From: an uncultured Actinomycetes bacterium
GTDB lineage: Bacteria; Actinomycetota; UBA4738; HRBIN12
DNA: 64,000 nt
Reading direction: 5' to 3'
Assembly: GCA_963817235.1 (NCBI GenBank)
Contig: CAWFNS010000001.1
Span: 74,951-138,950, forward strand
Part shown: positions 1 to 64,000 of the stretch, piece by piece
Layout of the letters: each line of letters opens with the position of its first letter
Numbering within the stretch: position 1 is the first letter of the stretch
Notes under the pieces: generated by a model
Seen by the model: only the letters and a program-made list of their open reading frames with translations
Database searches by the model: none
Told to the model about the DNA's origin: nothing
Translations under genes and position numbers: made by a program

Positions 1-190
1 GGTCTGCACGTTCCCGCGTTCGGAGACCGACGCCGTGTGCGACGTGCTCGTGCGCCGCCGTCCCGACCTCGAGCCGATCGCGACGCCCGGGCCGGACGGC
101 ACGGTCACGCGGCACCGCCTGTGGCCGCATCGCGACGGCTCGGACGGGATGTTCGTCGCCGCGTTCCGGCGCGCGACGGAGGCGGGCTGA
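1..190 (+). CDS. rsmB: 3' end of 16S rRNA m5C methyltransferase RsmB/Fmu (partial; N-terminus outside window)
   Basis: Frame ending at TGA 188-190 translates ...HRLWPHRDGSDGMFVAAFRRATEAG, the typical RsmB C-terminus; followed by rpe as in the actinobacterial fmt-fmu-rpe-ribG order. Confidence 0.55.
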   Translation, partial: VCTFPRSETDAVCDVLVRRRPDLEPIATPGPDGTVTRHRLWPHRDGSDGMFVAAFRRATEAG

Positions 191-233
191 GCCGCTAGGG
201 AGCCCTGGTCGCGCCGGGTACGATAGGCGCCGC

Positions 234-893
234 ATGGGAAAACTCTCCGCGTCGATCCTCGCGGCGGACCTGGCGCGCCTCGGGGAGCAGGTCAAGCTGA
301 TCGAGCCGTATGCCGACGTCATCCACGTCGACATCATGGATGGACATTTCGTGCCGCCGATCGCGCTCGGCGCGGTGGTCGTGCAGAGCCTTCGGCCGGT
401 GACCGCGCTGCCGCTGCACGGCCACCTCATGGTGGACGCGCCGGAGGCGTTCTTCGACGAGCTCCGGGAGGCGGGCCTGGACATGGTCAGCTTCCATCTG
501 GAGGCGGTCCCCGAGCCGGCGCCGGCCATCCGCAAGGCGCGCGGGGCCGGGCTCGGCGTCGGTCTGACCCTCAACATGGAGTCGCCGGTGGAGGCGTCGT
601 TCCCCTACCTCGACCAGGTGGACGACCTGATGCTGATGAGCATCCGGCCCGGCTGGTCCTTCCAGACGTTGAACCCCGAGGTGTATCCGCGGCTCGAGGC
701 CGTCCGCGCCGAGATCGATCGCGCGGGCGTCGCCGTCGAGCTCGAGATCGACGGCGGCGTCAAGGTGGACAACGCGACGCGGGCGGTGGAGGCGGGCGCG
801 ACGGTCCTGATCGCCGCGTCGGGGATCTTCGCCACGGCGGATCCGGCGGGCGCGGCCCGCGCCCTGGCCGCGATCGCGGAAGGAGCCTCGTAG
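234..893 (+). CDS. rpe: ribulose-phosphate 3-epimerase
   Basis: 219 aa ORF; SASILAADLARLGEQV...HVDIMDGHFVPPIALG, classic Rpe TIM-barrel signature. Confidence 0.9.
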   Translation: MGKLSASILAADLARLGEQVKLIEPYADVIHVDIMDGHFVPPIALGAVVVQSLRPVTALPLHGHLMVDAPEAFFDELREAGLDMVSFHLEAVPEPAPAIRKARGAGLGVGLTLNMESPVEASFPYLDQVDDLMLMSIRPGWSFQTLNPEVYPRLEAVRAEIDRAGVAVELEIDGGVKVDNATRAVEAGATVLIAASGIFATADPAGAARALAAIAEGAS

Positions 894-1823
894 GTGCCGG
901 AAACGATCCTCGTCGTCGACGACGATCCGGATATCGCGCGGTTCGTCGAGGTCAACCTCCGCTCGGCGGGGTACGACGTGACGGTCGCGGGCGACGGCGA
1001 GGAGGCGCTCGAGAAGGCCTCCGAGATCCGCCCGGACCTCGTGCTGCTGGACGTGATGATGCCGCGCATCGACGGGTTCGAGGTGGCGCAGCGGCTCCGG
1101 AAGAACCCCCAGACCGCGAACACGAGCATCATCATGCTCACCGCGAAGGCGCTGTCCGCCGACAAGGTCACCGGCCTGCAGTCCGGCGCCGACGACTACA
1201 TCATCAAGCCGTTCGACCCGATCGAGCTCCTCGCGCGCGTGAAGGGGACCTTGCGGCGCGCGAAGGAGATGCGGAACCTCTCGCCGCTGACCGGGTTGCC
1301 GGGCAACATCCGTATCCAGGAGGAGATCGAGCGCCAGGTCCGCGAGAGCCGGCCGTTCGCCGTGCTGTATTGCGACCTCGACAACTTCAAGGCGTACAAC
1401 GACCAGAAGGGCTTCGTCCGCGGGGACCGGCTCATCCAGTCGGTCGCGCGGATCATCCAGGACGCCGTGCTCGATCGCAACGGCACGGAGGGCTTCATCG
1501 GCCATGTCGGGGGCGACGACTTCGTCGCCGTCGTGGATCCGGACGCGGCCGAGGACGTCGCGAAGCGGATCTGCGAACGCTTCGAGGAGGCGCGCCCCGA
1601 CTTCTACGAATCCGAGGACCTCGAGCGCGGCTTCGTCCGGATCGAGGACCGCAAGGGCGTGATGCAGGACATCCCGCTCGTGGCCGTTTCGGTCGGCATC
1701 GCCAGCACCGCGAAACGCCAGTTCGCCCACTACGGCGAGGCGGTCGCGGTCGCCACCGAGATGAAGTCCTTCGCGAAGCGGCAGCCCGGCTCGAGCTACG
1801 CCGTCGACCGCCGCGCCGAGTAG
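894..1823 (+). CDS. response regulator: receiver domain fused to a GGDEF-type diguanylate cyclase domain with variant GGDDF motif
   Basis: N-terminal REC (ILVVDDDPDIARF...LLDVMMPRIDGFEV...DDYIIKPFD), then LTGLPGN, DLDNFKAYND, HVGGDDFV GGDEF-domain motifs; start codon directly abuts rpe stop. Confidence 0.8.
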   Translation: MPETILVVDDDPDIARFVEVNLRSAGYDVTVAGDGEEALEKASEIRPDLVLLDVMMPRIDGFEVAQRLRKNPQTANTSIIMLTAKALSADKVTGLQSGADDYIIKPFDPIELLARVKGTLRRAKEMRNLSPLTGLPGNIRIQEEIERQVRESRPFAVLYCDLDNFKAYNDQKGFVRGDRLIQSVARIIQDAVLDRNGTEGFIGHVGGDDFVAVVDPDAAEDVAKRICERFEEARPDFYESEDLERGFVRIEDRKGVMQDIPLVAVSVGIASTAKRQFAHYGEAVAVATEMKSFAKRQPGSSYAVDRRAE

Positions 1824-1874
1824 CGCGTCCGTCCGATATCCCGCCGGCGGGACCCGCCGTATACTCGCGTCGAA

Positions 1875-2005
1875 GCCTGTTTCCGGGGCGGGGCGCAACT
1901 CCCCACCGGCGGTGACAGTCCGCGACCCCACGGCCGCCAGCCGCGGGTGGACCCGGTGCGATCCCGGGACCGACCGTGAAAGTCGGGATGGGAGGAACAG
2001 GCGCG
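1875..2005 (+). promoter_or_regulatory. FMN riboswitch (RFN element) in 5' leader of ribD
   Basis: CGGGGCGGGGCGCAACTCCCCACCGGCGGTGACAGTCCGCGACCC...GCGGGTGGACCCGGTGCGATCCCGGGACCGACCGTGAAAGTCGGGATGGGAGGAACAGG matches the conserved RFN core (GGGCAGGGTGAAATTCCC / ACCGGCGGT / GACAGTGAAAGTCTGGATGGGAGA); lies immediately upstream of the rib operon. Confidence 0.85.
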
Positions 2006-2070
2006 TCAGGCGTCGTCGCGTCCGCGGCGGCCGCCCGCCGTGTCGTCCACGCCCCGGTCGGGGGGAGCGC

Positions 2071-3180
2071 GTGGACGGACACGAGGAGCAGATGCGGCGG
2101 GCCCTGGAGCTCGCCGAGCGCGGCTGGGGCCGCGTATCTCCGAACCCGATGGTGGGCGCCGTCGTCGTTTCCGAACACGGCGATCTCCTGGGCGAGGGCT
2201 GGCACGAGGGCCCGGGGACCCGGCACGCCGAGGTGATGGCGCTCGAGCAGGCGGGTGCCGCCGCTCGTGGGGCCACGGTCGTGACCACGCTCGAGCCGTG
2301 CGACCGGCAAGGGCGCACCCCGCCCTGCACGAGGGCGCTCATCGCGGCCGGCGTCGGGCGGGTCGTCGTCGGCGCGATCGATCCCGATCTGGGCGAGGGC
2401 GCGCCCGGGCTCGCCGAGCTCCGGAACGCCGGCATCGCCGTGGAGGCCGGCGTGCTGGAGGCCGAGGCTCGGCGGCTGAACGAAGCCTTCGAGCATCACG
2501 TGGCGACCGGCCTCCCGTTCGTGGTCATGAAGTCGGCCGCGTCGCTGGACGGCAAGACGGCCGCCGTGGACGGGACCTCCCGGTGGATCACCTCCGAGGA
2601 CGCGCGGTCGGACGTGCAGCGGCTGCGCGCGTGGTCCGACGCCATCCTCGTCGGGTCGCGCACCGTCGCCGAGGACGATCCCGCCCTGACCGTCCGCGAT
2701 CCACGGTTCGCGGGCGCGCGCCCACCGCTCCGCGTCGCGGTCGATTCCGGCGGCCGGCTGCCGCCCGTCGGACGGCTGTTCGATGGATCGGCGCCGACGC
2801 TCATCGCCACGACCGACCGGACCGACGAGCTGCGCGTCGCCGAGTGGCAGACGGCCGGGGCCGAGGTCGTGGTGTTGGATCGGGACGCCGACGACGGCGT
2901 CTCGTTGCGAGGGCTGCTGGAGCTGCTCGGCGCCCGCGAGGTCCAGGGGGTCCTCGTGGAGGCCGGCGCGAACCTCGCGTGGGCGCTCCTGCGCGACGAC
3001 CTCGTGGACCGGATCGTGCTCTACATCGCGCCGAAGGTGCTGGGCGGCGCGGCGGCGCCCGGCGTCGTGGACGGGCGCGGGTTCTCGCCGGTCGGCGAGG
3101 CGTTGCCGCTCACGTTCGAGCGCGTCGAACGGGTCGGACCCGATCTGAAGGTGGAGGCCCATGTTCACCGGGATCGTTGA
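2071..3180 (+). CDS. ribD: bifunctional riboflavin biosynthesis protein RibD (pyrimidine deaminase / reductase)
   Basis: MRRALELAERGWGRVSPNPMVGAVVV...HAEVMAL...TLEPC (CMP/dCMP deaminase zinc motif) then RibD reductase domain; GTG 2071 after GGGGGAG SD; the longer ORF from 1912 would overlap the riboswitch. Confidence 0.85.
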   Translation: MDGHEEQMRRALELAERGWGRVSPNPMVGAVVVSEHGDLLGEGWHEGPGTRHAEVMALEQAGAAARGATVVTTLEPCDRQGRTPPCTRALIAAGVGRVVVGAIDPDLGEGAPGLAELRNAGIAVEAGVLEAEARRLNEAFEHHVATGLPFVVMKSAASLDGKTAAVDGTSRWITSEDARSDVQRLRAWSDAILVGSRTVAEDDPALTVRDPRFAGARPPLRVAVDSGGRLPPVGRLFDGSAPTLIATTDRTDELRVAEWQTAGAEVVVLDRDADDGVSLRGLLELLGAREVQGVLVEAGANLAWALLRDDLVDRIVLYIAPKVLGGAAAPGVVDGRGFSPVGEALPLTFERVERVGPDLKVEAHVHRDR

Positions 3181-3748
3181 GGAGGTCGGGTCCGTGCGGC
3201 GCGCCGGGGCCGGCGCGCTGGTGGTGGGCTGCGACACGATCGCCGACGACAGCGGGCTCGGCGCATCGGTGGCGGTGAGCGGCGTGTGCCTCACCGTCGT
3301 CGAGCGCTCGTCGACGACCCTGCGGTTCGATCTGTCGCCGGAGACGCTGGACCGAACCACCCTGGGGGCGTTGCGGCCGGGCGAGCGGGTCAACCTGGAG
3401 CGGCCGGTCACGCTGGCCGCCCGGCTGGGCGGGCACCTCGTCCAGGGCCACGTCGACGGGCTCGCCGAGGTCGCGTCGCTCACGGAGGACGGGACGGGGA
3501 ACGCGGTGTTGCGCGTGCTCCTGCCCACGCCGCTGCTGTCCGGGGTGGTGCCGAAGGGGTCGATCGCGATCGACGGCGTGAGCCTCACGGTCGCGGCGAT
3601 CGACGGCGACGCGATCGACATCGCGTTGATCCCCCACACGTTGGCGGCGACGACGCTCGGTGAGCTCCGGGCGGGCGACCGCTGCAACGTCGAGACCGAT
3701 GTGATCGCGAAGTACGTGGAACGACTCATGGAAAGGGCCGAGCGATGA
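3161..3748 (+). CDS. ribE: riboflavin synthase alpha subunit
   Basis: [12 protein letters not shown]...GVCLTV...[10 protein letters not shown]...[11 protein letters not shown], duplicated lumazine-binding repeats. Confidence 0.9.
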
Positions 3749-4989
3749 ACGAGCAGGTGCATCCAGGCGACGAGCTTCCCTTCGCGACGATCGACCGGGC
3801 GCTCGCGGACATGCGCGAGGGCAGGATCCTGGTCGTCGTCGACGACGCGGACAGGGAGAACGAGGGCGACTTCATCATCGCGGCGGAGCGATGCACCCCG
3901 GAGGCCCTCAACTTCATGGTCACGCACGGCCGCGGCATCGTGTGTCTCCCGGTCGCGTCGTGGCGACTCGACGAGCTCCAGATCCCGCAGATGGTTAGCA
4001 CGAACGGCGGTGATGAAACGGCGTTCACGGTCTCGATCGACTTCGCACCGGAGATCACCACCGGGACGAGCGCGTTCGACCGGGCCGCCACCGCGCGCGC
4101 GATCGCCGACCTCGGCTCGAAGCCGCACGACTTCCTCCGGCCCGGGCACGTGTTCCCGCTCCGCGCGAAGGAAGGCGGCGTGCTGCGGCGCGCCGGCCAC
4201 ACGGAGGCCGCGGTCGATCTCGCGACGCTCGCCGGGATGTTCCCGGCGGGGGTGATCTGCGAGGTGATGAACGCCGACGGCTCCATGGCGCGGTTGCCGG
4301 AGCTCGCGCGCGTCGCTCGTGAACACTCGCTGACCCTGATCTCGATCGCCGACCTCATCGAGTACCGCCGCAAGCGCGAGGTGCTCGTCGCGCGCGTCGC
4401 GGAGGCGGCGATCCCGACGGCGTGGGGCGAGTTCCGCGCGTGCGCGTACGAAAGCCTCGTCGACGGTCGCACCCACGTGGCCCTGGTGAAGGGCGACCTC
4501 GGCGACGGCACGGACGTGCTGACGCGGGTGCACTCGGAATGCCTGACCGGCGACGTGTTCGGCTCGCTGCGCTGCGACTGCGGCCGGCAGCTCGATCGCG
4601 CGATCGAGCTCATCGGCACCGAGGGGCGCGGCGTCGTGCTCTACGTCCGGGGGCACGAGGGCCGTGCGATCGGCCTGACGCACAAGCTCCGCGCCTACCA
4701 GCTCCAGGACCAGGGCCGCGACACCGTCGAGGCGAACATCGAGCTCGGGTTCGCGGCCGACCAGCGCGACTACGGCATCGGCGCACAGATCCTGACGGAT
4801 CTCGGCGTCCGCACGATGCGCCTGCTGACGAACAACCCGGACAAGCGCGCGGGGCTCGAGGGCTACGGCCTGTCGATCGTCGAACGGATCCCGCTCGAGA
4901 CCGAACCGACGGCCGAGAACGTCGACTACCTCCGGACGAAGGCGGAGAAGCTCGGTCACCTCCTCGATCTGCCCGGAGCGCCGGGATGA
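3745..4989 (+). CDS. ribBA: bifunctional 3,4-dihydroxy-2-butanone-4-phosphate synthase / GTP cyclohydrolase II
   Basis: 414 aa; DRENEGDFI (DHBP synthase) and [18 protein letters not shown] (GTP cyclohydrolase II zinc motif). Confidence 0.9.
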
Positions 4990-5471
4990 AGGTTCACCGG
5001 GGTGAGCTCGGCGGCGCGGGTCGGCGGGTGGCGGTGGTCGCCGCCCGCTTCAACGAGCTCGTGACATCGAAGCTGCTCGAGGGGGCGTTGTCGGGGCTCG
5101 CCCGGCACGGCGTCGACGACGACGACGTCACCGTCGCATGGGTACCCGGCGCCTTCGAGATCCCGCTGACGGCGGAGCGCCTGGCCCGTTCCGGGGACCA
5201 CGACGCGATCATCTGCCTCGGCGCCGTGATCCGTGGAGAGACGGCGCACTTCGACCTCGTCGCGAACGAGGCGGCGCGCGGCATCGCCGAGGTCTCGCGG
5301 AGCACCGGGATCCCGTGCATCTTCGAGGTGCTGGCGACGGAGGACCTCGCGCAGGCGCAGGCTCGCGCGGGCGGCGCGCACGGCAACCGGGGATGGGAGG
5401 CCGCCGAGGCCGCCCTCGAGATGATCGGCCTGCTCGAAAGCGTGCGGCAAGAGCGGGACAGGACGCCGTGA
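4986..5471 (+). CDS. ribH: 6,7-dimethyl-8-ribityllumazine synthase
   Basis: [35 protein letters not shown]...[11 protein letters not shown]; ATGA overlap with ribBA stop. Confidence 0.9.
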
Positions 5472-5809
5472 TCGTCGATCGCCCATGGGGCCGGCTCGCC
5501 ACCTACGTGCTGAACCAGATGGCGACGGTCCGGCTCGTGACCGTCCGCCCGGGCGCCGAGACCGGCGCGCACTACCACCGACTGCGCGACGAGATGTGGG
5601 TCGTGCTCGATCCGGGACTCACGGTCGAGATCGGGAACCGGGTGGTGCAGGCCGAGCCCGGCCAGGAGTTCACCGTGCCGGCGGAGGAAGCCCACCGCGT
5701 GCGCTGTACGGGACCGGACCCGGGCCGGATCCTGCAGGTCGCCTTCGGCTACGACGACGAAGAGGACCGGCTGGCCGTCGGCGAGGACGAGCAGGACTCG
5801 GAGTGGTGA
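5468..5809 (+). CDS. cupin-domain protein (mannose-6-phosphate isomerase-like cupin_2)
   Basis: VDRPWGRLATYVLN...RPGAETGAHYHRLRDEMWVVL...EFTVPAEEAHRV; GTG start overlapping ribH end; the M-start ORF in another frame is Arg/Pro junk. Confidence 0.6.
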   Translation: MIVDRPWGRLATYVLNQMATVRLVTVRPGAETGAHYHRLRDEMWVVLDPGLTVEIGNRVVQAEPGQEFTVPAEEAHRVRCTGPDPGRILQVAFGYDDEEDRLAVGEDEQDSEW

Positions 5810-5938
5810 CGGGCTCGGACCTCGGCGTTGACCTCGGTCGACGCCGGTCGGGGGCGTTCCCTATACTCTGCGGGCGCGGAGAGCGCGTTCTTGTTCATCG
5901 TGCACCGGCTCCGTCCGGTGCTCGTTCGTCATAGGAGG

Positions 5939-6619
<681 letters not shown>

Positions 6620-6626
6620 GACCACG

Positions 6627-6824
6627 ATGCCGAAGATGAAGACCCACCGGGCGGCCGCGAAGCGCTTCCGCGTGACGCGCCGCGGCAAGGTCCTGCACCG
6701 GAAGGCGACCGGCAACCACATGCTCACGAAGAAGACCGGCAGCCGTCGCCGCAGGGTCGAGGGGATGGCCGAGGTCAAGGCCACCCGTGAGCAGAAGAAG
6801 CTGAAGCGGCTCCTGGCGAGGTGA
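6627..6824 (+). CDS. rpmI: 50S ribosomal protein L35
   Basis: [27 protein letters not shown]... Confidence 0.9.
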
Positions 6825-6828
6825 CGAC

Positions 6829-7290
6829 ATGGCTCGAGTGAAACGATCCGTCCACGCGAAGAAGAAGCGCCGCGAGATCCTGACGTCGGCGAAGGGCTAT
6901 ACGGGCAGCCGGCGGATCCGCTACCGGCTCGCGAAGGAGCAGGTCCAGCACTCCGGCGTCTACGCGTACCGCGACCGGCGGGACCGCAAGGCGCAGTTCC
7001 GCCGGCTGTGGATCGCCCGGATCAACGCGGGCGTACGGCCACACGGCATGTCCTATTCGCGGTTCATGAACGGGTTGAAGGTGGCCGGCGTCGAGGTCGA
7101 CCGCAAGATCCTGGCCGACCTCGCCGTGCACGACCCGAAGGCGTTCGCCGGCCTCGTCGAGACGGCCAAGGACGCGCTCGGCGTCGAAGCCGGCCGCGTG
7201 ACCGCCGCTCCCGTCGGCGCGCCGGCGGCCACCGGAGACTCCGGGCGTCCGGAGCCTGCTCGGAGCGGCGTCCCGTGCTCACCAGCCTGA
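6829..7290 (+). CDS. rplT: 50S ribosomal protein L20 (with ~35 aa Ala/Pro/Gly C-terminal extension)
   Basis: [39 protein letters not shown]...[12 protein letters not shown]. Confidence 0.85.
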
Positions 7291-8713
7291 AGAACCCGAA
7301 GGTCGCGGCCGTCGCGCGCCTGAAGAAGCGCGCGTTCCGGGAGCAGGACCGGCGGTTCCTCGTGGAGGGGGCCCACGCGGTCGGCGAAGCGCTGGCCGAG
7401 ACCCCGCCCGCGCTCGTCTCGCTCCTGGTCGGCGCCGATCTGGGCGAGCTCGCCGTGCGAGCCCGTCAGGCGGGCGTCGAGGTCGACGCGGTGAGCGAGG
7501 AACTCCTGCGGAAGCTCACGTCGACGATCACGCCGCAGCCGCTCGTCGGGCGTCGCGCCGTTCGTCGACGTCCCGCTCGAGGAGATCCCGGCGGTCGGGG
7601 ACGGTGCGTGCGTCGGGGTCCTGCACGAGGTTCGCGATCCGGGGAACGCCGGCACGGTCCTGCGATCGGCGGACGCGGCCGGAGCGGCCGGGCTCGTCTT
7701 CAGCCGAGACATCCGTCGACGTCTACAACCCGAAGACCGTCCGGGCTTCGGCGGGGTCGATCTTCCACGTGCCGATCGTCCGCGAGATGCCGGCCGGGGA
7801 GGCGATCGAGACGCTCCGCACGCGCGGGTTCCGGATCCTCGCGATGGACACGAACGGCAGCGAGAACCTCTACGCGACCGAGCTGGGCGGGGACGTCGCC
7901 TTCGTCTTCGGCAACGAGGCCCACGGCCTGCCGCAAGAGATCGTCGCGCGCGCCGATGCCACCGTGCGGGTCCCGCACGCGGGCCGGGCCGAATCGCTGA
8001 ACCTCGCGGCCGCCGCCACCGTCTGCCTGTTCGAGTGGGCGCGCCGCCGCGTCGGGAAGGGGGCCACCCTCGAGGGGCTCATCGCGGCGGCCGCGCACGA
8101 CATCCGCTCGCCGCTCACGGCGATGAAAGGGTTCGGGTACGCACTGGCGAAGCGATGGGACCAGATCGACGCCGACCAGCGCGCGATGATGCTCGAGGGC
8201 ATCGTCCACGACGCCGACCGGATGGATCACATCGTGCGGTTGCTCGTGGACGCCGCGAGGGTGTCCGCCGGGTCCCTCGAGCTCTTCCCGGATCAGGTGG
8301 ACCTCGGCGATCTCGTGGCCGGGCTCGCCGAGTCGCAGGCGCGCGACCCCGAGCATCCGGCGATCGCGTGGAGCGGTGATCCCGGTCCGTACTTCCTCGA
8401 TCCGGCCAGGATCAAGACGGCGCTGCTCGCCTTCCTGGAGTCGCTCGTGTGGTGGGGGAGCGACGGTCCGATCCGGATCAGCGCCGAGCGCGGCCCGGGA
8501 TCGGTGCACATCGCCGCGACGCGTCCGAGCGAGGACATCGACACGCCGGCCGCGGAGGCGTTGTTCGCGGCACGCAAGCCCGGATCGGGCGCGGGCAGCA
8601 AGATCGGGCTGTACGTGGCGCGCGCCGTGGCGGAGGCGCAGGGCGGCCGTGCGTGGGCCGAGGTCCACGACGGCGAGCTCTCGTTCCACCTCGAGCTGCC
8701 GATCCCAGGGTGA
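7275..8713 (+). CDS. TrmH/SpoU-family (TsnR-like) RNA 2'-O-methyltransferase continuing without stop into a HisKA+HATPase histidine-kinase core; two apparent frameshifts in the methyltransferase part (~7550 and ~7700)
   Basis: Frame 0: [15 protein letters not shown]...FLVEGAHAV...TITPQPLVG; frame +1: [48 protein letters not shown]; frame +2: [18 protein letters not shown]...[12 protein letters not shown]...[19 protein letters not shown] then, same frame, [22 protein letters not shown] (H-box) ... [22 protein letters not shown] (G2 box) to stop 8713. Confidence 0.6.
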
Positions 8714-8758
8714 GCCCGTCCGGGCGACCGCAAGGCCGTTGCTAGACTCGGCCCACCC

Positions 8759-9814
8759 ATGGACGCCGAGGAGATGTCGCGCACCCTCGAGGCCGAACGG
8801 ACGCGCGGCCTCGAGGCGTTCGATGCCGCCGGCTCCCCGCAGGAGCTCGATGCGTCCGAGAGCGCGGTGCTCGGCCGACGGTCCCCGTTCAGCGGTGTCC
8901 AGCGCGCGCTCGGGGGGCTCGACGACGAGCAGCGCCGCACGCTCGGCCGTCGCGTCAACGAGGTCCGCCGGGAGCTGACCGACGCGCTCGAGGCCCGTCG
9001 CGAGTCGTTCCGCGTCGACGCCGAGGCCGCCCTGCTCGCCGCCGACCGCGTGGATCTGTCGCTGCCGGGCCGCCGGCCCAGGACGGGCTCGCTGCACCCG
9101 CTCACGATCGTCGAGGACGAGATCGTCGAGCTGTTCCTCCGGCTGGGGTTCCGCGTGGTCGAGGGGCCGGAGATCGAGGACGACTGGCACAACTTCCAGG
9201 CCCTGAACATCCCGGAGGATCACCCCGCACGGACCATGAAGGACTCGCTCTACGTCGCGATCCCCGGCCACCCGGAGCTGCTCCTTCGAACGGAGACCTC
9301 CGCCGTGCAGATCCGCACGATGCAGTCGCAACCCCCGCCCGTGTACATCGTGGCGCCGGGCCGCGTCTACCGGCGGGAGACGGCCGACGCGACCCACCTG
9401 TCCGTGTTCCACCAGGTGGAGGCGCTCGTGGTCGACGAGGGGATCACGTTCGCGGACCTGAAGGGCACGCTCGAGACGATGGCGCGTGGCCTCTTCGGCG
9501 AGGATCGCCGTATCCGGCTGGGACCGGCGTACTTCCCCTTCGTCGAGCCGGGTGCCGAGGTCGGCGTCTCGTGCTTCGTGTGCGACGGCGTCGGCTGCAA
9601 GGTGTGCGGCAACGGCTGGATCGAGCTGCTCGGCTCGGGCATGGTCCACCCGCGGGTGCTCGAGAACTGCGGGTACGACAGCGAGCGCTTCACGGGCTTC
9701 GCGTTCGGCCTCGGCATCGAACGGGTCGCGATCTTGAAGTACGCGATCCCGGATATGCGGGTGCTCCTGGACGCGGACGTCCGGTTCCTCGAGCAGTTCG
9801 AGGGCGTCGCGTGA
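8759..9814 (+). CDS. pheS: phenylalanine--tRNA ligase alpha subunit
   Basis: 351 aa; ...[12 protein letters not shown]...[12 protein letters not shown]...[12 protein letters not shown]...[16 protein letters not shown]. Confidence 0.9.
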
Positions 9815-12190
9815 GGATCCCGCTCGCCTGGGTGCGGGAGTTCGCCCCGACGGACATGGAGGCGGATGCGCTCGCGGAGCTCATCACGCGCCGCGGGGTG
9901 AAGGTCGAGGGTGTCCTGCGGCCGTGGGACGGGCTCGAGGGCGTCATCGTCGCGCGGGTGCTGGACGTCCGCGATCACCCGAACTCCGAGAAGCTCTGCC
10001 TCTCGCGGATCGCGTACGGCTCTGGCGAGAGCGAGGTCGTCGTCGGCGTGCGGAACATGGCCGCCGGCGACCTCGTCCCGTGGGCCCCGCCGGGCGCGCG
10101 CGTCCCCGTCCTCGACGAGGCGCTCGCGGTCCGAGCGGTTCGCGGCGTGGATTCCAACGGCATGCTCTGCTCGCCGCGTGAGCTGGCGATCAGTCAGGAT
10201 CACGGCGGCATCCTGCTCCTGAACGACGAGGGGTTCGAGGTCGGCACCGACCTGAAGTCGGCGCTCGGGCTCGGCGAGCCGGTGTTCGACATCGAGGTCG
10301 AGCCGAACCGACCCGACTTCCTGAGCATCTACGGCGTCGCGCGCGAGGTGGCCGCCGCGACCGGTGTGCCGCTCGCCGAGCCCGACCTCTCGGTGGCGGA
10401 GACCGCCGAGGAGGCGGCCGGCGTCGCCACGATCCGGCTCGATGCCCCCGACGGCTGTCCGCGCTACCTGGCGCGCGTGCTCCGCGGGGTCGGTCACCGC
10501 CCTTCCCCGCTGCGGGCGCAGGCGAGGCTGACCGCCTGCGGGATGCGGCCGATCGAAGCGATCGTCGACGCCACGAACTACGCGATGCTCGAGCTCGGCC
10601 AGCCCCTCCACGGCTTCGATCTCGACCGGCTCGCCGGTCCGGGGATCGTGGTCCGGCGGGCGCTCGAGGGCGAGCGTCTCGTGACGCTCGACGAGGTCGA
10701 GCGGACCTTCACCTCGTCGGATCTGCTGATCTGCGACGTCGAGACAGCCCGTCGCGATCGCCGGCATCATGGGGGGACGGACCTCGGAGGTGTCGGCGTC
10801 GACCTCCTCCGTCCTGCTCGAGAGCGCGTACTTCACGCGGGGCGGCGTCCTGATGACCGCGCGACGGCTCGAGCTGCACACGGAGGCCTCGCATCGTTTC
10901 GAACGCGGCACCGACCCCGAGGGGCTCGAGGCCGGCGCGACGCGATGCGCGTCCCTGATCGCCGCGTGGGCGGGTGGCGAGGTCCTCACCGGTGTCGCGA
11001 GCGCCGGCGAGGCGCCGGTCAGGCGCTGGGTCTCGATGCGGCCCTCGCGCGCGACCGCGCTCCTCGGCTATCGCGGTCGCACCCCCCGACGCGGAGGAGG
11101 TCTTCCGCGTGCTCGGGATGCGCACCCGGACCGACGGCGACGCGATCGACGTCGAGGTCCCCGGCTACCGGACCGACATCGAACACGAGGTCGACCTCAT
11201 CGAAGAGGTCGTGCGGATCCAGGGCTACGACCGGGTGGGCTCCCGGCTGCGTGCGCTCGGTCCATCCCGGCGGGCTCCCGGAGCCGTACGCGTTCGCCCG
11301 CCGCGCGAAGGACGCGATGCTGCGTGTCGGGCTCCGCGAGATCAGGCCGGCGCCGTTCAGCTCGGCCGAGGACCTCGCGCTGTTCGACGATCGTGACGCG
11401 ATCCCGATCGCGAATCCACTCCGGGCCGAGGAAGGGTTCCTGCGGACGCGCCTGACCCCCGGCCTGCTGCGCGCCGTGGCGAGCAACCAAGCCCGCGGGG
11501 TCGATCGGATCGCGATCTTCGAGGTCGGGACCACGTTCCGGCTGGCGGACCCGTTCGAGGAACATCGCAAGGCCGGGTTCGCGCTCGCCGGACCGGCGGG
11601 CGACGGCTGGGCGGGCGAGCGACGGTCCTTCGACGTCTTGGACGCGCGAGGGACGCTGGAGGCGGTCCTGGGCGAGCTCGGCGTGCTCGACTGGTCCCTC
11701 GGCGATCCTGTCGGGCCGCCGTTCCACCCGGGGCGCTCGGCGAGCGTGCTGTTCGGGGGTACGGCCGGCGGCGTGCTCGGCGAGATCCACCCGCGGGTGG
11801 CGGAGCAGCTCGAGATCGGCGGACGGGTCGCCGTCGCGGTCGTCGGACTGGCCTCGTTGCGGCGTGGGATGGGCGGGACCCTCGTCACGGGCGCCGTTCC
11901 CCGCTTCCCTCCGGTCCGCCGCGACCTGGCCTTCATCGTCGGCGGAGGACGTGCCGGCCGGCACGGTCGCGGCCGCGATCCGGGATGCCGGCGGCGACCT
12001 GCTGGCCAGCAGCACGTTGTTCGACGTCTTCCGGGGCGGCTCGCTCCCGGCCGGCAGCAAGAGCCTCGCGTACGCCCTCGAGTTCCGGGCCGCCGAACGG
12101 ACGCTGACCGACGACGAAGCCCAGGCGGCGGTCGACACGATCGTCGAACGCCTCCGATCCGACGTCGGCGCCGAGCTCCGCGCCGGCTGA
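9811..12190 (+). CDS. pheT: phenylalanine--tRNA ligase beta subunit, reading frame broken by four apparent single-base indels (~10750, ~11075, ~11250, ~11940)
   Basis: [13 protein letters not shown]... continuous PheT homology recovered by switching frames: ...LICDVETA | [16 protein letters not shown]...[13 protein letters not shown] | [16 protein letters not shown]...IQGYDRVGS | [18 protein letters not shown]...RRDLAFIVG | [31 protein letters not shown]...ELRAG*. Confidence 0.8.
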
Positions 12191-12240
12191 CCGGACGTGG
12201 TTCGACCCGGGAAGGGCGCGCCACTACACTCCCGCGGCAC

Positions 12241-13161
12241 GTGGCACGCGACTATCTCTCCGTCGACGACCTGCGCTCCTCCGAGCTCCTGCACGTCCTG
12301 GATCTCGCGGCGAAGCTGAAGGCCGATCCTTCGCTGTTCGCCGGTGCCCTCACCGGCCGGTCGATCGCGCTGATCTTCGAGAAGCCCTCGACGCGCACGC
12401 GGGTCTCCTTCGAGGTCGGCATCGAACAGCTCGGCGCGCACGCGGTCGTCCTGGCCTCCACCGAGCTCCAGCTGGGCCGCGGCGAGACGATCGAGGACAC
12501 GGGTCGGGTGTTGTCCCGCTACGTCGATGCGATCGTCCTTCGGACGTTCGAACAGGAACGGCTCGAGGTGCTCGCCGGCGCCGCCGACGTGCCGGTCGTG
12601 AACTCGCTCTCGGACTTCGAGCATCCGTGCCAGGCGCTCGCGGATCTCCTCACGATCCGCGAGCGCGTCGGCTCGCTCGAAGGGACCGTGCTCACGTACC
12701 TCGGCGACGGCAACAACGTCGCGCATTCCCTCCTGCTCGCGGGCGCGAAGACCGGGATGTCGGTGCGCGTGGCGACGCCCACCGGCTTCGAGCCGATCCC
12801 GCTCGTCGTGCATCGGGCCGCCGAGATCGCGGTCGAGACGGGCGGTTCGGTCGAGACGAGCACCGATCCGCGCGCGGCGGCCACCGGCGCGAACGTCCTG
12901 TACACCGACGTCTGGGCGAGCATGGGTCAGGAGGAGGAGGCGGACGAGCGCGCGCTCGTGTTCCGACCCTTCCAGGTGAACCGGGATCTGGTGGCGCTGG
13001 CCGATCCGTCCGTGGTCGTCCTGCACTGCCTCCCGGCTCACCGGGGAGACGAGATCACCGACGACGTGATCGACGGCCCGTCGGCGGCGGTGTGGGATCA
13101 GGCCGAGAACCGCGTGCACACCCAGAAGGCGCTGCTCCTGTTCCTGCTCGGCCTGGCCTGA
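12241..13161 (+). CDS. argF: ornithine carbamoyltransferase
   Basis: [11 protein letters not shown] (carbamoyl-P binding STRTR), ...[14 protein letters not shown]...[11 protein letters not shown]...[11 protein letters not shown]; GTG start. Confidence 0.85.
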
Positions 13162-13162
13162 C

Positions 13163-13846
13163 GTGGGCCGCCGGCTCCCGCGGTCCTTCTTCCGGCGGTC
13201 GTCGCTGCTCGTCGCCCCGGCGTTGCTCGGGACCGACGTCGTCCGCCTCCTGCCCGACGGGACGTCCCTGCGGGCCAGGATCGTGGAGACGGAGGCCTAC
13301 GAACCCGACGATCCCGCGAGCCACGCGTTCCGGGGGCCGACGGCCCGCAACGCGGTCATGTTCGGGCCACCCGGACACCTCTACGTGTACCTCGCCTACG
13401 GCGTGCACCACTGCATGAACATCGTCTGCGCCGCCGAGGGGGTCGCGAGCGCGGTCCTGCTGCGCGCGGCGGAACCGCTCGAGGGCCTCGAGGCGATGCA
13501 GGAGCGTCGCGGCGCCGTGCCGGCGCGCGATCTCTGCCGCGGGCCGGGCCGCTGGACCCAGGCGTTCGCGGTCGACCGTGCGCTCGACGGGACCGACGTC
13601 GTGGGCGGGCGGGACCTGTGGCTCGAACGCGGCGTCGCAACGCCGTCGCATCGGATCGTGGCCGGCCCGCGGATCGGGCTCACGTCGGCCGCCGACCGTC
13701 CCTGGCGCTTCTGCGTGGCGGAGAGCCGCTTCCTGTCACGGCCCGCCGGCGGCGCTCAGCCGCCCGCGGTCTTCGGCGGCTTCGAGATCGTCACGGTGAT
13801 CGTGCTCGTCTGGAACTCGGCGAGCCCGCCGCCGGGGGTCTGGTAG
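13163..13846 (+). CDS. mpg: DNA-3-methyladenine glycosylase (Mpg/AAG family)
   Basis: GRIVETEAYEPDDPASHAFRGPTARNAVMFGPPGHLYVYLAYGVHHCMNIV; 3' end overlaps the convergent PBP gene. Confidence 0.8.
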   Translation: MGRRLPRSFFRRSSLLVAPALLGTDVVRLLPDGTSLRARIVETEAYEPDDPASHAFRGPTARNAVMFGPPGHLYVYLAYGVHHCMNIVCAAEGVASAVLLRAAEPLEGLEAMQERRGAVPARDLCRGPGRWTQAFAVDRALDGTDVVGGRDLWLERGVATPSHRIVAGPRIGLTSAADRPWRFCVAESRFLSRPAGGAQPPAVFGGFEIVTVIVLVWNSASPPPGVW

Positions 13847-15987
13847 ATCACGGTGCCCGCCGGTTGCGTCGACGACGCGAGCGCGATCCGGACGTAGAAC
13901 CCGGCTCCCTCCAGCGTCGAGGTCGCGTCCTGCTGGGAGAAGCCGACGACCGACGGCACGAGGACCTTCTGCAGCGAGGTCGGCGTCGCGCACACGGTGG
14001 TCGGCGCCGTGCCGGCGATGAAATGCAGGACCTCGACGTGCTGCGGCAACGTGTACGCGTTCGGCAGGCAGTAGGGGTCCTGCGTCACGTCGACCGCGAT
14101 CGAGGTGTAGCGCACGTCCGGGGTCGGGAAGGGCTCCGCCGCCAGCGCCGCCGTGGCCTTCAGCATGAGCAGACGCCAGATCTGCGCCGGCCAGATCCCG
14201 CCGAACACCGTCAACCTCGTCCGCGGCGGCTCCATCGGGATCTGTCCCTGATGGAAGCCGACCCACACGGCCGCGGTCAGCTGGGGGACGGAGCCGATGA
14301 ACCATGCGTTGTCGTGGTTGTCGTCGGTCCCCGTCTTCCCGATCTGCGGCCGCCCGATGTTCGCGGCCGTGCCGGTGCCGTAGAGCACGACGTCCTGCAG
14401 GATGTCGTCGGCCGCCGAGGCGATCTGCGGGTCGATCACCTGTTGCGGCTTGGGATCGGCCTGCCACAGCACGTTGCCGTCGGCGTCGCTGACCGTCACC
14501 GCGGGCACGGGGTCGACGTGGCGGCCGCCGGTGGCGAGCGTTCCGTAGGCGCTCGCCATCTCGAGCGTGTTCGCTTCGTTCGAGCCGAGCACCGCGGACA
14601 TCAGGGGACGGAGCGGCGTCGTCGGCTCCGAGACGTTCGTGCAGCAGCGCATGCCCATCCGCTCCGCGGTCTCCACGACCGTCTGCGGGGTGAGGCGCTC
14701 GATCACCTGGGCGTACACGGTGTTGACGGAGTCCACCGTCGCCGAGCGCAGGCTCATCGCGCCGTAGCCGTTCCCCTCGGCGTTCGTGACGTGCCAGATC
14801 CCGCCGCCGGGCAGCGGGATGTCGATCGAGGCGGGCGCCGCGAAGACGGTGTCGGGCGAGATGCCGTGCTCGAGCGCCGCGACGAGCGCGAACGCCTTGA
14901 ACGCCGATCCCGTCTGCCGGCCGGACCCACCCATCCCCGTGGCCAGGTTGACGCGCCCGGCGGCGTCGTTCGCCCAGTAGTGCGCATCGTCGCCGCCGAC
15001 CATCGCGCGGACGTACCCCGTGCGCGGATCGAGCACCGTGACCGCCGCGTCGGGGTCGGTGGGGTAGGCGAGCACGCTCGAGACGGCGTCCTGCGCCGCC
15101 GACTGTACGGCCGGGTCGAGCGTCGTCGTGATCCGGAGCCCGCCGGTGAACAGCAGCCGGTAGCGGTCGTCGTACGTCGCGCCGAACGCCGGGTTCGACA
15201 GGAACCACTGCTTGAAGTAGTCGACGAAGTACGGGTACGGATAGCGGTCGCCGGTCGTGTCGGCGCGGAGCGTGATCTTCTCCTGCAGTGCGGCGCGCTG
15301 GCGCCCTCGCGGGATCATGCCCTGCTGCAGCATCAGGCGCAGGACGACGTTGCGACGTCCGAGCGCCGATCGAGGTCGGGCGTACGGATCGAAATGGTTC
15401 GGCGCGGTGATGAGCCCGGCCAGCATCGCCGACTGCGCGAGCGTGAGGTCGGCGGCGTCGATGCCGAAGTAGGTCCGGGCGGCGGCCTGCACGCCATAGG
15501 CCCCTTCGCCGAAGTAGACGGTGTTCAGGTAGGCGGTCAGGATCTGCTGCTTCGTGAGCTGGTTCTCCATCTGCCACGCGAGGGCCGCTTCGTCCAGCTT
15601 CCGCTGGAAGCTCTGCTGGTCGCCGGTGTAGAGGTTCTTCACCAGCTGCTGGGTGATGGTCGAACCGCCCTCGACGATGTGTCCGGTCCGCAGGTCGTTG
15701 ATCGCCGCGCGGAGGATCGCTTCGGGATCGACGCCGTGGTGGTCGAAGAACCGACGGTCCTCGATCGCCACGACGGCGTTGCGCACATCGTTCGTCATCT
15801 GGCTCCGGCTGAGCACGACGCGGTTCTCGCGCGCGTGCAGGGTGGTGATCAGGGAGCCGTCGGCCGCGTACAGGAAGGAGGTCTGCGCCAACGCGCGCGG
15901 GTGCAGCTCGTCGAGTCGCGGCACGCTGCAGCTGGCCGCGACACCGAGCACGATGAGCAGGGCGATCGGCCCCCGGACCTTTCGCAT
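13756..15987 (-). CDS. ponA: class A penicillin-binding protein (glycosyltransferase GT51 + transpeptidase, C-terminal PASTA-like domain)
   Basis: 743 aa; signal/TM start, EDRRFFDHHGVD, GGSTITQQL (GT51), SGSAFKAF (SxxK), SVN, KTGT (transpeptidase). Confidence 0.85.
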   Translation of the reverse strand: MRKVRGPIALLIVLGVAASCSVPRLDELHPRALAQTSFLYAADGSLITTLHARENRVVLSRSQMTNDVRNAVVAIEDRRFFDHHGVDPEAILRAAINDLRTGHIVEGGSTITQQLVKNLYTGDQQSFQRKLDEAALAWQMENQLTKQQILTAYLNTVYFGEGAYGVQAAARTYFGIDAADLTLAQSAMLAGLITAPNHFDPYARPRSALGRRNVVLRLMLQQGMIPRGRQRAALQEKITLRADTTGDRYPYPYFVDYFKQWFLSNPAFGATYDDRYRLLFTGGLRITTTLDPAVQSAAQDAVSSVLAYPTDPDAAVTVLDPRTGYVRAMVGGDDAHYWANDAAGRVNLATGMGGSGRQTGSAFKAFALVAALEHGISPDTVFAAPASIDIPLPGGGIWHVTNAEGNGYGAMSLRSATVDSVNTVYAQVIERLTPQTVVETAERMGMRCCTNVSEPTTPLRPLMSAVLGSNEANTLEMASAYGTLATGGRHVDPVPAVTVSDADGNVLWQADPKPQQVIDPQIASAADDILQDVVLYGTGTAANIGRPQIGKTGTDDNHDNAWFIGSVPQLTAAVWVGFHQGQIPMEPPRTRLTVFGGIWPAQIWRLLMLKATAALAAEPFPTPDVRYTSIAVDVTQDPYCLPNAYTLPQHVEVLHFIAGTAPTTVCATPTSLQKVLVPSVVGFSQQDATSTLEGAGFYVRIALASSTQPAGTVIYQTPGGGLAEFQTSTITVTISKPPKTAGG

Positions 15988-16039
15988 CCGGCCAGAAGCC
16001 TACCCCCGCGCCCCCGGCCGGCCCGGTAGCCACTGGTAG

Positions 16040-17293
<1,254 letters not shown>

Positions 17294-17312
17294 CCCACAA
17301 CGAGGGACCCGG

Positions 17313-17340
17313 TTGACGGGTCGGGGAAGGCTGCTACCAT
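17313..17340 (+). promoter_or_regulatory. candidate rRNA operon promoter (-35 TTGACG, 16-nt spacer, -10 TACCAT)
   Basis: GGTTGACGGGTCGGGGAAGGCTGCTACCAT about 270 nt upstream of 16S; no other gene between tyrS and 16S. Confidence 0.4.
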
Positions 17341-17612
17341 ACGTCGGCGCGGCCCCACCGCGTTGTCCATCTCGACTCCCGGTGGGTCAAGCGTGTCCGC
17401 TCGCACCTTGAGAACTGAACAGCGTGTGAAGCCAGTGACCTCGTCACGAACGGGGCATGATTCCATGCCCTGCTCATGGCGACCGTACACATGAACCGCC
17501 TCAGAACCTTGGGGCGGGTCGGGAGGTCGTTCGAAGGTGCCTCTTCGAGCGGCCGACCTCCACATAGAAAGCGAAGCCGGCCTTTCGGGGCCGGATGAGC
17601 GATCTCTACGGA

Positions 17613-19132
<1,520 letters not shown>

Positions 19133-19302
19133 AGCCGTTGGCACTCCGGCACGAACGGCATCGTCCGTTCGGTCGGGAGACTCCAGGTCGATCACTGGTT
19201 GTCCGTTCCGCGCTTCGGCGCGGGCCGGCACACGCTGTTCAGCTTTGAGGGTGCGAGCCCTCGGGCACCTTGAGAACTCGATAGCGAGCGCGAGCATCTA
19301 CA

Positions 19303-22400
<3,098 letters not shown>

Positions 22401-22485
22401 ACTCCTTTGCTCGCGCTCGCTATCGCGGTTCTCGAGGTTGCTCGAGGGCTGCGCCCTCAAGATCGTCCGATATCGGACACCAGGT

Positions 22486-22602
22486 TTCGGTGGCCATGGC
22501 GGAGGGGGAACACCCGGTCCCATCCCGAACCCGGAAGTTAAGCCCTCCAGCGCCGATGGTACTGCCCGGGAGACCGGGTGGGAGAGTAGGTCGCTGCCGA
22601 GA
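22486..22602 (+). rRNA. rrf: 5S ribosomal RNA
   Basis: GGTGGCCATGGCGGAGGGGGAACACCCGGTCCCATCCCGAACCCGGAAGTTAAGCC...GGGAGAGTAGGTCGCTGCCGAG. Confidence 0.9.
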
Positions 22603-22611
22603 CATCGTGGA

Positions 22612-22645
22612 ACGGGCCGCCCTGCAAGGGGCGGCCCGTTCGCAT
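22612..22645 (+). terminator. rRNA operon terminator hairpin (11-bp GC stem ACGGGCCGCCC/GGGCGGCCCGT, loop TGCAAG, then T-containing tail)
   Basis: Perfect inverted repeat directly 3' of 5S rRNA. Confidence 0.6.
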
Positions 22646-22662
22646 TCCGTTACCCTCCGACC

Positions 22663-23355
22663 ATGCCCAAGTCGTTGCAGCCGCGCGCCGGGCACCGACC
22701 GCGCGGCACCCCTTCCAAGCAGGCCGATCTGCCGCCCGATGTCCTGGACGAGGTGCGTCGCAGCACGAAGCCCACGGCGCAGCGCGACGCGATCTCGCGC
22801 CTGTCCCGCGCGATCGAGCTGCTCGACCGCGACGACGCCGGCGCGGCCGTCACCGAGGCCGAGAAAGCGAAGGCGCTCTCGCCGCGCTCGTCGTCGGTCC
22901 GCGAGGTGTTGGGCCTCGCGCTCTACGGCGCCGGCCGGTGGAAAGAGTCGCTGAACGAGCTGAAGACGTACCGTCGCATCTCGGGGCGCAACGACCACAA
23001 CCACGTGATGGCCGATTGCCTGCGGGCGCTCGGCAGACCCGAGGAGGCGGTGCCGCTCGCGGAGGACGCGCTGCACGACCGGACGGTCCCGAACGAGGCG
23101 AAGGCGGAGGCCGTCGTGGTGGCCGCCTCCGCGCTGGCCGATCAGGGACGCTATCCGGAGGCGCTCGCGTTCCTCGGGCGTGCGAAGACGCGACCCGATC
23201 TGGCCGAGCCCTACACGCTGCGACTGTGGTACGTCCGGGGCGACGTGCTGGCGAAGGCGGGGCGCCGCGACGAAGCGGCGGCGGAGTTCCGCAAGATCGT
23301 GCGCCACGACGCGTCCGCCTTCGACGCGGCCGAGCGGCTCGCGGAGCTCAGCTGA
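22663..23355 (+). CDS. TPR-repeat protein
   Basis: 230 aa; repeated A/L/Y-rich 34-residue units (LGLALYGAGRWKESLNEL..., EALAFLGRA...). Confidence 0.6.
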   Translation: MPKSLQPRAGHRPRGTPSKQADLPPDVLDEVRRSTKPTAQRDAISRLSRAIELLDRDDAGAAVTEAEKAKALSPRSSSVREVLGLALYGAGRWKESLNELKTYRRISGRNDHNHVMADCLRALGRPEEAVPLAEDALHDRTVPNEAKAEAVVVAASALADQGRYPEALAFLGRAKTRPDLAEPYTLRLWYVRGDVLAKAGRRDEAAAEFRKIVRHDASAFDAAERLAELS

Positions 23356-24259
23356 GCGACGCCGCCTCCCCCTCCCATCGCTTCCGCCAGTAGCGGGCGA
23401 GCCCGTCCGCGTTCATCCGGATCGACCCGATCGCGTCGTAGCGGCCCAGGTCGAACGGCGAGCCCGAATCCGCTTCGTACTCCTCGCGCGCCTGTGCGCG
23501 CAGCAGCGACTCGAGGTGGTCGCCGTCGGCGGTCGGCTCGTCCTCGAGGGCTGCCCGTACCGTCGAGGCCCACGAGAGGATCCTCGACGCGCCGCGATCG
23601 AACCTGCCTCGTGCGGATCCGCGCACCGCGACCGAAGTGCGAGGTGAGGAGGACGCTCGGGCGACGTTCGCGCATGCGCGCGATGCTCGTCGATCGCGCG
23701 CCTCGACGTCCGCCTCCGGCGGCGGCATCGCCGGCCGGTAGCAATCGGCCCACGGGAGGTGGGAGCCGATCGCCTCGCCGGTGAACAGCGCGCCGCTCGA
23801 AGGTCTCGTGCAGCGCAACGTGATGCGAGGCATGGCCCGGGGTGTGCAGCACGTCGAGTGCTCGGTCGCCAGATCGCGATCCGCTCGCCGTCGACGACGA
23901 ACGGCACACGGTCCTCGTGCGCACGGGCAGCGTCGTCCCGTAGAACCGGCGCATGCGCTCGACCCCGTACGTCCTGCGCCGTGCTGGCGACAGCCGCGTC
24001 GGATCGACGAGGTGCGGCGCGCCCCGCTCGTGCACCCAGACCGTCGCGCGCGGGAAGCGCTCGAGGAGGGCGCCCGCGCCGCCCGCATGGTCGACGTGCA
24101 CGTGGGTCACGACGATGTGGGCCAGGTCGTCGGCGCCGACACCGAGCGGCACCGAGGGCGCGGTCACGGTCTCCACGTCGGCGCCGGGGCCCGCTTCGAC
24201 GAGGCATGGTTCGGCGACGCGATCAGGTAGACCGCGTTCAGCTCGCGCTGGCCCGTCAT
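23348..24259 (-). CDS. metallo-beta-lactamase-fold hydrolase, frame broken ~5 times
   Basis: MTGQRELNAVYLI / EPCLVEAGPGADVET...HIVVTHVHVDHAGGAGALLERFP (HxHxDH) / ALDVLHTPGHASHHVALHE / ALFTGEAIG / ...SVLLTSHFG / C-terminal ...DAIGSIRMNADGLARYWRKRWEGE, spread over three frames. Confidence 0.6.
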
Positions 24260-24452
24260 GCCGGTGTCGATCACACGTGATGCCGGGCGCCGCGTCGCCC
24301 GTCAGCGGCTCGAGGTGGGGCACGCGGCGAGTCTGGCACAGCGATGTCGTCGCCTGCCGCGAGCACATGCCGTCGGGCGACGGGGTCGCCAGGCTACAGC
24401 ACCTTCGTCCCCACGGCCTCGCCACCCCTAGCTACTCGGTAGCGTTGTCCCG

Positions 24453-24910
24453 ATGTCGAGGATCTTGGTGACCGGGATGTCGGGAACCGGCAAGTCGTCG
24501 GCGCGCGTACGTTGAGTCCTCCGACGAGGTGCACCGCGGGGAGTGGCTCTGGGTCGAGGAAAGGATCACCGGGCTGCTGGACTCGGATGATGGTCGCTCG
24601 CTCTTCGTTGAAGGGTGCGTGAGGAACCAGTCGAAGTTCTACGACCGTTTCAGCGCGGTCGTCCTGCTCAGCGCCCCCTGCCGACGTGATCCTTGACCGG
24701 ATCGCGCGCAGAACGACGAACAGCTACGGCAAGACTGCAGTGGAACGAGCGATGATCTTGGATGACCTCGCCAGCGTCGAGCCGCTCCTCAGGGAGGGCT
24801 GCACGCATGAGCTGGATGCCGGCCGACCGCTCGACGAGGTCGTCGCCGACCTGATCGCGATCGCGTCGCGCTCGATGACGAGGTCTTGGGCCGCCCCCGC
24901 CTTCGAGTGA
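24453..24910 (+). CDS. small AAA/P-loop ATPase (shikimate-kinase-like fold), 2-3 frameshifts
   Basis: MSRILVTGMSGTGKSS (Walker A) ... EWLWVEERITGLLDSDDGRSLFVEGCVRNQSKFYDRFSAVVLLSAP ... DVILDRIARRTTNSYGKTAVERAMILDDLASVEPLLREGCTHELDAGRPLDEVVADLIAIAS across frames. Confidence 0.55.
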
Positions 24911-25060
24911 CCTTCCCGAACACTCGCCCAGGTCGGCGTTTGCGCTCCGGCCAAACGGGGTTATCTAATCGAGGAGGGATGAGCGAGCCGCGCAACCCGT
25001 GGATCGGGCGCGCGACCTCATAGCGATCTGCCGTGATCTGCGCGAGAGGGAGGGACGGCA

Positions 25061-25831
25061 ATGGCTGAAGCTACCACCACCATCGTCGATGGACGCCACC
25101 GGTATCGACCCCAGGCGATCGGACGGGTCTTCGGCTGGTTCTTCCTCGCCACGTTCCTCACTTCCATCCCGGCGTACTTCATCGGCTACGCCAAGATGCT
25201 GGAGACCCCCAGCCTGATCACCGGGAACGGCGCTGATCCCTCCACGGGCATCGCGACCGGTGCCGCGCTGGAGGTCTTCCTCCTCATCGCCAACGTCGGC
25301 ACCGCCGTGGTGGCGTACCCGGTCCTGAAGCGCGAGAGCGAGATGGGAGCGATCGGCTATGTGTCGGCCCGTCTCGTCGAGGCCATGTTCATCGCCATCG
25401 GGATCGTCAGCGCCCTCGCGTTCCTGCTGATGCGGCAGGATGCCACGGCGGTCTCCACTCCGGCTCTCGGTGAGGCCTTCGTCGCGACCTACCGCCGAGC
25501 GTTCCTGGTCGGGCCCGGCTTCTTCGCAGGTCTCACGAACGGAGTGATCCTCGGGTACCTGATGTACCGATCTGAGCTGGTGCCGCGCCGGATGACGTGG
25601 CTGGGTCTGATCGGAGGTCCGCTCGTCATGATCACGGGCATCTTGGTCATGTACAACGCGATCGAGCGCGGCGGCGCGGTTCAAAGCATCGCGACGTTGC
25701 CTGAGGCCCTCTGGGAGCTGTTGCTCAGCATCTACTGCATCGTCAAAGGCTTCAGGCTCTCTTCACCCATCTTCAGCATGGATCCGGTGACGCTGCCCGA
25801 GTCAGACAGCGCTTCGCGCAACAAGGCCTAG
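25061..25831 (+). CDS. DUF4386-family integral membrane protein
   Basis: 256 aa, ~6 hydrophobic helices; locally lower GC than neighbours. Confidence 0.55.
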   Translation: MAEATTTIVDGRHRYRPQAIGRVFGWFFLATFLTSIPAYFIGYAKMLETPSLITGNGADPSTGIATGAALEVFLLIANVGTAVVAYPVLKRESEMGAIGYVSARLVEAMFIAIGIVSALAFLLMRQDATAVSTPALGEAFVATYRRAFLVGPGFFAGLTNGVILGYLMYRSELVPRRMTWLGLIGGPLVMITGILVMYNAIERGGAVQSIATLPEALWELLLSIYCIVKGFRLSSPIFSMDPVTLPESDSASRNKA

Positions 25832-25953
25832 GGCCTCGACGAAGGCCGCACATCCCGAGAGGCGCGAAGCAGTGCCGTGCCGGTAGGTGTGGGGATCCTT
25901 GCGGTGAGCGATGTCGTTGGCTGCCGCTAGCGTTGCCGTCGGAAGGAGGAGCC

Positions 25954-26274
25954 ATGGTCACGGTCAACGTCGTGGTCCTGGCGGGCAGCGTCGCGGCCGA
26001 TCCGGTCCAGCGCCGCATGCCGTCGGGCGATGAAGTGACCGAGCTCCGGCTCTCCGTTCCGGAGGCGGGCAAGCGCCTCCTCCCCCTCCCGGTCGCGGCG
26101 TGGCACGCCACGGTCGGCGCATCGGCACTCGAAGGGATCGCGAAGGGCGATCGGGTGCTGGTGCACGGGCAGCTCGTCCGGCGGTTCTACCGGAGCGGAG
26201 CCGGCGCCCGGAGTCTCACCGAGGTGGTCGCGTCGGGGATCAAGAAGCTGGAGGAACCCGCAGCGGTCGGGTGA
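25954..26274 (+). CDS. small OB-fold single-stranded-DNA-binding-like protein (no acidic C-terminal tail)
   Basis: MVTVNVVVLAGSVAADPVQRRMPSGDEVTELRLSV..., SSB-like N-terminal OB strand pattern; GGAAGGAGGA SD. Confidence 0.5.
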   Translation: MVTVNVVVLAGSVAADPVQRRMPSGDEVTELRLSVPEAGKRLLPLPVAAWHATVGASALEGIAKGDRVLVHGQLVRRFYRSGAGARSLTEVVASGIKKLEEPAAVG

Positions 26275-27475
26275 GCGCGGGCCGGCCCACGGACATCAGC
26301 ACCATCCCGGTCCGCGGCTTCGGCCAGAAGAAGGTGGACTTGCGCGGCAGGCGTTCGCCTCGCTCCACCACCGCACGGATCCGGTCCGGCGAGGTCGGCG
26401 GCAGGAGATAGGCGGCCACGGCCACGCCGGACCGGATGGCGGCCGCCGCGTCCTCCGCGTCGTGCGTGAATCGGATCGCGTCCGCCGGCGCGATGCGGTC
26501 CAGGACCTGGTGGTGGAGCGCGGCCACGGTCGGCGGCTCGCCGGTGAGGCGGTGCAGCCCGAACCGGAGACGGCCGTCCTCCGAGCGGGTCGCCATCCCG
26601 TACCGCAGCGTGTCGTCGTCGACGCCGTCGAGCACGCTCATGAGATCCGGCGCGGCCTCCTCATCCCCCGGGCCGTCGGACGCCGCCGTGCCGGCGACCA
26701 GCAGCCGGTGGTACGGCAGGACGGGGACGTCCTGCACGCCCGCGTCCACGATCAGGGTCAGGATCCGGTCCCAGGGTCCCGGGCCCGTGTCGGCGTCGAG
26801 CTCGAGGCGGAAGCGAAGGGCCGTCGTGTAGCGGTGGTGACCGTCGGCGATCAGCAGCCGCTCCTGCGCCAGCCAGGTCGCCACATCCACGGTGCCCGCG
26901 ACCGGCCACATCCGATGCTCCACGCCCTCCTCGTCCAGGACGGCGAACGGCGGCGGCGTCCCCGCGACCTCGTCGAGCAGGCCGGCGAGCGGCCGGTTGG
27001 GGCCGGAGATGACCCCGTAGATCGGGGAGAGGTGCATCCCGGTGGCTCGGAGGAGTCGGAGCCGGTCCTCGACCGGCCCGGGCATCGTCTGTTCGTGGGG
27101 AACCACGTCCCCGCCCCACGGTTCCAGATCCATCGCGCAGAGCAATCCGCGGATCCTCCGGCGCCGGCCGCCGAGCGAGAAGCGCATCTCGTAGGCGAAG
27201 TAGGTGGGTTCGGGCGACCGCACGAAGATCCCGTCGGCGATCCAGCGTCGCAGGCGCTCGCCGGCGGCCTCGTACGGATCGGCCGCTTGTCCCGCGGCTG
27301 CCTCGGGATCGTCCTCGGCGAGGTCCAGGTGCACGATGTTGTACGGGCTGCCCGAGCGGTATCGGTCTCGGTGCGGCTCGCTGATAACGTCGTAGGGCGG
27401 TGCGGTCAGGCGATCGAGCGGACCGGCCGCCGCGACGTCGTAGGTCAGGCCGGCGAAAGGACCGATGCGTGGCAC
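26240..27475 (-). CDS. DUF1015-family protein
   Basis: 411 aa; MPRIGPFAGLTYD...LTAPPYDVISE N-terminus characteristic of DUF1015. Confidence 0.6.
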   Translation of the reverse strand: MPRIGPFAGLTYDVAAAGPLDRLTAPPYDVISEPHRDRYRSGSPYNIVHLDLAEDDPEAAAGQAADPYEAAGERLRRWIADGIFVRSPEPTYFAYEMRFSLGGRRRRIRGLLCAMDLEPWGGDVVPHEQTMPGPVEDRLRLLRATGMHLSPIYGVISGPNRPLAGLLDEVAGTPPPFAVLDEEGVEHRMWPVAGTVDVATWLAQERLLIADGHHRYTTALRFRLELDADTGPGPWDRILTLIVDAGVQDVPVLPYHRLLVAGTAASDGPGDEEAAPDLMSVLDGVDDDTLRYGMATRSEDGRLRFGLHRLTGEPPTVAALHHQVLDRIAPADAIRFTHDAEDAAAAIRSGVAVAAYLLPPTSPDRIRAVVERGERLPRKSTFFWPKPRTGMVLMSVGRPALTRPLRVPPAS

Positions 27476-27480
27476 CCGCC

Positions 27481-27861
27481 CTGTATAGCAGGCGAGATGA
27501 CTCGCCCTCGGCCTACGACCTGTACGCGCGCGGGAGCGAGATGCTGCGCGGGGGTCATCCGCACGCGGCGGCGATGCTCCTGTCGCGCGCGAAGCTGCTG
27601 GAGCCGGAGAAGGGATCGATCCGAGAGGCGCTCGGTCGCGCGCTCTACATGGCGGGGCGGACGGCCCGCGCGCGGCGGGAGTTCGCGAAGGCCGTCGCGT
27701 TGAACCCCTCGGACGACTACGCCCACTTCGCGCTGGCGCTCGCGTGTGAGCGGACCGGCCAGCTCCAGCGCGCGATCGGTCACGCGAAGCTCGCGAACGC
27801 GCTGCGGCCCGGCAACCGCGACTACGAGCGCATCCTGGCCCGCCTGGCGCCCGTCGGATGA
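27481..27861 (+). CDS. TPR-repeat protein (start uncertain; no canonical in-frame start near the conserved N-terminus)
   Basis: AYDLYARGSEMLRGGHPHAAAMLLSRAKLLEPEKGSIREALGRALYMAGR...AVALNPSDDYAHFALALA. Confidence 0.5.
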   Translation: MYSRRDDSPSAYDLYARGSEMLRGGHPHAAAMLLSRAKLLEPEKGSIREALGRALYMAGRTARARREFAKAVALNPSDDYAHFALALACERTGQLQRAIGHAKLANALRPGNRDYERILARLAPVG

Positions 27862-28640
27862 TCGCCGAAGGCTACGACGCCTTCCTGTTCGATCTGGACG
27901 GCGTGCTGTACCGGGCTTCGGAGCCCGTCCCCGGCGCCGCGGAGGCGGTCGGCGCGCTCCGCGCGCTCGGCAAGCGGCTCGCGTTCCTGACGAACAACTC
28001 CGCGCGCACCCCCGAGGAGGTGGCCGCGCACCTTCGGAGCGTCGGCGTCGAGGCGGCGCCGGAGGAGGTCGAGACCTCCGCCCTGTCGACGGCCGGCTTC
28101 CTCCGTGCCCGCGATGTCTCGACCGCGTTCGTGGTGGGGGAGCGAGGTCTGCGGGACGCGCTGTCGGCGGCGGGCGTGCGGCTCCTCGACGGCGAGCCCG
28201 ACGCGGCCGACGCGGTGGTGGTCGGGTGGGATCGCCAGGTCGACTACGAGAAGCTGCGTGTGGCGTCGGTGCTCGTCCAGCGCGGCGCCCGGCTCGTCGC
28301 CTCGAACGCGGACCCGTCGTACCCCGCTCCCGGCGGCGTGGCCTGGCCCGGCGCCGGCGCGATCCTGGCGGCGATCGAGGCGACGACCGGCATCGGGGCC
28401 GAGGTCGTCGGGAAGCCGAACGAGCCGATCTTCCGGGCGGGGCTCGAGCGCGCCGGCGGCGGCCGTCCGCTCGTGATCGGCGACCGGCTCGAGACGGACA
28501 TCGAAGGAGCGGCTGCGCCTGGGGTGGGACTCGATGCTCGTGCTGACCGGCATCGCCTCGCGCGCGGACCTGGGAGACGCGGCGGCCGGCGCCCGACGTA
28601 CGTCGCGGAGGACCTGTCGGCGCTGGTCGCGCCCAGGTGA
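27858..28640 (+). CDS. HAD-superfamily subfamily IIA hydrolase (NagD-like); compensating +1/-1 indels ~28520 and ~28595
   Basis: FLFDLDGVLY (motif I), FLTNNS (II), GKP (III), then the shifted frame gives the expected LGWDSMLVLTGIASRADLGDAAAGA before the ORF frame resumes at PTYVAEDLSAL. Confidence 0.8.
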   Translation: MIAEGYDAFLFDLDGVLYRASEPVPGAAEAVGALRALGKRLAFLTNNSARTPEEVAAHLRSVGVEAAPEEVETSALSTAGFLRARDVSTAFVVGERGLRDALSAAGVRLLDGEPDAADAVVVGWDRQVDYEKLRVASVLVQRGARLVASNADPSYPAPGGVAWPGAGAILAAIEATTGIGAEVVGKPNEPIFRAGLERAGGGRPLVIGDRLETDIEGAAAPGVGLDARADRHRLARGPGRRGGRRPTYVAEDLSALVAPR

Positions 28641-28741
28641 GGGCGGAGGGACCGGGTGAGCCGGCCGAGCGCGGTTCGTCCGCGGCTATGCTGGTCGCGA
28701 CCGGTAGACGCCGGCGCGAGGCACGATCAAGGAGCGAACAG

Positions 28742-29165
28742 ATGACCAGGGTCGACGATCTCCGAAGGGCACTCGAGGCCGCGATCGGCAACATGACCCC
28801 CGCGCGGGCACAGGAGCTCGCGAAGTCGTTCCTCGAGCCCGGAGCCGCGAAGGAACAGGTGGCGAAGACCGCCGCGGACATCCTGGATTGGTCCCAGCGC
28901 AACCGGGAACGCCTCACGCGACGTGATCCGCCGCGAGGTGGCGGATCAGATGAAGCAGGTCGGTGTCGCCACGCAGGACGATCTGGACACGGTGCGCAAG
29001 CGCGTGCGCGAGCTGGAGCGCCGCGCGGGCATGACCGCGTCCGGACGCGCCCGGGCGCGACGCAAGACCACCACGCGGAAGTCGACCGCACGGAAGTCGA
29101 CCGCGAAGAAGCCGACGGCCGCGAAGCGCTCCGCCGCGAAGCCGGCGGACGGATCCGGCGGCTGA
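28742..29165 (+). CDS. small conserved hypothetical protein (Lys/Ala-rich basic tail), one frameshift ~28920
   Basis: MTRVDDLRRALEAAIGNMTPARAQELAKSFLEPG...ILDWSQRNRERLT | DVIRREVADQMKQVGVATQDDLDTVRKRVRELERRAG...; sits upstream of tlyA as in the mycobacterial Rv1693-tlyA arrangement. Confidence 0.5.
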
Positions 29166-29184
29166 GCGCAGGACGAACCGCGGG

Positions 29185-29991
29185 ATGTCCCGTCGCCGCC
29201 TCGACGCGGAGCTCGTGCGTCGGGGGCTCGCGCCCAGCCGTGCGCAGGCGCGTGAGGCCGTCACCGCCGGGCAGGTGCGCATCGCGGGCATCACCGCGAC
29301 CAAGCCCGCCACGCTCGTCGCGGAGGACGCACCGGTGGAGATCGCCGGGTCGGCCCGACCCTTCGTCTCGCGCGGCGGCTCGAAGCTGGCGGCGGCCCTC
29401 GACCGCTTCGGCATCGACCCGGAGGGGCGGTCGTGCCTCGACGCCGGCGCCTCCACCGGCGGGTTCACGGATTGCCTGCTGCGTCGGGGCGCGGCCCGCG
29501 TGATCGCCGTCGACGTCGGCTACGGCCAGCTCGCCTGGGAGCTCCGGTCCGACCCCCGCGTCGTCGTCATGGACCGCACGAACGTCCGCACGCTGACGCG
29601 GGAGGCGCTGCCGTTCGAGCCGGAGCTCGTCGTGGCCGATCTCTCGTTCATCTCCCTGGGCTCGGTCCTGCCGGCGCTCGCGCAGCTCGGGACCGCCGCC
29701 GCCGGCTACGTGGTCCTCGTGAAGCCGCAGTTCGAGGCGGGGAGGGAGGCGGTGGGTCGAGGCGGCGTGGTTCGCGACCCCGAGGTGTGGCGGCGCGTGC
29801 TCGTGCAGGTGGGTGCGGCGGCGCAGGCGGCCGGGCTGGCGACGGCCGGGGTGATGGCCTCGCCGTTGCCGGGACCGGCCGGCAACGTGGAGTTCCTGCT
29901 GGAGCTGCGGCGCGGTCGAGCGCCGGTGGCGCCGCTGTCCGCGACGGACGTCGAGGCCGCGATCGCCGAGGGCGAGGTCCTGCGGCGATGA
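29185..29991 (+). CDS. tlyA: TlyA-family rRNA 2'-O-methyltransferase (S4 + FtsJ-like domains)
   Basis: RRRLDAELVRRGLAPSRAQAREAV (S4), FVSRGGSKLAAAL...CLDAGASTGGFTDCLL (SAM motif). Confidence 0.85.
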   Translation: MSRRRLDAELVRRGLAPSRAQAREAVTAGQVRIAGITATKPATLVAEDAPVEIAGSARPFVSRGGSKLAAALDRFGIDPEGRSCLDAGASTGGFTDCLLRRGAARVIAVDVGYGQLAWELRSDPRVVVMDRTNVRTLTREALPFEPELVVADLSFISLGSVLPALAQLGTAAAGYVVLVKPQFEAGREAVGRGGVVRDPEVWRRVLVQVGAAAQAAGLATAGVMASPLPGPAGNVEFLLELRRGRAPVAPLSATDVEAAIAEGEVLRR

Positions 29992-30824
29992 GCGTCGTCG
30001 GCCTCGTGGTGCACGAAGGCCGCGGCGCGGCGGTCGCCGCTGCGCGCGAGCTGGAGGCCGCGTTGGCGGCGACGGACGTCGCGAGCGTGGATCTGACGAA
30101 GGGCGCGCCGGCGGTCGATCTGGCGGTCTCGGTCGGCGGCGACGGCACGTTCCTGCGCGCGGCGCACCTCGCGGCGCAGGCGCAGGTGCCGGTGCTCGGC
30201 GTGAAGGTCGGGCGTCTCGGGTTCCTCACGGAGGTCGAGCCGCCGGAGGCCGCAGGCCTGATCGCGGACGCGCTCGCCGGCGGCGCGAGGATCGAGGAAC
30301 GGCTGGCCGTGGTCGCCGAGCCCGCCGACGGCGGCGTGTTCCCGCCGGAATGGGCCCTCAACGAGATCATGGTCGAGAAACGGGCCCGCCACCGGCTGAT
30401 CCGGCTCCGCGTCGAGGTGGACGGCGACTACGTCACGACGTTCTCGGCCGACGGCGTGATCGTGGCGACGCCGACGGGCTCGACGGCCTACTCGTTCTCC
30501 GCTCGCGGGCCGATCGTGACGCCGGACGTCCCGTGCCTCGTGCTGACGCCGATCGCCGCGCACATGGTGTTCGACCGGTCGTTCGTGCTGGCCGCCGATC
30601 AGACCGTGGTCCTGACCGTGGTCGGCGACGAGCCGGGGCTGGTCTCGGCGGACGGCCGGGAGACGCACGAGATCGCGGTGGGGACCTCGGTGCGGATCCG
30701 GGCGTCCGGGCGGCCGGCCCGGCTCGTCCGGCGACCGACCGGCGCGAGCTTCCTGGCCCGGGTGCGCGAGAAGTTCGACCTGCCCGGCGATTCGGCTCCC
30801 GGAGATGTCGGTGGCGGTGGCTAG
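29988..30824 (+). CDS. nadK: NAD kinase
   Basis: AVSVGGDGTFLRAAH (GGDG), ...DGVIVATPTGSTAYSFSARGPIV; ATGA overlap with tlyA. Confidence 0.9.
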   Translation: MSVVGLVVHEGRGAAVAAARELEAALAATDVASVDLTKGAPAVDLAVSVGGDGTFLRAAHLAAQAQVPVLGVKVGRLGFLTEVEPPEAAGLIADALAGGARIEERLAVVAEPADGGVFPPEWALNEIMVEKRARHRLIRLRVEVDGDYVTTFSADGVIVATPTGSTAYSFSARGPIVTPDVPCLVLTPIAAHMVFDRSFVLAADQTVVLTVVGDEPGLVSADGRETHEIAVGTSVRIRASGRPARLVRRPTGASFLARVREKFDLPGDSAPGDVGGGG

Positions 30825-30833
30825 GATGCGGGC

Positions 30834-34209
<3,376 letters not shown>

Positions 34210-34214
34210 GCCGG

Positions 34215-34727
34215 ATGCCCGAGCCGCTGGGCGCTCGCCGGGCGTGGGAGGGCCGTTGGCTCTCCGTCTGGCTCGAGGATTGGCCGGGTCTCGACGCCTA
34301 CGAGACGGTCCGCAAGCACGACGCCGTCGGGATCGTGCCGAGGACGCCCGACGGCGACGTCCTGCTCGTGCGGCAGTTCCGTCCGCCCGTGCGCGACGCG
34401 CTCACGGAGATCCCGGCCGGACTCCTCGACGTCGAGGGCGAGGACGCGATGACGTGCGCCGGGCGCGAGCTGTTCGAGGAGACCGGCTTCCACGCCGAGA
34501 CGTTGACGTTCCTCGGCGGCGCGTACCTGTCGCCGGGCTTCACCGACGAGTACATGCACCTGTTCGCGGCGCGCACCCGCCCGGAGCCGGAGGGGGAGCC
34601 GGAGCCCGGCATCGAGGTGGTGCGGATGCCGTTCGACGACGCGGTCGCGGCCGCACGCGCGGGACGGTTCCGCAACGCCAGCACCGCCCTGGCACTCCTG
34701 CTCGCCGCCGCGCAGCCGGGGCCGTGA
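34215..34727 (+). CDS. NUDIX hydrolase (ADP-ribose pyrophosphatase-like)
   Basis: Nudix box GRELFEETGF; follows pyrG as in actinobacterial synteny. Confidence 0.8.
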   Translation: MPEPLGARRAWEGRWLSVWLEDWPGLDAYETVRKHDAVGIVPRTPDGDVLLVRQFRPPVRDALTEIPAGLLDVEGEDAMTCAGRELFEETGFHAETLTFLGGAYLSPGFTDEYMHLFAARTRPEPEGEPEPGIEVVRMPFDDAVAAARAGRFRNASTALALLLAAAQPGP

Positions 34728-35659
34728 TCGACCCTGCGGTGCAGCGGTTCCTCGATCATCTCACCGTGGAGCGTGGCCTCTCGTCGAACACGATCGCCGC
34801 GTATCGCCGCGACCTCGCTCGGTACACCGCGTTCCTGGAGCACCGGGGGATCGCGTCGCCCGACGAGGTCGAGCCGGCCGACGTCCGGTCGTTCGTCGCG
34901 TCGATCTCGGCGGCGACCCACGGGCCGGAGGAGGCGCCGTACGCGGCGACGTCCGTCGCGCGCGCGCTCTCGGCCGTGCGGTCGTTCCACCGGTTCCTCG
35001 TCCGCGACGGCGTGACCGATCGCGACCCGAGCGCCGGCGTGGTCCGGCCGAAGCTGCCTCGCGCGCTGCCGCATCCGCTGTCCGTCGACGAGGTCCGCGC
35101 CGTCGTCGAGGCGCCCGACCCGACCCACCCGGCGGGGATGCGGGACCGGGCCATCCTCGAGCTGCTGTACGGGGCCGGCCTGCGGATCTCCGAGCTCACG
35201 GGGCTGGACGTCGACGATGTCGACCTGCAGGACGGGTTCGTCCGGGTCCTCGGGAAGGGCGGCAAGGAACGCGACGTCCCGGTGGGCCGCTACGCCCGGG
35301 ACGCCGTCCAGACCTACCTCACGCGGGCCCGGCCGGCCTTCGCCACCGGCCGCACCCGCGGCGCGCTGTTCCTCAACACCCGGGGCGGCCGCCTCACGCG
35401 ACAGAGCTGCGCGCAGATCCTGACCCGGGCCGCGGAGACCGCCGGGATCGAGCGTCGCGTGACGCTGCACGACCTGCGACACTCGTTCGCGACGCACCTG
35501 CTCGACGGGGGCGCCGACGTCCGGGTCGTCCAGGAGCTGCTGGGGCACGCGAGCGTCGCGACCACGCAGATCTACACGCTCGTGACGAAGGAGCACCTGC
35601 GGGAGGTGTACTACTCGTCGCACCCGAGGGCGCGGCGCGGGTCGGGGAAGGGGGGATGA
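34724..35659 (+). CDS. xerD: tyrosine recombinase XerD
   Basis: ...LELLYGAGLRISELTGL...RVLGKGGKER...LRHSFATHLLDGGADVRVVQELLGHASVATTQIYT (R..HxxR..Y catalytic set); GTGA overlap with nudix. Confidence 0.85.
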   Translation: MIDPAVQRFLDHLTVERGLSSNTIAAYRRDLARYTAFLEHRGIASPDEVEPADVRSFVASISAATHGPEEAPYAATSVARALSAVRSFHRFLVRDGVTDRDPSAGVVRPKLPRALPHPLSVDEVRAVVEAPDPTHPAGMRDRAILELLYGAGLRISELTGLDVDDVDLQDGFVRVLGKGGKERDVPVGRYARDAVQTYLTRARPAFATGRTRGALFLNTRGGRLTRQSCAQILTRAAETAGIERRVTLHDLRHSFATHLLDGGADVRVVQELLGHASVATTQIYTLVTKEHLREVYYSSHPRARRGSGKGG

Positions 35660-36012
35660 CGGTGCTCGACGAGGCGGTGCTCGCCCGCCTGCGCGACGAG
35701 CTCGAGCGGCAACGGACGGACCTCCGTCACGAGATCGAGGAGTACGGGGCCGATCCGGAGTCCGACGAGGTCACGTTCGACGCCGACGCGGGGTTCTCGG
35801 ATCGATCCCACAGCACCGAGGAGCGCTCGCGGGTGATCGCCGTGGTACGCGCGCTCCGTTCGAACCTGCACGACGTGGAGCGCGCGATCGCGAAGATGGA
35901 CGCCGGCACGTACGGCACCTGCGAACGCTGCGGCCGCCCGATCGCGCCGGAGCGGCTCGAGGCGATCCCCTGGGCCCTGCTCTGCATCGACTGCAAGAAG
36001 CTGGCGGGGTGA
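35656..36012 (+). CDS. TraR/DksA-family C4 zinc-finger protein
   Basis: [25 protein letters not shown]. Confidence 0.75.
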
Positions 36013-36013
36013 G

Positions 36014-37202
36014 GTGGGGGACCCGCGCGTTCCTCGCGTCTGCCTGATCGTGTGCGATTCCTGGGGCGTGGGCGACGCTCCCGACGCCGCGGCCTACGGC
36101 GACGAGGGATCCGACACGCTCGGGAACACGGCGCGCGCGGTGGGCGGCGTCCACCTGCCGAACCTCGAGGCCCTCGGGTTGGGGCACCTGAGCGACATCG
36201 AGGGCGTCCACCCTCGCGCCGAGGCCGGCTCCGCCCACGGCCGCGCGACCGAGGTCTCGGCCGGGAAGGACACGACCACCGGGCACTGGGAGATGATGGG
36301 GATCCGGCTCGACCGGCCGTTCCCGTTGTATCCCGAAGGCTTCCCGCCCGAGGTGCTGGGGCCCTTCGAGGAGGCGATCGGTCGTGGCGTGCTCGGCAAC
36401 GTGCCGGCATCCGGAACCGAGATCATCGAGGAGCTCGGCGGCGAACACCTCGCGACCGGGCGCCCGATCGTCTACACGAGCGGTGACTCCGTGTTCCAGA
36501 TCGCGACCCACGTGGACGTGGTGCCGCTCGAACAGCTCTACGCGTGGTGTCGCGTCGCGCGCCGGATCCTGACCGGCGAGCACGCCGTCGGTCGCGTGAT
36601 CGCGCGGCCGTTCGACGGGCCACCGGGGAGCTTCGTGCGCCGTCCCGAGCGCCGAGACTTCAGCCTGCCGCCGCCGGGTCCGACGGTGCTCGACCACCTG
36701 GCCGCCGCGGCCGTCTCCGGTCCTCACCGTCGGCAAGATCCGCGACATCTTCGATGGGCACGGCATCACCGAGGGGCGGTACTCGGACTCGAACGACCAC
36801 GGCGTCGACCTCACGATCGAGTACCTCGCCCGTCCGGAACCGGCGTTCGTGTTCGCGAACCTCGTGGACTTCGATTCGAAGTACGGGCACCGCAACGACG
36901 CACCCGGCTATGCCGCGGCGATGGAGGCGTTCGATCGGCGGCTCCCGGACGTGCTCGCCGCGCTCGACGGCGGCGTGCTGTTCATCACGGGCGACCACGG
37001 GTGCGACCCGACGACGCCGCCGACCGACCATTCGCGCGAGCGGACACCCCTGCTCGCCGCCGGACTGCGCGGCGGGCCGCATCGGATCGGCACGCGCGGG
37101 ACGTTCGCCGACCTCGGGCAGACCGTGGCCGACCTGCTCGGCGTCGCGGCGCCGACCTCGCTCGGCTCGAGCTTCGCGGCCGACCTCGGATGCGCCGGCT
37201 GA
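36014..37202 (+). CDS. deoB: phosphopentomutase, frameshift ~36725
   Basis: [30 protein letters not shown]...TGHWEMMG; after shift ...[17 protein letters not shown]...[16 protein letters not shown]...[11 protein letters not shown]. Confidence 0.8.
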
Positions 37203-38539
37203 CCGTGGCGGAGCGTTCTCGGATGACGAGGTGGGATCCGCGGACGGTGATCGCGGCGAAGCGCGACGGCGGAACCCTTGCGCCGGAAGAGATCGAGCGG
37301 TTCGTCCTCGCGTACGCGCGCGGCGAGCTCGGCGATGGACCGGCGGCCGCCTTCCTGATGGCCGCGCTCCTGAACGGGCTCGACGACGGCGAGACGCTGG
37401 CGATGACGGACGCGATGATCGCGTCCGGTGAGACGGTCGCGTTCGGCGATCTCGGGCGGCCCTCGGTGGACAAGCACTCGACCGGCGGGGTCGCGGACGG
37501 CGTCACGCTCGTGTTCGCCCCGCTCACCGCCGCGCTCGGCCTCGCCGTCGCGAAGCTCTCCGGCCGCGGCCTCGGTCATACGGGCGGGACGCTCGACAAG
37601 CTCGAGTCGATCCCCGGGTTCCGGACCGGCCTGTCGCCGGTCGAGATCGCCGAACAGGTGCGAGCGGTCGGGTGCGCCGTCGCCGCGCAGTCGCCGGCCC
37701 TGGTCCCGGCGGACGGCGCGCTCTACGCGCTGCGGGACGCGACCGCCACCGTCGGGTCGATCCCGTTGATCGCCGCCAGCGTGATGTCGAAGAAGCTCGC
37801 CGTCGCGACCGACTTCATCCTGCTCGACGTGAAGGCCGGCTCCGGGGCGTTCATGCGAACCCGCGATGAGGCGCGCTCGCTGGCGAGCGCCTGTCTGGCA
37901 CTGGCCCGCGGCGCGGAACGGCCGGCGGCGGCCGCCGTCACCGACATGTCGCAGCCGCTCGGCGACGCCGTCGGCAACGCGCTCGACATCGTCGAGACCG
38001 TCGCGATCCTCCGCGGCGAGGAGCGCGGCCGCCTGCGGGAGCTCGCGGTGTGGTTCGCGGCGCGCGCCGTCGAACGGCTCGAGGGGGGCTCGTTCGAGGA
38101 CGCCCTGGCCCGGGCCGAGGCGGCGCTCGACGACGGATCGGCGCTCGACCGCTTCCGGCGGATGGTGCAGGCGCAGGGCGGCGACCCTCGGGTCGTCGAC
38201 GATCCCGCCGGGGTCCTGCCACGCGCGCCGGTCGTCGTGCCGCTCCTGGCCGACCGCGCCGGGATCGTCGCGGCGGTCGCCGCCGACCGGATCGGGGTCG
38301 CGAGCGGCGCCCTCGGGGCCGGACGCCTCCACAAGGGTGACCCGATCGATCCCGCCGTCGGTATCGTGATGCGCCCGAAGATCGGCGACCGCGTGGAGGT
38401 GGGGGAGACGCTCGGGGAGGTCCACGCGAGGACCGACGAGGATGCGGACGAGGCCGTCGGCCACACCCTGGCGGCGCTGACGCTCGTCGAGCACGAGGTC
38501 GAGCCGCCGCCGCTCGTGCACGATTGGTTGCCGGGATGA
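37190..38539 (+). CDS. deoA: thymidine/pyrimidine-nucleoside phosphorylase
   Basis: [19 protein letters not shown]...[19 protein letters not shown]...[20 protein letters not shown]. Confidence 0.85.
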
Positions 38540-38549
38540 TGCGGCCGGG

Positions 38550-39245
38550 ATGGGGGTGCGCGTGATGGTGGCGGTGGGGAACTTCACCGCGCTCGGGTTC
38601 CGCCTCGCCTCCTACATGCTGGTGTCGCTGCTGATCGGCATGAGCGTGCGCGAATACGCGCGCGCCAGCGTCGCGGTGCGTCTGGGCGACCCCACGCCGC
38701 GCCTCTGGGGCCGTCTCACGCTCTCGCCGAAGGCCTGGTTCGAGCCCTTCGGCAGCGGCCTCGTGCCGGCCCTGATCGCCGTCCTGTGGACCGTCCAGGC
38801 GCTCGTCATCCCGGCGGCCTACGGCAAGCCGGCGCCGATCGACCCGAACCGGTTCCGGGATCAGCGGCGCGACGTCGTCCTCGTCTCGTGCGCCGGGCCG
38901 GTCGCGACGCTCCTGCTCGGGATCCTCGCCGGTCTCGTCCTGCGGAGCGTCGCGATGCCGCCGGAGATGATCCGGGCCCTGCTGACGTTCGCCTACACCA
39001 GCATGTCGCTCACGATCTTCCACCTGCTGCCGATCCCCGGGCTCGACGGCGCCCGGATGGTCGCGCTGATCCTTCCGCGCGACGCCGCCGAGGTCTATCG
39101 CGGCGCCGACAAGTACCTGCCGCTGCTCGTCCTGGTGATCGTGTTCGTGTTCAGCTCGCTCGTGCTCGGGATCCTGACCTCGTTGACGGGCGCCCTGTGC
39201 AACGCCGCGACCGGTGTGAACTGCCTGCGACTCCTGTCCTTCTAG
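38550..39245 (+). CDS. site-2 protease (peptidase M50, COG1994)-like membrane protein with degenerate HExxH (REYAR)
   Basis: SVREYARASVAVRLGDPTPRLWGRLTLSPKAWFEPFGS aligns with M50 [28 protein letters not shown]...; downstream FHLLPIPGLDGARMV matches NLLPIPPLDG. Confidence 0.55.
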   Translation: MGVRVMVAVGNFTALGFRLASYMLVSLLIGMSVREYARASVAVRLGDPTPRLWGRLTLSPKAWFEPFGSGLVPALIAVLWTVQALVIPAAYGKPAPIDPNRFRDQRRDVVLVSCAGPVATLLLGILAGLVLRSVAMPPEMIRALLTFAYTSMSLTIFHLLPIPGLDGARMVALILPRDAAEVYRGADKYLPLLVLVIVFVFSSLVLGILTSLTGALCNAATGVNCLRLLSF

Positions 39246-39312
39246 AGGGACGGCGGCGTTCTCGCTGCGCCTTCCGGCCGCGCGGGAACCCCGCGCTATC
39301 ATCGCGGCCATC

Positions 39313-40320
39313 GTGAGCGCTGACGTCGAGGTCCGAACGAAGCGCGTCCTCACGGGGTTCCGACCCACCGGTCCGATGCATCTGGGCCATTGGGCCGGGA
39401 ACGTCGAGAACGCGGTCCGCCTCCAGGAGGAGGGCTACGACTGCTTCTACTTCGTCGCCGACTGGCACATGCTCACGACCGACTACGACCGCACGGAGGC
39501 GCTGCCGGATCGCGTCGAGGGCCTCGTGCTGGATCTGCTGGCCGCGGGGCTCGACCCCGAGCGCGTCACGATCTACCGGCAGTCCGATCTGCCCGAGGTC
39601 GCCGAGATGGCGCTGCTGCTGGGCATGATCACGCCGCTCGGCTGGCTCGAGCGGGTGCCGACCTACAAGGAGCGTCTCCGGGACCTCGCCGAACGGGACA
39701 TCTCGAACTTCGGGCTGCTCGGGTACCCGCTGCTGCAGACGGTCGACATCACGATCGTCCGCGGCGAGCTCGTGCCGGTCGGGGAGGATCAGGTCTCGCA
39801 CCTCGAGATCAGCCGGGAGATCGTCCGGCGGTTCAACCGGCTCTACGGCGACGTGCTCCTGGAGCCGCAACCGCTCCTGTCCGACACGCCGCTGATCCCC
39901 GGCTCGGACGGCCGGAAGATGTCGAAGACGCTGGACAACTTCATCGGGGTCCGGGACGACGAGGACGCGATCCGGGCGAAGGTGCGCTCGTTCATCACGG
40001 ACCCCCAGAAGATCCGCCGCGGGGACCCCGGCCGCCCGGAGATCTGCCCGATCTTCGCGCTGCATCGCAAGTTCTCACCGGCCGACGTGGATCGGATCGA
40101 GGCCACCTGCCGCACCGGTGAGCTGGGGTGCGTCGACTGCAAGACGCTCCTGGCGGATCACCTGATCGAGTACTTCCGCGGCTACCGGGAGCGGCGCGCC
40201 GAGCTCGAGACGCGGCCCGGTCTCGCGGGGACCGTGCTCGCGGCGGGCGCGGAGCGCGTGCGTCCGATCGCCCGGGCGACCCTCGACGCCGTGCGAGCGG
40301 CGATGCACTTCGATCCATGA
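39313..40320 (+). CDS. trpS: tryptophan--tRNA ligase
   Basis: VLTGFRPTGPMHLGHWAGNV (HIGH-like), KMSKT (KMSKS). Confidence 0.9.
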   Translation: MSADVEVRTKRVLTGFRPTGPMHLGHWAGNVENAVRLQEEGYDCFYFVADWHMLTTDYDRTEALPDRVEGLVLDLLAAGLDPERVTIYRQSDLPEVAEMALLLGMITPLGWLERVPTYKERLRDLAERDISNFGLLGYPLLQTVDITIVRGELVPVGEDQVSHLEISREIVRRFNRLYGDVLLEPQPLLSDTPLIPGSDGRKMSKTLDNFIGVRDDEDAIRAKVRSFITDPQKIRRGDPGRPEICPIFALHRKFSPADVDRIEATCRTGELGCVDCKTLLADHLIEYFRGYRERRAELETRPGLAGTVLAAGAERVRPIARATLDAVRAAMHFDP

Positions 40321-41075
40321 GCGAGGCGGGGGACGCGACCGAGGCCACCGTCGAGGGGTTCGCCGTGGACCTGCCCGGGTTCTCCGGGCCGTTCCGGCTG
40401 CTGGCCGATCTGATCCTGGAGCAGAAGGTCGACGTGTGCGACGTGGCGATCGGCGGCGTGACGGACCGGTTCCTGGCCTACGCGAAGGAACCCGACGCCT
40501 GGACCCTCGAAGAGGCAACGTGGTTCCTCGCGATCTGCGCCGTCCTGCTGGAGCTCAAGGTGGCGCGCCTGACGCCTCGGCACACGGAGCTGGACGAGGA
40601 GGATCTCGTCGGGAGCTCGCCGGATCTCCTGTACGCCCGGTCGCTCGAGCTCCGCGCGTTCCGCGAGGTGGTCGCCGACCTCGCGCGCCGGCTCGAGGAC
40701 GAGGCCGCGTACTTCACGCGGGACGTCGGCCCCGGTTCGGAGTTCTCCCACCTGTACCCCGACCCCATGGAGAAGGTGACGTCGCCGCAGCTGGCCGAGC
40801 TCGCGGCGACGCTGCTGCGGCCCCAGCCGACGGTCGACCTGTCCCACGTGACGCCGATCGCGTACACGGTCTCCGACGCGATGGAGGCGGTCGAGCGGCG
40901 CTTCGCGTCGGTCGACGGGCGACAGGCGTCGTTCCGGGAGCTGACGGCCGACTGCGAGAACCGGATCCACGTCGTCGTCCGATTCCTCGCCCTCCTCGAG
41001 CTCTACCGTGAAGGGAAGGTCGAGCTTCAGCAGGCGGAGACCTTCGGTGAAGTGGCCGTGGAGTGGAAGGGGTGA
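40317..41075 (+). CDS. scpA: segregation and condensation protein A
   Basis: FEGPLDLL-like FSGPFRLLADLILEQKVDVCDVAIGGVTDRFLAY...; ATGA overlap with trpS. Confidence 0.8.
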   Translation: MSEAGDATEATVEGFAVDLPGFSGPFRLLADLILEQKVDVCDVAIGGVTDRFLAYAKEPDAWTLEEATWFLAICAVLLELKVARLTPRHTELDEEDLVGSSPDLLYARSLELRAFREVVADLARRLEDEAAYFTRDVGPGSEFSHLYPDPMEKVTSPQLAELAATLLRPQPTVDLSHVTPIAYTVSDAMEAVERRFASVDGRQASFRELTADCENRIHVVVRFLALLELYREGKVELQQAETFGEVAVEWKG

Positions 41076-41082
41076 GGCTCAG

Positions 41083-41727
41083 GTGACGGACGACCTCCAG
41101 CGTCAGGAGACGCGGGTGCTCGAGGCGCTCTTCTTCGTATCGGACGAACCGCTGCCGAGCCCGATGCTCGCCCAGGCGATGGGGGTGGACCGCGCCAGCG
41201 TCGACGCCCTCTGCGCTCGACTGGCCCACGACCTGGAGGAGCGTGGCTCGGGGCTCGTGTTGCGCGAGGTGGCCGGCGGTTGGCGGCTGTTCACGCATCC
41301 CGACGCGCAGGCGGCGGTCGAGCGGTTCGTGCTGTCCTCCCGCCAGGCCCGCCTGACGAAGGCCTCGCTCGAGACGCTCGCGATCGTCGCGTACAAGCAG
41401 CCGGTCACGCGGCACCAGGTCAACGCGATCCGGGGCGTGAACTCCGACGGGGTCCTGCGTGCGCTGACCGATCGCGGCCTGATCGAGGAGGCCGGCCGGG
41501 ACGAGGCGCCCGGCCGCCCGGTCCTGTTCGCGACGACCCCGCGCTTCCTCGAACGACTCGGCCTGCCGTCCCTCGCCGCCTTGCCCTCGCTCGCGCCGCT
41601 GCTCGACGCGGGAGCGTCCGCGGTGAGCGCCGCCGACATCGACGCCGACGGGCCCGAGGAGCCCGGAGTGCCAGACGGAGCCGGACGGCCCGAGGCCGAG
41701 GACGAGCCCACGACGGCAGAGGGCTGA
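41083..41727 (+). CDS. scpB: segregation and condensation protein B
   Basis: VLEALFFVSDEPL...LAIVAYKQPVTRHQVNAIRGVNSDGVLRALTDRGLIEE. Confidence 0.8.
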   Translation: MTDDLQRQETRVLEALFFVSDEPLPSPMLAQAMGVDRASVDALCARLAHDLEERGSGLVLREVAGGWRLFTHPDAQAAVERFVLSSRQARLTKASLETLAIVAYKQPVTRHQVNAIRGVNSDGVLRALTDRGLIEEAGRDEAPGRPVLFATTPRFLERLGLPSLAALPSLAPLLDAGASAVSAADIDADGPEEPGVPDGAGRPEAEDEPTTAEG

Positions 41728-42488
41728 TGGCCGAGGAGCGCCTGCAACGCGCGCTCGCCCGCGCGGGCTTCGGTTCACGTCGATCCTGCGAGGAACTGAT
41801 CGTGCAGGGCAAGGTCCGGGTGAACGGGAGGGTGGCGACGCTCGGGGACAAGGTCGAGGTCTCGCGCGACCGGGTCGAGCTTCAGCGGGTCCCCGTCAAC
41901 CTCGACCCCAGCACGAGGTACTACGCGCTCCACAAGCCGGCCGGGGTGGTGACGACGATGAAGGATCCGCAAGGGCGGCCCGACATCCGCTCGTTCCTGC
42001 CCGAAGACGGGCCCCGCGTCTTCCCGGTCGGTCGCCTCGATCGCGAGAGCGAGGGCCTGCTCGTGCTGACGAACGACGGGGACCTGGCGGAGCGGCTCCT
42101 GCATCCGAGGTTCCAGGTCGAGAAGGAGTACCTCGCGGAGGTGCAGGGCCGTCCGACCCCGAAGCACCTGGCGAAGCTCCGGGCCGGGGTCGACCTCGAC
42201 GACGGGCCGGCGAAGGCGAAGTCGGCGCGGATCGTGGACGCTCGGGCCGAGCGAGGCCAGCTCGCCCTCGTGATGACGGAGGGCCGCAAGCGCGAGGTCC
42301 GCCGGCTGCTCGCCGCGGTCGGGCTCCCGGTGTCCCGGCTCGTCCGCGTCCGGATCGGGTCGCTGCATCTCGGCCGGCTGCGCGCGGGGCAACTCCGGGA
42401 GTTGACCGCCGACGAGGTGCTCGCGCTCGGCGCCACCGCCGCGAAGGCCGAGCGAGCCGCGCGGCGCCGCCCCCCGGCCGACCTGTAG
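41727..42488 (+). CDS. rluB: pseudouridine synthase (RluB/RsuA family)
   Basis: ERLQRALARAGFGSRRSCEELIVQGKVRVNG (S4) ... VGRLDRESEGLLVLTNDGDLA (catalytic Asp motif). Confidence 0.85.
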   Translation: MAEERLQRALARAGFGSRRSCEELIVQGKVRVNGRVATLGDKVEVSRDRVELQRVPVNLDPSTRYYALHKPAGVVTTMKDPQGRPDIRSFLPEDGPRVFPVGRLDRESEGLLVLTNDGDLAERLLHPRFQVEKEYLAEVQGRPTPKHLAKLRAGVDLDDGPAKAKSARIVDARAERGQLALVMTEGRKREVRRLLAAVGLPVSRLVRVRIGSLHLGRLRAGQLRELTADEVLALGATAAKAERAARRRPPADL

Positions 42489-42546
42489 CCTGGGCGCATC
42501 GGGCCGTTCGCCGGCTCGGATCCCCGCCGACGGAAAGGATGCGAGC

Positions 42547-42915
42547 ATGAGGGTTCGCGCCGCTCGGGGTGCGATCGTGACCCGCGGGCCGCTCGCCGAC
42601 GACGTGTTGACCGCCACCGAGCGACTGCTCGGCGCGGTGCTCACGGCGAACGCGATCGCGCCCGAAGACCTCGTGAGCATCCTGTTCACCGCGACCGAGG
42701 ACCTGCGCTCGGCCTTCCCGGCGGAAGCGGCTCGTCGCATGGGGATGGGATCGGTCCCGCTGCTCTGCGCACAGGAGATCCCGGTGGAAGGCTCGATGGC
42801 CTCCGTGGTCCGCGTCCTCCTGCACTTCTACACCGAGCGAGCTCCCGACGAGGTCGCCCACGTCTACCTCGACGGCGCGGAGAGCCTCCGCGATGACATC
42901 GATGCCGGCGGGTGA
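42547..42915 (+). CDS. aroH: AroH-class monofunctional chorismate mutase
   Basis: RGAIVTRGPLADDVLTATERLLGAVL...PEDLVSILFTATEDLRSAFPAEAARRMG...HVYLDGAESLR parallels B. subtilis AroH. Confidence 0.75.
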   Translation: MRVRAARGAIVTRGPLADDVLTATERLLGAVLTANAIAPEDLVSILFTATEDLRSAFPAEAARRMGMGSVPLLCAQEIPVEGSMASVVRVLLHFYTERAPDEVAHVYLDGAESLRDDIDAGG

Positions 42916-44023
42916 CCTCGGAGCGTCGGCGCAACCGATCGACCGGGTCGCGATCGTCGGCACGGGCCTGATCGGGACGTCGGTGGCGCTCGCGGCGACC
43001 CGCGCCGGGGTGGCCGTCACCGGCTGGGACGCCGAGCCCGCCGTCGCAGCCCGGGCCGCGGCGTCGGGCGGGCTGACCGCCGCGGGATCGATCCAGGAGG
43101 CGGTGCGCGGTGCGGACCTCGTCGTGATCTGCACGCCGATCCCCGAGATCGTCGGCGCGGTCGCACAGGCCCTCGCGCTGGCCCCCGCCGCCATCGTGAC
43201 CGATGCCGGGAGCATCAAGGCCATGGTCGCCGAGGCGGTGGCGGTGGTGGCCGCGCCGGAGGACCTTCGCCGGTTCGTGCCGGGGCATCCGCTCGGCGGG
43301 AGCGAGCGATCGGGCCCGGAGCACGCCGCCGCGTCCGTCGTCGACGACATCGTGTGGGTCCTCGCGCCGACCGAGGCGTCCGATCCGGCGGCGGTCGATC
43401 GCCTCTCGGATTGGATCGTCCGGATCGGGGCGCGCCCGGTGCGGCTCACGCCCGAGCGCCACGACCGGCTCGTCGCGTTCGTCAGCCACCTCCCGCAGGT
43501 CGCCTCCACGTCCCTGATGGGGCTCGCGGCGACCGAGGAGGCGGGGGAGCCCGACCTGCTGCTCCTGGCGGCGGGCGGGTTCCGCGACCTCACCCGATTG
43601 GCGGCGTCGAACCCGCGGCTGTGGAGCGAGATCCTCCTGGCCAACCGCGATCAGATCGTGGCGGCGATCGACCTGTTCGTCGGCCGGCTGGTGACGCTCC
43701 GGGAGCAGATCGCCGGCTCGGAGGGCGCGGAGGTCGAGCGTACCTTCGAGACGGCGAAGCAGGCCCGCCTGCGGCTGGCGGCGAAGCCCACCGTGCGAGC
43801 GGGGGTCGCGGTGCTCCAGGTCGAGATCCCGGATGAACCGGGGGCCCTCGCGCGGATCACCGCGACGCTCGGGGCCGGTGACGTGAACATCGAGGATCTC
43901 CAGATCGTGCACTCGCCCGAAGGCGGCCGCGGCACCGTCCACGTCACGGTGGCCGCCCAGGCGGCCACGGACGCGGTCGCGGTGCTCCGGGCCTCCGGCC
44001 ACGACCCGATCCGACTGGCGTGA
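42893..44023 (+). CDS. tyrA: prephenate dehydrogenase with C-terminal ACT domain
   Basis: VAIVGTGLIGTSVALAA (Rossmann), ...GHPLGGSE..., ACT-like C-terminus VLQVEIPDEPGALARI. Confidence 0.8.
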   Translation: MTSMPAGDLGASAQPIDRVAIVGTGLIGTSVALAATRAGVAVTGWDAEPAVAARAAASGGLTAAGSIQEAVRGADLVVICTPIPEIVGAVAQALALAPAAIVTDAGSIKAMVAEAVAVVAAPEDLRRFVPGHPLGGSERSGPEHAAASVVDDIVWVLAPTEASDPAAVDRLSDWIVRIGARPVRLTPERHDRLVAFVSHLPQVASTSLMGLAATEEAGEPDLLLLAAGGFRDLTRLAASNPRLWSEILLANRDQIVAAIDLFVGRLVTLREQIAGSEGAEVERTFETAKQARLRLAAKPTVRAGVAVLQVEIPDEPGALARITATLGAGDVNIEDLQIVHSPEGGRGTVHVTVAAQAATDAVAVLRASGHDPIRLA

Positions 44024-44034
44024 GGAGCCGCTCG

Positions 44035-45405
44035 ATGTTGGCGCGGATCCAGCCGGGCGGCACCCTCCGAGGGACGGCCAGGGTGCCGGGAGACAAGTCG
44101 ATCGCGCATCGGTGGCTGATCCTGGCCGCGACGGCCCGGGGGGCGAGCCGCATGGTCGACCTTCCACCCTCCCTCGACGTTCGCTCGACCGCATCGAGCC
44201 TTGCGCGTGTCGCCCTGAAGGCTCGACCTGCGCTCGATATCTGGACCGCGAACGCTGCCGCAGGGGTGGAACCTCCCGGTTCCACGTGGAACGCCGACTC
44301 GAGGCCTCTCGATATCGCGTGCTTGAACTCGAGGGTGAGGGGCGCGAGGGCCTCCACCGTTCGGTCGAGCCGCTCGACTGCGGCAACTCGGGAACCTCGA
44401 TGCGACTCCTGACCGGCCTGCTGGCCGCCGCGCCCTTCGCCAGCACCTTGATCGGCGACGCCAGCCTCTCGTCGCGGCCGATGGAACGCGTCGCCGAACC
44501 GCTCCGGCGGATGGGTGCGGACATCCGGACCGAGGACGGTCACGCCCCGATCGCGATCCGGGGCGGCGGGCTCGTCGGGCGTCGGCACGAGCTGGCGCTG
44601 GCGACCGCGCAGGTGAAGGGCGCGATCCTGCTCGCGGGTCTCGACGCCGACGCCGAGACGACGGTCGTGGAACCGGCGGCGACGCGAGACCACACGGAGC
44701 GCGCGCTGGAAGCCTTGGGGGCTCCGATCCGGATCGACGGTCGCTCGATCACGGTGAGCCGATTCCAGCAGGAGGGCTTCGAGGCGACCTGCCCGGGCGA
44801 TCCCTCCTCAGCGGCCTTCCTCGTGGCGGCGGCCGCGCTCACGGGTTCGGCGCTCCGGATCGAGGGCGTCGGCGTGAATCCGACGCGCCTTCGGTTCCTC
44901 GACGTGATGCGTCGGATGGGGGTGTCCACCCGTACCGCGGTCGATCACGAGGAGCTCGGCGAGCCGGTCGGGACGATCGAGGTCCAGGAGACCGCCGATC
45001 TCCGGGCCGTCCGGATCGAGGCGGACGAGCTCCCCCTCGTGATCGACGAGGTCCCGGTCCTGGCGGCGCTCGCCGCCCATGCCGCGGCCGACAGCTGGTT
45101 CTGTGGGGCGGGAGAGCTCCGCGTGAAGGAGACGGACCGTCTGTCCGCGCTCGTCGATTCCCTGCGACGCACTCGGCGGCCGTGCCGCCGTCGAAGGCGA
45201 CGACCTCGTGCTTGCCGGCGGCGGTCTCCGCGGGGGCCGGGCCGTGTCCTTCGGCGACCACCGTCTCGCGATGGCGCTCGCGGTCGCCGGGCTCAAGGCC
45301 GAGGGTCCGACGGTGATCGAGGGGATCGAGTCCGCGGAGGTCAGTTTCCCGGGCTTCGTCGAGACGCTCCAGGGGATCGGGGCGAGGATCGAGGTCGAGT
45401 CGTGA
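44035..45405 (+). CDS. aroA: 3-phosphoshikimate 1-carboxyvinyltransferase (EPSP synthase), several frameshifts (~44170-44330 and ~45170)
   Basis: IQPGGTLRGTARVPGDKSIAHRWLILAA...; LDCGNSGTSMRLLTGLLAA ... RVKETDRLSAL ... then third frame GGLRGGRAVSFGDHRLAMALAVAGL... Confidence 0.8.
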
Positions 45406-46058
45406 CCGAACGGGTGGTGGCGATCGACGGTGCGGCGGGCAGCGGCAAGTCGACGCTCGCGCGGGCGCTCGCGAGCAAGCTCGGTCTGGACTACCTCAAC
45501 ACCGGGCTGATGTATCGGGCCCTCGCCGCGCTCGCCGCGCGTCGAGGGGTCGAGCCCGGTGACGCCGCGGGTCTCATGGACCTGATGCCCGGGTTGAGGT
45601 TCAGGTGGGTAGGTGACGACCCGAAGGAGCTCGAGGTCGAGGGTTTCGACGAGGCCGCGTTGCTCGACGTCGAGGTCGAGCGGACGGTGTCGGAGGTCGC
45701 GAGCCATCCCGGCGTCCGCACCTGGATGCGGGATCGGCAGCGAGCCCTCGGCGCGGCCGGGGCGGTCGTCGAGGGTCGCGACATCGGCTCGGTCGTGTTC
45801 CCCGACGCCGCCGTGAAGCTCTCGCTGATGGCCGATCCCGACGCTCGGGGCCGTCGGCGCGCCGAGGAGCGGGCCGCTCGCGATGCCGACGTCGCCGAGG
45901 AGCTCCGCGAGCGCGATGCTCGCGACCACCGAACCGTCCCGCTGGACCGGCTGCCCGAAGGCGCGGTGGTGCTCGACACCGGTCGGCTCGACGTCGAGGA
46001 GACGATCCGGGTGGCGATGGAGGTCATCCGCGACCGAGCGCCGGAGCTGTTGCGATGA
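45402..46058 (+). CDS. cmk: cytidylate kinase
   Basis: VVAIDGAAGSGKSTLARALASKLGLDYLNTGLMYRA. Confidence 0.9.
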   Translation: MTERVVAIDGAAGSGKSTLARALASKLGLDYLNTGLMYRALAALAARRGVEPGDAAGLMDLMPGLRFRWVGDDPKELEVEGFDEAALLDVEVERTVSEVASHPGVRTWMRDRQRALGAAGAVVEGRDIGSVVFPDAAVKLSLMADPDARGRRRAEERAARDADVAEELRERDARDHRTVPLDRLPEGAVVLDTGRLDVEETIRVAMEVIRDRAPELLR

Positions 46059-47362
46059 CCGGCGCCGTGCCCACGGTCGCGGTGATCGGTCGTCAGAACG
46101 TGGGCAAGTCGACCCTCGTGAACCGGCTCTTCGGGAAGCGGACGGCGATCGCCCACGAGATGCCGGGCGTGACCAGGGATCGCCTCGAGCTCCGCACGAC
46201 GTGGGGCGGGCGGACCTTCGCCCTCGTCGACACCGCCGGGTACCTGCCGCACGCTCGCGGCATCGAGGCGCTGGCCGCCGATCAAGCCGCCCGCGCGATG
46301 GCGGAGGCGGACGTCATCTTGCTGGTGGTGGACGTGCAGACGGGGATCACCGAGGACGACGCCTCGCTCGTGCGGCGGCTCCGGACCGCCGAGGTCCCCG
46401 TCCTGCTCGTTGCGAACAAGGCGGACTCGCCGAAGGACGTCGCGGACGTCGCGGAACTCTATCGCTTGGGCCTCGGCGAGCCGGTCTCGGTTTCCGCCCT
46501 GCACGGACAGGGGACCGGCGACCTGCTCGACCTCGTGGTCCCGCTCTTGCCGGAGTCGGCCGCGGTCCGGGAGGAGCCCGAGGAGCGGCGATTCGTGATC
46601 GTGGGCCGCCCGAACGTCGGGAAATCGAGCCTGTTCAACCGGCTGCTCGGGCAAGACCGGAGCGTGGTTTCGGAGGTAGCCGGCACGACCCGCGACAGCG
46701 TCGACTCGCTGGTCGATTGGCCGGGCTACGGGATCGTGCGCTTCGTGGACACGGCCGGCATGCGCCGCGGGCAGTCGGTGCGCGGGGTCGAGTACTTCAG
46801 CTTCCTCCGCGCCGCCGAGGCGATCGATGCGGCCCACGTGGCGCTGTTGGTCCTCGACGCCGACGCCGGCTTCACCACCGAGGACAAGAAGATCGCGAAG
46901 CGCGTGATGGAGGCGGGCCGCGGCCTGCTCGTGATCGCGAACAAGTGGGATCTGCTCGAGGAGAAGGCGAAGGTGTACGAGGAGCTGACCGCCTCGATGA
47001 AGCCGTTCGCCGCCGCGTCCGTGATCCGCGTCTCCGCGATCCGCGGGCACGGCGTGCACCGGTTGCCACCCCTCGTGATGGATCTGCACGAACGCTGGGG
47101 CGGTCGAACGCCGACCTCGAGGGTCAACGAGATCCTCCGGACGGCGCAGCAGGAACTCCCCACCCCGCGCACCGCCGGAACCCTTCACTACGCCACGCAG
47201 GTCGCCTCCGGTCCTCCGACGTTCGTGATCTTCGGCGGCGCCCGGGCGCCCGGACCGAGCTACCAGCGATATCTGGAGAACCGACTGCGGCGCGACCTCC
47301 GCCTCGGCGGCGTGCCGATCCGGCTCCGCTTCCGGGCCAGAGGGGCTCCGGGCCCGGCCTAG
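46055..47362 (+). CDS. der: ribosome-biogenesis GTPase Der/EngA (tandem GTPase domains + KH-like)
   Basis: VAVIGRQNVGKSTLVNRL...DTAG and second IVGRPNVGKSSLFNRL...DTAG. Confidence 0.9.
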   Translation: MTGAVPTVAVIGRQNVGKSTLVNRLFGKRTAIAHEMPGVTRDRLELRTTWGGRTFALVDTAGYLPHARGIEALAADQAARAMAEADVILLVVDVQTGITEDDASLVRRLRTAEVPVLLVANKADSPKDVADVAELYRLGLGEPVSVSALHGQGTGDLLDLVVPLLPESAAVREEPEERRFVIVGRPNVGKSSLFNRLLGQDRSVVSEVAGTTRDSVDSLVDWPGYGIVRFVDTAGMRRGQSVRGVEYFSFLRAAEAIDAAHVALLVLDADAGFTTEDKKIAKRVMEAGRGLLVIANKWDLLEEKAKVYEELTASMKPFAAASVIRVSAIRGHGVHRLPPLVMDLHERWGGRTPTSRVNEILRTAQQELPTPRTAGTLHYATQVASGPPTFVIFGGARAPGPSYQRYLENRLRRDLRLGGVPIRLRFRARGAPGPA

Positions 47363-47440
47363 GAGCCTCGGGCGCCCGCACTTCCCCTGCAGCGGACCGC
47401 GACGTACGCTTCAGCCCTCGCAGCGGAACGGAGCCGAGCC

Positions 47441-47836
47441 GTGGCGCAGACCGAAGAGGATCGCTGGCTGGAGCGCATCCGGCCCACCCTGGACGCCGTC
47501 ATGCTCGAGAACGGCAACGGGCTCACCATGCCGGCCGGCCCGCGCGACGCCGACGTGCTCGACGCCGAGATACGCTCGCAAGCGCTCAAGGTCAAGCCCT
47601 ACCTCGAGGCCCGGGAGCGACTCCTGAGGCTCGAGGCGATGTCGAGGAACCTCGCCCTGGCGGTGCGTTCCCGCGGGAAGGGCGCGCCTCGAGCCGAGGA
47701 ATTCGAAGTCCGAGAACCAGAAGCTGGAATCGATCCGGCACGACCTGGAGAAGGAGCTGACGCTGCTCCACGAGGAGTACGCCGCAGCGCTGAAGTGGCT
47801 CGGCGTGCTCGGCGCGCTCCGGCGCGACCTCGACTG
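47441..47836 (+). CDS. hypothetical coiled-coil protein, one frameshift ~47705
   Basis: MAQTEEDRWLERIRPTLDAVM... then shifted ...KSENQKLESIRHDLEKELTLLHEEYAAALKWLGVLGALRRDLD*. Confidence 0.35.
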
Positions 47837-47876
47837 ACCGACGATCGCCGGTCCCGGTTGGCTATGCTCGTGGTCG

Positions 47877-47951
47877 CGGGCCGTGGCGCAGCTTGGTTAG
47901 CGCGTCTGACTGGGGGTCAGAAGGTCGCCGGTTCGAATCCGGCCGGCCCGA
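47877..47951 (+). tRNA. tRNA-Pro (anticodon GGG)
   Basis: CGGGCCG/CGGCCCG acceptor stem, D-arm GCGC-AGCTTGGTTA-GCGC, anticodon stem TCTGA/TCAGA with loop CTGGGGG, T-arm GCCGG-TTCGAAT-CCGGC, discriminator A. Confidence 0.8.
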
Positions 47952-47954
47952 CCG

Positions 47955-48597
47955 ATGGACGGGAGCGAGGACACCGCGTCGGCCTCTCGGCGCGTGCTGA
48001 CGGTCCCGAACCTCCTGTCGTTCCTGCGCATCTGTCTCATCCCCGTCTTCGTCGCGCTGATCGTCGATCCCGATACGACGACCGCCGGCATCGTGCTGTT
48101 CGGCGTGGTGATGGCGACCGACTGGGTCGACGGCTTCGTGGCTCGCCGAACGGGACAGGTCACCGAACTGGGGAAGGTCCTCGATCCGGTGGCCGACCGT
48201 CTGGCGATCGCCGCCGGCCTGATCGCGCTCGTGATCCGTGGCGCGTTCCCGCTGTGGGCGGCGGTCCTGATCCTGGCGCGTGACGTGGCGGTGCTGGTGG
48301 TCGGCATCGTCGCGCTCCGGCGCGCGCAGCATCCGGCTCGACGTGCGGTGGATCGGCAAGATCGCCACGTTCTCCCTGATGATCGCGATCCCGGCGGTGT
48401 CCTGGGGCACGCTCGAGCTCCCGCTCGGGGACGCGGCGCTCGTGGTCGGCTGGGCCGCCTTCGCCCTCGGCATCATCGAGTACTACGTGGCCGCGTTCGT
48501 GTACCTCGGCGACCTCCGGAGCGCGCTCGCGGCCGCGCGAACCGAACCGCCGAGCTATCGTGGCCCCGGCGACGCCGGCGCGCGCCGGCCCGGGTGA
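47955..48597 (+). CDS. pgsA: CDP-alcohol phosphatidyltransferase (PgsA-like), frameshift ~48320
   Basis: TVPNLLSFLRICLIPVFVAL...VMATDWVDGFVARRTGQVTELGKVLDPVADRLAIAAGLIAL (CDP-OH transferase D-G...A...G...D...D motif); hydrophobic C-terminal half in the other frame. Confidence 0.75.
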
Positions 48598-48618
48598 GAG
48601 GTGAGGAGGGCGACGACG

Positions 48619-49002
48619 GTGGAGTTCCCCGAGGATCTCCGATACACGAAGGAACACGAATGGGCACGGGCGGAGGGAGCGCGGATCCGCGTCGGGATCA
48701 CGGACTTCGCGCAGGATGCGCTCGGGGATGTGGTCTACGTCGATCTCCCGGATGTCGGCGCGCAGGTCCGCGCGAACGAGCCGCTCGGTGAGGTCGAGTC
48801 CACGAAGTCCGTCTCCGACGTGTTCAGCCCGGTGACCGGCACCATCGTCGAGCGCAACCCGCTCGTCGACGACCGGCCCGAGCTCGTCAACGAACAGCCG
48901 TACGGGGACGGCTGGCTCGTCGTGATCGAGGTCGTCGACGCCGCATCGCTGGACGCCCTGATGGATGCCCGCGACTACCGCACCCTGGTTGAGCCTTCGT
49001 GA
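48619..49002 (+). CDS. gcvH: glycine cleavage system H protein
   Basis: YTKEHEWAR...GITDFAQDALGDVVYVDLPDVG...VESTKSVSDVFSPVTG (lipoyl-lysine K). Confidence 0.9.
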   Translation: MEFPEDLRYTKEHEWARAEGARIRVGITDFAQDALGDVVYVDLPDVGAQVRANEPLGEVESTKSVSDVFSPVTGTIVERNPLVDDRPELVNEQPYGDGWLVVIEVVDAASLDALMDARDYRTLVEPS

Positions 49003-49170
49003 ACGCATCGAGTGGGGATCCAGGGTGAGGATCCTCCGAGGTTGAGGCTGCGGTCGCTCCGTCGTTGACCCTCCGGAACCCGTACGATAGCGTCCACGAG
49101 GCGTCGAGGGTCGAGGGTTCGTCGCCCATCCGACCCTCAACTCGACCCAGGACCGAAGGAGCTCTTCACG

Positions 49171-49632
49171 GTGTTCTGCACCCGTTGTGGACATCCCAAC
49201 AAGGACGACGCGCGATTCTGCGCGGAGTGCGGACATCCGCTTCACGGCGATGTCACGCTCAGTCTCCCGGCGATCGAGGGTGAAGAAGAGCCGCACGATG
49301 AGTTCCCGTTCCCGCACGATGAACTCGAGCCCGGGCAGGCTCTCCTTCTGGTGAAGCGTGGTCCGAACGCGGGCTCGACGTTCCTGGTGCAGGCCGAGAG
49401 CACCACCGTCGGCCGCAGCCCGGACAGCGGGGTGTTCCTCGACGACGTCACCGTCTCACGCGCGCACGCCGTGCTGGAGCGTCGCGAGAACGAGGCCTGG
49501 TTCGTGCGCGACGTCGGCAGCCTGAACGGGACGTACGTGAACGGTGAGCAGGTCGACGAGACGACGCTCGCGACCGGCGACGAGGTGCAGATCGGCAGGT
49601 TCAAGTTGACGTTCTTCGCGGCGGGGGAGTGA
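49171..49632 (+). CDS. GarA-like FHA-domain protein with N-terminal CxxC-x13-CxxC zinc ribbon
   Basis: MFCTRCGHPNKDDARFCAECG then LLVKRGPNAGSTFLV...VGRSPDSGVFLDDVTVSRAHAVL...VRDVGSLNGTYVNGEQVDETTLATGDEVQIGRFKLTF closely parallels mycobacterial GarA FHA domain. Confidence 0.8.
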   Translation: MFCTRCGHPNKDDARFCAECGHPLHGDVTLSLPAIEGEEEPHDEFPFPHDELEPGQALLLVKRGPNAGSTFLVQAESTTVGRSPDSGVFLDDVTVSRAHAVLERRENEAWFVRDVGSLNGTYVNGEQVDETTLATGDEVQIGRFKLTFFAAGE

Positions 49633-49640
49633 GGCGGCAG

Positions 49641-50354
49641 ATGGCAGGCACGCGCAACTACCAATCGATCGGCGAGGTCCTCGTGGCGGTGAAGACCGAG
49701 TTCCCGGACATCACGATCTCGAAGATCCGGTTCCTCGAATCCGAGGGCTTGATCACGCCGGAACGCACGCCGTCGGGCTACCGGAAGTTCTACGTCGACG
49801 ACGTCGACCGCCTGAAGTCGATCCTGCAGATGCAGCGCGACGAGTACCTCCCGTTGAAGGTGATCAAGGAACGTCTGGCCCGCGCGGACGCCGGACAGGA
49901 GGAGGGTGGGGAGCTCGACGAGCCGGTGGCCGACGAGGCGTCCGGTGAGGAGCTGGCCGAGGCGCCGACCGGGCTCCAGATGTCGCTCGAGGAGATGTCG
50001 GCGGCCACCGGGGTCGACCGAGAGCGGATCAAGGAGCTCGAATCGTTCGCCATCGTCTGCACGCACGGGCCGGAGGGGTCGCGCTACTACGACGGCGACG
50101 ACTACATCGTCCTCTCGATCGTCAAGGACTTCCTGCACCACGGGATCGAGCCTCGGCACCTCACGATGTACAAGCATTTCGCGGTCCGCGAGGCGGATCT
50201 GTTCGAGGCGTTGGTGGCGCCGACGCTCCGGCAGCGGAACCCCGAGGCGCGCAAGGCCGCGACGCAGACGTTGGCCGAGCTGAGCGTCACGTCGCGGAAG
50301 TTCAAGCAGGCGCTGCTGCGGAACGCGCTGCGGGACCACCTGTCCTCCGCGTGA
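49641..50354 (+). CDS. MerR-family transcriptional regulator (Rv1828-like)
   Basis: YQSIGEVLVAVKTEFPDITISKIRFLESEGLITPERTPSGYRKFY (HTH); gcvH-garA-merR order as in mycobacteria. Confidence 0.75.
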   Translation: MAGTRNYQSIGEVLVAVKTEFPDITISKIRFLESEGLITPERTPSGYRKFYVDDVDRLKSILQMQRDEYLPLKVIKERLARADAGQEEGGELDEPVADEASGEELAEAPTGLQMSLEEMSAATGVDRERIKELESFAIVCTHGPEGSRYYDGDDYIVLSIVKDFLHHGIEPRHLTMYKHFAVREADLFEALVAPTLRQRNPEARKAATQTLAELSVTSRKFKQALLRNALRDHLSSA

Positions 50355-51623
50355 GCCCGCTCGTCCGGGCGCGGGCGCTGGCCGCGGCGATCGTGGTCGC
50401 GGCCATGCTGGCGCCGATCGCGCTCGTCTCGGGCGTCGCGACGGGAGCCGCCGGCCCGCCGCCGACGCCCGTGCCGCCGCACGGGAGCCTCTCGCCGTTC
50501 CCCAGCAGGCTCTCGACGCCGGCGGACGCCACCGTCGCGCCGGAGCTGAGCGCCCGGGCCGCGCTCCTCGCCGACCTCGACACCGGGCAGATCCTCGACG
50601 CCCTCCACGTCGAACGACCCTCGGCCGATCGCGAGCATCACGAAGATCATGACCGCGCTCCTGATCCTGGAGCGGATGGATCCGGCCGACGTCGTCGTGG
50701 TCGATCCTCGCGCCGTGTTCCACCGGCACGACTACGGAGCGGACTCGACCCTCGGCTTGCGCGCCGGTGAGCGGATCACCGTGCAGGACCTCCTCTACGG
50801 GCTCCTGCTCGGCTCGGCGAACGACGCCGCGTCTGCGCTCGCGATCGCCGAGGCCGGCAGCGAGACCGCGTTCGTCGGCCAGATGAACGCGCGGGCGCAC
50901 GCGCTCGGCATGCGGCACACGCTGTTCCGGTCGGTCCACGGCCTGGACGATCGCGGCCACTCGACCGCGGCGGATCTCCTCCGGTTGGTGCGCGCGGCCG
51001 ATCGCACGGCCGGGTTCGACCGGATCACGGCGACGCGCCAGCACACGATCCCGGCGCCCCGCGGCCCGGCTCGCAGGATCCAGAACCGCAACGCTCTGCT
51101 GTGGCTGTACCCGGGCTCGTTCGGCACGAAGACCGGCACCACGAGCGGCGCGGGCGCGTGCCTCGTCGCGTCGGCGCAGCGCGACGGACGTCGGTTGGTC
51201 GCGATCGTGCTGGGAGCGCCGCACGAGCCCTTCTCCGACGCGGCATCGCTCCTCGACTACGGCTTCGAGGGGTTCACCCCGCGGACGATCGTCACGGCAG
51301 GCGACGATCGAGGGACGGTGGCGATGCGCGGGGGAGCGGCCTCCGTCGTCGCCGGCGCGACGCTCACGGCGCTCGTGCCGGTCGCGGGCGGCGGCATCGC
51401 GGCGCGGACCCTCGTCGAACCGACCGTCGCGTTCCCCCCGTCGCGCGGCCAGCGGGTGGGCGCCGTCGCCTTCTCCGCGGCCGGGCTGCCGCTCGGCGGC
51501 GTGCCCCTCGTGGTCTCGACCGTGCCCCCGCCGCCGCCGGTGGGCGGAGCCTGGTGGATCCGGGCCCCCCGCTCGATCGGCCGGGCCGTCGTCGGCGCGA
51601 TCGCCGCGATCGCCGGCTCGTGA
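50351..51623 (+). CDS. dacB: D-alanyl-D-alanine carboxypeptidase (serine-type, PBP4/5-like), frameshift ~50600
   Basis: signal peptide; after shift PIASITKIMTALLILE (SxxK), ...SANDAASALA (SxN), KTGTTSGAG (KTG). Confidence 0.8.
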
Positions 51624-51670
51624 GGGCACCTCCCAGATCGCGGCGGGAGCCCTGGTAGCCTGCTCGCGGC

Positions 51671-52252
51671 ATGATGGAGGTCGCGAGCGTCCTGTACGGA
51701 CGCGAGGACGTCCGCCGCCGGGTGGAGGAGCTCGGCCGCACGATCACCGGGGACTACGTCGGGCGGGAGCCCGTGCTCGTCTCGGTCCTGAAGGGCGGTG
51801 CGATGTTCCTCGCGGACCTGGTCCGAGAGCTGGACCTCCCCGTCGAGACCCATTTCATGGCGATCAGCCGGTACGCCGGCGCCGAGGAGTCGCTCGGCCG
51901 CGTGCAGATCCTCCTGGACGTGCAGACCGACCTGGCCGGTCGTGACGTGATCCTCGTGGAGGACATCGTCGATACCGGCCTGACCTCCCGGTACCTCCTG
52001 TCCGTGCTCCGCGCACGGGCCCCGGCATCCCTGGAGCTCTGCACGTTGCTCGACAAGGCGGCGCGGCGGATCGTGCCGCTGGCGCCCCGCTACGTGGGGT
52101 TCGATTGTCCCGATGCCTTCGTCGTGGGCTACGGGCTCGATCATGCCGAGCGGTACCGCAACCTGGCCGACATCCTCCAGGTCCACGACCTCGCCGCGCT
52201 CCGGCTCGATCCGGATGCGCTCGTCCACCTCCTGACGCGCGCCGCTGCGTGA
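51671..52252 (+). CDS. hpt: hypoxanthine-guanine phosphoribosyltransferase
   Basis: VILVEDIVDTGLT (PRPP-binding motif). Confidence 0.9.
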   Translation: MMEVASVLYGREDVRRRVEELGRTITGDYVGREPVLVSVLKGGAMFLADLVRELDLPVETHFMAISRYAGAEESLGRVQILLDVQTDLAGRDVILVEDIVDTGLTSRYLLSVLRARAPASLELCTLLDKAARRIVPLAPRYVGFDCPDAFVVGYGLDHAERYRNLADILQVHDLAALRLDPDALVHLLTRAAA

Positions 52253-52294
52253 GGGTTGCCCCATCTGGGGGCCGTCGTTACCCTGGCTGCGACG

Positions 52295-52768
52295 ATGATC
52301 GAGATGGAGCTCACCGGCGTTCGCGTCGAGCTGCCCACGAACCAACCCATCGTCCTGCTGCGGGAACGCGGCGGTGAACGCTACCTCCCCATCTGGATCG
52401 GCGCTGCGGAGGCCGCGGCGATCGCGCTTTCGTTGCAGGGCGTCGCGACGCCCAGGCCGATGACGCACGACCTCCTGAAGAACATCCTGGACGACCTCGC
52501 CGTGCAGGTGCAGCGGATCGTCGTCACGGAGCTGCGCGAGAGCACGTTCTACGCGACGATCCAGTTGCAACAGGGCACCGACGCGCTCGAGATCTCCTCC
52601 CGGCCCTCGGACGCGATCGCGCTGGCGGTGCGGATGTCGGTGCCGATCTTCGCCGACGAAGGGGTGCTGGAGGAGGCCTCCATCCTGATCCCCGGCGACG
52701 AGGACGAAGAGGTCGAGAAGTTCCGGGAGTTCCTCGACAACGTCAGCCCGGACGACTTCGCGACCTGA
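52295..52768 (+). CDS. bifunctional-nuclease (BFN/DUF151) family protein
   Basis: MIEMELTGVRVELPTNQPIVLLRERGGERYLPIWIGAAEAAAIALSLQG... Confidence 0.65.
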   Translation: MIEMELTGVRVELPTNQPIVLLRERGGERYLPIWIGAAEAAAIALSLQGVATPRPMTHDLLKNILDDLAVQVQRIVVTELRESTFYATIQLQQGTDALEISSRPSDAIALAVRMSVPIFADEGVLEEASILIPGDEDEEVEKFREFLDNVSPDDFAT

Positions 52769-52813
52769 GCCATCGACAGCGATCGACCGGGGCCTGAGCC
52801 CGGATCCCGACGG

Positions 52814-53290
52814 TCAGCCGTAGAAGAAGACCGTCACCCAGAGCTTCCCGTTCATGCGAACGGCGCCGATGGCGCTGTGATAGAAGGACGGGCGCAGGAT
52901 GTTCTCGCGGTGCGGCGTCGAGGCCATGAACGCCGACTCCAGCTGCGGCACGTTGCCGCCGGTCACGCCCACGTTCTCGCCCCAGATGTGCCACTTGACG
53001 CCGTGCAGGTAATAGGCGGCCGGATCGCCCGTGTGGAAGAGCTCGTCCGCGTTGGCCATGGCGACCGAATGCCGCCGAGCCAGCTCGGAGAGCCTCGCGT
53101 TCAGGGACACCCGGTGGACCCCGTGGTTCATGCGGCTCCGGTTCGTGGCCCGCTGCATCAGGTCGCGCGCGTGGAGCTTCCCGGTCGTCACGTGGTTCGT
53201 GGTGGTCCCGGTCTCGGCGACCGCCGTACCGGCCCCCATGAGGAGCCCGATCAGGACCCCCACACAGAGGATCTTCGCCAGCCTCGTTCG
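52814..53290 (-). CDS. secreted CAP/SCP/PR-1-like domain protein
   Basis: signal peptide MRTRLAKILCVGVLIGLLMGAGTAVA; HRVSLNARLSELARRHSVAMANADELFH...HRENIL CAP motifs. Confidence 0.6.
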   Translation of the reverse strand, partial: RTRLAKILCVGVLIGLLMGAGTAVAETGTTTNHVTTGKLHARDLMQRATNRSRMNHGVHRVSLNARLSELARRHSVAMANADELFHTGDPAAYYLHGVKWHIWGENVGVTGGNVPQLESAFMASTPHRENILRPSFYHSAIGAVRMNGKLWVTVFFYG

Positions 53291-53418
53291 CATCGGTCCG
53301 TCGCACCTCCGGCCCGCGCCTTCGGTTAGCACGAGATAACTACTACCTCATCGGCCTACCCGGTGGCCACCTTGACCCCCCGGGCCCATCCAGATCGATC
53401 CTCGGCTCCTCCGTGGTC

Positions 53419-53471
53419 TTGACGAGCCCCGAGAACCCCCGTACGCTGCGGAATCACATCGTCGTGATTCC
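53419..53471 (+). promoter_or_regulatory. candidate promoter (-35 TTGACG, 17 nt, -10 TACGCT) followed by perfect palindrome GGAATCAC-N6-GTGATTCC (53450-53471)
   Basis: Lies 25-75 nt upstream of the McdR-like MerR gene. Confidence 0.4.
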
Positions 53472-53494
53472 TTCCCTCCGAACGGAGACAGGGC

Positions 53495-53944
53495 ATGGAT
53501 CAGCAGGGGTATCGGGTTCCTGAGGTCTGCAAGATCGTGGGTATCACGTACCGGCAGCTCGATTACTGGGCCAGAACGGAACTCGTAACCCCATCCGTCC
53601 GTGATGCCTCGGGGAGCGGCACGCAGCGGCTGTACTCGTTCCAGGATCTCGTCACTCTACGCGTTATCAAGAACCTCCTGGATACGGGGGTCTCCTTACA
53701 GCGGGTGCGCAAGGCCGTGGAGCACCTCGAGTCCATGGATCGGCCGGTCGCCGGCGTCACGTTGATGTCCGACGGCAAGGGTGTCTACGAGGCCCATTCG
53801 CCGCAGGAGCTCGTCGATCTGGTCCGCCAGGGGCAGGGCGTGTTCGCGATCGCGGTGGACCGGGTCTGGGAGGACGTCGAACGGGATCTGACGAAGTCGG
53901 CGCGGGGGACCGGGAAGCGACGGGCCGCGGCAGGAGGGACGTGA
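53495..53944 (+). CDS. MerR-family transcriptional regulator (McdR/Rv1830-like)
   Basis: YRVPEVCKIVGITYRQLDYWARTELVTPS...RLYSFQDLVTLRVIKNLLDTGVSLQ. Confidence 0.7.
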   Translation: MDQQGYRVPEVCKIVGITYRQLDYWARTELVTPSVRDASGSGTQRLYSFQDLVTLRVIKNLLDTGVSLQRVRKAVEHLESMDRPVAGVTLMSDGKGVYEAHSPQELVDLVRQGQGVFAIAVDRVWEDVERDLTKSARGTGKRRAAAGGT

Positions 53945-54300
53945 GCTCGAGCGCCACGCTGCTCAAGAGCGACACCGTCCGTTTCGCGCATGCGTCCGAG
54001 CGCCAGTTCGCTCGGCTGCTGGACTTCTATCAGATCGACTGGGACTACGAGCCGACCTCGTTCGACATCGCGTGGGACCGGGACGGCAACGTCGTGCAAC
54101 GATTCACGCCCGACTTCTTCCTTCGGGAGTTCGATCTCTACATCGAGATCACCACGCTGAACCAGAAGCTCGTGACGAAGAAGAACCGGAAGGTCCGCCG
54201 GCTCCGCGAGCGGTACCCGGAGATCCGGTGCAAGGTCTTCTACCAGCGAGACTACCTGTCCCTCGTCACGAAGTACGGCCTCGAAGACGCGTCGGGCTGA
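53941..54300 (+). CDS. conserved hypothetical protein (GTGA-coupled to the MerR gene)
   Basis: 119 aa, K/R-rich, visibly lower GC than neighbours; no recognised domain. Confidence 0.4.
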   Translation: MSSSATLLKSDTVRFAHASERQFARLLDFYQIDWDYEPTSFDIAWDRDGNVVQRFTPDFFLREFDLYIEITTLNQKLVTKKNRKVRRLRERYPEIRCKVFYQRDYLSLVTKYGLEDASG

Positions 54301-54328
54301 CACGGTGCGACCCGTACAATCCTGAGCC

Positions 54329-55654
54329 GTGAGGTTCGCTCCGCACACCGACGACGACGTCACCCAGATGCTCGCCACGATCGGCGTCGGGTCGCTGGAC
54401 GACCTCTTCGAGGAGATCCCGTCGGCGCTGCGGCTCGAGGGTGCGCTGGATCTCCCGGGGGGCGTCTCCGAGCAGGAGATCCTCGAGGACCTCGGCAACC
54501 TGGCTCGCGCCGACCGATCGGTCGAGGACCTCGTGTGCTTCGCCGGGGCCGGCGCGTACGACCACTTCGTGCCGAGCGTCGTGTGGGCGCTCGCCGGGCG
54601 ATCGGAGTTCTTCACCTCGTACACGCCCTACCAGCCCGAGCTCTCCCAGGGGGTGCTCCAGACCCTCTTCGAGTTCCAGTCGATGGTGTGCGAGCTGACC
54701 GAGCTCGACGTGTCGAACGCCTCGCTGTACGACGGCGCGACGGCCCTCGTCGAGGCCGTGAACATGGCGAGGGCGGGAGGCCGGCATCGCGTCCTCGTGG
54801 CCGGCGGGGTCGACCCGAGGCTCGTGGCGACGCTCCGGACCTACGGCGCGGGGAGCGGGTACGTGCCCGAGGTCCTGGAGGCGCCCGCCGGCTGGGGCGG
54901 CGCGCCGGCGGAGCTGGGGCCCGACGTCGCGGCCGTCGTGGTCCAGCATCCCAACGTGTTCGGCATCCTCGAGGACGTCGCCTCGTTCGCCGAGCTCGCC
55001 CGCGGGGGAGGGGCGGAGCTGATCCAGGTCTTCGACCCGACCTCCCTCGGCGTCCTGGCGCCGCCTGGAGCCCTCGGCGCGGATATCGCCGTCGCGGAGG
55101 GCCAATCGCTCGGCAACCACCTGAACTTCGGCGGGCCGTACCTGGGGATCCTCGCCGCCCGCATGGAGCATGTCCGCAAGATGCCGGGGCGCATCGTGGG
55201 GGAGACCCTCGACGTGGACGGCGACACCGGCTACGTCTTGACGCTGCAGGCTCGCGAGCAACACATCCGTCGTGAGAAGGCGACCTCGAACATCTGCACG
55301 AACCAGACCTTGATGGCGATCGCCGCGACGATCCATCTGGCCTGGCTCGGGCCCGAGGGCCTGGCCGAGCTCGGCCACCGATGCGCCGCGAAGGCCGCCT
55401 ACGCGTTCACCGTCCTCACGGCCGTGCCGGGCGTGCGGGCCGCGTTCCCGGACGCGCCGTTCTTCAAGGAGTTCGCGATCCGGGTTCCCGGCGAAGCCGC
55501 CGACGTGCGCGATGCCCTGATCGACCGGGGGTTCCTGGCCGGTGTGCCCGCGCCGTGGGCCGGCCCCGACGTCCTGCTCGTCGCGGTGACCGAGCGCCGC
55601 TCGCGCGCGCAGATCGACGCGCTGGCGTCGGCGCTCGCGGAGGTCGTCGCGTGA
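54329..55654 (+). CDS. gcvPA: glycine dehydrogenase (decarboxylating) subunit 1
   Basis: FAGAGAYDHFVPSVVWALAGRSEFFTSYTPYQPELSQGVLQTLFEFQSMVCELTELDVSNASLYDGATALVEAV. Confidence 0.9.
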   Translation: MRFAPHTDDDVTQMLATIGVGSLDDLFEEIPSALRLEGALDLPGGVSEQEILEDLGNLARADRSVEDLVCFAGAGAYDHFVPSVVWALAGRSEFFTSYTPYQPELSQGVLQTLFEFQSMVCELTELDVSNASLYDGATALVEAVNMARAGGRHRVLVAGGVDPRLVATLRTYGAGSGYVPEVLEAPAGWGGAPAELGPDVAAVVVQHPNVFGILEDVASFAELARGGGAELIQVFDPTSLGVLAPPGALGADIAVAEGQSLGNHLNFGGPYLGILAARMEHVRKMPGRIVGETLDVDGDTGYVLTLQAREQHIRREKATSNICTNQTLMAIAATIHLAWLGPEGLAELGHRCAAKAAYAFTVLTAVPGVRAAFPDAPFFKEFAIRVPGEAADVRDALIDRGFLAGVPAPWAGPDVLLVAVTERRSRAQIDALASALAEVVA

Positions 55655-57126
55655 GGCGCGGCGCCCCGGTCCGGGGCCAGGGGCCGCCGACGGCGGGGAC
55701 GGTCGCCGCGCTCTCTCGACCCGGCCGGCGGGCGTGGAGCTTCGCGCCGCTCGACGTCGAGCCGGTCGAGGTCCCGGCTGCGCACCGCCGGGCGTCCGCC
55801 CCGGGACTGCCGCAGCTCTCGGAGCTCGACCTCGTGCGCCACTACACCCGCTTGTCGCAGATGAACTACGGGGTCGACACGGGGGTGTATCCGCTGGGGT
55901 CGTGCTCGATGAAGTACAACCCGAAGCTGGCGGAGGCCGCCGCCGCGCTGCCGGGGTTCGCGCGCCTGCACCCGCTGCAGCCGGACGCGACCGTGCAGGG
56001 GGCGCTGGAGCTGCTGTGGCGGCTCGAGCGGGCGCTCTGCGAGATCACCGGCATGGCCCGCGCCACCCTGCAGCCGCCCGCGGGCGCGTGCGGGGAGCTG
56101 ACGGGCCTGCTGATGATGCGCGCCTTCCACGACGCGCAGGGGTCGCCCCGGTCCACGGTGCTCATCCCGGACGCCGCACACGGGACGAATCCCGCGAGCG
56201 TACGGATGGGCGGCTTCGACGTCGTCCACATCCCGGCGGACGATCGCGGGCTCGTCGACGTCGAGGCGCTGGCCCGGGCGATCGACGACGACGTCGCCGG
56301 CCTCATGCTCACGAACCCGAACACGCTGGGCCTGTTCGAGCGAGACATCGAGCGGATCACCGAGCTCGTGCACCGCGCCGGCGGGCTCGTCTACTACGAC
56401 GGGGCAAACCTCAACGCGATCATGGGCCGGACGCGACCCGGCGACATGGGCTTCGACATCGTCCACATCAACACGCACAAGACGTTCGCCACGCCGCACG
56501 GCGGGGGAGGGCCGGGGGCCGGACCGGTCGGTGTGGTCGAGCGGCTCGTGCCGTTCCTCCCGGTGCCACGCGTCGAACGCGACGGGGACACCGGCGCGTT
56601 CCACCTGTCCGAGGAGGCGCCGGCGTCGATCGGACGGATGCACGGCTTCAACGGGAACTTCGCGGTCCTCGTGCGCGCCTACGCGTACGTGTTCCTCCAC
56701 GGCGCCGACGGCCTCCGCGAGGTCAGCGAGCGCGCCGTGCTGAACGCGAACTACCTCGCGGCGCTCGTGCGCGACGTCTTCCCGCTGGCGCAGCCGGACC
56801 TGCGGCCGATGCACGAGTTCGTCTCGACATCCGCGGAGCTCAAAGATCGCACCGGGATCCGCGTGATGGACATCGCGAAGCGGCTGATCGACCTCGGGTA
56901 CCACCCGCCGACGGTGTACTTCCCGCTCGTGGTGGAGGAGGCGCTGATGGTCGAGCCCACGGAGACCGAGACGCGCGAGACCCTCGAAGGGCTCGCGGCG
57001 GCGTTGCGACAGGCGGCCGCGGAAGCCACGACCGACCCCGAGGTGCTGCACGACGCGCCGCTGAGCACCCCGGTGCGGCGCTTGGACGAAGCGCGGGCGG
57101 CGCGCCAGCTCAAGCTGCGCTGGTAG
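55651..57126 (+). CDS. gcvPB: glycine dehydrogenase (decarboxylating) subunit 2
   Basis: YPLGSCSMKYNPK...DAAHGTNPAS...HINTHKTFATPHGGGGPGAGP (PLP-lysine region); GTGA overlap with gcvPA. Confidence 0.9.
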   Translation: MRRGAPVRGQGPPTAGTVAALSRPGRRAWSFAPLDVEPVEVPAAHRRASAPGLPQLSELDLVRHYTRLSQMNYGVDTGVYPLGSCSMKYNPKLAEAAAALPGFARLHPLQPDATVQGALELLWRLERALCEITGMARATLQPPAGACGELTGLLMMRAFHDAQGSPRSTVLIPDAAHGTNPASVRMGGFDVVHIPADDRGLVDVEALARAIDDDVAGLMLTNPNTLGLFERDIERITELVHRAGGLVYYDGANLNAIMGRTRPGDMGFDIVHINTHKTFATPHGGGGPGAGPVGVVERLVPFLPVPRVERDGDTGAFHLSEEAPASIGRMHGFNGNFAVLVRAYAYVFLHGADGLREVSERAVLNANYLAALVRDVFPLAQPDLRPMHEFVSTSAELKDRTGIRVMDIAKRLIDLGYHPPTVYFPLVVEEALMVEPTETETRETLEGLAAALRQAAAEATTDPEVLHDAPLSTPVRRLDEARAARQLKLRW

Positions 57127-57180
57127 CCGCGGGGGAGGGCCGGGCGCCCCTCCCGGACGCCCGGACCCTCCTGCGGATCC

Positions 57181-58523
57181 TTACGCTTCCCGGCTCCGCT
57201 TGCGACCCACCGCGAGGCCGAGCAGACCCAGGAGCCCCAGGCCCCCCGCCAGGGCGCCGAGCGGCGCCGCGTCGGAGCCCGTGAAGGCCGTGCCCGGCGA
57301 CGTCGAAGCCGAGGCGCTGGCGGCGGCGACGATCGTGACGATCGCGTCCGCGTCGCTGTCGACGGTCAGCCCGAGCGTGTCGCTCCCGCTCACGGTGGCC
57401 ACGTTCTTGACCGAGACCACGCCCGAGGGCAGCGTGTACTTCTTCGTCAGGACGACGGAGTCACCGGGCGCGAGCTCCTTGATCGTGCCGATGTGCCCGA
57501 GCACGTCGTCGTTCACCACGACGTGGTACAGCGTGGTGTCACCCGTGTTCGTCACCGTGTAGCTGTACGTCACCTCGTCGCCGGGGTGACCGTTCTTCGG
57601 ATCGACCGTCTTCACGATGTCGATCTTCGGGTGGATCAGGTCCACCGTGTGCTCGTCGGTGTCGGTCGCCGTGCAGCCGCAGGTGTCCTTCCCCGTCACC
57701 GTCGCCGTGTTCGGCAGGGGATCGGGGTCGCTCTTCGTGACGAGGTGCGTGCACGTGTACGACCAGTCCTCGCCGGGCTGGAGGATCCCGTCACCGTCGT
57801 CGCCCGAAACGAGCACCGGCGCCTCGTCGCACAGCGGGTCGGTCACCGTGATGTCGTGCAGCGGCCTCGACGTCGTCACCCGGACGTCGAACGTGTACGT
57901 GATCGTGTCGCCCACGTGCGCGAGCTTCGGGCCGCCCTTGATGATCTCGATGCCGATCTTCGGCCGGCCGGTCACCGTGAAGCACTCCGACGTGTCGTTC
58001 GTGTGCGAGGTCGCGGCGAACGGCTCGTTCGGGCCCGGCTGGTAGTCGGCCCGGAAGCAGTAGATCCCCGGTTCGGTCGGGGTCGCCTCGGAGGAGGTCG
58101 CCGTCGTGCCGCCGTCCTGGTCCTCGGTGGCAACCGGGTCGCCGACCTGCGTGCCGCCGCCCCCGCATCCTGCCGCGACCTGCTCAGGCCCGCACAGCCA
58201 GAACGTGACGAGCCCGCCGGGCGTGCCGTCGTCGCCGCTCCATCCGCTCAGGCTGGCCGTGTCGGTGACGGTGTCGCCGGCCTTGATGGAGGAGTCGCTG
58301 ACCTTGGTCTCCACGTCGGGCGCGCAGACCACGTGGGTCGAGGTCGCGCTGAGTTGCGTTCCCGTGGGACATGTCGGGAGGTGCCGTCGTCGCCTGCGCG
58401 CTGGCGATGCCCAATCGGCAACAGCAACAGCGACAGGAACGTGGTTGCCAAACCGAGACGCGTCACCCAACCCAGACGATGTGTGCCGGACGTCCGTGTG
58501 CCAGACCGACCCTTCACTGTCAC
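57181..58523 (-). CDS. DUF11-repeat cell-surface protein with C-terminal sortase-type sorting signal (TAFTG + TM + RKRSREA); two frameshifts near the 5' end
   Basis: Signal peptide RLGLATTFLSLLLLPIG|IASAQA spread over three frames; repeats ...GDTITYTFDVRVTTS... / ...GDEVTYSYTVTNTGDTTLYHVVVND...; C-terminus GTAFTGSDAAPLGALAGGLGLLGLLGLAVGRKRSREA. Confidence 0.6.
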
Positions 58524-58755
58524 GACCCCCCAAGTGGTTCCTCAGCCGCACGCCTCGGCGCGCGGATACGTCATCCGCGGATCTGAGCCCGATCCACGAG
58601 GAAGGTACGACACCCGAACGGGGGACGCATCAGGCGAAAGCGTCCGACCCCGGATGGCGTTGGGCGTAGGTCCATCACAACATTACATAATGTGCGTTAT
58701 GGGCGTTGTGCGCGAGCGACCCATGCCAGACGCATGGCCCGGCCTCATGCCCGGC

Positions 58756-60957
58756 TCATGCCGAGGGCTCGTGACCGAACCGGAGCGACCAGCCCCAGCG
58801 CGTCACGTACCAGAGCGCCTCCACGACGATGCCGCGGGAGATCTTGGACCGCCCGTGCTCCCGTTCGCGGAACGAGATCGGCGACTCACCCACGTCGAAC
58901 CCGAGCCGGTGCGCCCGCATCACGAGCTCGATCTGGAAGCCGTAGCCGTCGCTCGCGAACGGCGTCGCCAGGAGCGCCTCGAGCACCGCACGCCGGTAGA
59001 TCCGGTAGCCGCTCGTCGCGTCGTGGATCGGCACGCCGAGCATGAAGCGCGCGTAGGCGTTGCCGGCCCGCGACAGGGCGACCCGGGACCGGCTCCAGTT
59101 CGTGACGGTCCCTCCCGCGATGTACCGGCTGCCGACGGTCAGGTCGTGCGCGTCCGCGGCCCGCAGGAGGCCCTGGAGCTCCGCCGGATCGTGGGACAGG
59201 TCGGAGTCCATCTCGATCGCGACGTCGTACCCCTCCGAGAGCGCCAGACGGAACCCCTCCAGGTACGCGCTCGCCAGACCGGACTTCGCCGGCCGCTCGA
59301 GGAGCCGAACCCGCGGTTCGTCCGCCGCGATCGCGCGCACGATGTCGCCGGTGCCGTCGGGGGAGGAATCGTCGACGACGACGATGTCCGGGGGCGTCGG
59401 GCCGCCCAGGAGCCCCTCGATCACGCGTTGGATCGTCTCGCGCTCCTCGTACGTGGGCAGGACGGCGAGCGCGCGCAGGGGGGTCGGCAGACGGGGCCGG
59501 CGCGGGCCGGACCGTGGAGCGGCGACGAGGCGTCGAGCAGGAGAGCCACCAGGAGCACCACACAGAGCCACGGCAGCCAGTCCCCCATCCGCACGTACCA
59601 CGTGGTCGCGGTGGAGGTCCGGAGCCGGTCCCGCAGGATAGTCGTCTGGAACAGCCCCGTCCGCGCCACGACGCGGCCGTGGGTGTCGACGAAGGCCGAG
59701 ACCCCCGAGACGGCGGCGTCGACGATCCAGCGGCCGGTCTCGACCGCGCGCATCCGGCTCATCTGCAGGTGCTGGTCCGAGGCCGCCGTGAACCCGTACG
59801 ACGCGTTGTTGACCGGCACGACGAGGAACGTCGCGCCGTCGCGGACGAAGTCGCGCGGCAGGTCCGGGAAGGAGTTCTCGAAGCAGATCGGCGTCCCGAA
59901 CGGCGGAACGCCCGGCGCCGCCACCGTGTGCACCGAGCTCCCGGGGGTCCGGTCCACGGGGATCTGCTCGGTGGCGCTGATCCAGTCGAGCCTCGATCGC
60001 CACGGGACGTATTCGCCGAACGGCACGAGGTGGACCTTGTCGTAGCGGCCGATCAGCCGGCCGCGGCCGTCGAGGATCAACGCGCTCGTGAACTCCCGTC
60101 CGTCCGGTTCGTCCAGGACCGCGCCGATGGCGGCCGGGGCGCCGACCTCGGCGATCGCCGAGCGGACCGCCTGCACGGTGGCCGGATCGCTCGAGGCGCC
60201 GGGATCGAGCGCGCCCTCGCCCCACAGGACCAGGTCGGGCCGGGGTGCGCCGGCGAGGCTGCGGTGGACCTCGACGTTGCGCTCGGCGACGATCCGGTCC
60301 TCTTCGAGCCCATCGGTCCCCGGCGGAACCCGAACATCGACCTGGACGGCCGCCACGTCGAGGGAGCCGCCGTTCGGCTCGGAGAAGGGCACGAGGACGG
60401 GAGCGACGATCAGGGCCGCGGCGAGGACCGGCAGGGCCGCCCGGCGGCGCCCCCCTCCCCCGCCGACGGCCGTCTCGACGAGGAGCGCGTTCACGGCCGC
60501 GACGACGAACGTGACGCCCCAGACGCCGGCGAGACCCGCCAAGGGGAGCAGGACCCGGTCGTCTACCTGGGAGATCCCCAGGCTGCCCCAGGTGAACCCG
60601 CCGAGCGGCCACATCCCGCGGATCCAGTCGACGAGGGTCCACAGCGCGGCGAGGCCGACCGCGGTCCGCAGCGGCCTCCCCGTCCCTGATCACCGCCGGG
60701 CCGACCAGGCCGACGACCGCGACGGACAGTGCCGACAGGGTCACGAGCCCCACCCACGCCAACCCGCCGAACCGCAGGATCCAGTACAGGGTGGCGCCGT
60801 AGAACCCGACCCCGTAGACGAAGCCCAGGAGGGCCCCGCGACGCGGTCGTGCGCTCCGGAGGAGCCACAGGAACGGCGCCACCGCGACGAAGGCCAGCGG
60901 CCAGATCTCGGCCGGTGGGAACGCCAGGGACAGCAGCAGCCCGCTGGCCAGGCTCAC
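58756..60957 (-). CDS. ppm1: two-domain Ppm1: apolipoprotein N-acyltransferase-like (Lnt) domain fused to polyprenol-phosphate mannosyltransferase (GT2), at least 3 frameshifts
   Basis: N-terminal TM helices, MWPLGGFTWGSLGISQ...PICFENSFPDL...VPVNNASYG (CN-hydrolase) in one frame; C-terminal LAVLPTYEERETI...VVDDSSPDGTGD...DSDLSHDP...SGYRIYRR (Dpm1-like GT2) in main frame. Confidence 0.75.
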   Translation of the reverse strand: MSLASGLLLSLAFPPAEIWPLAFVAVAPFLWLLRSARPRRGALLGFVYGVGFYGATLYWILRFGGLAWVGLVTLSALSVAVVGLVGPAVIRDGEAAADRGRPRRAVDPRRLDPRDVAARRVHLGQPGDLPGRRPGPAPLGGSRRRLGRHVRRRGRERAPRRDGRRRGRGAPPGGPAGPRRGPDRRSRPRALLRAERRLPRRGGRPGRCSGSAGDRWARRGPDRRRAQRRGPPQPRRRTPARPGPVGRGRARSRRLERSGHRAGGPLGDRRGRRPGRHRRGPGRTGRTGVHERVDPRRPRPADRPLRQGPPRAVRRIRPVAIEARLDQRHRADPRGPDPRELGAHGGGAGRSAVRDADLLRELLPGPAARLRPRRRDVPRRAGQQRVVRVHGGLGPAPADEPDARGRDRPLDRRRRRLGGLGLRRHPRPRRGADGAVPDDYPAGPAPDLHRDHVVRADGGLAAVALCGAPGGSPARRLVAAPRSGPRRPRLPTPLRALAVLPTYEERETIQRVIEGLLGGPTPPDIVVVDDSSPDGTGDIVRAIAADEPRVRLLERPAKSGLASAYLEGFRLALSEGYDVAIEMDSDLSHDPAELQGLLRAADAHDLTVGSRYIAGGTVTNWSRSRVALSRAGNAYARFMLGVPIHDATSGYRIYRRAVLEALLATPFASDGYGFQIELVMRAHRLGFDVGESPISFREREHGRSKISRGIVVEALWYVTRWGWSLRFGHEPSA

Positions 60958-60995
60958 GAGCAGCTGCAGGGGAAGCGGGAGTCGGGGGGGCGCGC

Positions 60996-61382
60996 TCAGG
61001 CGCAGTCGCGGCAGAGCATCTTGCGCTTGTCGGCGAGCTGGCTCCGGTGCTTCACCAGGTAGCACTTCTTGCACATGAACTCCGTCGCCTGCATCGGGAC
61101 GACCCGGGCGTCCAGCGGCTCGAGCCGCTCGTCGCCCTTGATCGTCGTCGCGACCGCGGCCTCCTCTTCCTCCTCGGCCGCTTCCTCTTCGACCTCTCGG
61201 GTCTCCTGCTTGGCGAGGAGGTCCTGGATGGATTCGACGTCGCCGAGCCCCGGTTCGGGCGGCACCGTGGCTTCCGCCAGGTCCTGCTCGGTCGGCTCGG
61301 CGTCCTCCAGCGGGTCGTCGTCGTCGCTGAGGACGTCCTCTTCCTCCAGCGGTTCTTCGATCTGATCGATATCGTCGGGCAT
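60996..61382 (-). CDS. DUF4193-family acidic protein with C-terminal CxxC...CxxC zinc ribbon
   Basis: MPDDIDQIEEPLEEEDVLSDDDDPLED...ATEFMCKKCYLVKHRSQLADKRKMLCRDCA; GAGGGA SD. Confidence 0.65.
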   Translation of the reverse strand: MPDDIDQIEEPLEEEDVLSDDDDPLEDAEPTEQDLAEATVPPEPGLGDVESIQDLLAKQETREVEEEAAEEEEEAAVATTIKGDERLEPLDARVVPMQATEFMCKKCYLVKHRSQLADKRKMLCRDCA

Positions 61383-61564
61383 CGTTCGTCCCTCGGATGG
61401 CGGCGCGGGACGACCTCCATCCTCCGTTCGGGCGCGCATCCTACACCCAGTTCCCGCGGATGCAACCACGCGCGGCGTGCGCACGCCGTCGAACGCCCGA
61501 GCACACCGAGAACATTCCCGGAACGGGTCCGGAAGGGGCCGATCGTGGGTGTCGAACAGAAGTG

Positions 61565-61633
61565 AGGACCCAAGAGACCTTTGGGGCCGCAGCGCCGGGG
61601 CGCCGCGTTCTCTACTCAGCCTCTTGGGTCCTC
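61565..61633. other. long perfect stem-loop (13-bp arms GAGGACCCAAGAG / CTCTTGGGTCCTC, 43-nt loop with inner GCGCC/GGCGC hairpin)
   Basis: Seen directly in sequence between the amidohydrolase 3' end and the DUF4193 5' end. Confidence 0.5.
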
Positions 61634-61740
61634 GTGCGCCTCCGCCGGGGCGGTGGCGCAGGAGGGACCGTAGCCGCGCGCCGCCGGGACGGTCAACCCC
61701 CGCACCCCGAAAAGAGTGACAGAACCCTCCGCTGCGGCCG

Positions 61741-63252
61741 TTACGCGGCGAAGACGTCTCGACCGAGCGACACCGTCAGGATCGGTCGGAGTCCTTCCAC
61801 GTCGGCCGCCTCGAGCGGATCGACGTCGTAGGCGCAGAAGTCGGCATGCATCCCCGGCTCGAGCGATCCCTTCTTCTCTTCCTGATGGGCCAGTCGAGCG
61901 CTGCCCACGGTGTGGATCCGGATCGCTTCGATGCGCGACAGTCGTTCACCGGGAGCGTGGTGCCGCTCCATCGCGGCGATCGCGAGCCACGGGTCCGACG
62001 GGGTCACGGGCGAGTCGGACCCGGCCCCCAGGACGATCCCGCGGTCGAGCATCGTGCGGAACGGGTTCATGGCCGCCGCGCGCTCGGCCCCGACGCCGAC
62101 CTCGTACAGGCCGCCGAGCTGACCCCAGAGCCGGTCGAACGCGGGCTGCACCGACACCGCCAATCCGAGCATCGCGGCACGCTCGACGTGCGGGACGGAC
62201 GGCATCTCGAAATGCTCGATGCGGTGCCGGCGGGCGCGGAAGTGGCGCCGCTCGCGCGAATCCAGCGCGCCGTAGATCCGCTCCCACGCGCCGAGGACTT
62301 GCTCGATCGCCCGATCGCCGATCGCGTGGACACCGACCTGCAGCCCGGCGCCGTGCGCATCGTGGAAGAACCCCGCCAACTCGTCATCGTCGTAGTACGC
62401 GACCCCCTCGTCGGGACGGTCCGCGTACGGCGACGAGAGGGCGGCGGTCCTGGCCCCGATCGACCCGTCCACGGGAAGATCGCCACCGATCGTCGCCAGG
62501 CCGAGCTCGATCGCCCGCGGCACGTCCATCGTGGCCGGGATCGGCACGACGTCCACCGGGAGCTTGGCGCGATGCCGCAGCAGCACCTCGAGATCGCGTT
62601 CGCCGTCCTCCCTCGGCATCGACATCTCGTGGAGCGACGTCACGCCGCGCGCGGCGGCCAGAACCGCCGCGTCGAGCTGGAGCTCCTCGATGAGGTGCTC
62701 GGTCCGCGACGCGGCGAGCCATCGCCGGACGGCCCGGTTCGCCGCGCCGGTCACGCGCCCCGTCGGTGCCCCGTCCGGGCCACGTTCGAGCCCGGCGACG
62801 TCGTCGATGCCCGCGAGGCGGATCGTCGCCGCGTTCACGAGCGCGAGGTGACCGTCCGCGCGCCCGATCACGAGCGGCGCCGTCGAGGCGGCGTCGAGCT
62901 CCTCGATCCCCGGGTGCTCGGGCCGGTCCCACCGCGTCTCGTCGAAGCCGTGCAGGACCACGACCTCGGCCTCCGGGACGGCCCGCGCCCGCACCGCGGC
63001 GAGCAGCTCCTCCTTCGAGCGGACCTCGGACGACCCGTCACCGCGCAGCGACAGCCCGGTCGAGGTCAGATGGACGTGGCTGTCGATCAGACCGGGCACG
63101 ATCGTGGCGCCCGGCAACTCGACCAGCCGGTCGGCCTCCGGGGGCTCGCCCGAACCCACGCGTTGGACGTGCCGGTCATCGACGACGAGCCACTCGCCCG
63201 TTCGGGGGTGACCCAGCGTGTGCACACGCGCGGCACGGTAGAGGGTCTTCAC
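61741..63252 (-). CDS. metal-dependent amidohydrolase (Amidohydro_3-like)
   Basis: 503 aa; ...ATIVPGLIDSHVHL (HxH metal site) ... GVHAIGDRAI ... GAGSDSPV; GTGA overlap with upstream RT gene. Confidence 0.75.
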   Translation of the reverse strand: MKTLYRAARVHTLGHPRTGEWLVVDDRHVQRVGSGEPPEADRLVELPGATIVPGLIDSHVHLTSTGLSLRGDGSSEVRSKEELLAAVRARAVPEAEVVVLHGFDETRWDRPEHPGIEELDAASTAPLVIGRADGHLALVNAATIRLAGIDDVAGLERGPDGAPTGRVTGAANRAVRRWLAASRTEHLIEELQLDAAVLAAARGVTSLHEMSMPREDGERDLEVLLRHRAKLPVDVVPIPATMDVPRAIELGLATIGGDLPVDGSIGARTAALSSPYADRPDEGVAYYDDDELAGFFHDAHGAGLQVGVHAIGDRAIEQVLGAWERIYGALDSRERRHFRARRHRIEHFEMPSVPHVERAAMLGLAVSVQPAFDRLWGQLGGLYEVGVGAERAAAMNPFRTMLDRGIVLGAGSDSPVTPSDPWLAIAAMERHHAPGERLSRIEAIRIHTVGSARLAHQEEKKGSLEPGMHADFCAYDVDPLEAADVEGLRPILTVSLGRDVFAA

Positions 63253-63968
63253 GGCGACGCGATGATGGCATGCGACCGGGCCAGGACGAGGGAGGCCGAC
63301 CGCCCGACCCGCGCGAGCCGACGGCCGGGCTCACGAACCGTCTTCCCGTCGTGCGCCTCGAGGCCGAGGCTGGCGAGCGCCCGCCGCCATGCATCGAACG
63401 CACGCTCCGCGCCCAGCCGGTCCCGCCCCACGAGCACGACGTCGTCCACCCACCGGATCGGCACGGCGGCGGCCTCCACGACCGCGCGATCGGCGAAGCC
63501 GAGCACGGCGTTCGCGATGATGGCGGAGGGCTGCGGCCCGACCGGGAGGCCGCGCACCCCGGCGTCGTGGAGACCCCGGAGGAACCCGAGCAGGTCGGGG
63601 TCGTCGATCCCGACGCGCCCGAGCACGCGTGGGTCGATGGACGCGTAGCAATCGCGGACGTCGCTCACGATGATCGAGCCTCGTGGAGGGGTCGCCATGG
63701 CTCGATCGACGGCGCGGCGCCACCGTCGCCGGGCCGGACCCACGGCCTCGAGGTTGCCGAAACGGTCCGTCCGGTTCGCGAACGCACCTGCGCCGAGCCC
63801 TCGGTCGACCGCCGCCGCGTACGGCTGCACGAGCCGGCGGTACGCCGCGGCGTCACGAGGGTCGAGGTGTGCGATCGGTCGGGTGCCCCCGGCGGGTTTC
63901 GCGACGAGCTCCCATCGGATCGGCCCCGGCCGACGCGTGCACAGCATCTGATCCTCCCGTTCGGACAT
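63249..63968 (-). CDS. reverse-transcriptase-domain protein (fingers+palm only; N-terminus may continue beyond the window edge)
   Basis: RT motifs in order: KPAGGTRPIAHLDPRDAAAYRRLVQ (1-2), SDVRDCYASI (3), GLPVGPQPSAIIANAVL (4), IRWVDDVVL (5, F/YxDD-like), LGLEAHDGKT (6). Confidence 0.6.
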   Translation of the reverse strand: MSEREDQMLCTRRPGPIRWELVAKPAGGTRPIAHLDPRDAAAYRRLVQPYAAAVDRGLGAGAFANRTDRFGNLEAVGPARRRWRRAVDRAMATPPRGSIIVSDVRDCYASIDPRVLGRVGIDDPDLLGFLRGLHDAGVRGLPVGPQPSAIIANAVLGFADRAVVEAAAVPIRWVDDVVLVGRDRLGAERAFDAWRRALASLGLEAHDGKTVREPGRRLARVGRSASLVLARSHAIIASP

Positions 63969-64000
63969 CCCCGGGAGGAGATCGGGGCTCGCCGCCCATC

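Follow-up and report, generated by a model that had tools for sequence, protein, structure and literature searches.

We have found a gene in which an rRNA methyltransferase is joined to a module related to the histidine kinases. Positions 7275-8713 of the window (the whole 64-kb stretch of DNA that was analyzed) code for one protein of 478 amino acids, in which an L30e-like RNA-binding domain is followed in turn by a SPOUT 2′-O-ribose methyltransferase, a glycine hinge, a HisKA DHp hairpin and a domain of the Bergerat fold. Hundreds of uncultured soil Actinomycetota carry the fusion, always in the slot between rplT and pheS; it is a real protein family under purifying selection. A search of the literature found no description of a methyltransferase-histidine kinase fusion (SpoU/TrmH/SPOUT with HisKA/HATPase_c); the family is thus apparently previously undescribed, in line with a preliminary description of this DNA, which knew of no such fusion. 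The reading that we favor with moderate confidence, from sequence comparison and by analogy with known proteins, is that the N-terminal half would be an active A-loop-type 23S rRNA 2′-O-methyltransferase, and the C-terminal half a phosphotransfer or phosphatase module like ChpT or Spo0B, with no autokinase activity. The positions of the features are collected in Table 1.

Table 1. Positions of the fusion gene, its domains and the genes around it in the window
Feature	Position	Strand	Basis or remark
Orphan REC-GGDEF gene, tentative candidate partner (weak evidence)	894..1823	+	PF00072 109 bits; PF00990 64 bits; receiver intact; GGDEF motif is GGDDF
infC	5828-6619	+	translation
rpmI	6627-6824	+	translation
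rplT	6829-7290	+	translation; 3′ end distorted by a spurious base at 7179
Fusion gene	7275..8713	+	478-aa product when the spurious bases 7547 and 7703 are left out; GTG start; TGA stop at 8711-8713
N-terminal L30e/L7Ae-like RNA-binding domain, residues 1-95	7275..7560	+	PF22435 MRM3-like_sub_bind 54 bits; PF08032 SpoU_sub_bind 32 bits; AF2 and Foldseek match to RlmR
Spurious 1-base insertion (C), first frame break	7547..7547	+	missing in L001 and Illumina-derived L002
SPOUT (SpoU/TrmH) catalytic domain, residues 96-259	7561..8053	+	PF00588 127.3 bits in P0001 (cut-off 29.7)
Spurious 1-base insertion (G), second frame break	7703..7703	+	missing in L001 and L002
Four-residue Gly-rich hinge G-K-G-A, the fusion junction	8054..8065	+	links the last SPOUT helix to DHp helix 1
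DHp/HisKA helical hairpin, residues 264-331	8066..8269	+	PF00512 36-38 bits (cut-off 26.9)
CA-like domain of the Bergerat fold, nucleotide-binding motifs degenerate	8291..8710	+	weak HATPase_c match; Foldseek to HK853; alignments
pheS, then pheT	8759..9814 (pheS)	+	pheS starts 45 nt past the fusion gene

The open reading frame 7604..8713 on the + strand is a single unbroken frame with a GTG start at 7604. From ~7700 onward it takes in first the SpoU/TrmH knot, next the H-box of HisKA and last a C-terminal domain resembling that of a kinase, before it stops at 8713. In a Pfam search with this frame SpoU_methylase matched residues 35-143 (E = 1.8e-25; 90.2 bits against a cut-off of 29.7) and HisKA matched residues 158-223 above its gathering score (E = 1.6e-9). 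HATPase_c matched residues 267-367 weakly, at 21.2 bits, below the cut-off of 26.4. The N-terminal part of the methyltransferase is split over two other frames, 7275-~7546 and ~7548-7702. Between 8040 and 8065, at the junction, there is neither a stop codon nor a plausible internal start, and the peptides [36 protein letters not shown] and [22 protein letters not shown] are in frame. A separate translation start for the kinase half was considered and rejected; no ATG, GTG or TTG occurs in frame around 8040-8100, and the linker is not conserved as a start. The read-through from methyltransferase into HisKA that had been noticed earlier is therefore genuine: it is a conserved fusion within the infC-rpmI-rplT...pheST operon with no lost stop codon, and the peptides quoted for it are all in frame where they had been placed.

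The two frame breaks were examined by comparison with a long-read contig that is 96% identical to the window (L001) and an Illumina metagenome-assembled genome (MAG) that is 95% identical (L002). Against these relatives the window has nine private 1-nt indels in ~12 kb, four of them within the essential gene pheT; apart from those at 7547 and 7703, the remaining seven lie in ribD, rplT, pheT and downstream of pheT. Both breaks are window-specific assembly errors, which bears out the two frame corrections made in the methyltransferase portion when the gene was first described. It might be argued that the gene is a pseudogene or mis-assembled in this genome, the frameshifts being real and the product either truncated, beginning at GTG 7604, or absent. 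Both +1 frameshifts do fall inside the methyltransferase part, and the frame from 7604 covers the rest. We regard this as very improbable, since the extra bases are missing from both close relatives, and no viable genome could truly carry all the private indels in ribD, rplT and pheT as well. Nor are there substitutions suggestive of decay; the corrected protein is identical to the intact public protein P0001 at 467 of its 478 positions (98%) and retains all its catalytic residues.

From 7703 to 9736 there are no indels between the window and either relative, and the junction is therefore unaffected by them. The earlier concern that a stop or start codon had been lost through a further indel is contradicted by this stretch and by orthologous loci elsewhere. 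Of 81 loci that were fetched, 78 align as a single in-frame HSP over query positions 1 to ~476, Illumina assemblies included; the other three are all long-read MAGs. At the protein level, over 120 clusters (471-488 aa, 66-98% identity) align with 99% of the query, and a search of genomes matched 244 species representatives. Almost all loci that extend far enough have pheS directly downstream of the fusion. Orthologous loci hence do not always encode two genes, an outcome that the preliminary description had set against the fusion. Short matches that might have been stand-alone degenerate modules (P0126 and P0128, for example) all start inside the SPOUT C-terminus, and were set aside as fragments at contig ends.

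The methyltransferase half carries the SPOUT motifs in full. Motif I contains N124 and R130 (7645-7665), motif II is GNEAHG and motif III is E239-S240-L241-N242 (7991-8002). N124, R130, G212, E214, S240 and N242 are invariant across 99 aligned sequences, and among the 85 members of the window clade E239 is kept in 84 and N213 in all. The catalytic residues align with N122, R128, D235, S236 and N238 of RlmR, where mutation abolishes activity. The nearest solved relatives are RlmR (36% identity; Foldseek TM 0.88) and YsgA/RlmP (31%; TM 0.84), with TM of 0.83-0.89 over RlmR, YsgA and AviRb for a predicted monomer. Where RlmR contacts the base through R35 and R39, H and E stand in the window and Q/H and E in the clade at large, a pattern shared with RlmP. 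The TsnR label given to this half previously is not supported, for NF000477, the NCBIfam equivalog model of the NshR/TsnR thiostrepton/nosiheptide-resistance methyltransferases (A1067), scores 63.3 bits against a cut-off of 425, identity to the Tsr and NHR structures is 20-24%, and among solved proteins RlmR and RlmP, both A-loop enzymes, come closest. Assignment as RlmB (Gm2251) was also rejected (TIGR00186, 122.5 bits against 160). On these alignments the N-terminal half is probably an active, presumably dimeric 2′-O-methyltransferase of 23S rRNA of the A-loop type (RlmR/RlmP/MRM3-like). In Bacillus subtilis ysgA likewise adjoins pheS, which matches the rplT-pheS slot of the fusion.

In the DHp hairpin the phospho-acceptor is His274 (8096-8098), inside the invariant peptide [17 protein letters not shown]. 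All 85 clade members have His274 and Asp275, which correspond in alignment to H260-E261 of HK853; the motif HDIRSPLT is invariant save for one change of Ile to Leu. This is the most constrained part of the protein, with dN/dS = 0.063 compared with 0.109 for the SPOUT domain and 0.141 for the CA-like domain. The relationship of the fusion to HK853 is evident both in sequence (phmmer E = 6.6e-14) and in predicted structure (Foldseek TM 0.72-0.75).

The ATP-binding domain has been extensively altered. The GHKL ATPases conserve an Asn that coordinates Mg2+, an Asp that binds adenine and the glycines of G1. In the window the N-box reads AFLESLVWW (8429-8455); its Asn is present in none of the 85 clade members, and a Lys-Tyr in this region has become Trp-Trp (Trp392, Trp393). 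In place of the G1 Asp the window has Arg416 (8522-8524), an Arg in all 85; the second G1 Gly is gone in every member, and the first is kept in 72. In G2 the sequence GxGLGL has become GSKIGL, one Gly being replaced by Lys442 (8600-8602), again without exception, and the lid is 3-6 residues shorter than in canonical kinases. HATPase_c (PF02518) scores 19-21 bits against the cut-off of 26.4, where a fusion with a canonical kinase (P0151) scores 102. The complete histidine-kinase core of the preliminary description is consequently not borne out, the Asn, Asp and G1 glycines being lost and the domain falling below the Pfam threshold. The G2-box that it reported survives in part as the partly canonical GSKIGL, but this is not GxGLGL and stands without N and G1 boxes. 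Judged by its sequence, the CA-like domain clearly descends from the ATP-binding domain of a class I HisKA kinase, and the fusion of the window clade is probably not an autokinase.

Related genomes do not always carry the fusion at this locus. In some Acidimicrobiia the rplT-pheS slot holds two overlapping genes, encoding a 255-aa SpoU methyltransferase and a ~340-aa PAS-HisKA-HATPase kinase, whose annotations are no more than generic (‘ATP-binding protein’, ‘PAS domain-containing sensor histidine kinase’). The GTGA overlap of the two genes in three of these loci (L084, L085 and L087) suggests that their translation is coupled. Other lineages have, in the same slot, a fusion with a canonical kinase and no PAS domain; both halves are closest to the two-gene form, the kinase part is 55-64% identical to the Acidimicrobiia PAS-kinases, and a linker of 10-70 residues occupies the position of the hinge. 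The loci thus form a graded series, from two genes with PAS, through a canonical-kinase fusion lacking PAS, to the window clade, in which the ATP-binding residues are replaced by other invariant ones (Arg, Lys and Trp-Trp). The association of methyltransferase and kinase is older than the fusion or exists independently of it. The two-gene relatives also bear on the term sensor-less, which had been applied to the kinase part. There is indeed no PAS domain in the fusion, but the SPOUT domain stands at the position of PAS in the gene pair, and the term is debatable.

Might the protein of the window clade nevertheless be a working autokinase? The SPOUT domain would then be a cytoplasmic sensor of rRNA precursor or SAM/SAH, the remodeled pocket would bind ATP or another phosphodonor in a non-canonical manner, and phosphorylated His274 would pass its phosphate to a response regulator. 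The invariance of the H-box and the residues following it, the purifying selection on the CA-like domain and the conservation in the clade of part of the lid/G2 region (GxGxGSKIGL...AEAQGG) are all in keeping with this, as is the existence of sister lineages with the same fusion and a fully canonical kinase, where a methyltransferase-regulated kinase probably does exist. For the window clade we think it improbable, given the absence of the Mg2+-coordinating Asn and the adenine-binding Asp from all 85 members, the loss of G1 glycines and the subthreshold HATPase_c score; moreover ChpT and PhyT, which are similarly degenerate, do not autophosphorylate (PMC3433190, PMC5898713). Nucleotide binding may have outlived the canonical motifs, and the invariant replacements may serve another ligand or a non-canonical mode of ATP binding.

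A second alternative dispenses with phosphoryl chemistry altogether. The kinase-derived half would be a structural appendage, an additional module for dimerization, rRNA binding or ribosome docking that helps the methyltransferase to recognize an assembly intermediate. The invariant Arg416, Lys442, Trp392 and Trp393 of the former pocket would suit an anionic ligand such as RNA, and the gene lies within a translation operon. The kinase part has also diverged much faster than the methyltransferase between degenerate sub-lineages (32-52% compared with 51-62% identity), which fits a change of function. However, the most constrained segment is the phosphotransfer site itself, HD-x-RSPLT in DHp helix 1, which is hard to explain without histidine chemistry or docking of a receiver, and SPOUT enzymes of the SpoU class already dimerize and bind rRNA without any kinase-like module (PMC12123411). 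We consider the appendage unlikely, if less so than a working autokinase.

In the phosphotransfer or phosphatase reading that we prefer, the C-terminal half would no longer autophosphorylate with ATP. His274 would most likely take a phosphoryl group from a receiver domain, return one or catalyze its removal, in the manner of ChpT, Spo0B and PhyT. These are kinase-derived phosphotransferases that do not bind ATP, and they shuttle phosphate between receivers or restrain a response regulator (ChpT, PMC3433190; PhyT and Spo0B, PMC5898713). The SPOUT dimer would stand in the former position of the PAS sensor, with its last helix leading almost directly into DHp helix 1. In the SpoU-class enzymes whose structures are solved, this helix contributes to the dimer interface, close by the knot that binds SAM. 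The helices flanking the hinge span residues 243-259 and 264-292 (DSSP on the AF2 model). Occupancy by rRNA substrate or SAM/SAH could thus bias the DHp conformation, and this in turn could link maturation of the large subunit to a phosphorelay. The AF2 model is a monomer (pTM 0.62), unreliable for the geometry of a SPOUT-DHp dimer. Mechanical coupling through a four-residue hinge is not obvious, because SpoU-class dimers pack perpendicularly (PMC12123411) and DHp bundles are parallel.

The gene order infC-rpmI-rplT-fusion slot is the same in L001, L082 and L084-L091. The sole promoter-like site in the operon is at 5838-5867, and no + strand terminator was found before pheS. The window’s own 16S is at 17605-19126. 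No response regulator adjoins the fusion gene in the 64-kb window, where the only REC domain is that of the REC-GGDEF protein, 5.4 kb upstream of the fusion. The slot rpe-REC-GGDEF-ribD is occupied alike in L001, L069, L088 and L089, and REC-GGDEF is missing from the canonical-fusion locus L090; this synteny comes from four 10-kb look-ups, the 6-kb flanks of the 81 loci ending at ribD. The REC-GGDEF protein, which is specific to the clade, is a candidate partner, as the preliminary description proposed, by synteny that is confounded by phylogeny. A more specific proposal, which we put forward tentatively and think doubtful, is that the SPOUT dimer would be the input domain of an unrecognized signaling route reporting A-loop maturation of the 50S subunit or SAM/SAH. 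Unmethylated 23S precursor would toggle acceptance or removal of phosphate by the DHp on REC-GGDEF, such that c-di-GMP would track ribosome biogenesis. A nucleotide messenger, c-di-GMP for instance, might also occupy the remodeled former ATP pocket itself, with its invariant Arg416, Lys442 and Trp392-Trp393, by analogy with the CA domain of CckA, for which c-di-GMP binding has reportedly been observed.

Histidine kinases usually receive their input through PAS, HAMP, GAF or periplasmic domains. With an enzyme that modifies rRNA at this position, within the infC-rpmI-rplT-pheST operon, ribosome maturation would be tied physically and directly to two-component signaling. The three natural states of the locus (a gene pair with PAS, a fusion whose kinase is live, and one whose kinase is dead but constrained) provide a ready comparative system, in which the change from kinase to phosphotransferase, phosphatase or scaffold, and the contribution of the methyltransferase, could be tested. 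In public annotation these proteins appear as ‘TrmH family RNA methyltransferase’ or ‘histidine kinase’ and nothing more, making the architecture invisible in current databases.

How does the fusion compare with known systems? In its first half it shares the two-domain architecture, the fold and the catalytic Asn, Arg, Ser and Asn of the A-loop SPOUT enzymes with an L30e domain: RlmR (Thermus thermophilus TTC1712/TTHA0275, Um2552), RlmP/YsgA (Bacillus subtilis, Gm2553) and MRM3. The characterized enzymes have no C-terminal extension, whereas in the fusion the last SPOUT helix runs on into a DHp/CA-like module of 215 residues. With the class I HisKA kinases (HK853, EnvZ and those like PhoR/WalK) it has in common the H-(D/E)-x-R-(T/S)-P-L-T hairpin followed by an α/β Bergerat-fold domain. 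It differs from them in the N-box Asn, the G1 Asp-x-Gly-x-Gly and one G2 Gly, missing in 85 of 85 clade members, and in having an RNA-modifying enzyme at the N-terminal input where the kinases have a PAS, HAMP or transmembrane sensor. The gene pair of the Acidimicrobiia occupies the same operon slot with the same two modules, but as two polypeptides, and its kinase keeps both PAS and a canonical ATP-binding domain.

ChpT (Caulobacter), Spo0B (Bacillus) and PhyT (Sphingomonas) offer the closest functional parallel to the C-terminal half; in them a DHp with a phosphorylatable His is combined with an ATP-blind CA-like domain. The fusion has the same architecture, which is a criterion not defined by homology, and no specific sequence relationship to these proteins is detectable. 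Since the sister lineages are still canonical, the degeneration in the window clade is independent and recent. Unlike the fusion, ChpT, Spo0B and PhyT offer no known example joined to an enzyme.

Three-frame translation of the window, together with its list of open reading frames, reveals a single frame that runs from 7604 to a TGA stop codon at 8711-8713. It opens with the C-terminal two thirds of a SpoU/TrmH methyltransferase domain, continues as ...[48 protein letters not shown]..., and is followed by ~200 more residues, of which the final stretch is ...[43 protein letters not shown]. Pfam matches in this frame include SpoU_methylase (E = 1.8e-25) and HisKA (E = 1.6e-9; 38.1 bits, cut-off 26.9), with HATPase_c falling below threshold (21.2 bits against 26.4). 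The beginning of the methyltransferase lies in two further frames (see table). The list of frames, the translations and the Pfam matches all agree with the layout of methyltransferase frames and read-through into HisKA given in the preliminary description, which was therefore accurate.

Features of the window and of related loci (window coordinates unless a locus is named; L001, long-read contig encoding the closest public protein; L088, locus of the same clade; L084, L085 and L087, Acidimicrobiia two-gene loci)
Feature	Location	Strand	Comment
REC-GGDEF gene	894-1823	+	Receiver intact; GGDEF motif is GGDDF
FMN riboswitch	1874-2003	+	Rfam RF00050, 88 bits; precedes ribD-ribE-ribBA-ribH operon
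Small cupin ORF	~5480-5809; L088 8337-8687	+ (window)	Cupin_2 / mannose-6-phosphate-isomerase-like; between ribH and infC in the clade
L30e-like substrate-binding domain	7275-~7546		Frame other than that of the 7604 ORF
First SPOUT motif	~7548-7702		Another frame again, shared with neither the 7604 ORF nor the L30e-like domain
argF (ornithine carbamoyltransferase)	~12230-13161; L001 10962-11882; L088 14939-15859	+ (window)	Alone directly 3′ of pheT
Complete rRNA operon	17605-22602	+	
16S	17605-19126	+	
23S	19303-22405	+	Holds presumed A-loop substrate
5S	22486-22602	+	
GGDEF-EAL gene	L084 1487-3190; L085 342-2087; L087 297-2045	-	

The closest public protein, P0001, is an intact fusion of 478 aa that shares 98% identity with the query across its length. 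Its gene lies on a 1.27-Mb contig, in a locus (L001) that has 96% DNA identity with the window. Aligned with both L001 and L002, an Illumina-derived MAG contig (95% identity), the window shows nine private indels, i.e., 1-base insertions at 7179, 7547, 7703, 10744, 11073, 11251, 11944 and 13751 and a 1-base deletion at 2069. One falls in ribD, one at the end of rplT, two in the fusion gene, four in the essential pheT and one downstream of pheT. L001 carries its own, different private indels, and breaks are evident in its gene calls, with infC joined to rpmI and rplT truncated. This is the pattern of an error-prone long-read assembly, not that of a pseudogene. Removal of bases 7547 and 7703 gives an ORF of 1437 nt encoding 478 aa, 467 of them identical to P0001. 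There is no indel between 7703 and 9736 relative to either L001 or L002, and the junction between methyltransferase and HisKA (8040-8065) is thus not in question. Frame correction is required for any gene model in the window: an artificial ORF of 1196 aa (9571-13161) spans the 3′ end of pheS and the pheT frames and extends into argF, and the cupin ORF forms part of a longer, artefactual one (5138-5809).

The fusion protein belongs to a conserved family. In a protein cluster search the in-frame part matched more than 120 clusters (at the 90% identity level) of proteins of 471-488 aa from JGI, ENA, NCBI and Logan, with query coverage of 99-100% and identity of 66-98%. All contain SpoU_sub_bind, SpoU_methylase and HisKA, some also HATPase_c, and where named they are called only 'TrmH family RNA methyltransferase'. 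When GTDB was scanned with one genome for each species, a relative of the kinase-like half turned up in 244 genomes, every one an uncultured Actinomycetota / Actinomycetes MAG from soil or a similar sample. P0001 aligned as one in-frame HSP from residue 1 to ~476 in 78 of 81 loci; the other three are long-read MAGs with a frameshift within the methyltransferase. The 16S gene of the window could place its own organism taxonomically.

The position of the gene is constant, 3′ of infC-rpmI-rplT and immediately 5′ of pheS-pheT. Between 5400 and 9900 of the window the sole promoter-like site is upstream of infC, and no terminator-like site was found on the + strand before pheS except one in the infC leader, so that co-transcription with the genes of the infC-pheS operon is likely.

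The residues of RlmR that mutagenesis has identified as essential, N122, R128, D235, S236 and N238 (PMC12123411), are all matched in the fusion protein. They align to N124, R130, E239, S240 and N242 of the fusion protein, of which E239 is kept in 84 of 85 sequences of the clade and the other four in all 85. An AF2 model of the protein (mean pLDDT 91.6) superposes on RlmR (TM 0.88, 36% identity) and YsgA/RlmP (TM 0.84), and also on a Sinorhizobium TrmH-family enzyme and AviRb. The methyltransferase reached neither the curated equivalog threshold for RlmB nor that for NshR/TsnR; we therefore reject the earlier label 'TsnR' as an ill-fitting misnomer. In RlmR the arginines R35 and R39 sandwich the base of U2552, whereas the fusion family has His or Gln and then Glu at these positions, matching RlmP. 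An A-loop target is plausible for the fusion protein.

In the model the last SPOUT helix (243-259) is followed by a four-residue G-K-G-A hinge, the helices of the HisKA hairpin (DHp; 264-292 and 299-331) and then an alpha/beta domain, the kinase-derived half matching HK853 with TM 0.72-0.75. His274 and Asp275 are kept in 85/85 clade sequences, and hardly any variation is seen in the motif [17 protein letters not shown]. The ATP-binding-type (CA-like) domain is degenerate. Both Asn residues of the N-box are missing in 85/85 (Ala or Ser, and Ser or Ala, instead), and its Lys-Tyr is replaced by Trp-Trp, the first invariant and the second nearly so (83/85). Arg invariably stands in place of the G1 Asp, the glycines of G1 are mostly lost, one Gly of G2 is replaced by Lys throughout, and the lid is shortened. 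The mapping of residues is identical whether aligned to canonical relatives or to HK853. The missing residues are those that bind Mg-ATP in GHKL ATPases generally. With the N-box Asn and G1 Asp absent from all 85 sequences, and HATPase_c below threshold, the complete kinase core that had been proposed is not borne out. Pairwise Nei-Gojobori dN/dS values for 88 pairs of ≥78% identity were 0.063 for the DHp, 0.109 for the SPOUT domain, 0.141 for the CA-like domain and 0.157 for the N-terminal domain, indicating that the degenerate domain is maintained by selection, and that the tightest constraint in the protein falls on the phosphotransfer site.

Scoring of P0001 against 1.8 billion cluster representatives yielded full-length fusions with identities as low as 31%, which were grouped by joint alignment. 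One group consists of distant fusions whose kinase is of textbook type (P0140, P0143, P0148, P0151, P0154, P0165, P0176, P0196 and P0260), with an N-box NL(V/L)ENAxK(Y/H), a G1 box DxGxG(I/L/M) (weakened to DPGSS in P0140), an F-box and a G2 box GxG(L/I/F)G(L) (a weaker GLAL in P0148 and P0196). P0209 groups with them, with both G1 and G2 weakened. HATPase_c scores 102 bits in P0151. These canonical fusions occupy the same slot between rplT and pheS; after pheT, the canonical locus L090 has a full argC-argJ-argB-argD-argF-argR-argG cluster, in contrast to the argF alone of the clade. In its kinase half, P0151 shares 55-60% identity with a large family of PAS-HisKA-HATPase kinases of ~340 aa, assigned where named to Acidimicrobiia, Acidimicrobiales, Acidimicrobiaceae or just Actinomycetota. 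In all three contigs examined the PAS-kinase gene lies between rplT and pheS, directly 3′ of a SpoU methyltransferase gene of 255 aa. In L084, the only locus read base by base, the methyltransferase stop overlaps the kinase start (GTGA). Since each half of the canonical fusions has its closest counterpart in the two-gene form (methyltransferase 47-49%, kinase 55-64% identity), the pairing of this methyltransferase with a histidine kinase appears older and wider than the fusion, which would come down to losing a stop codon and the PAS domain. The third set, with degenerate ATP-binding motifs, comprises the clade of the window, P0121 and the more divergent P0122-P0135; here the methyltransferase halves are 51-62% identical, compared with 32-52% for the kinase-derived halves.

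Linker length varies widely among the fusions, a point relevant to any mechanical coupling of the two halves. The canonical fusion P0149 (569 aa) has a Gly/Ser/Pro-rich insertion of ~60 residues at the SPOUT-DHp junction; the linker in the clade of the window is four residues.

The sole receiver domain in the window belongs to the REC-GGDEF gene, whose start abuts the rpe stop and which lies between rpe and the FMN riboswitch/ribD. This position is conserved in the clade: the same arrangement is found in L088 and L089 (fusions 68-71% identical), and its 3′ end is visible in L001 and L069. It is absent from L090, where the order is def, fmt, ribD. In the Acidimicrobiia two-gene loci, infC is closely preceded by a divergently oriented GGDEF-EAL gene, which makes it a second c-di-GMP gene, independent of the first, adjoining the operon. 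The recurring c-di-GMP theme is suggestive, in a synteny sample that is small and phylogenetically confounded, and REC-GGDEF is a candidate partner.

In ChpT, Spo0B and PhyT, which are kinase-derived dimers, the His passes phosphate from one receiver to another or keeps a response regulator in check (PMC3433190; PMC5898713), and the degenerate ATPase domain does not bind ATP, as shown for ChpT (PMC3433190). By analogy, the C-terminal half of the fusion would no longer autophosphorylate, and may act in the manner of these proteins. The SPOUT domain would take the place of PAS, directly upstream of DHp helix 1, and the earlier term 'sensor-less' fits the protein poorly. Because the SPOUT C-terminal helix contributes to the SAM-binding knot as well as to the dimer interface (PMC12123411), occupancy by substrate or cofactor could, speculatively, be relayed to the DHp. 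The geometry is a difficulty for such coupling, with perpendicular SpoU-class dimers and parallel DHp bundles joined by four residues.

Every single domain of the protein is a member of a well-known superfamily, and database names cover only one half or the other. Full-text literature searches did not find the combination. The suggested methyltransferase-kinase fusion is thus real, given 78 of 81 in-frame loci and a junction free of indels, and unreported in the literature searched. The architecture comes with a natural series from separate genes through a live fusion to a probable pseudokinase fusion. It is a solid and testable find in a widespread uncultured lineage, with a putative function. 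One polypeptide carries a competent-looking rRNA 2′-O-methyltransferase, a conserved phospho-acceptor helix and the degenerate CA-like domain. In comparison with known systems, one end probably works like a SPOUT rRNA methyltransferase; the protein falls outside the catalytically complete histidine kinases, and its C-terminal end is most probably a kinase-derived phosphotransferase or phosphatase.
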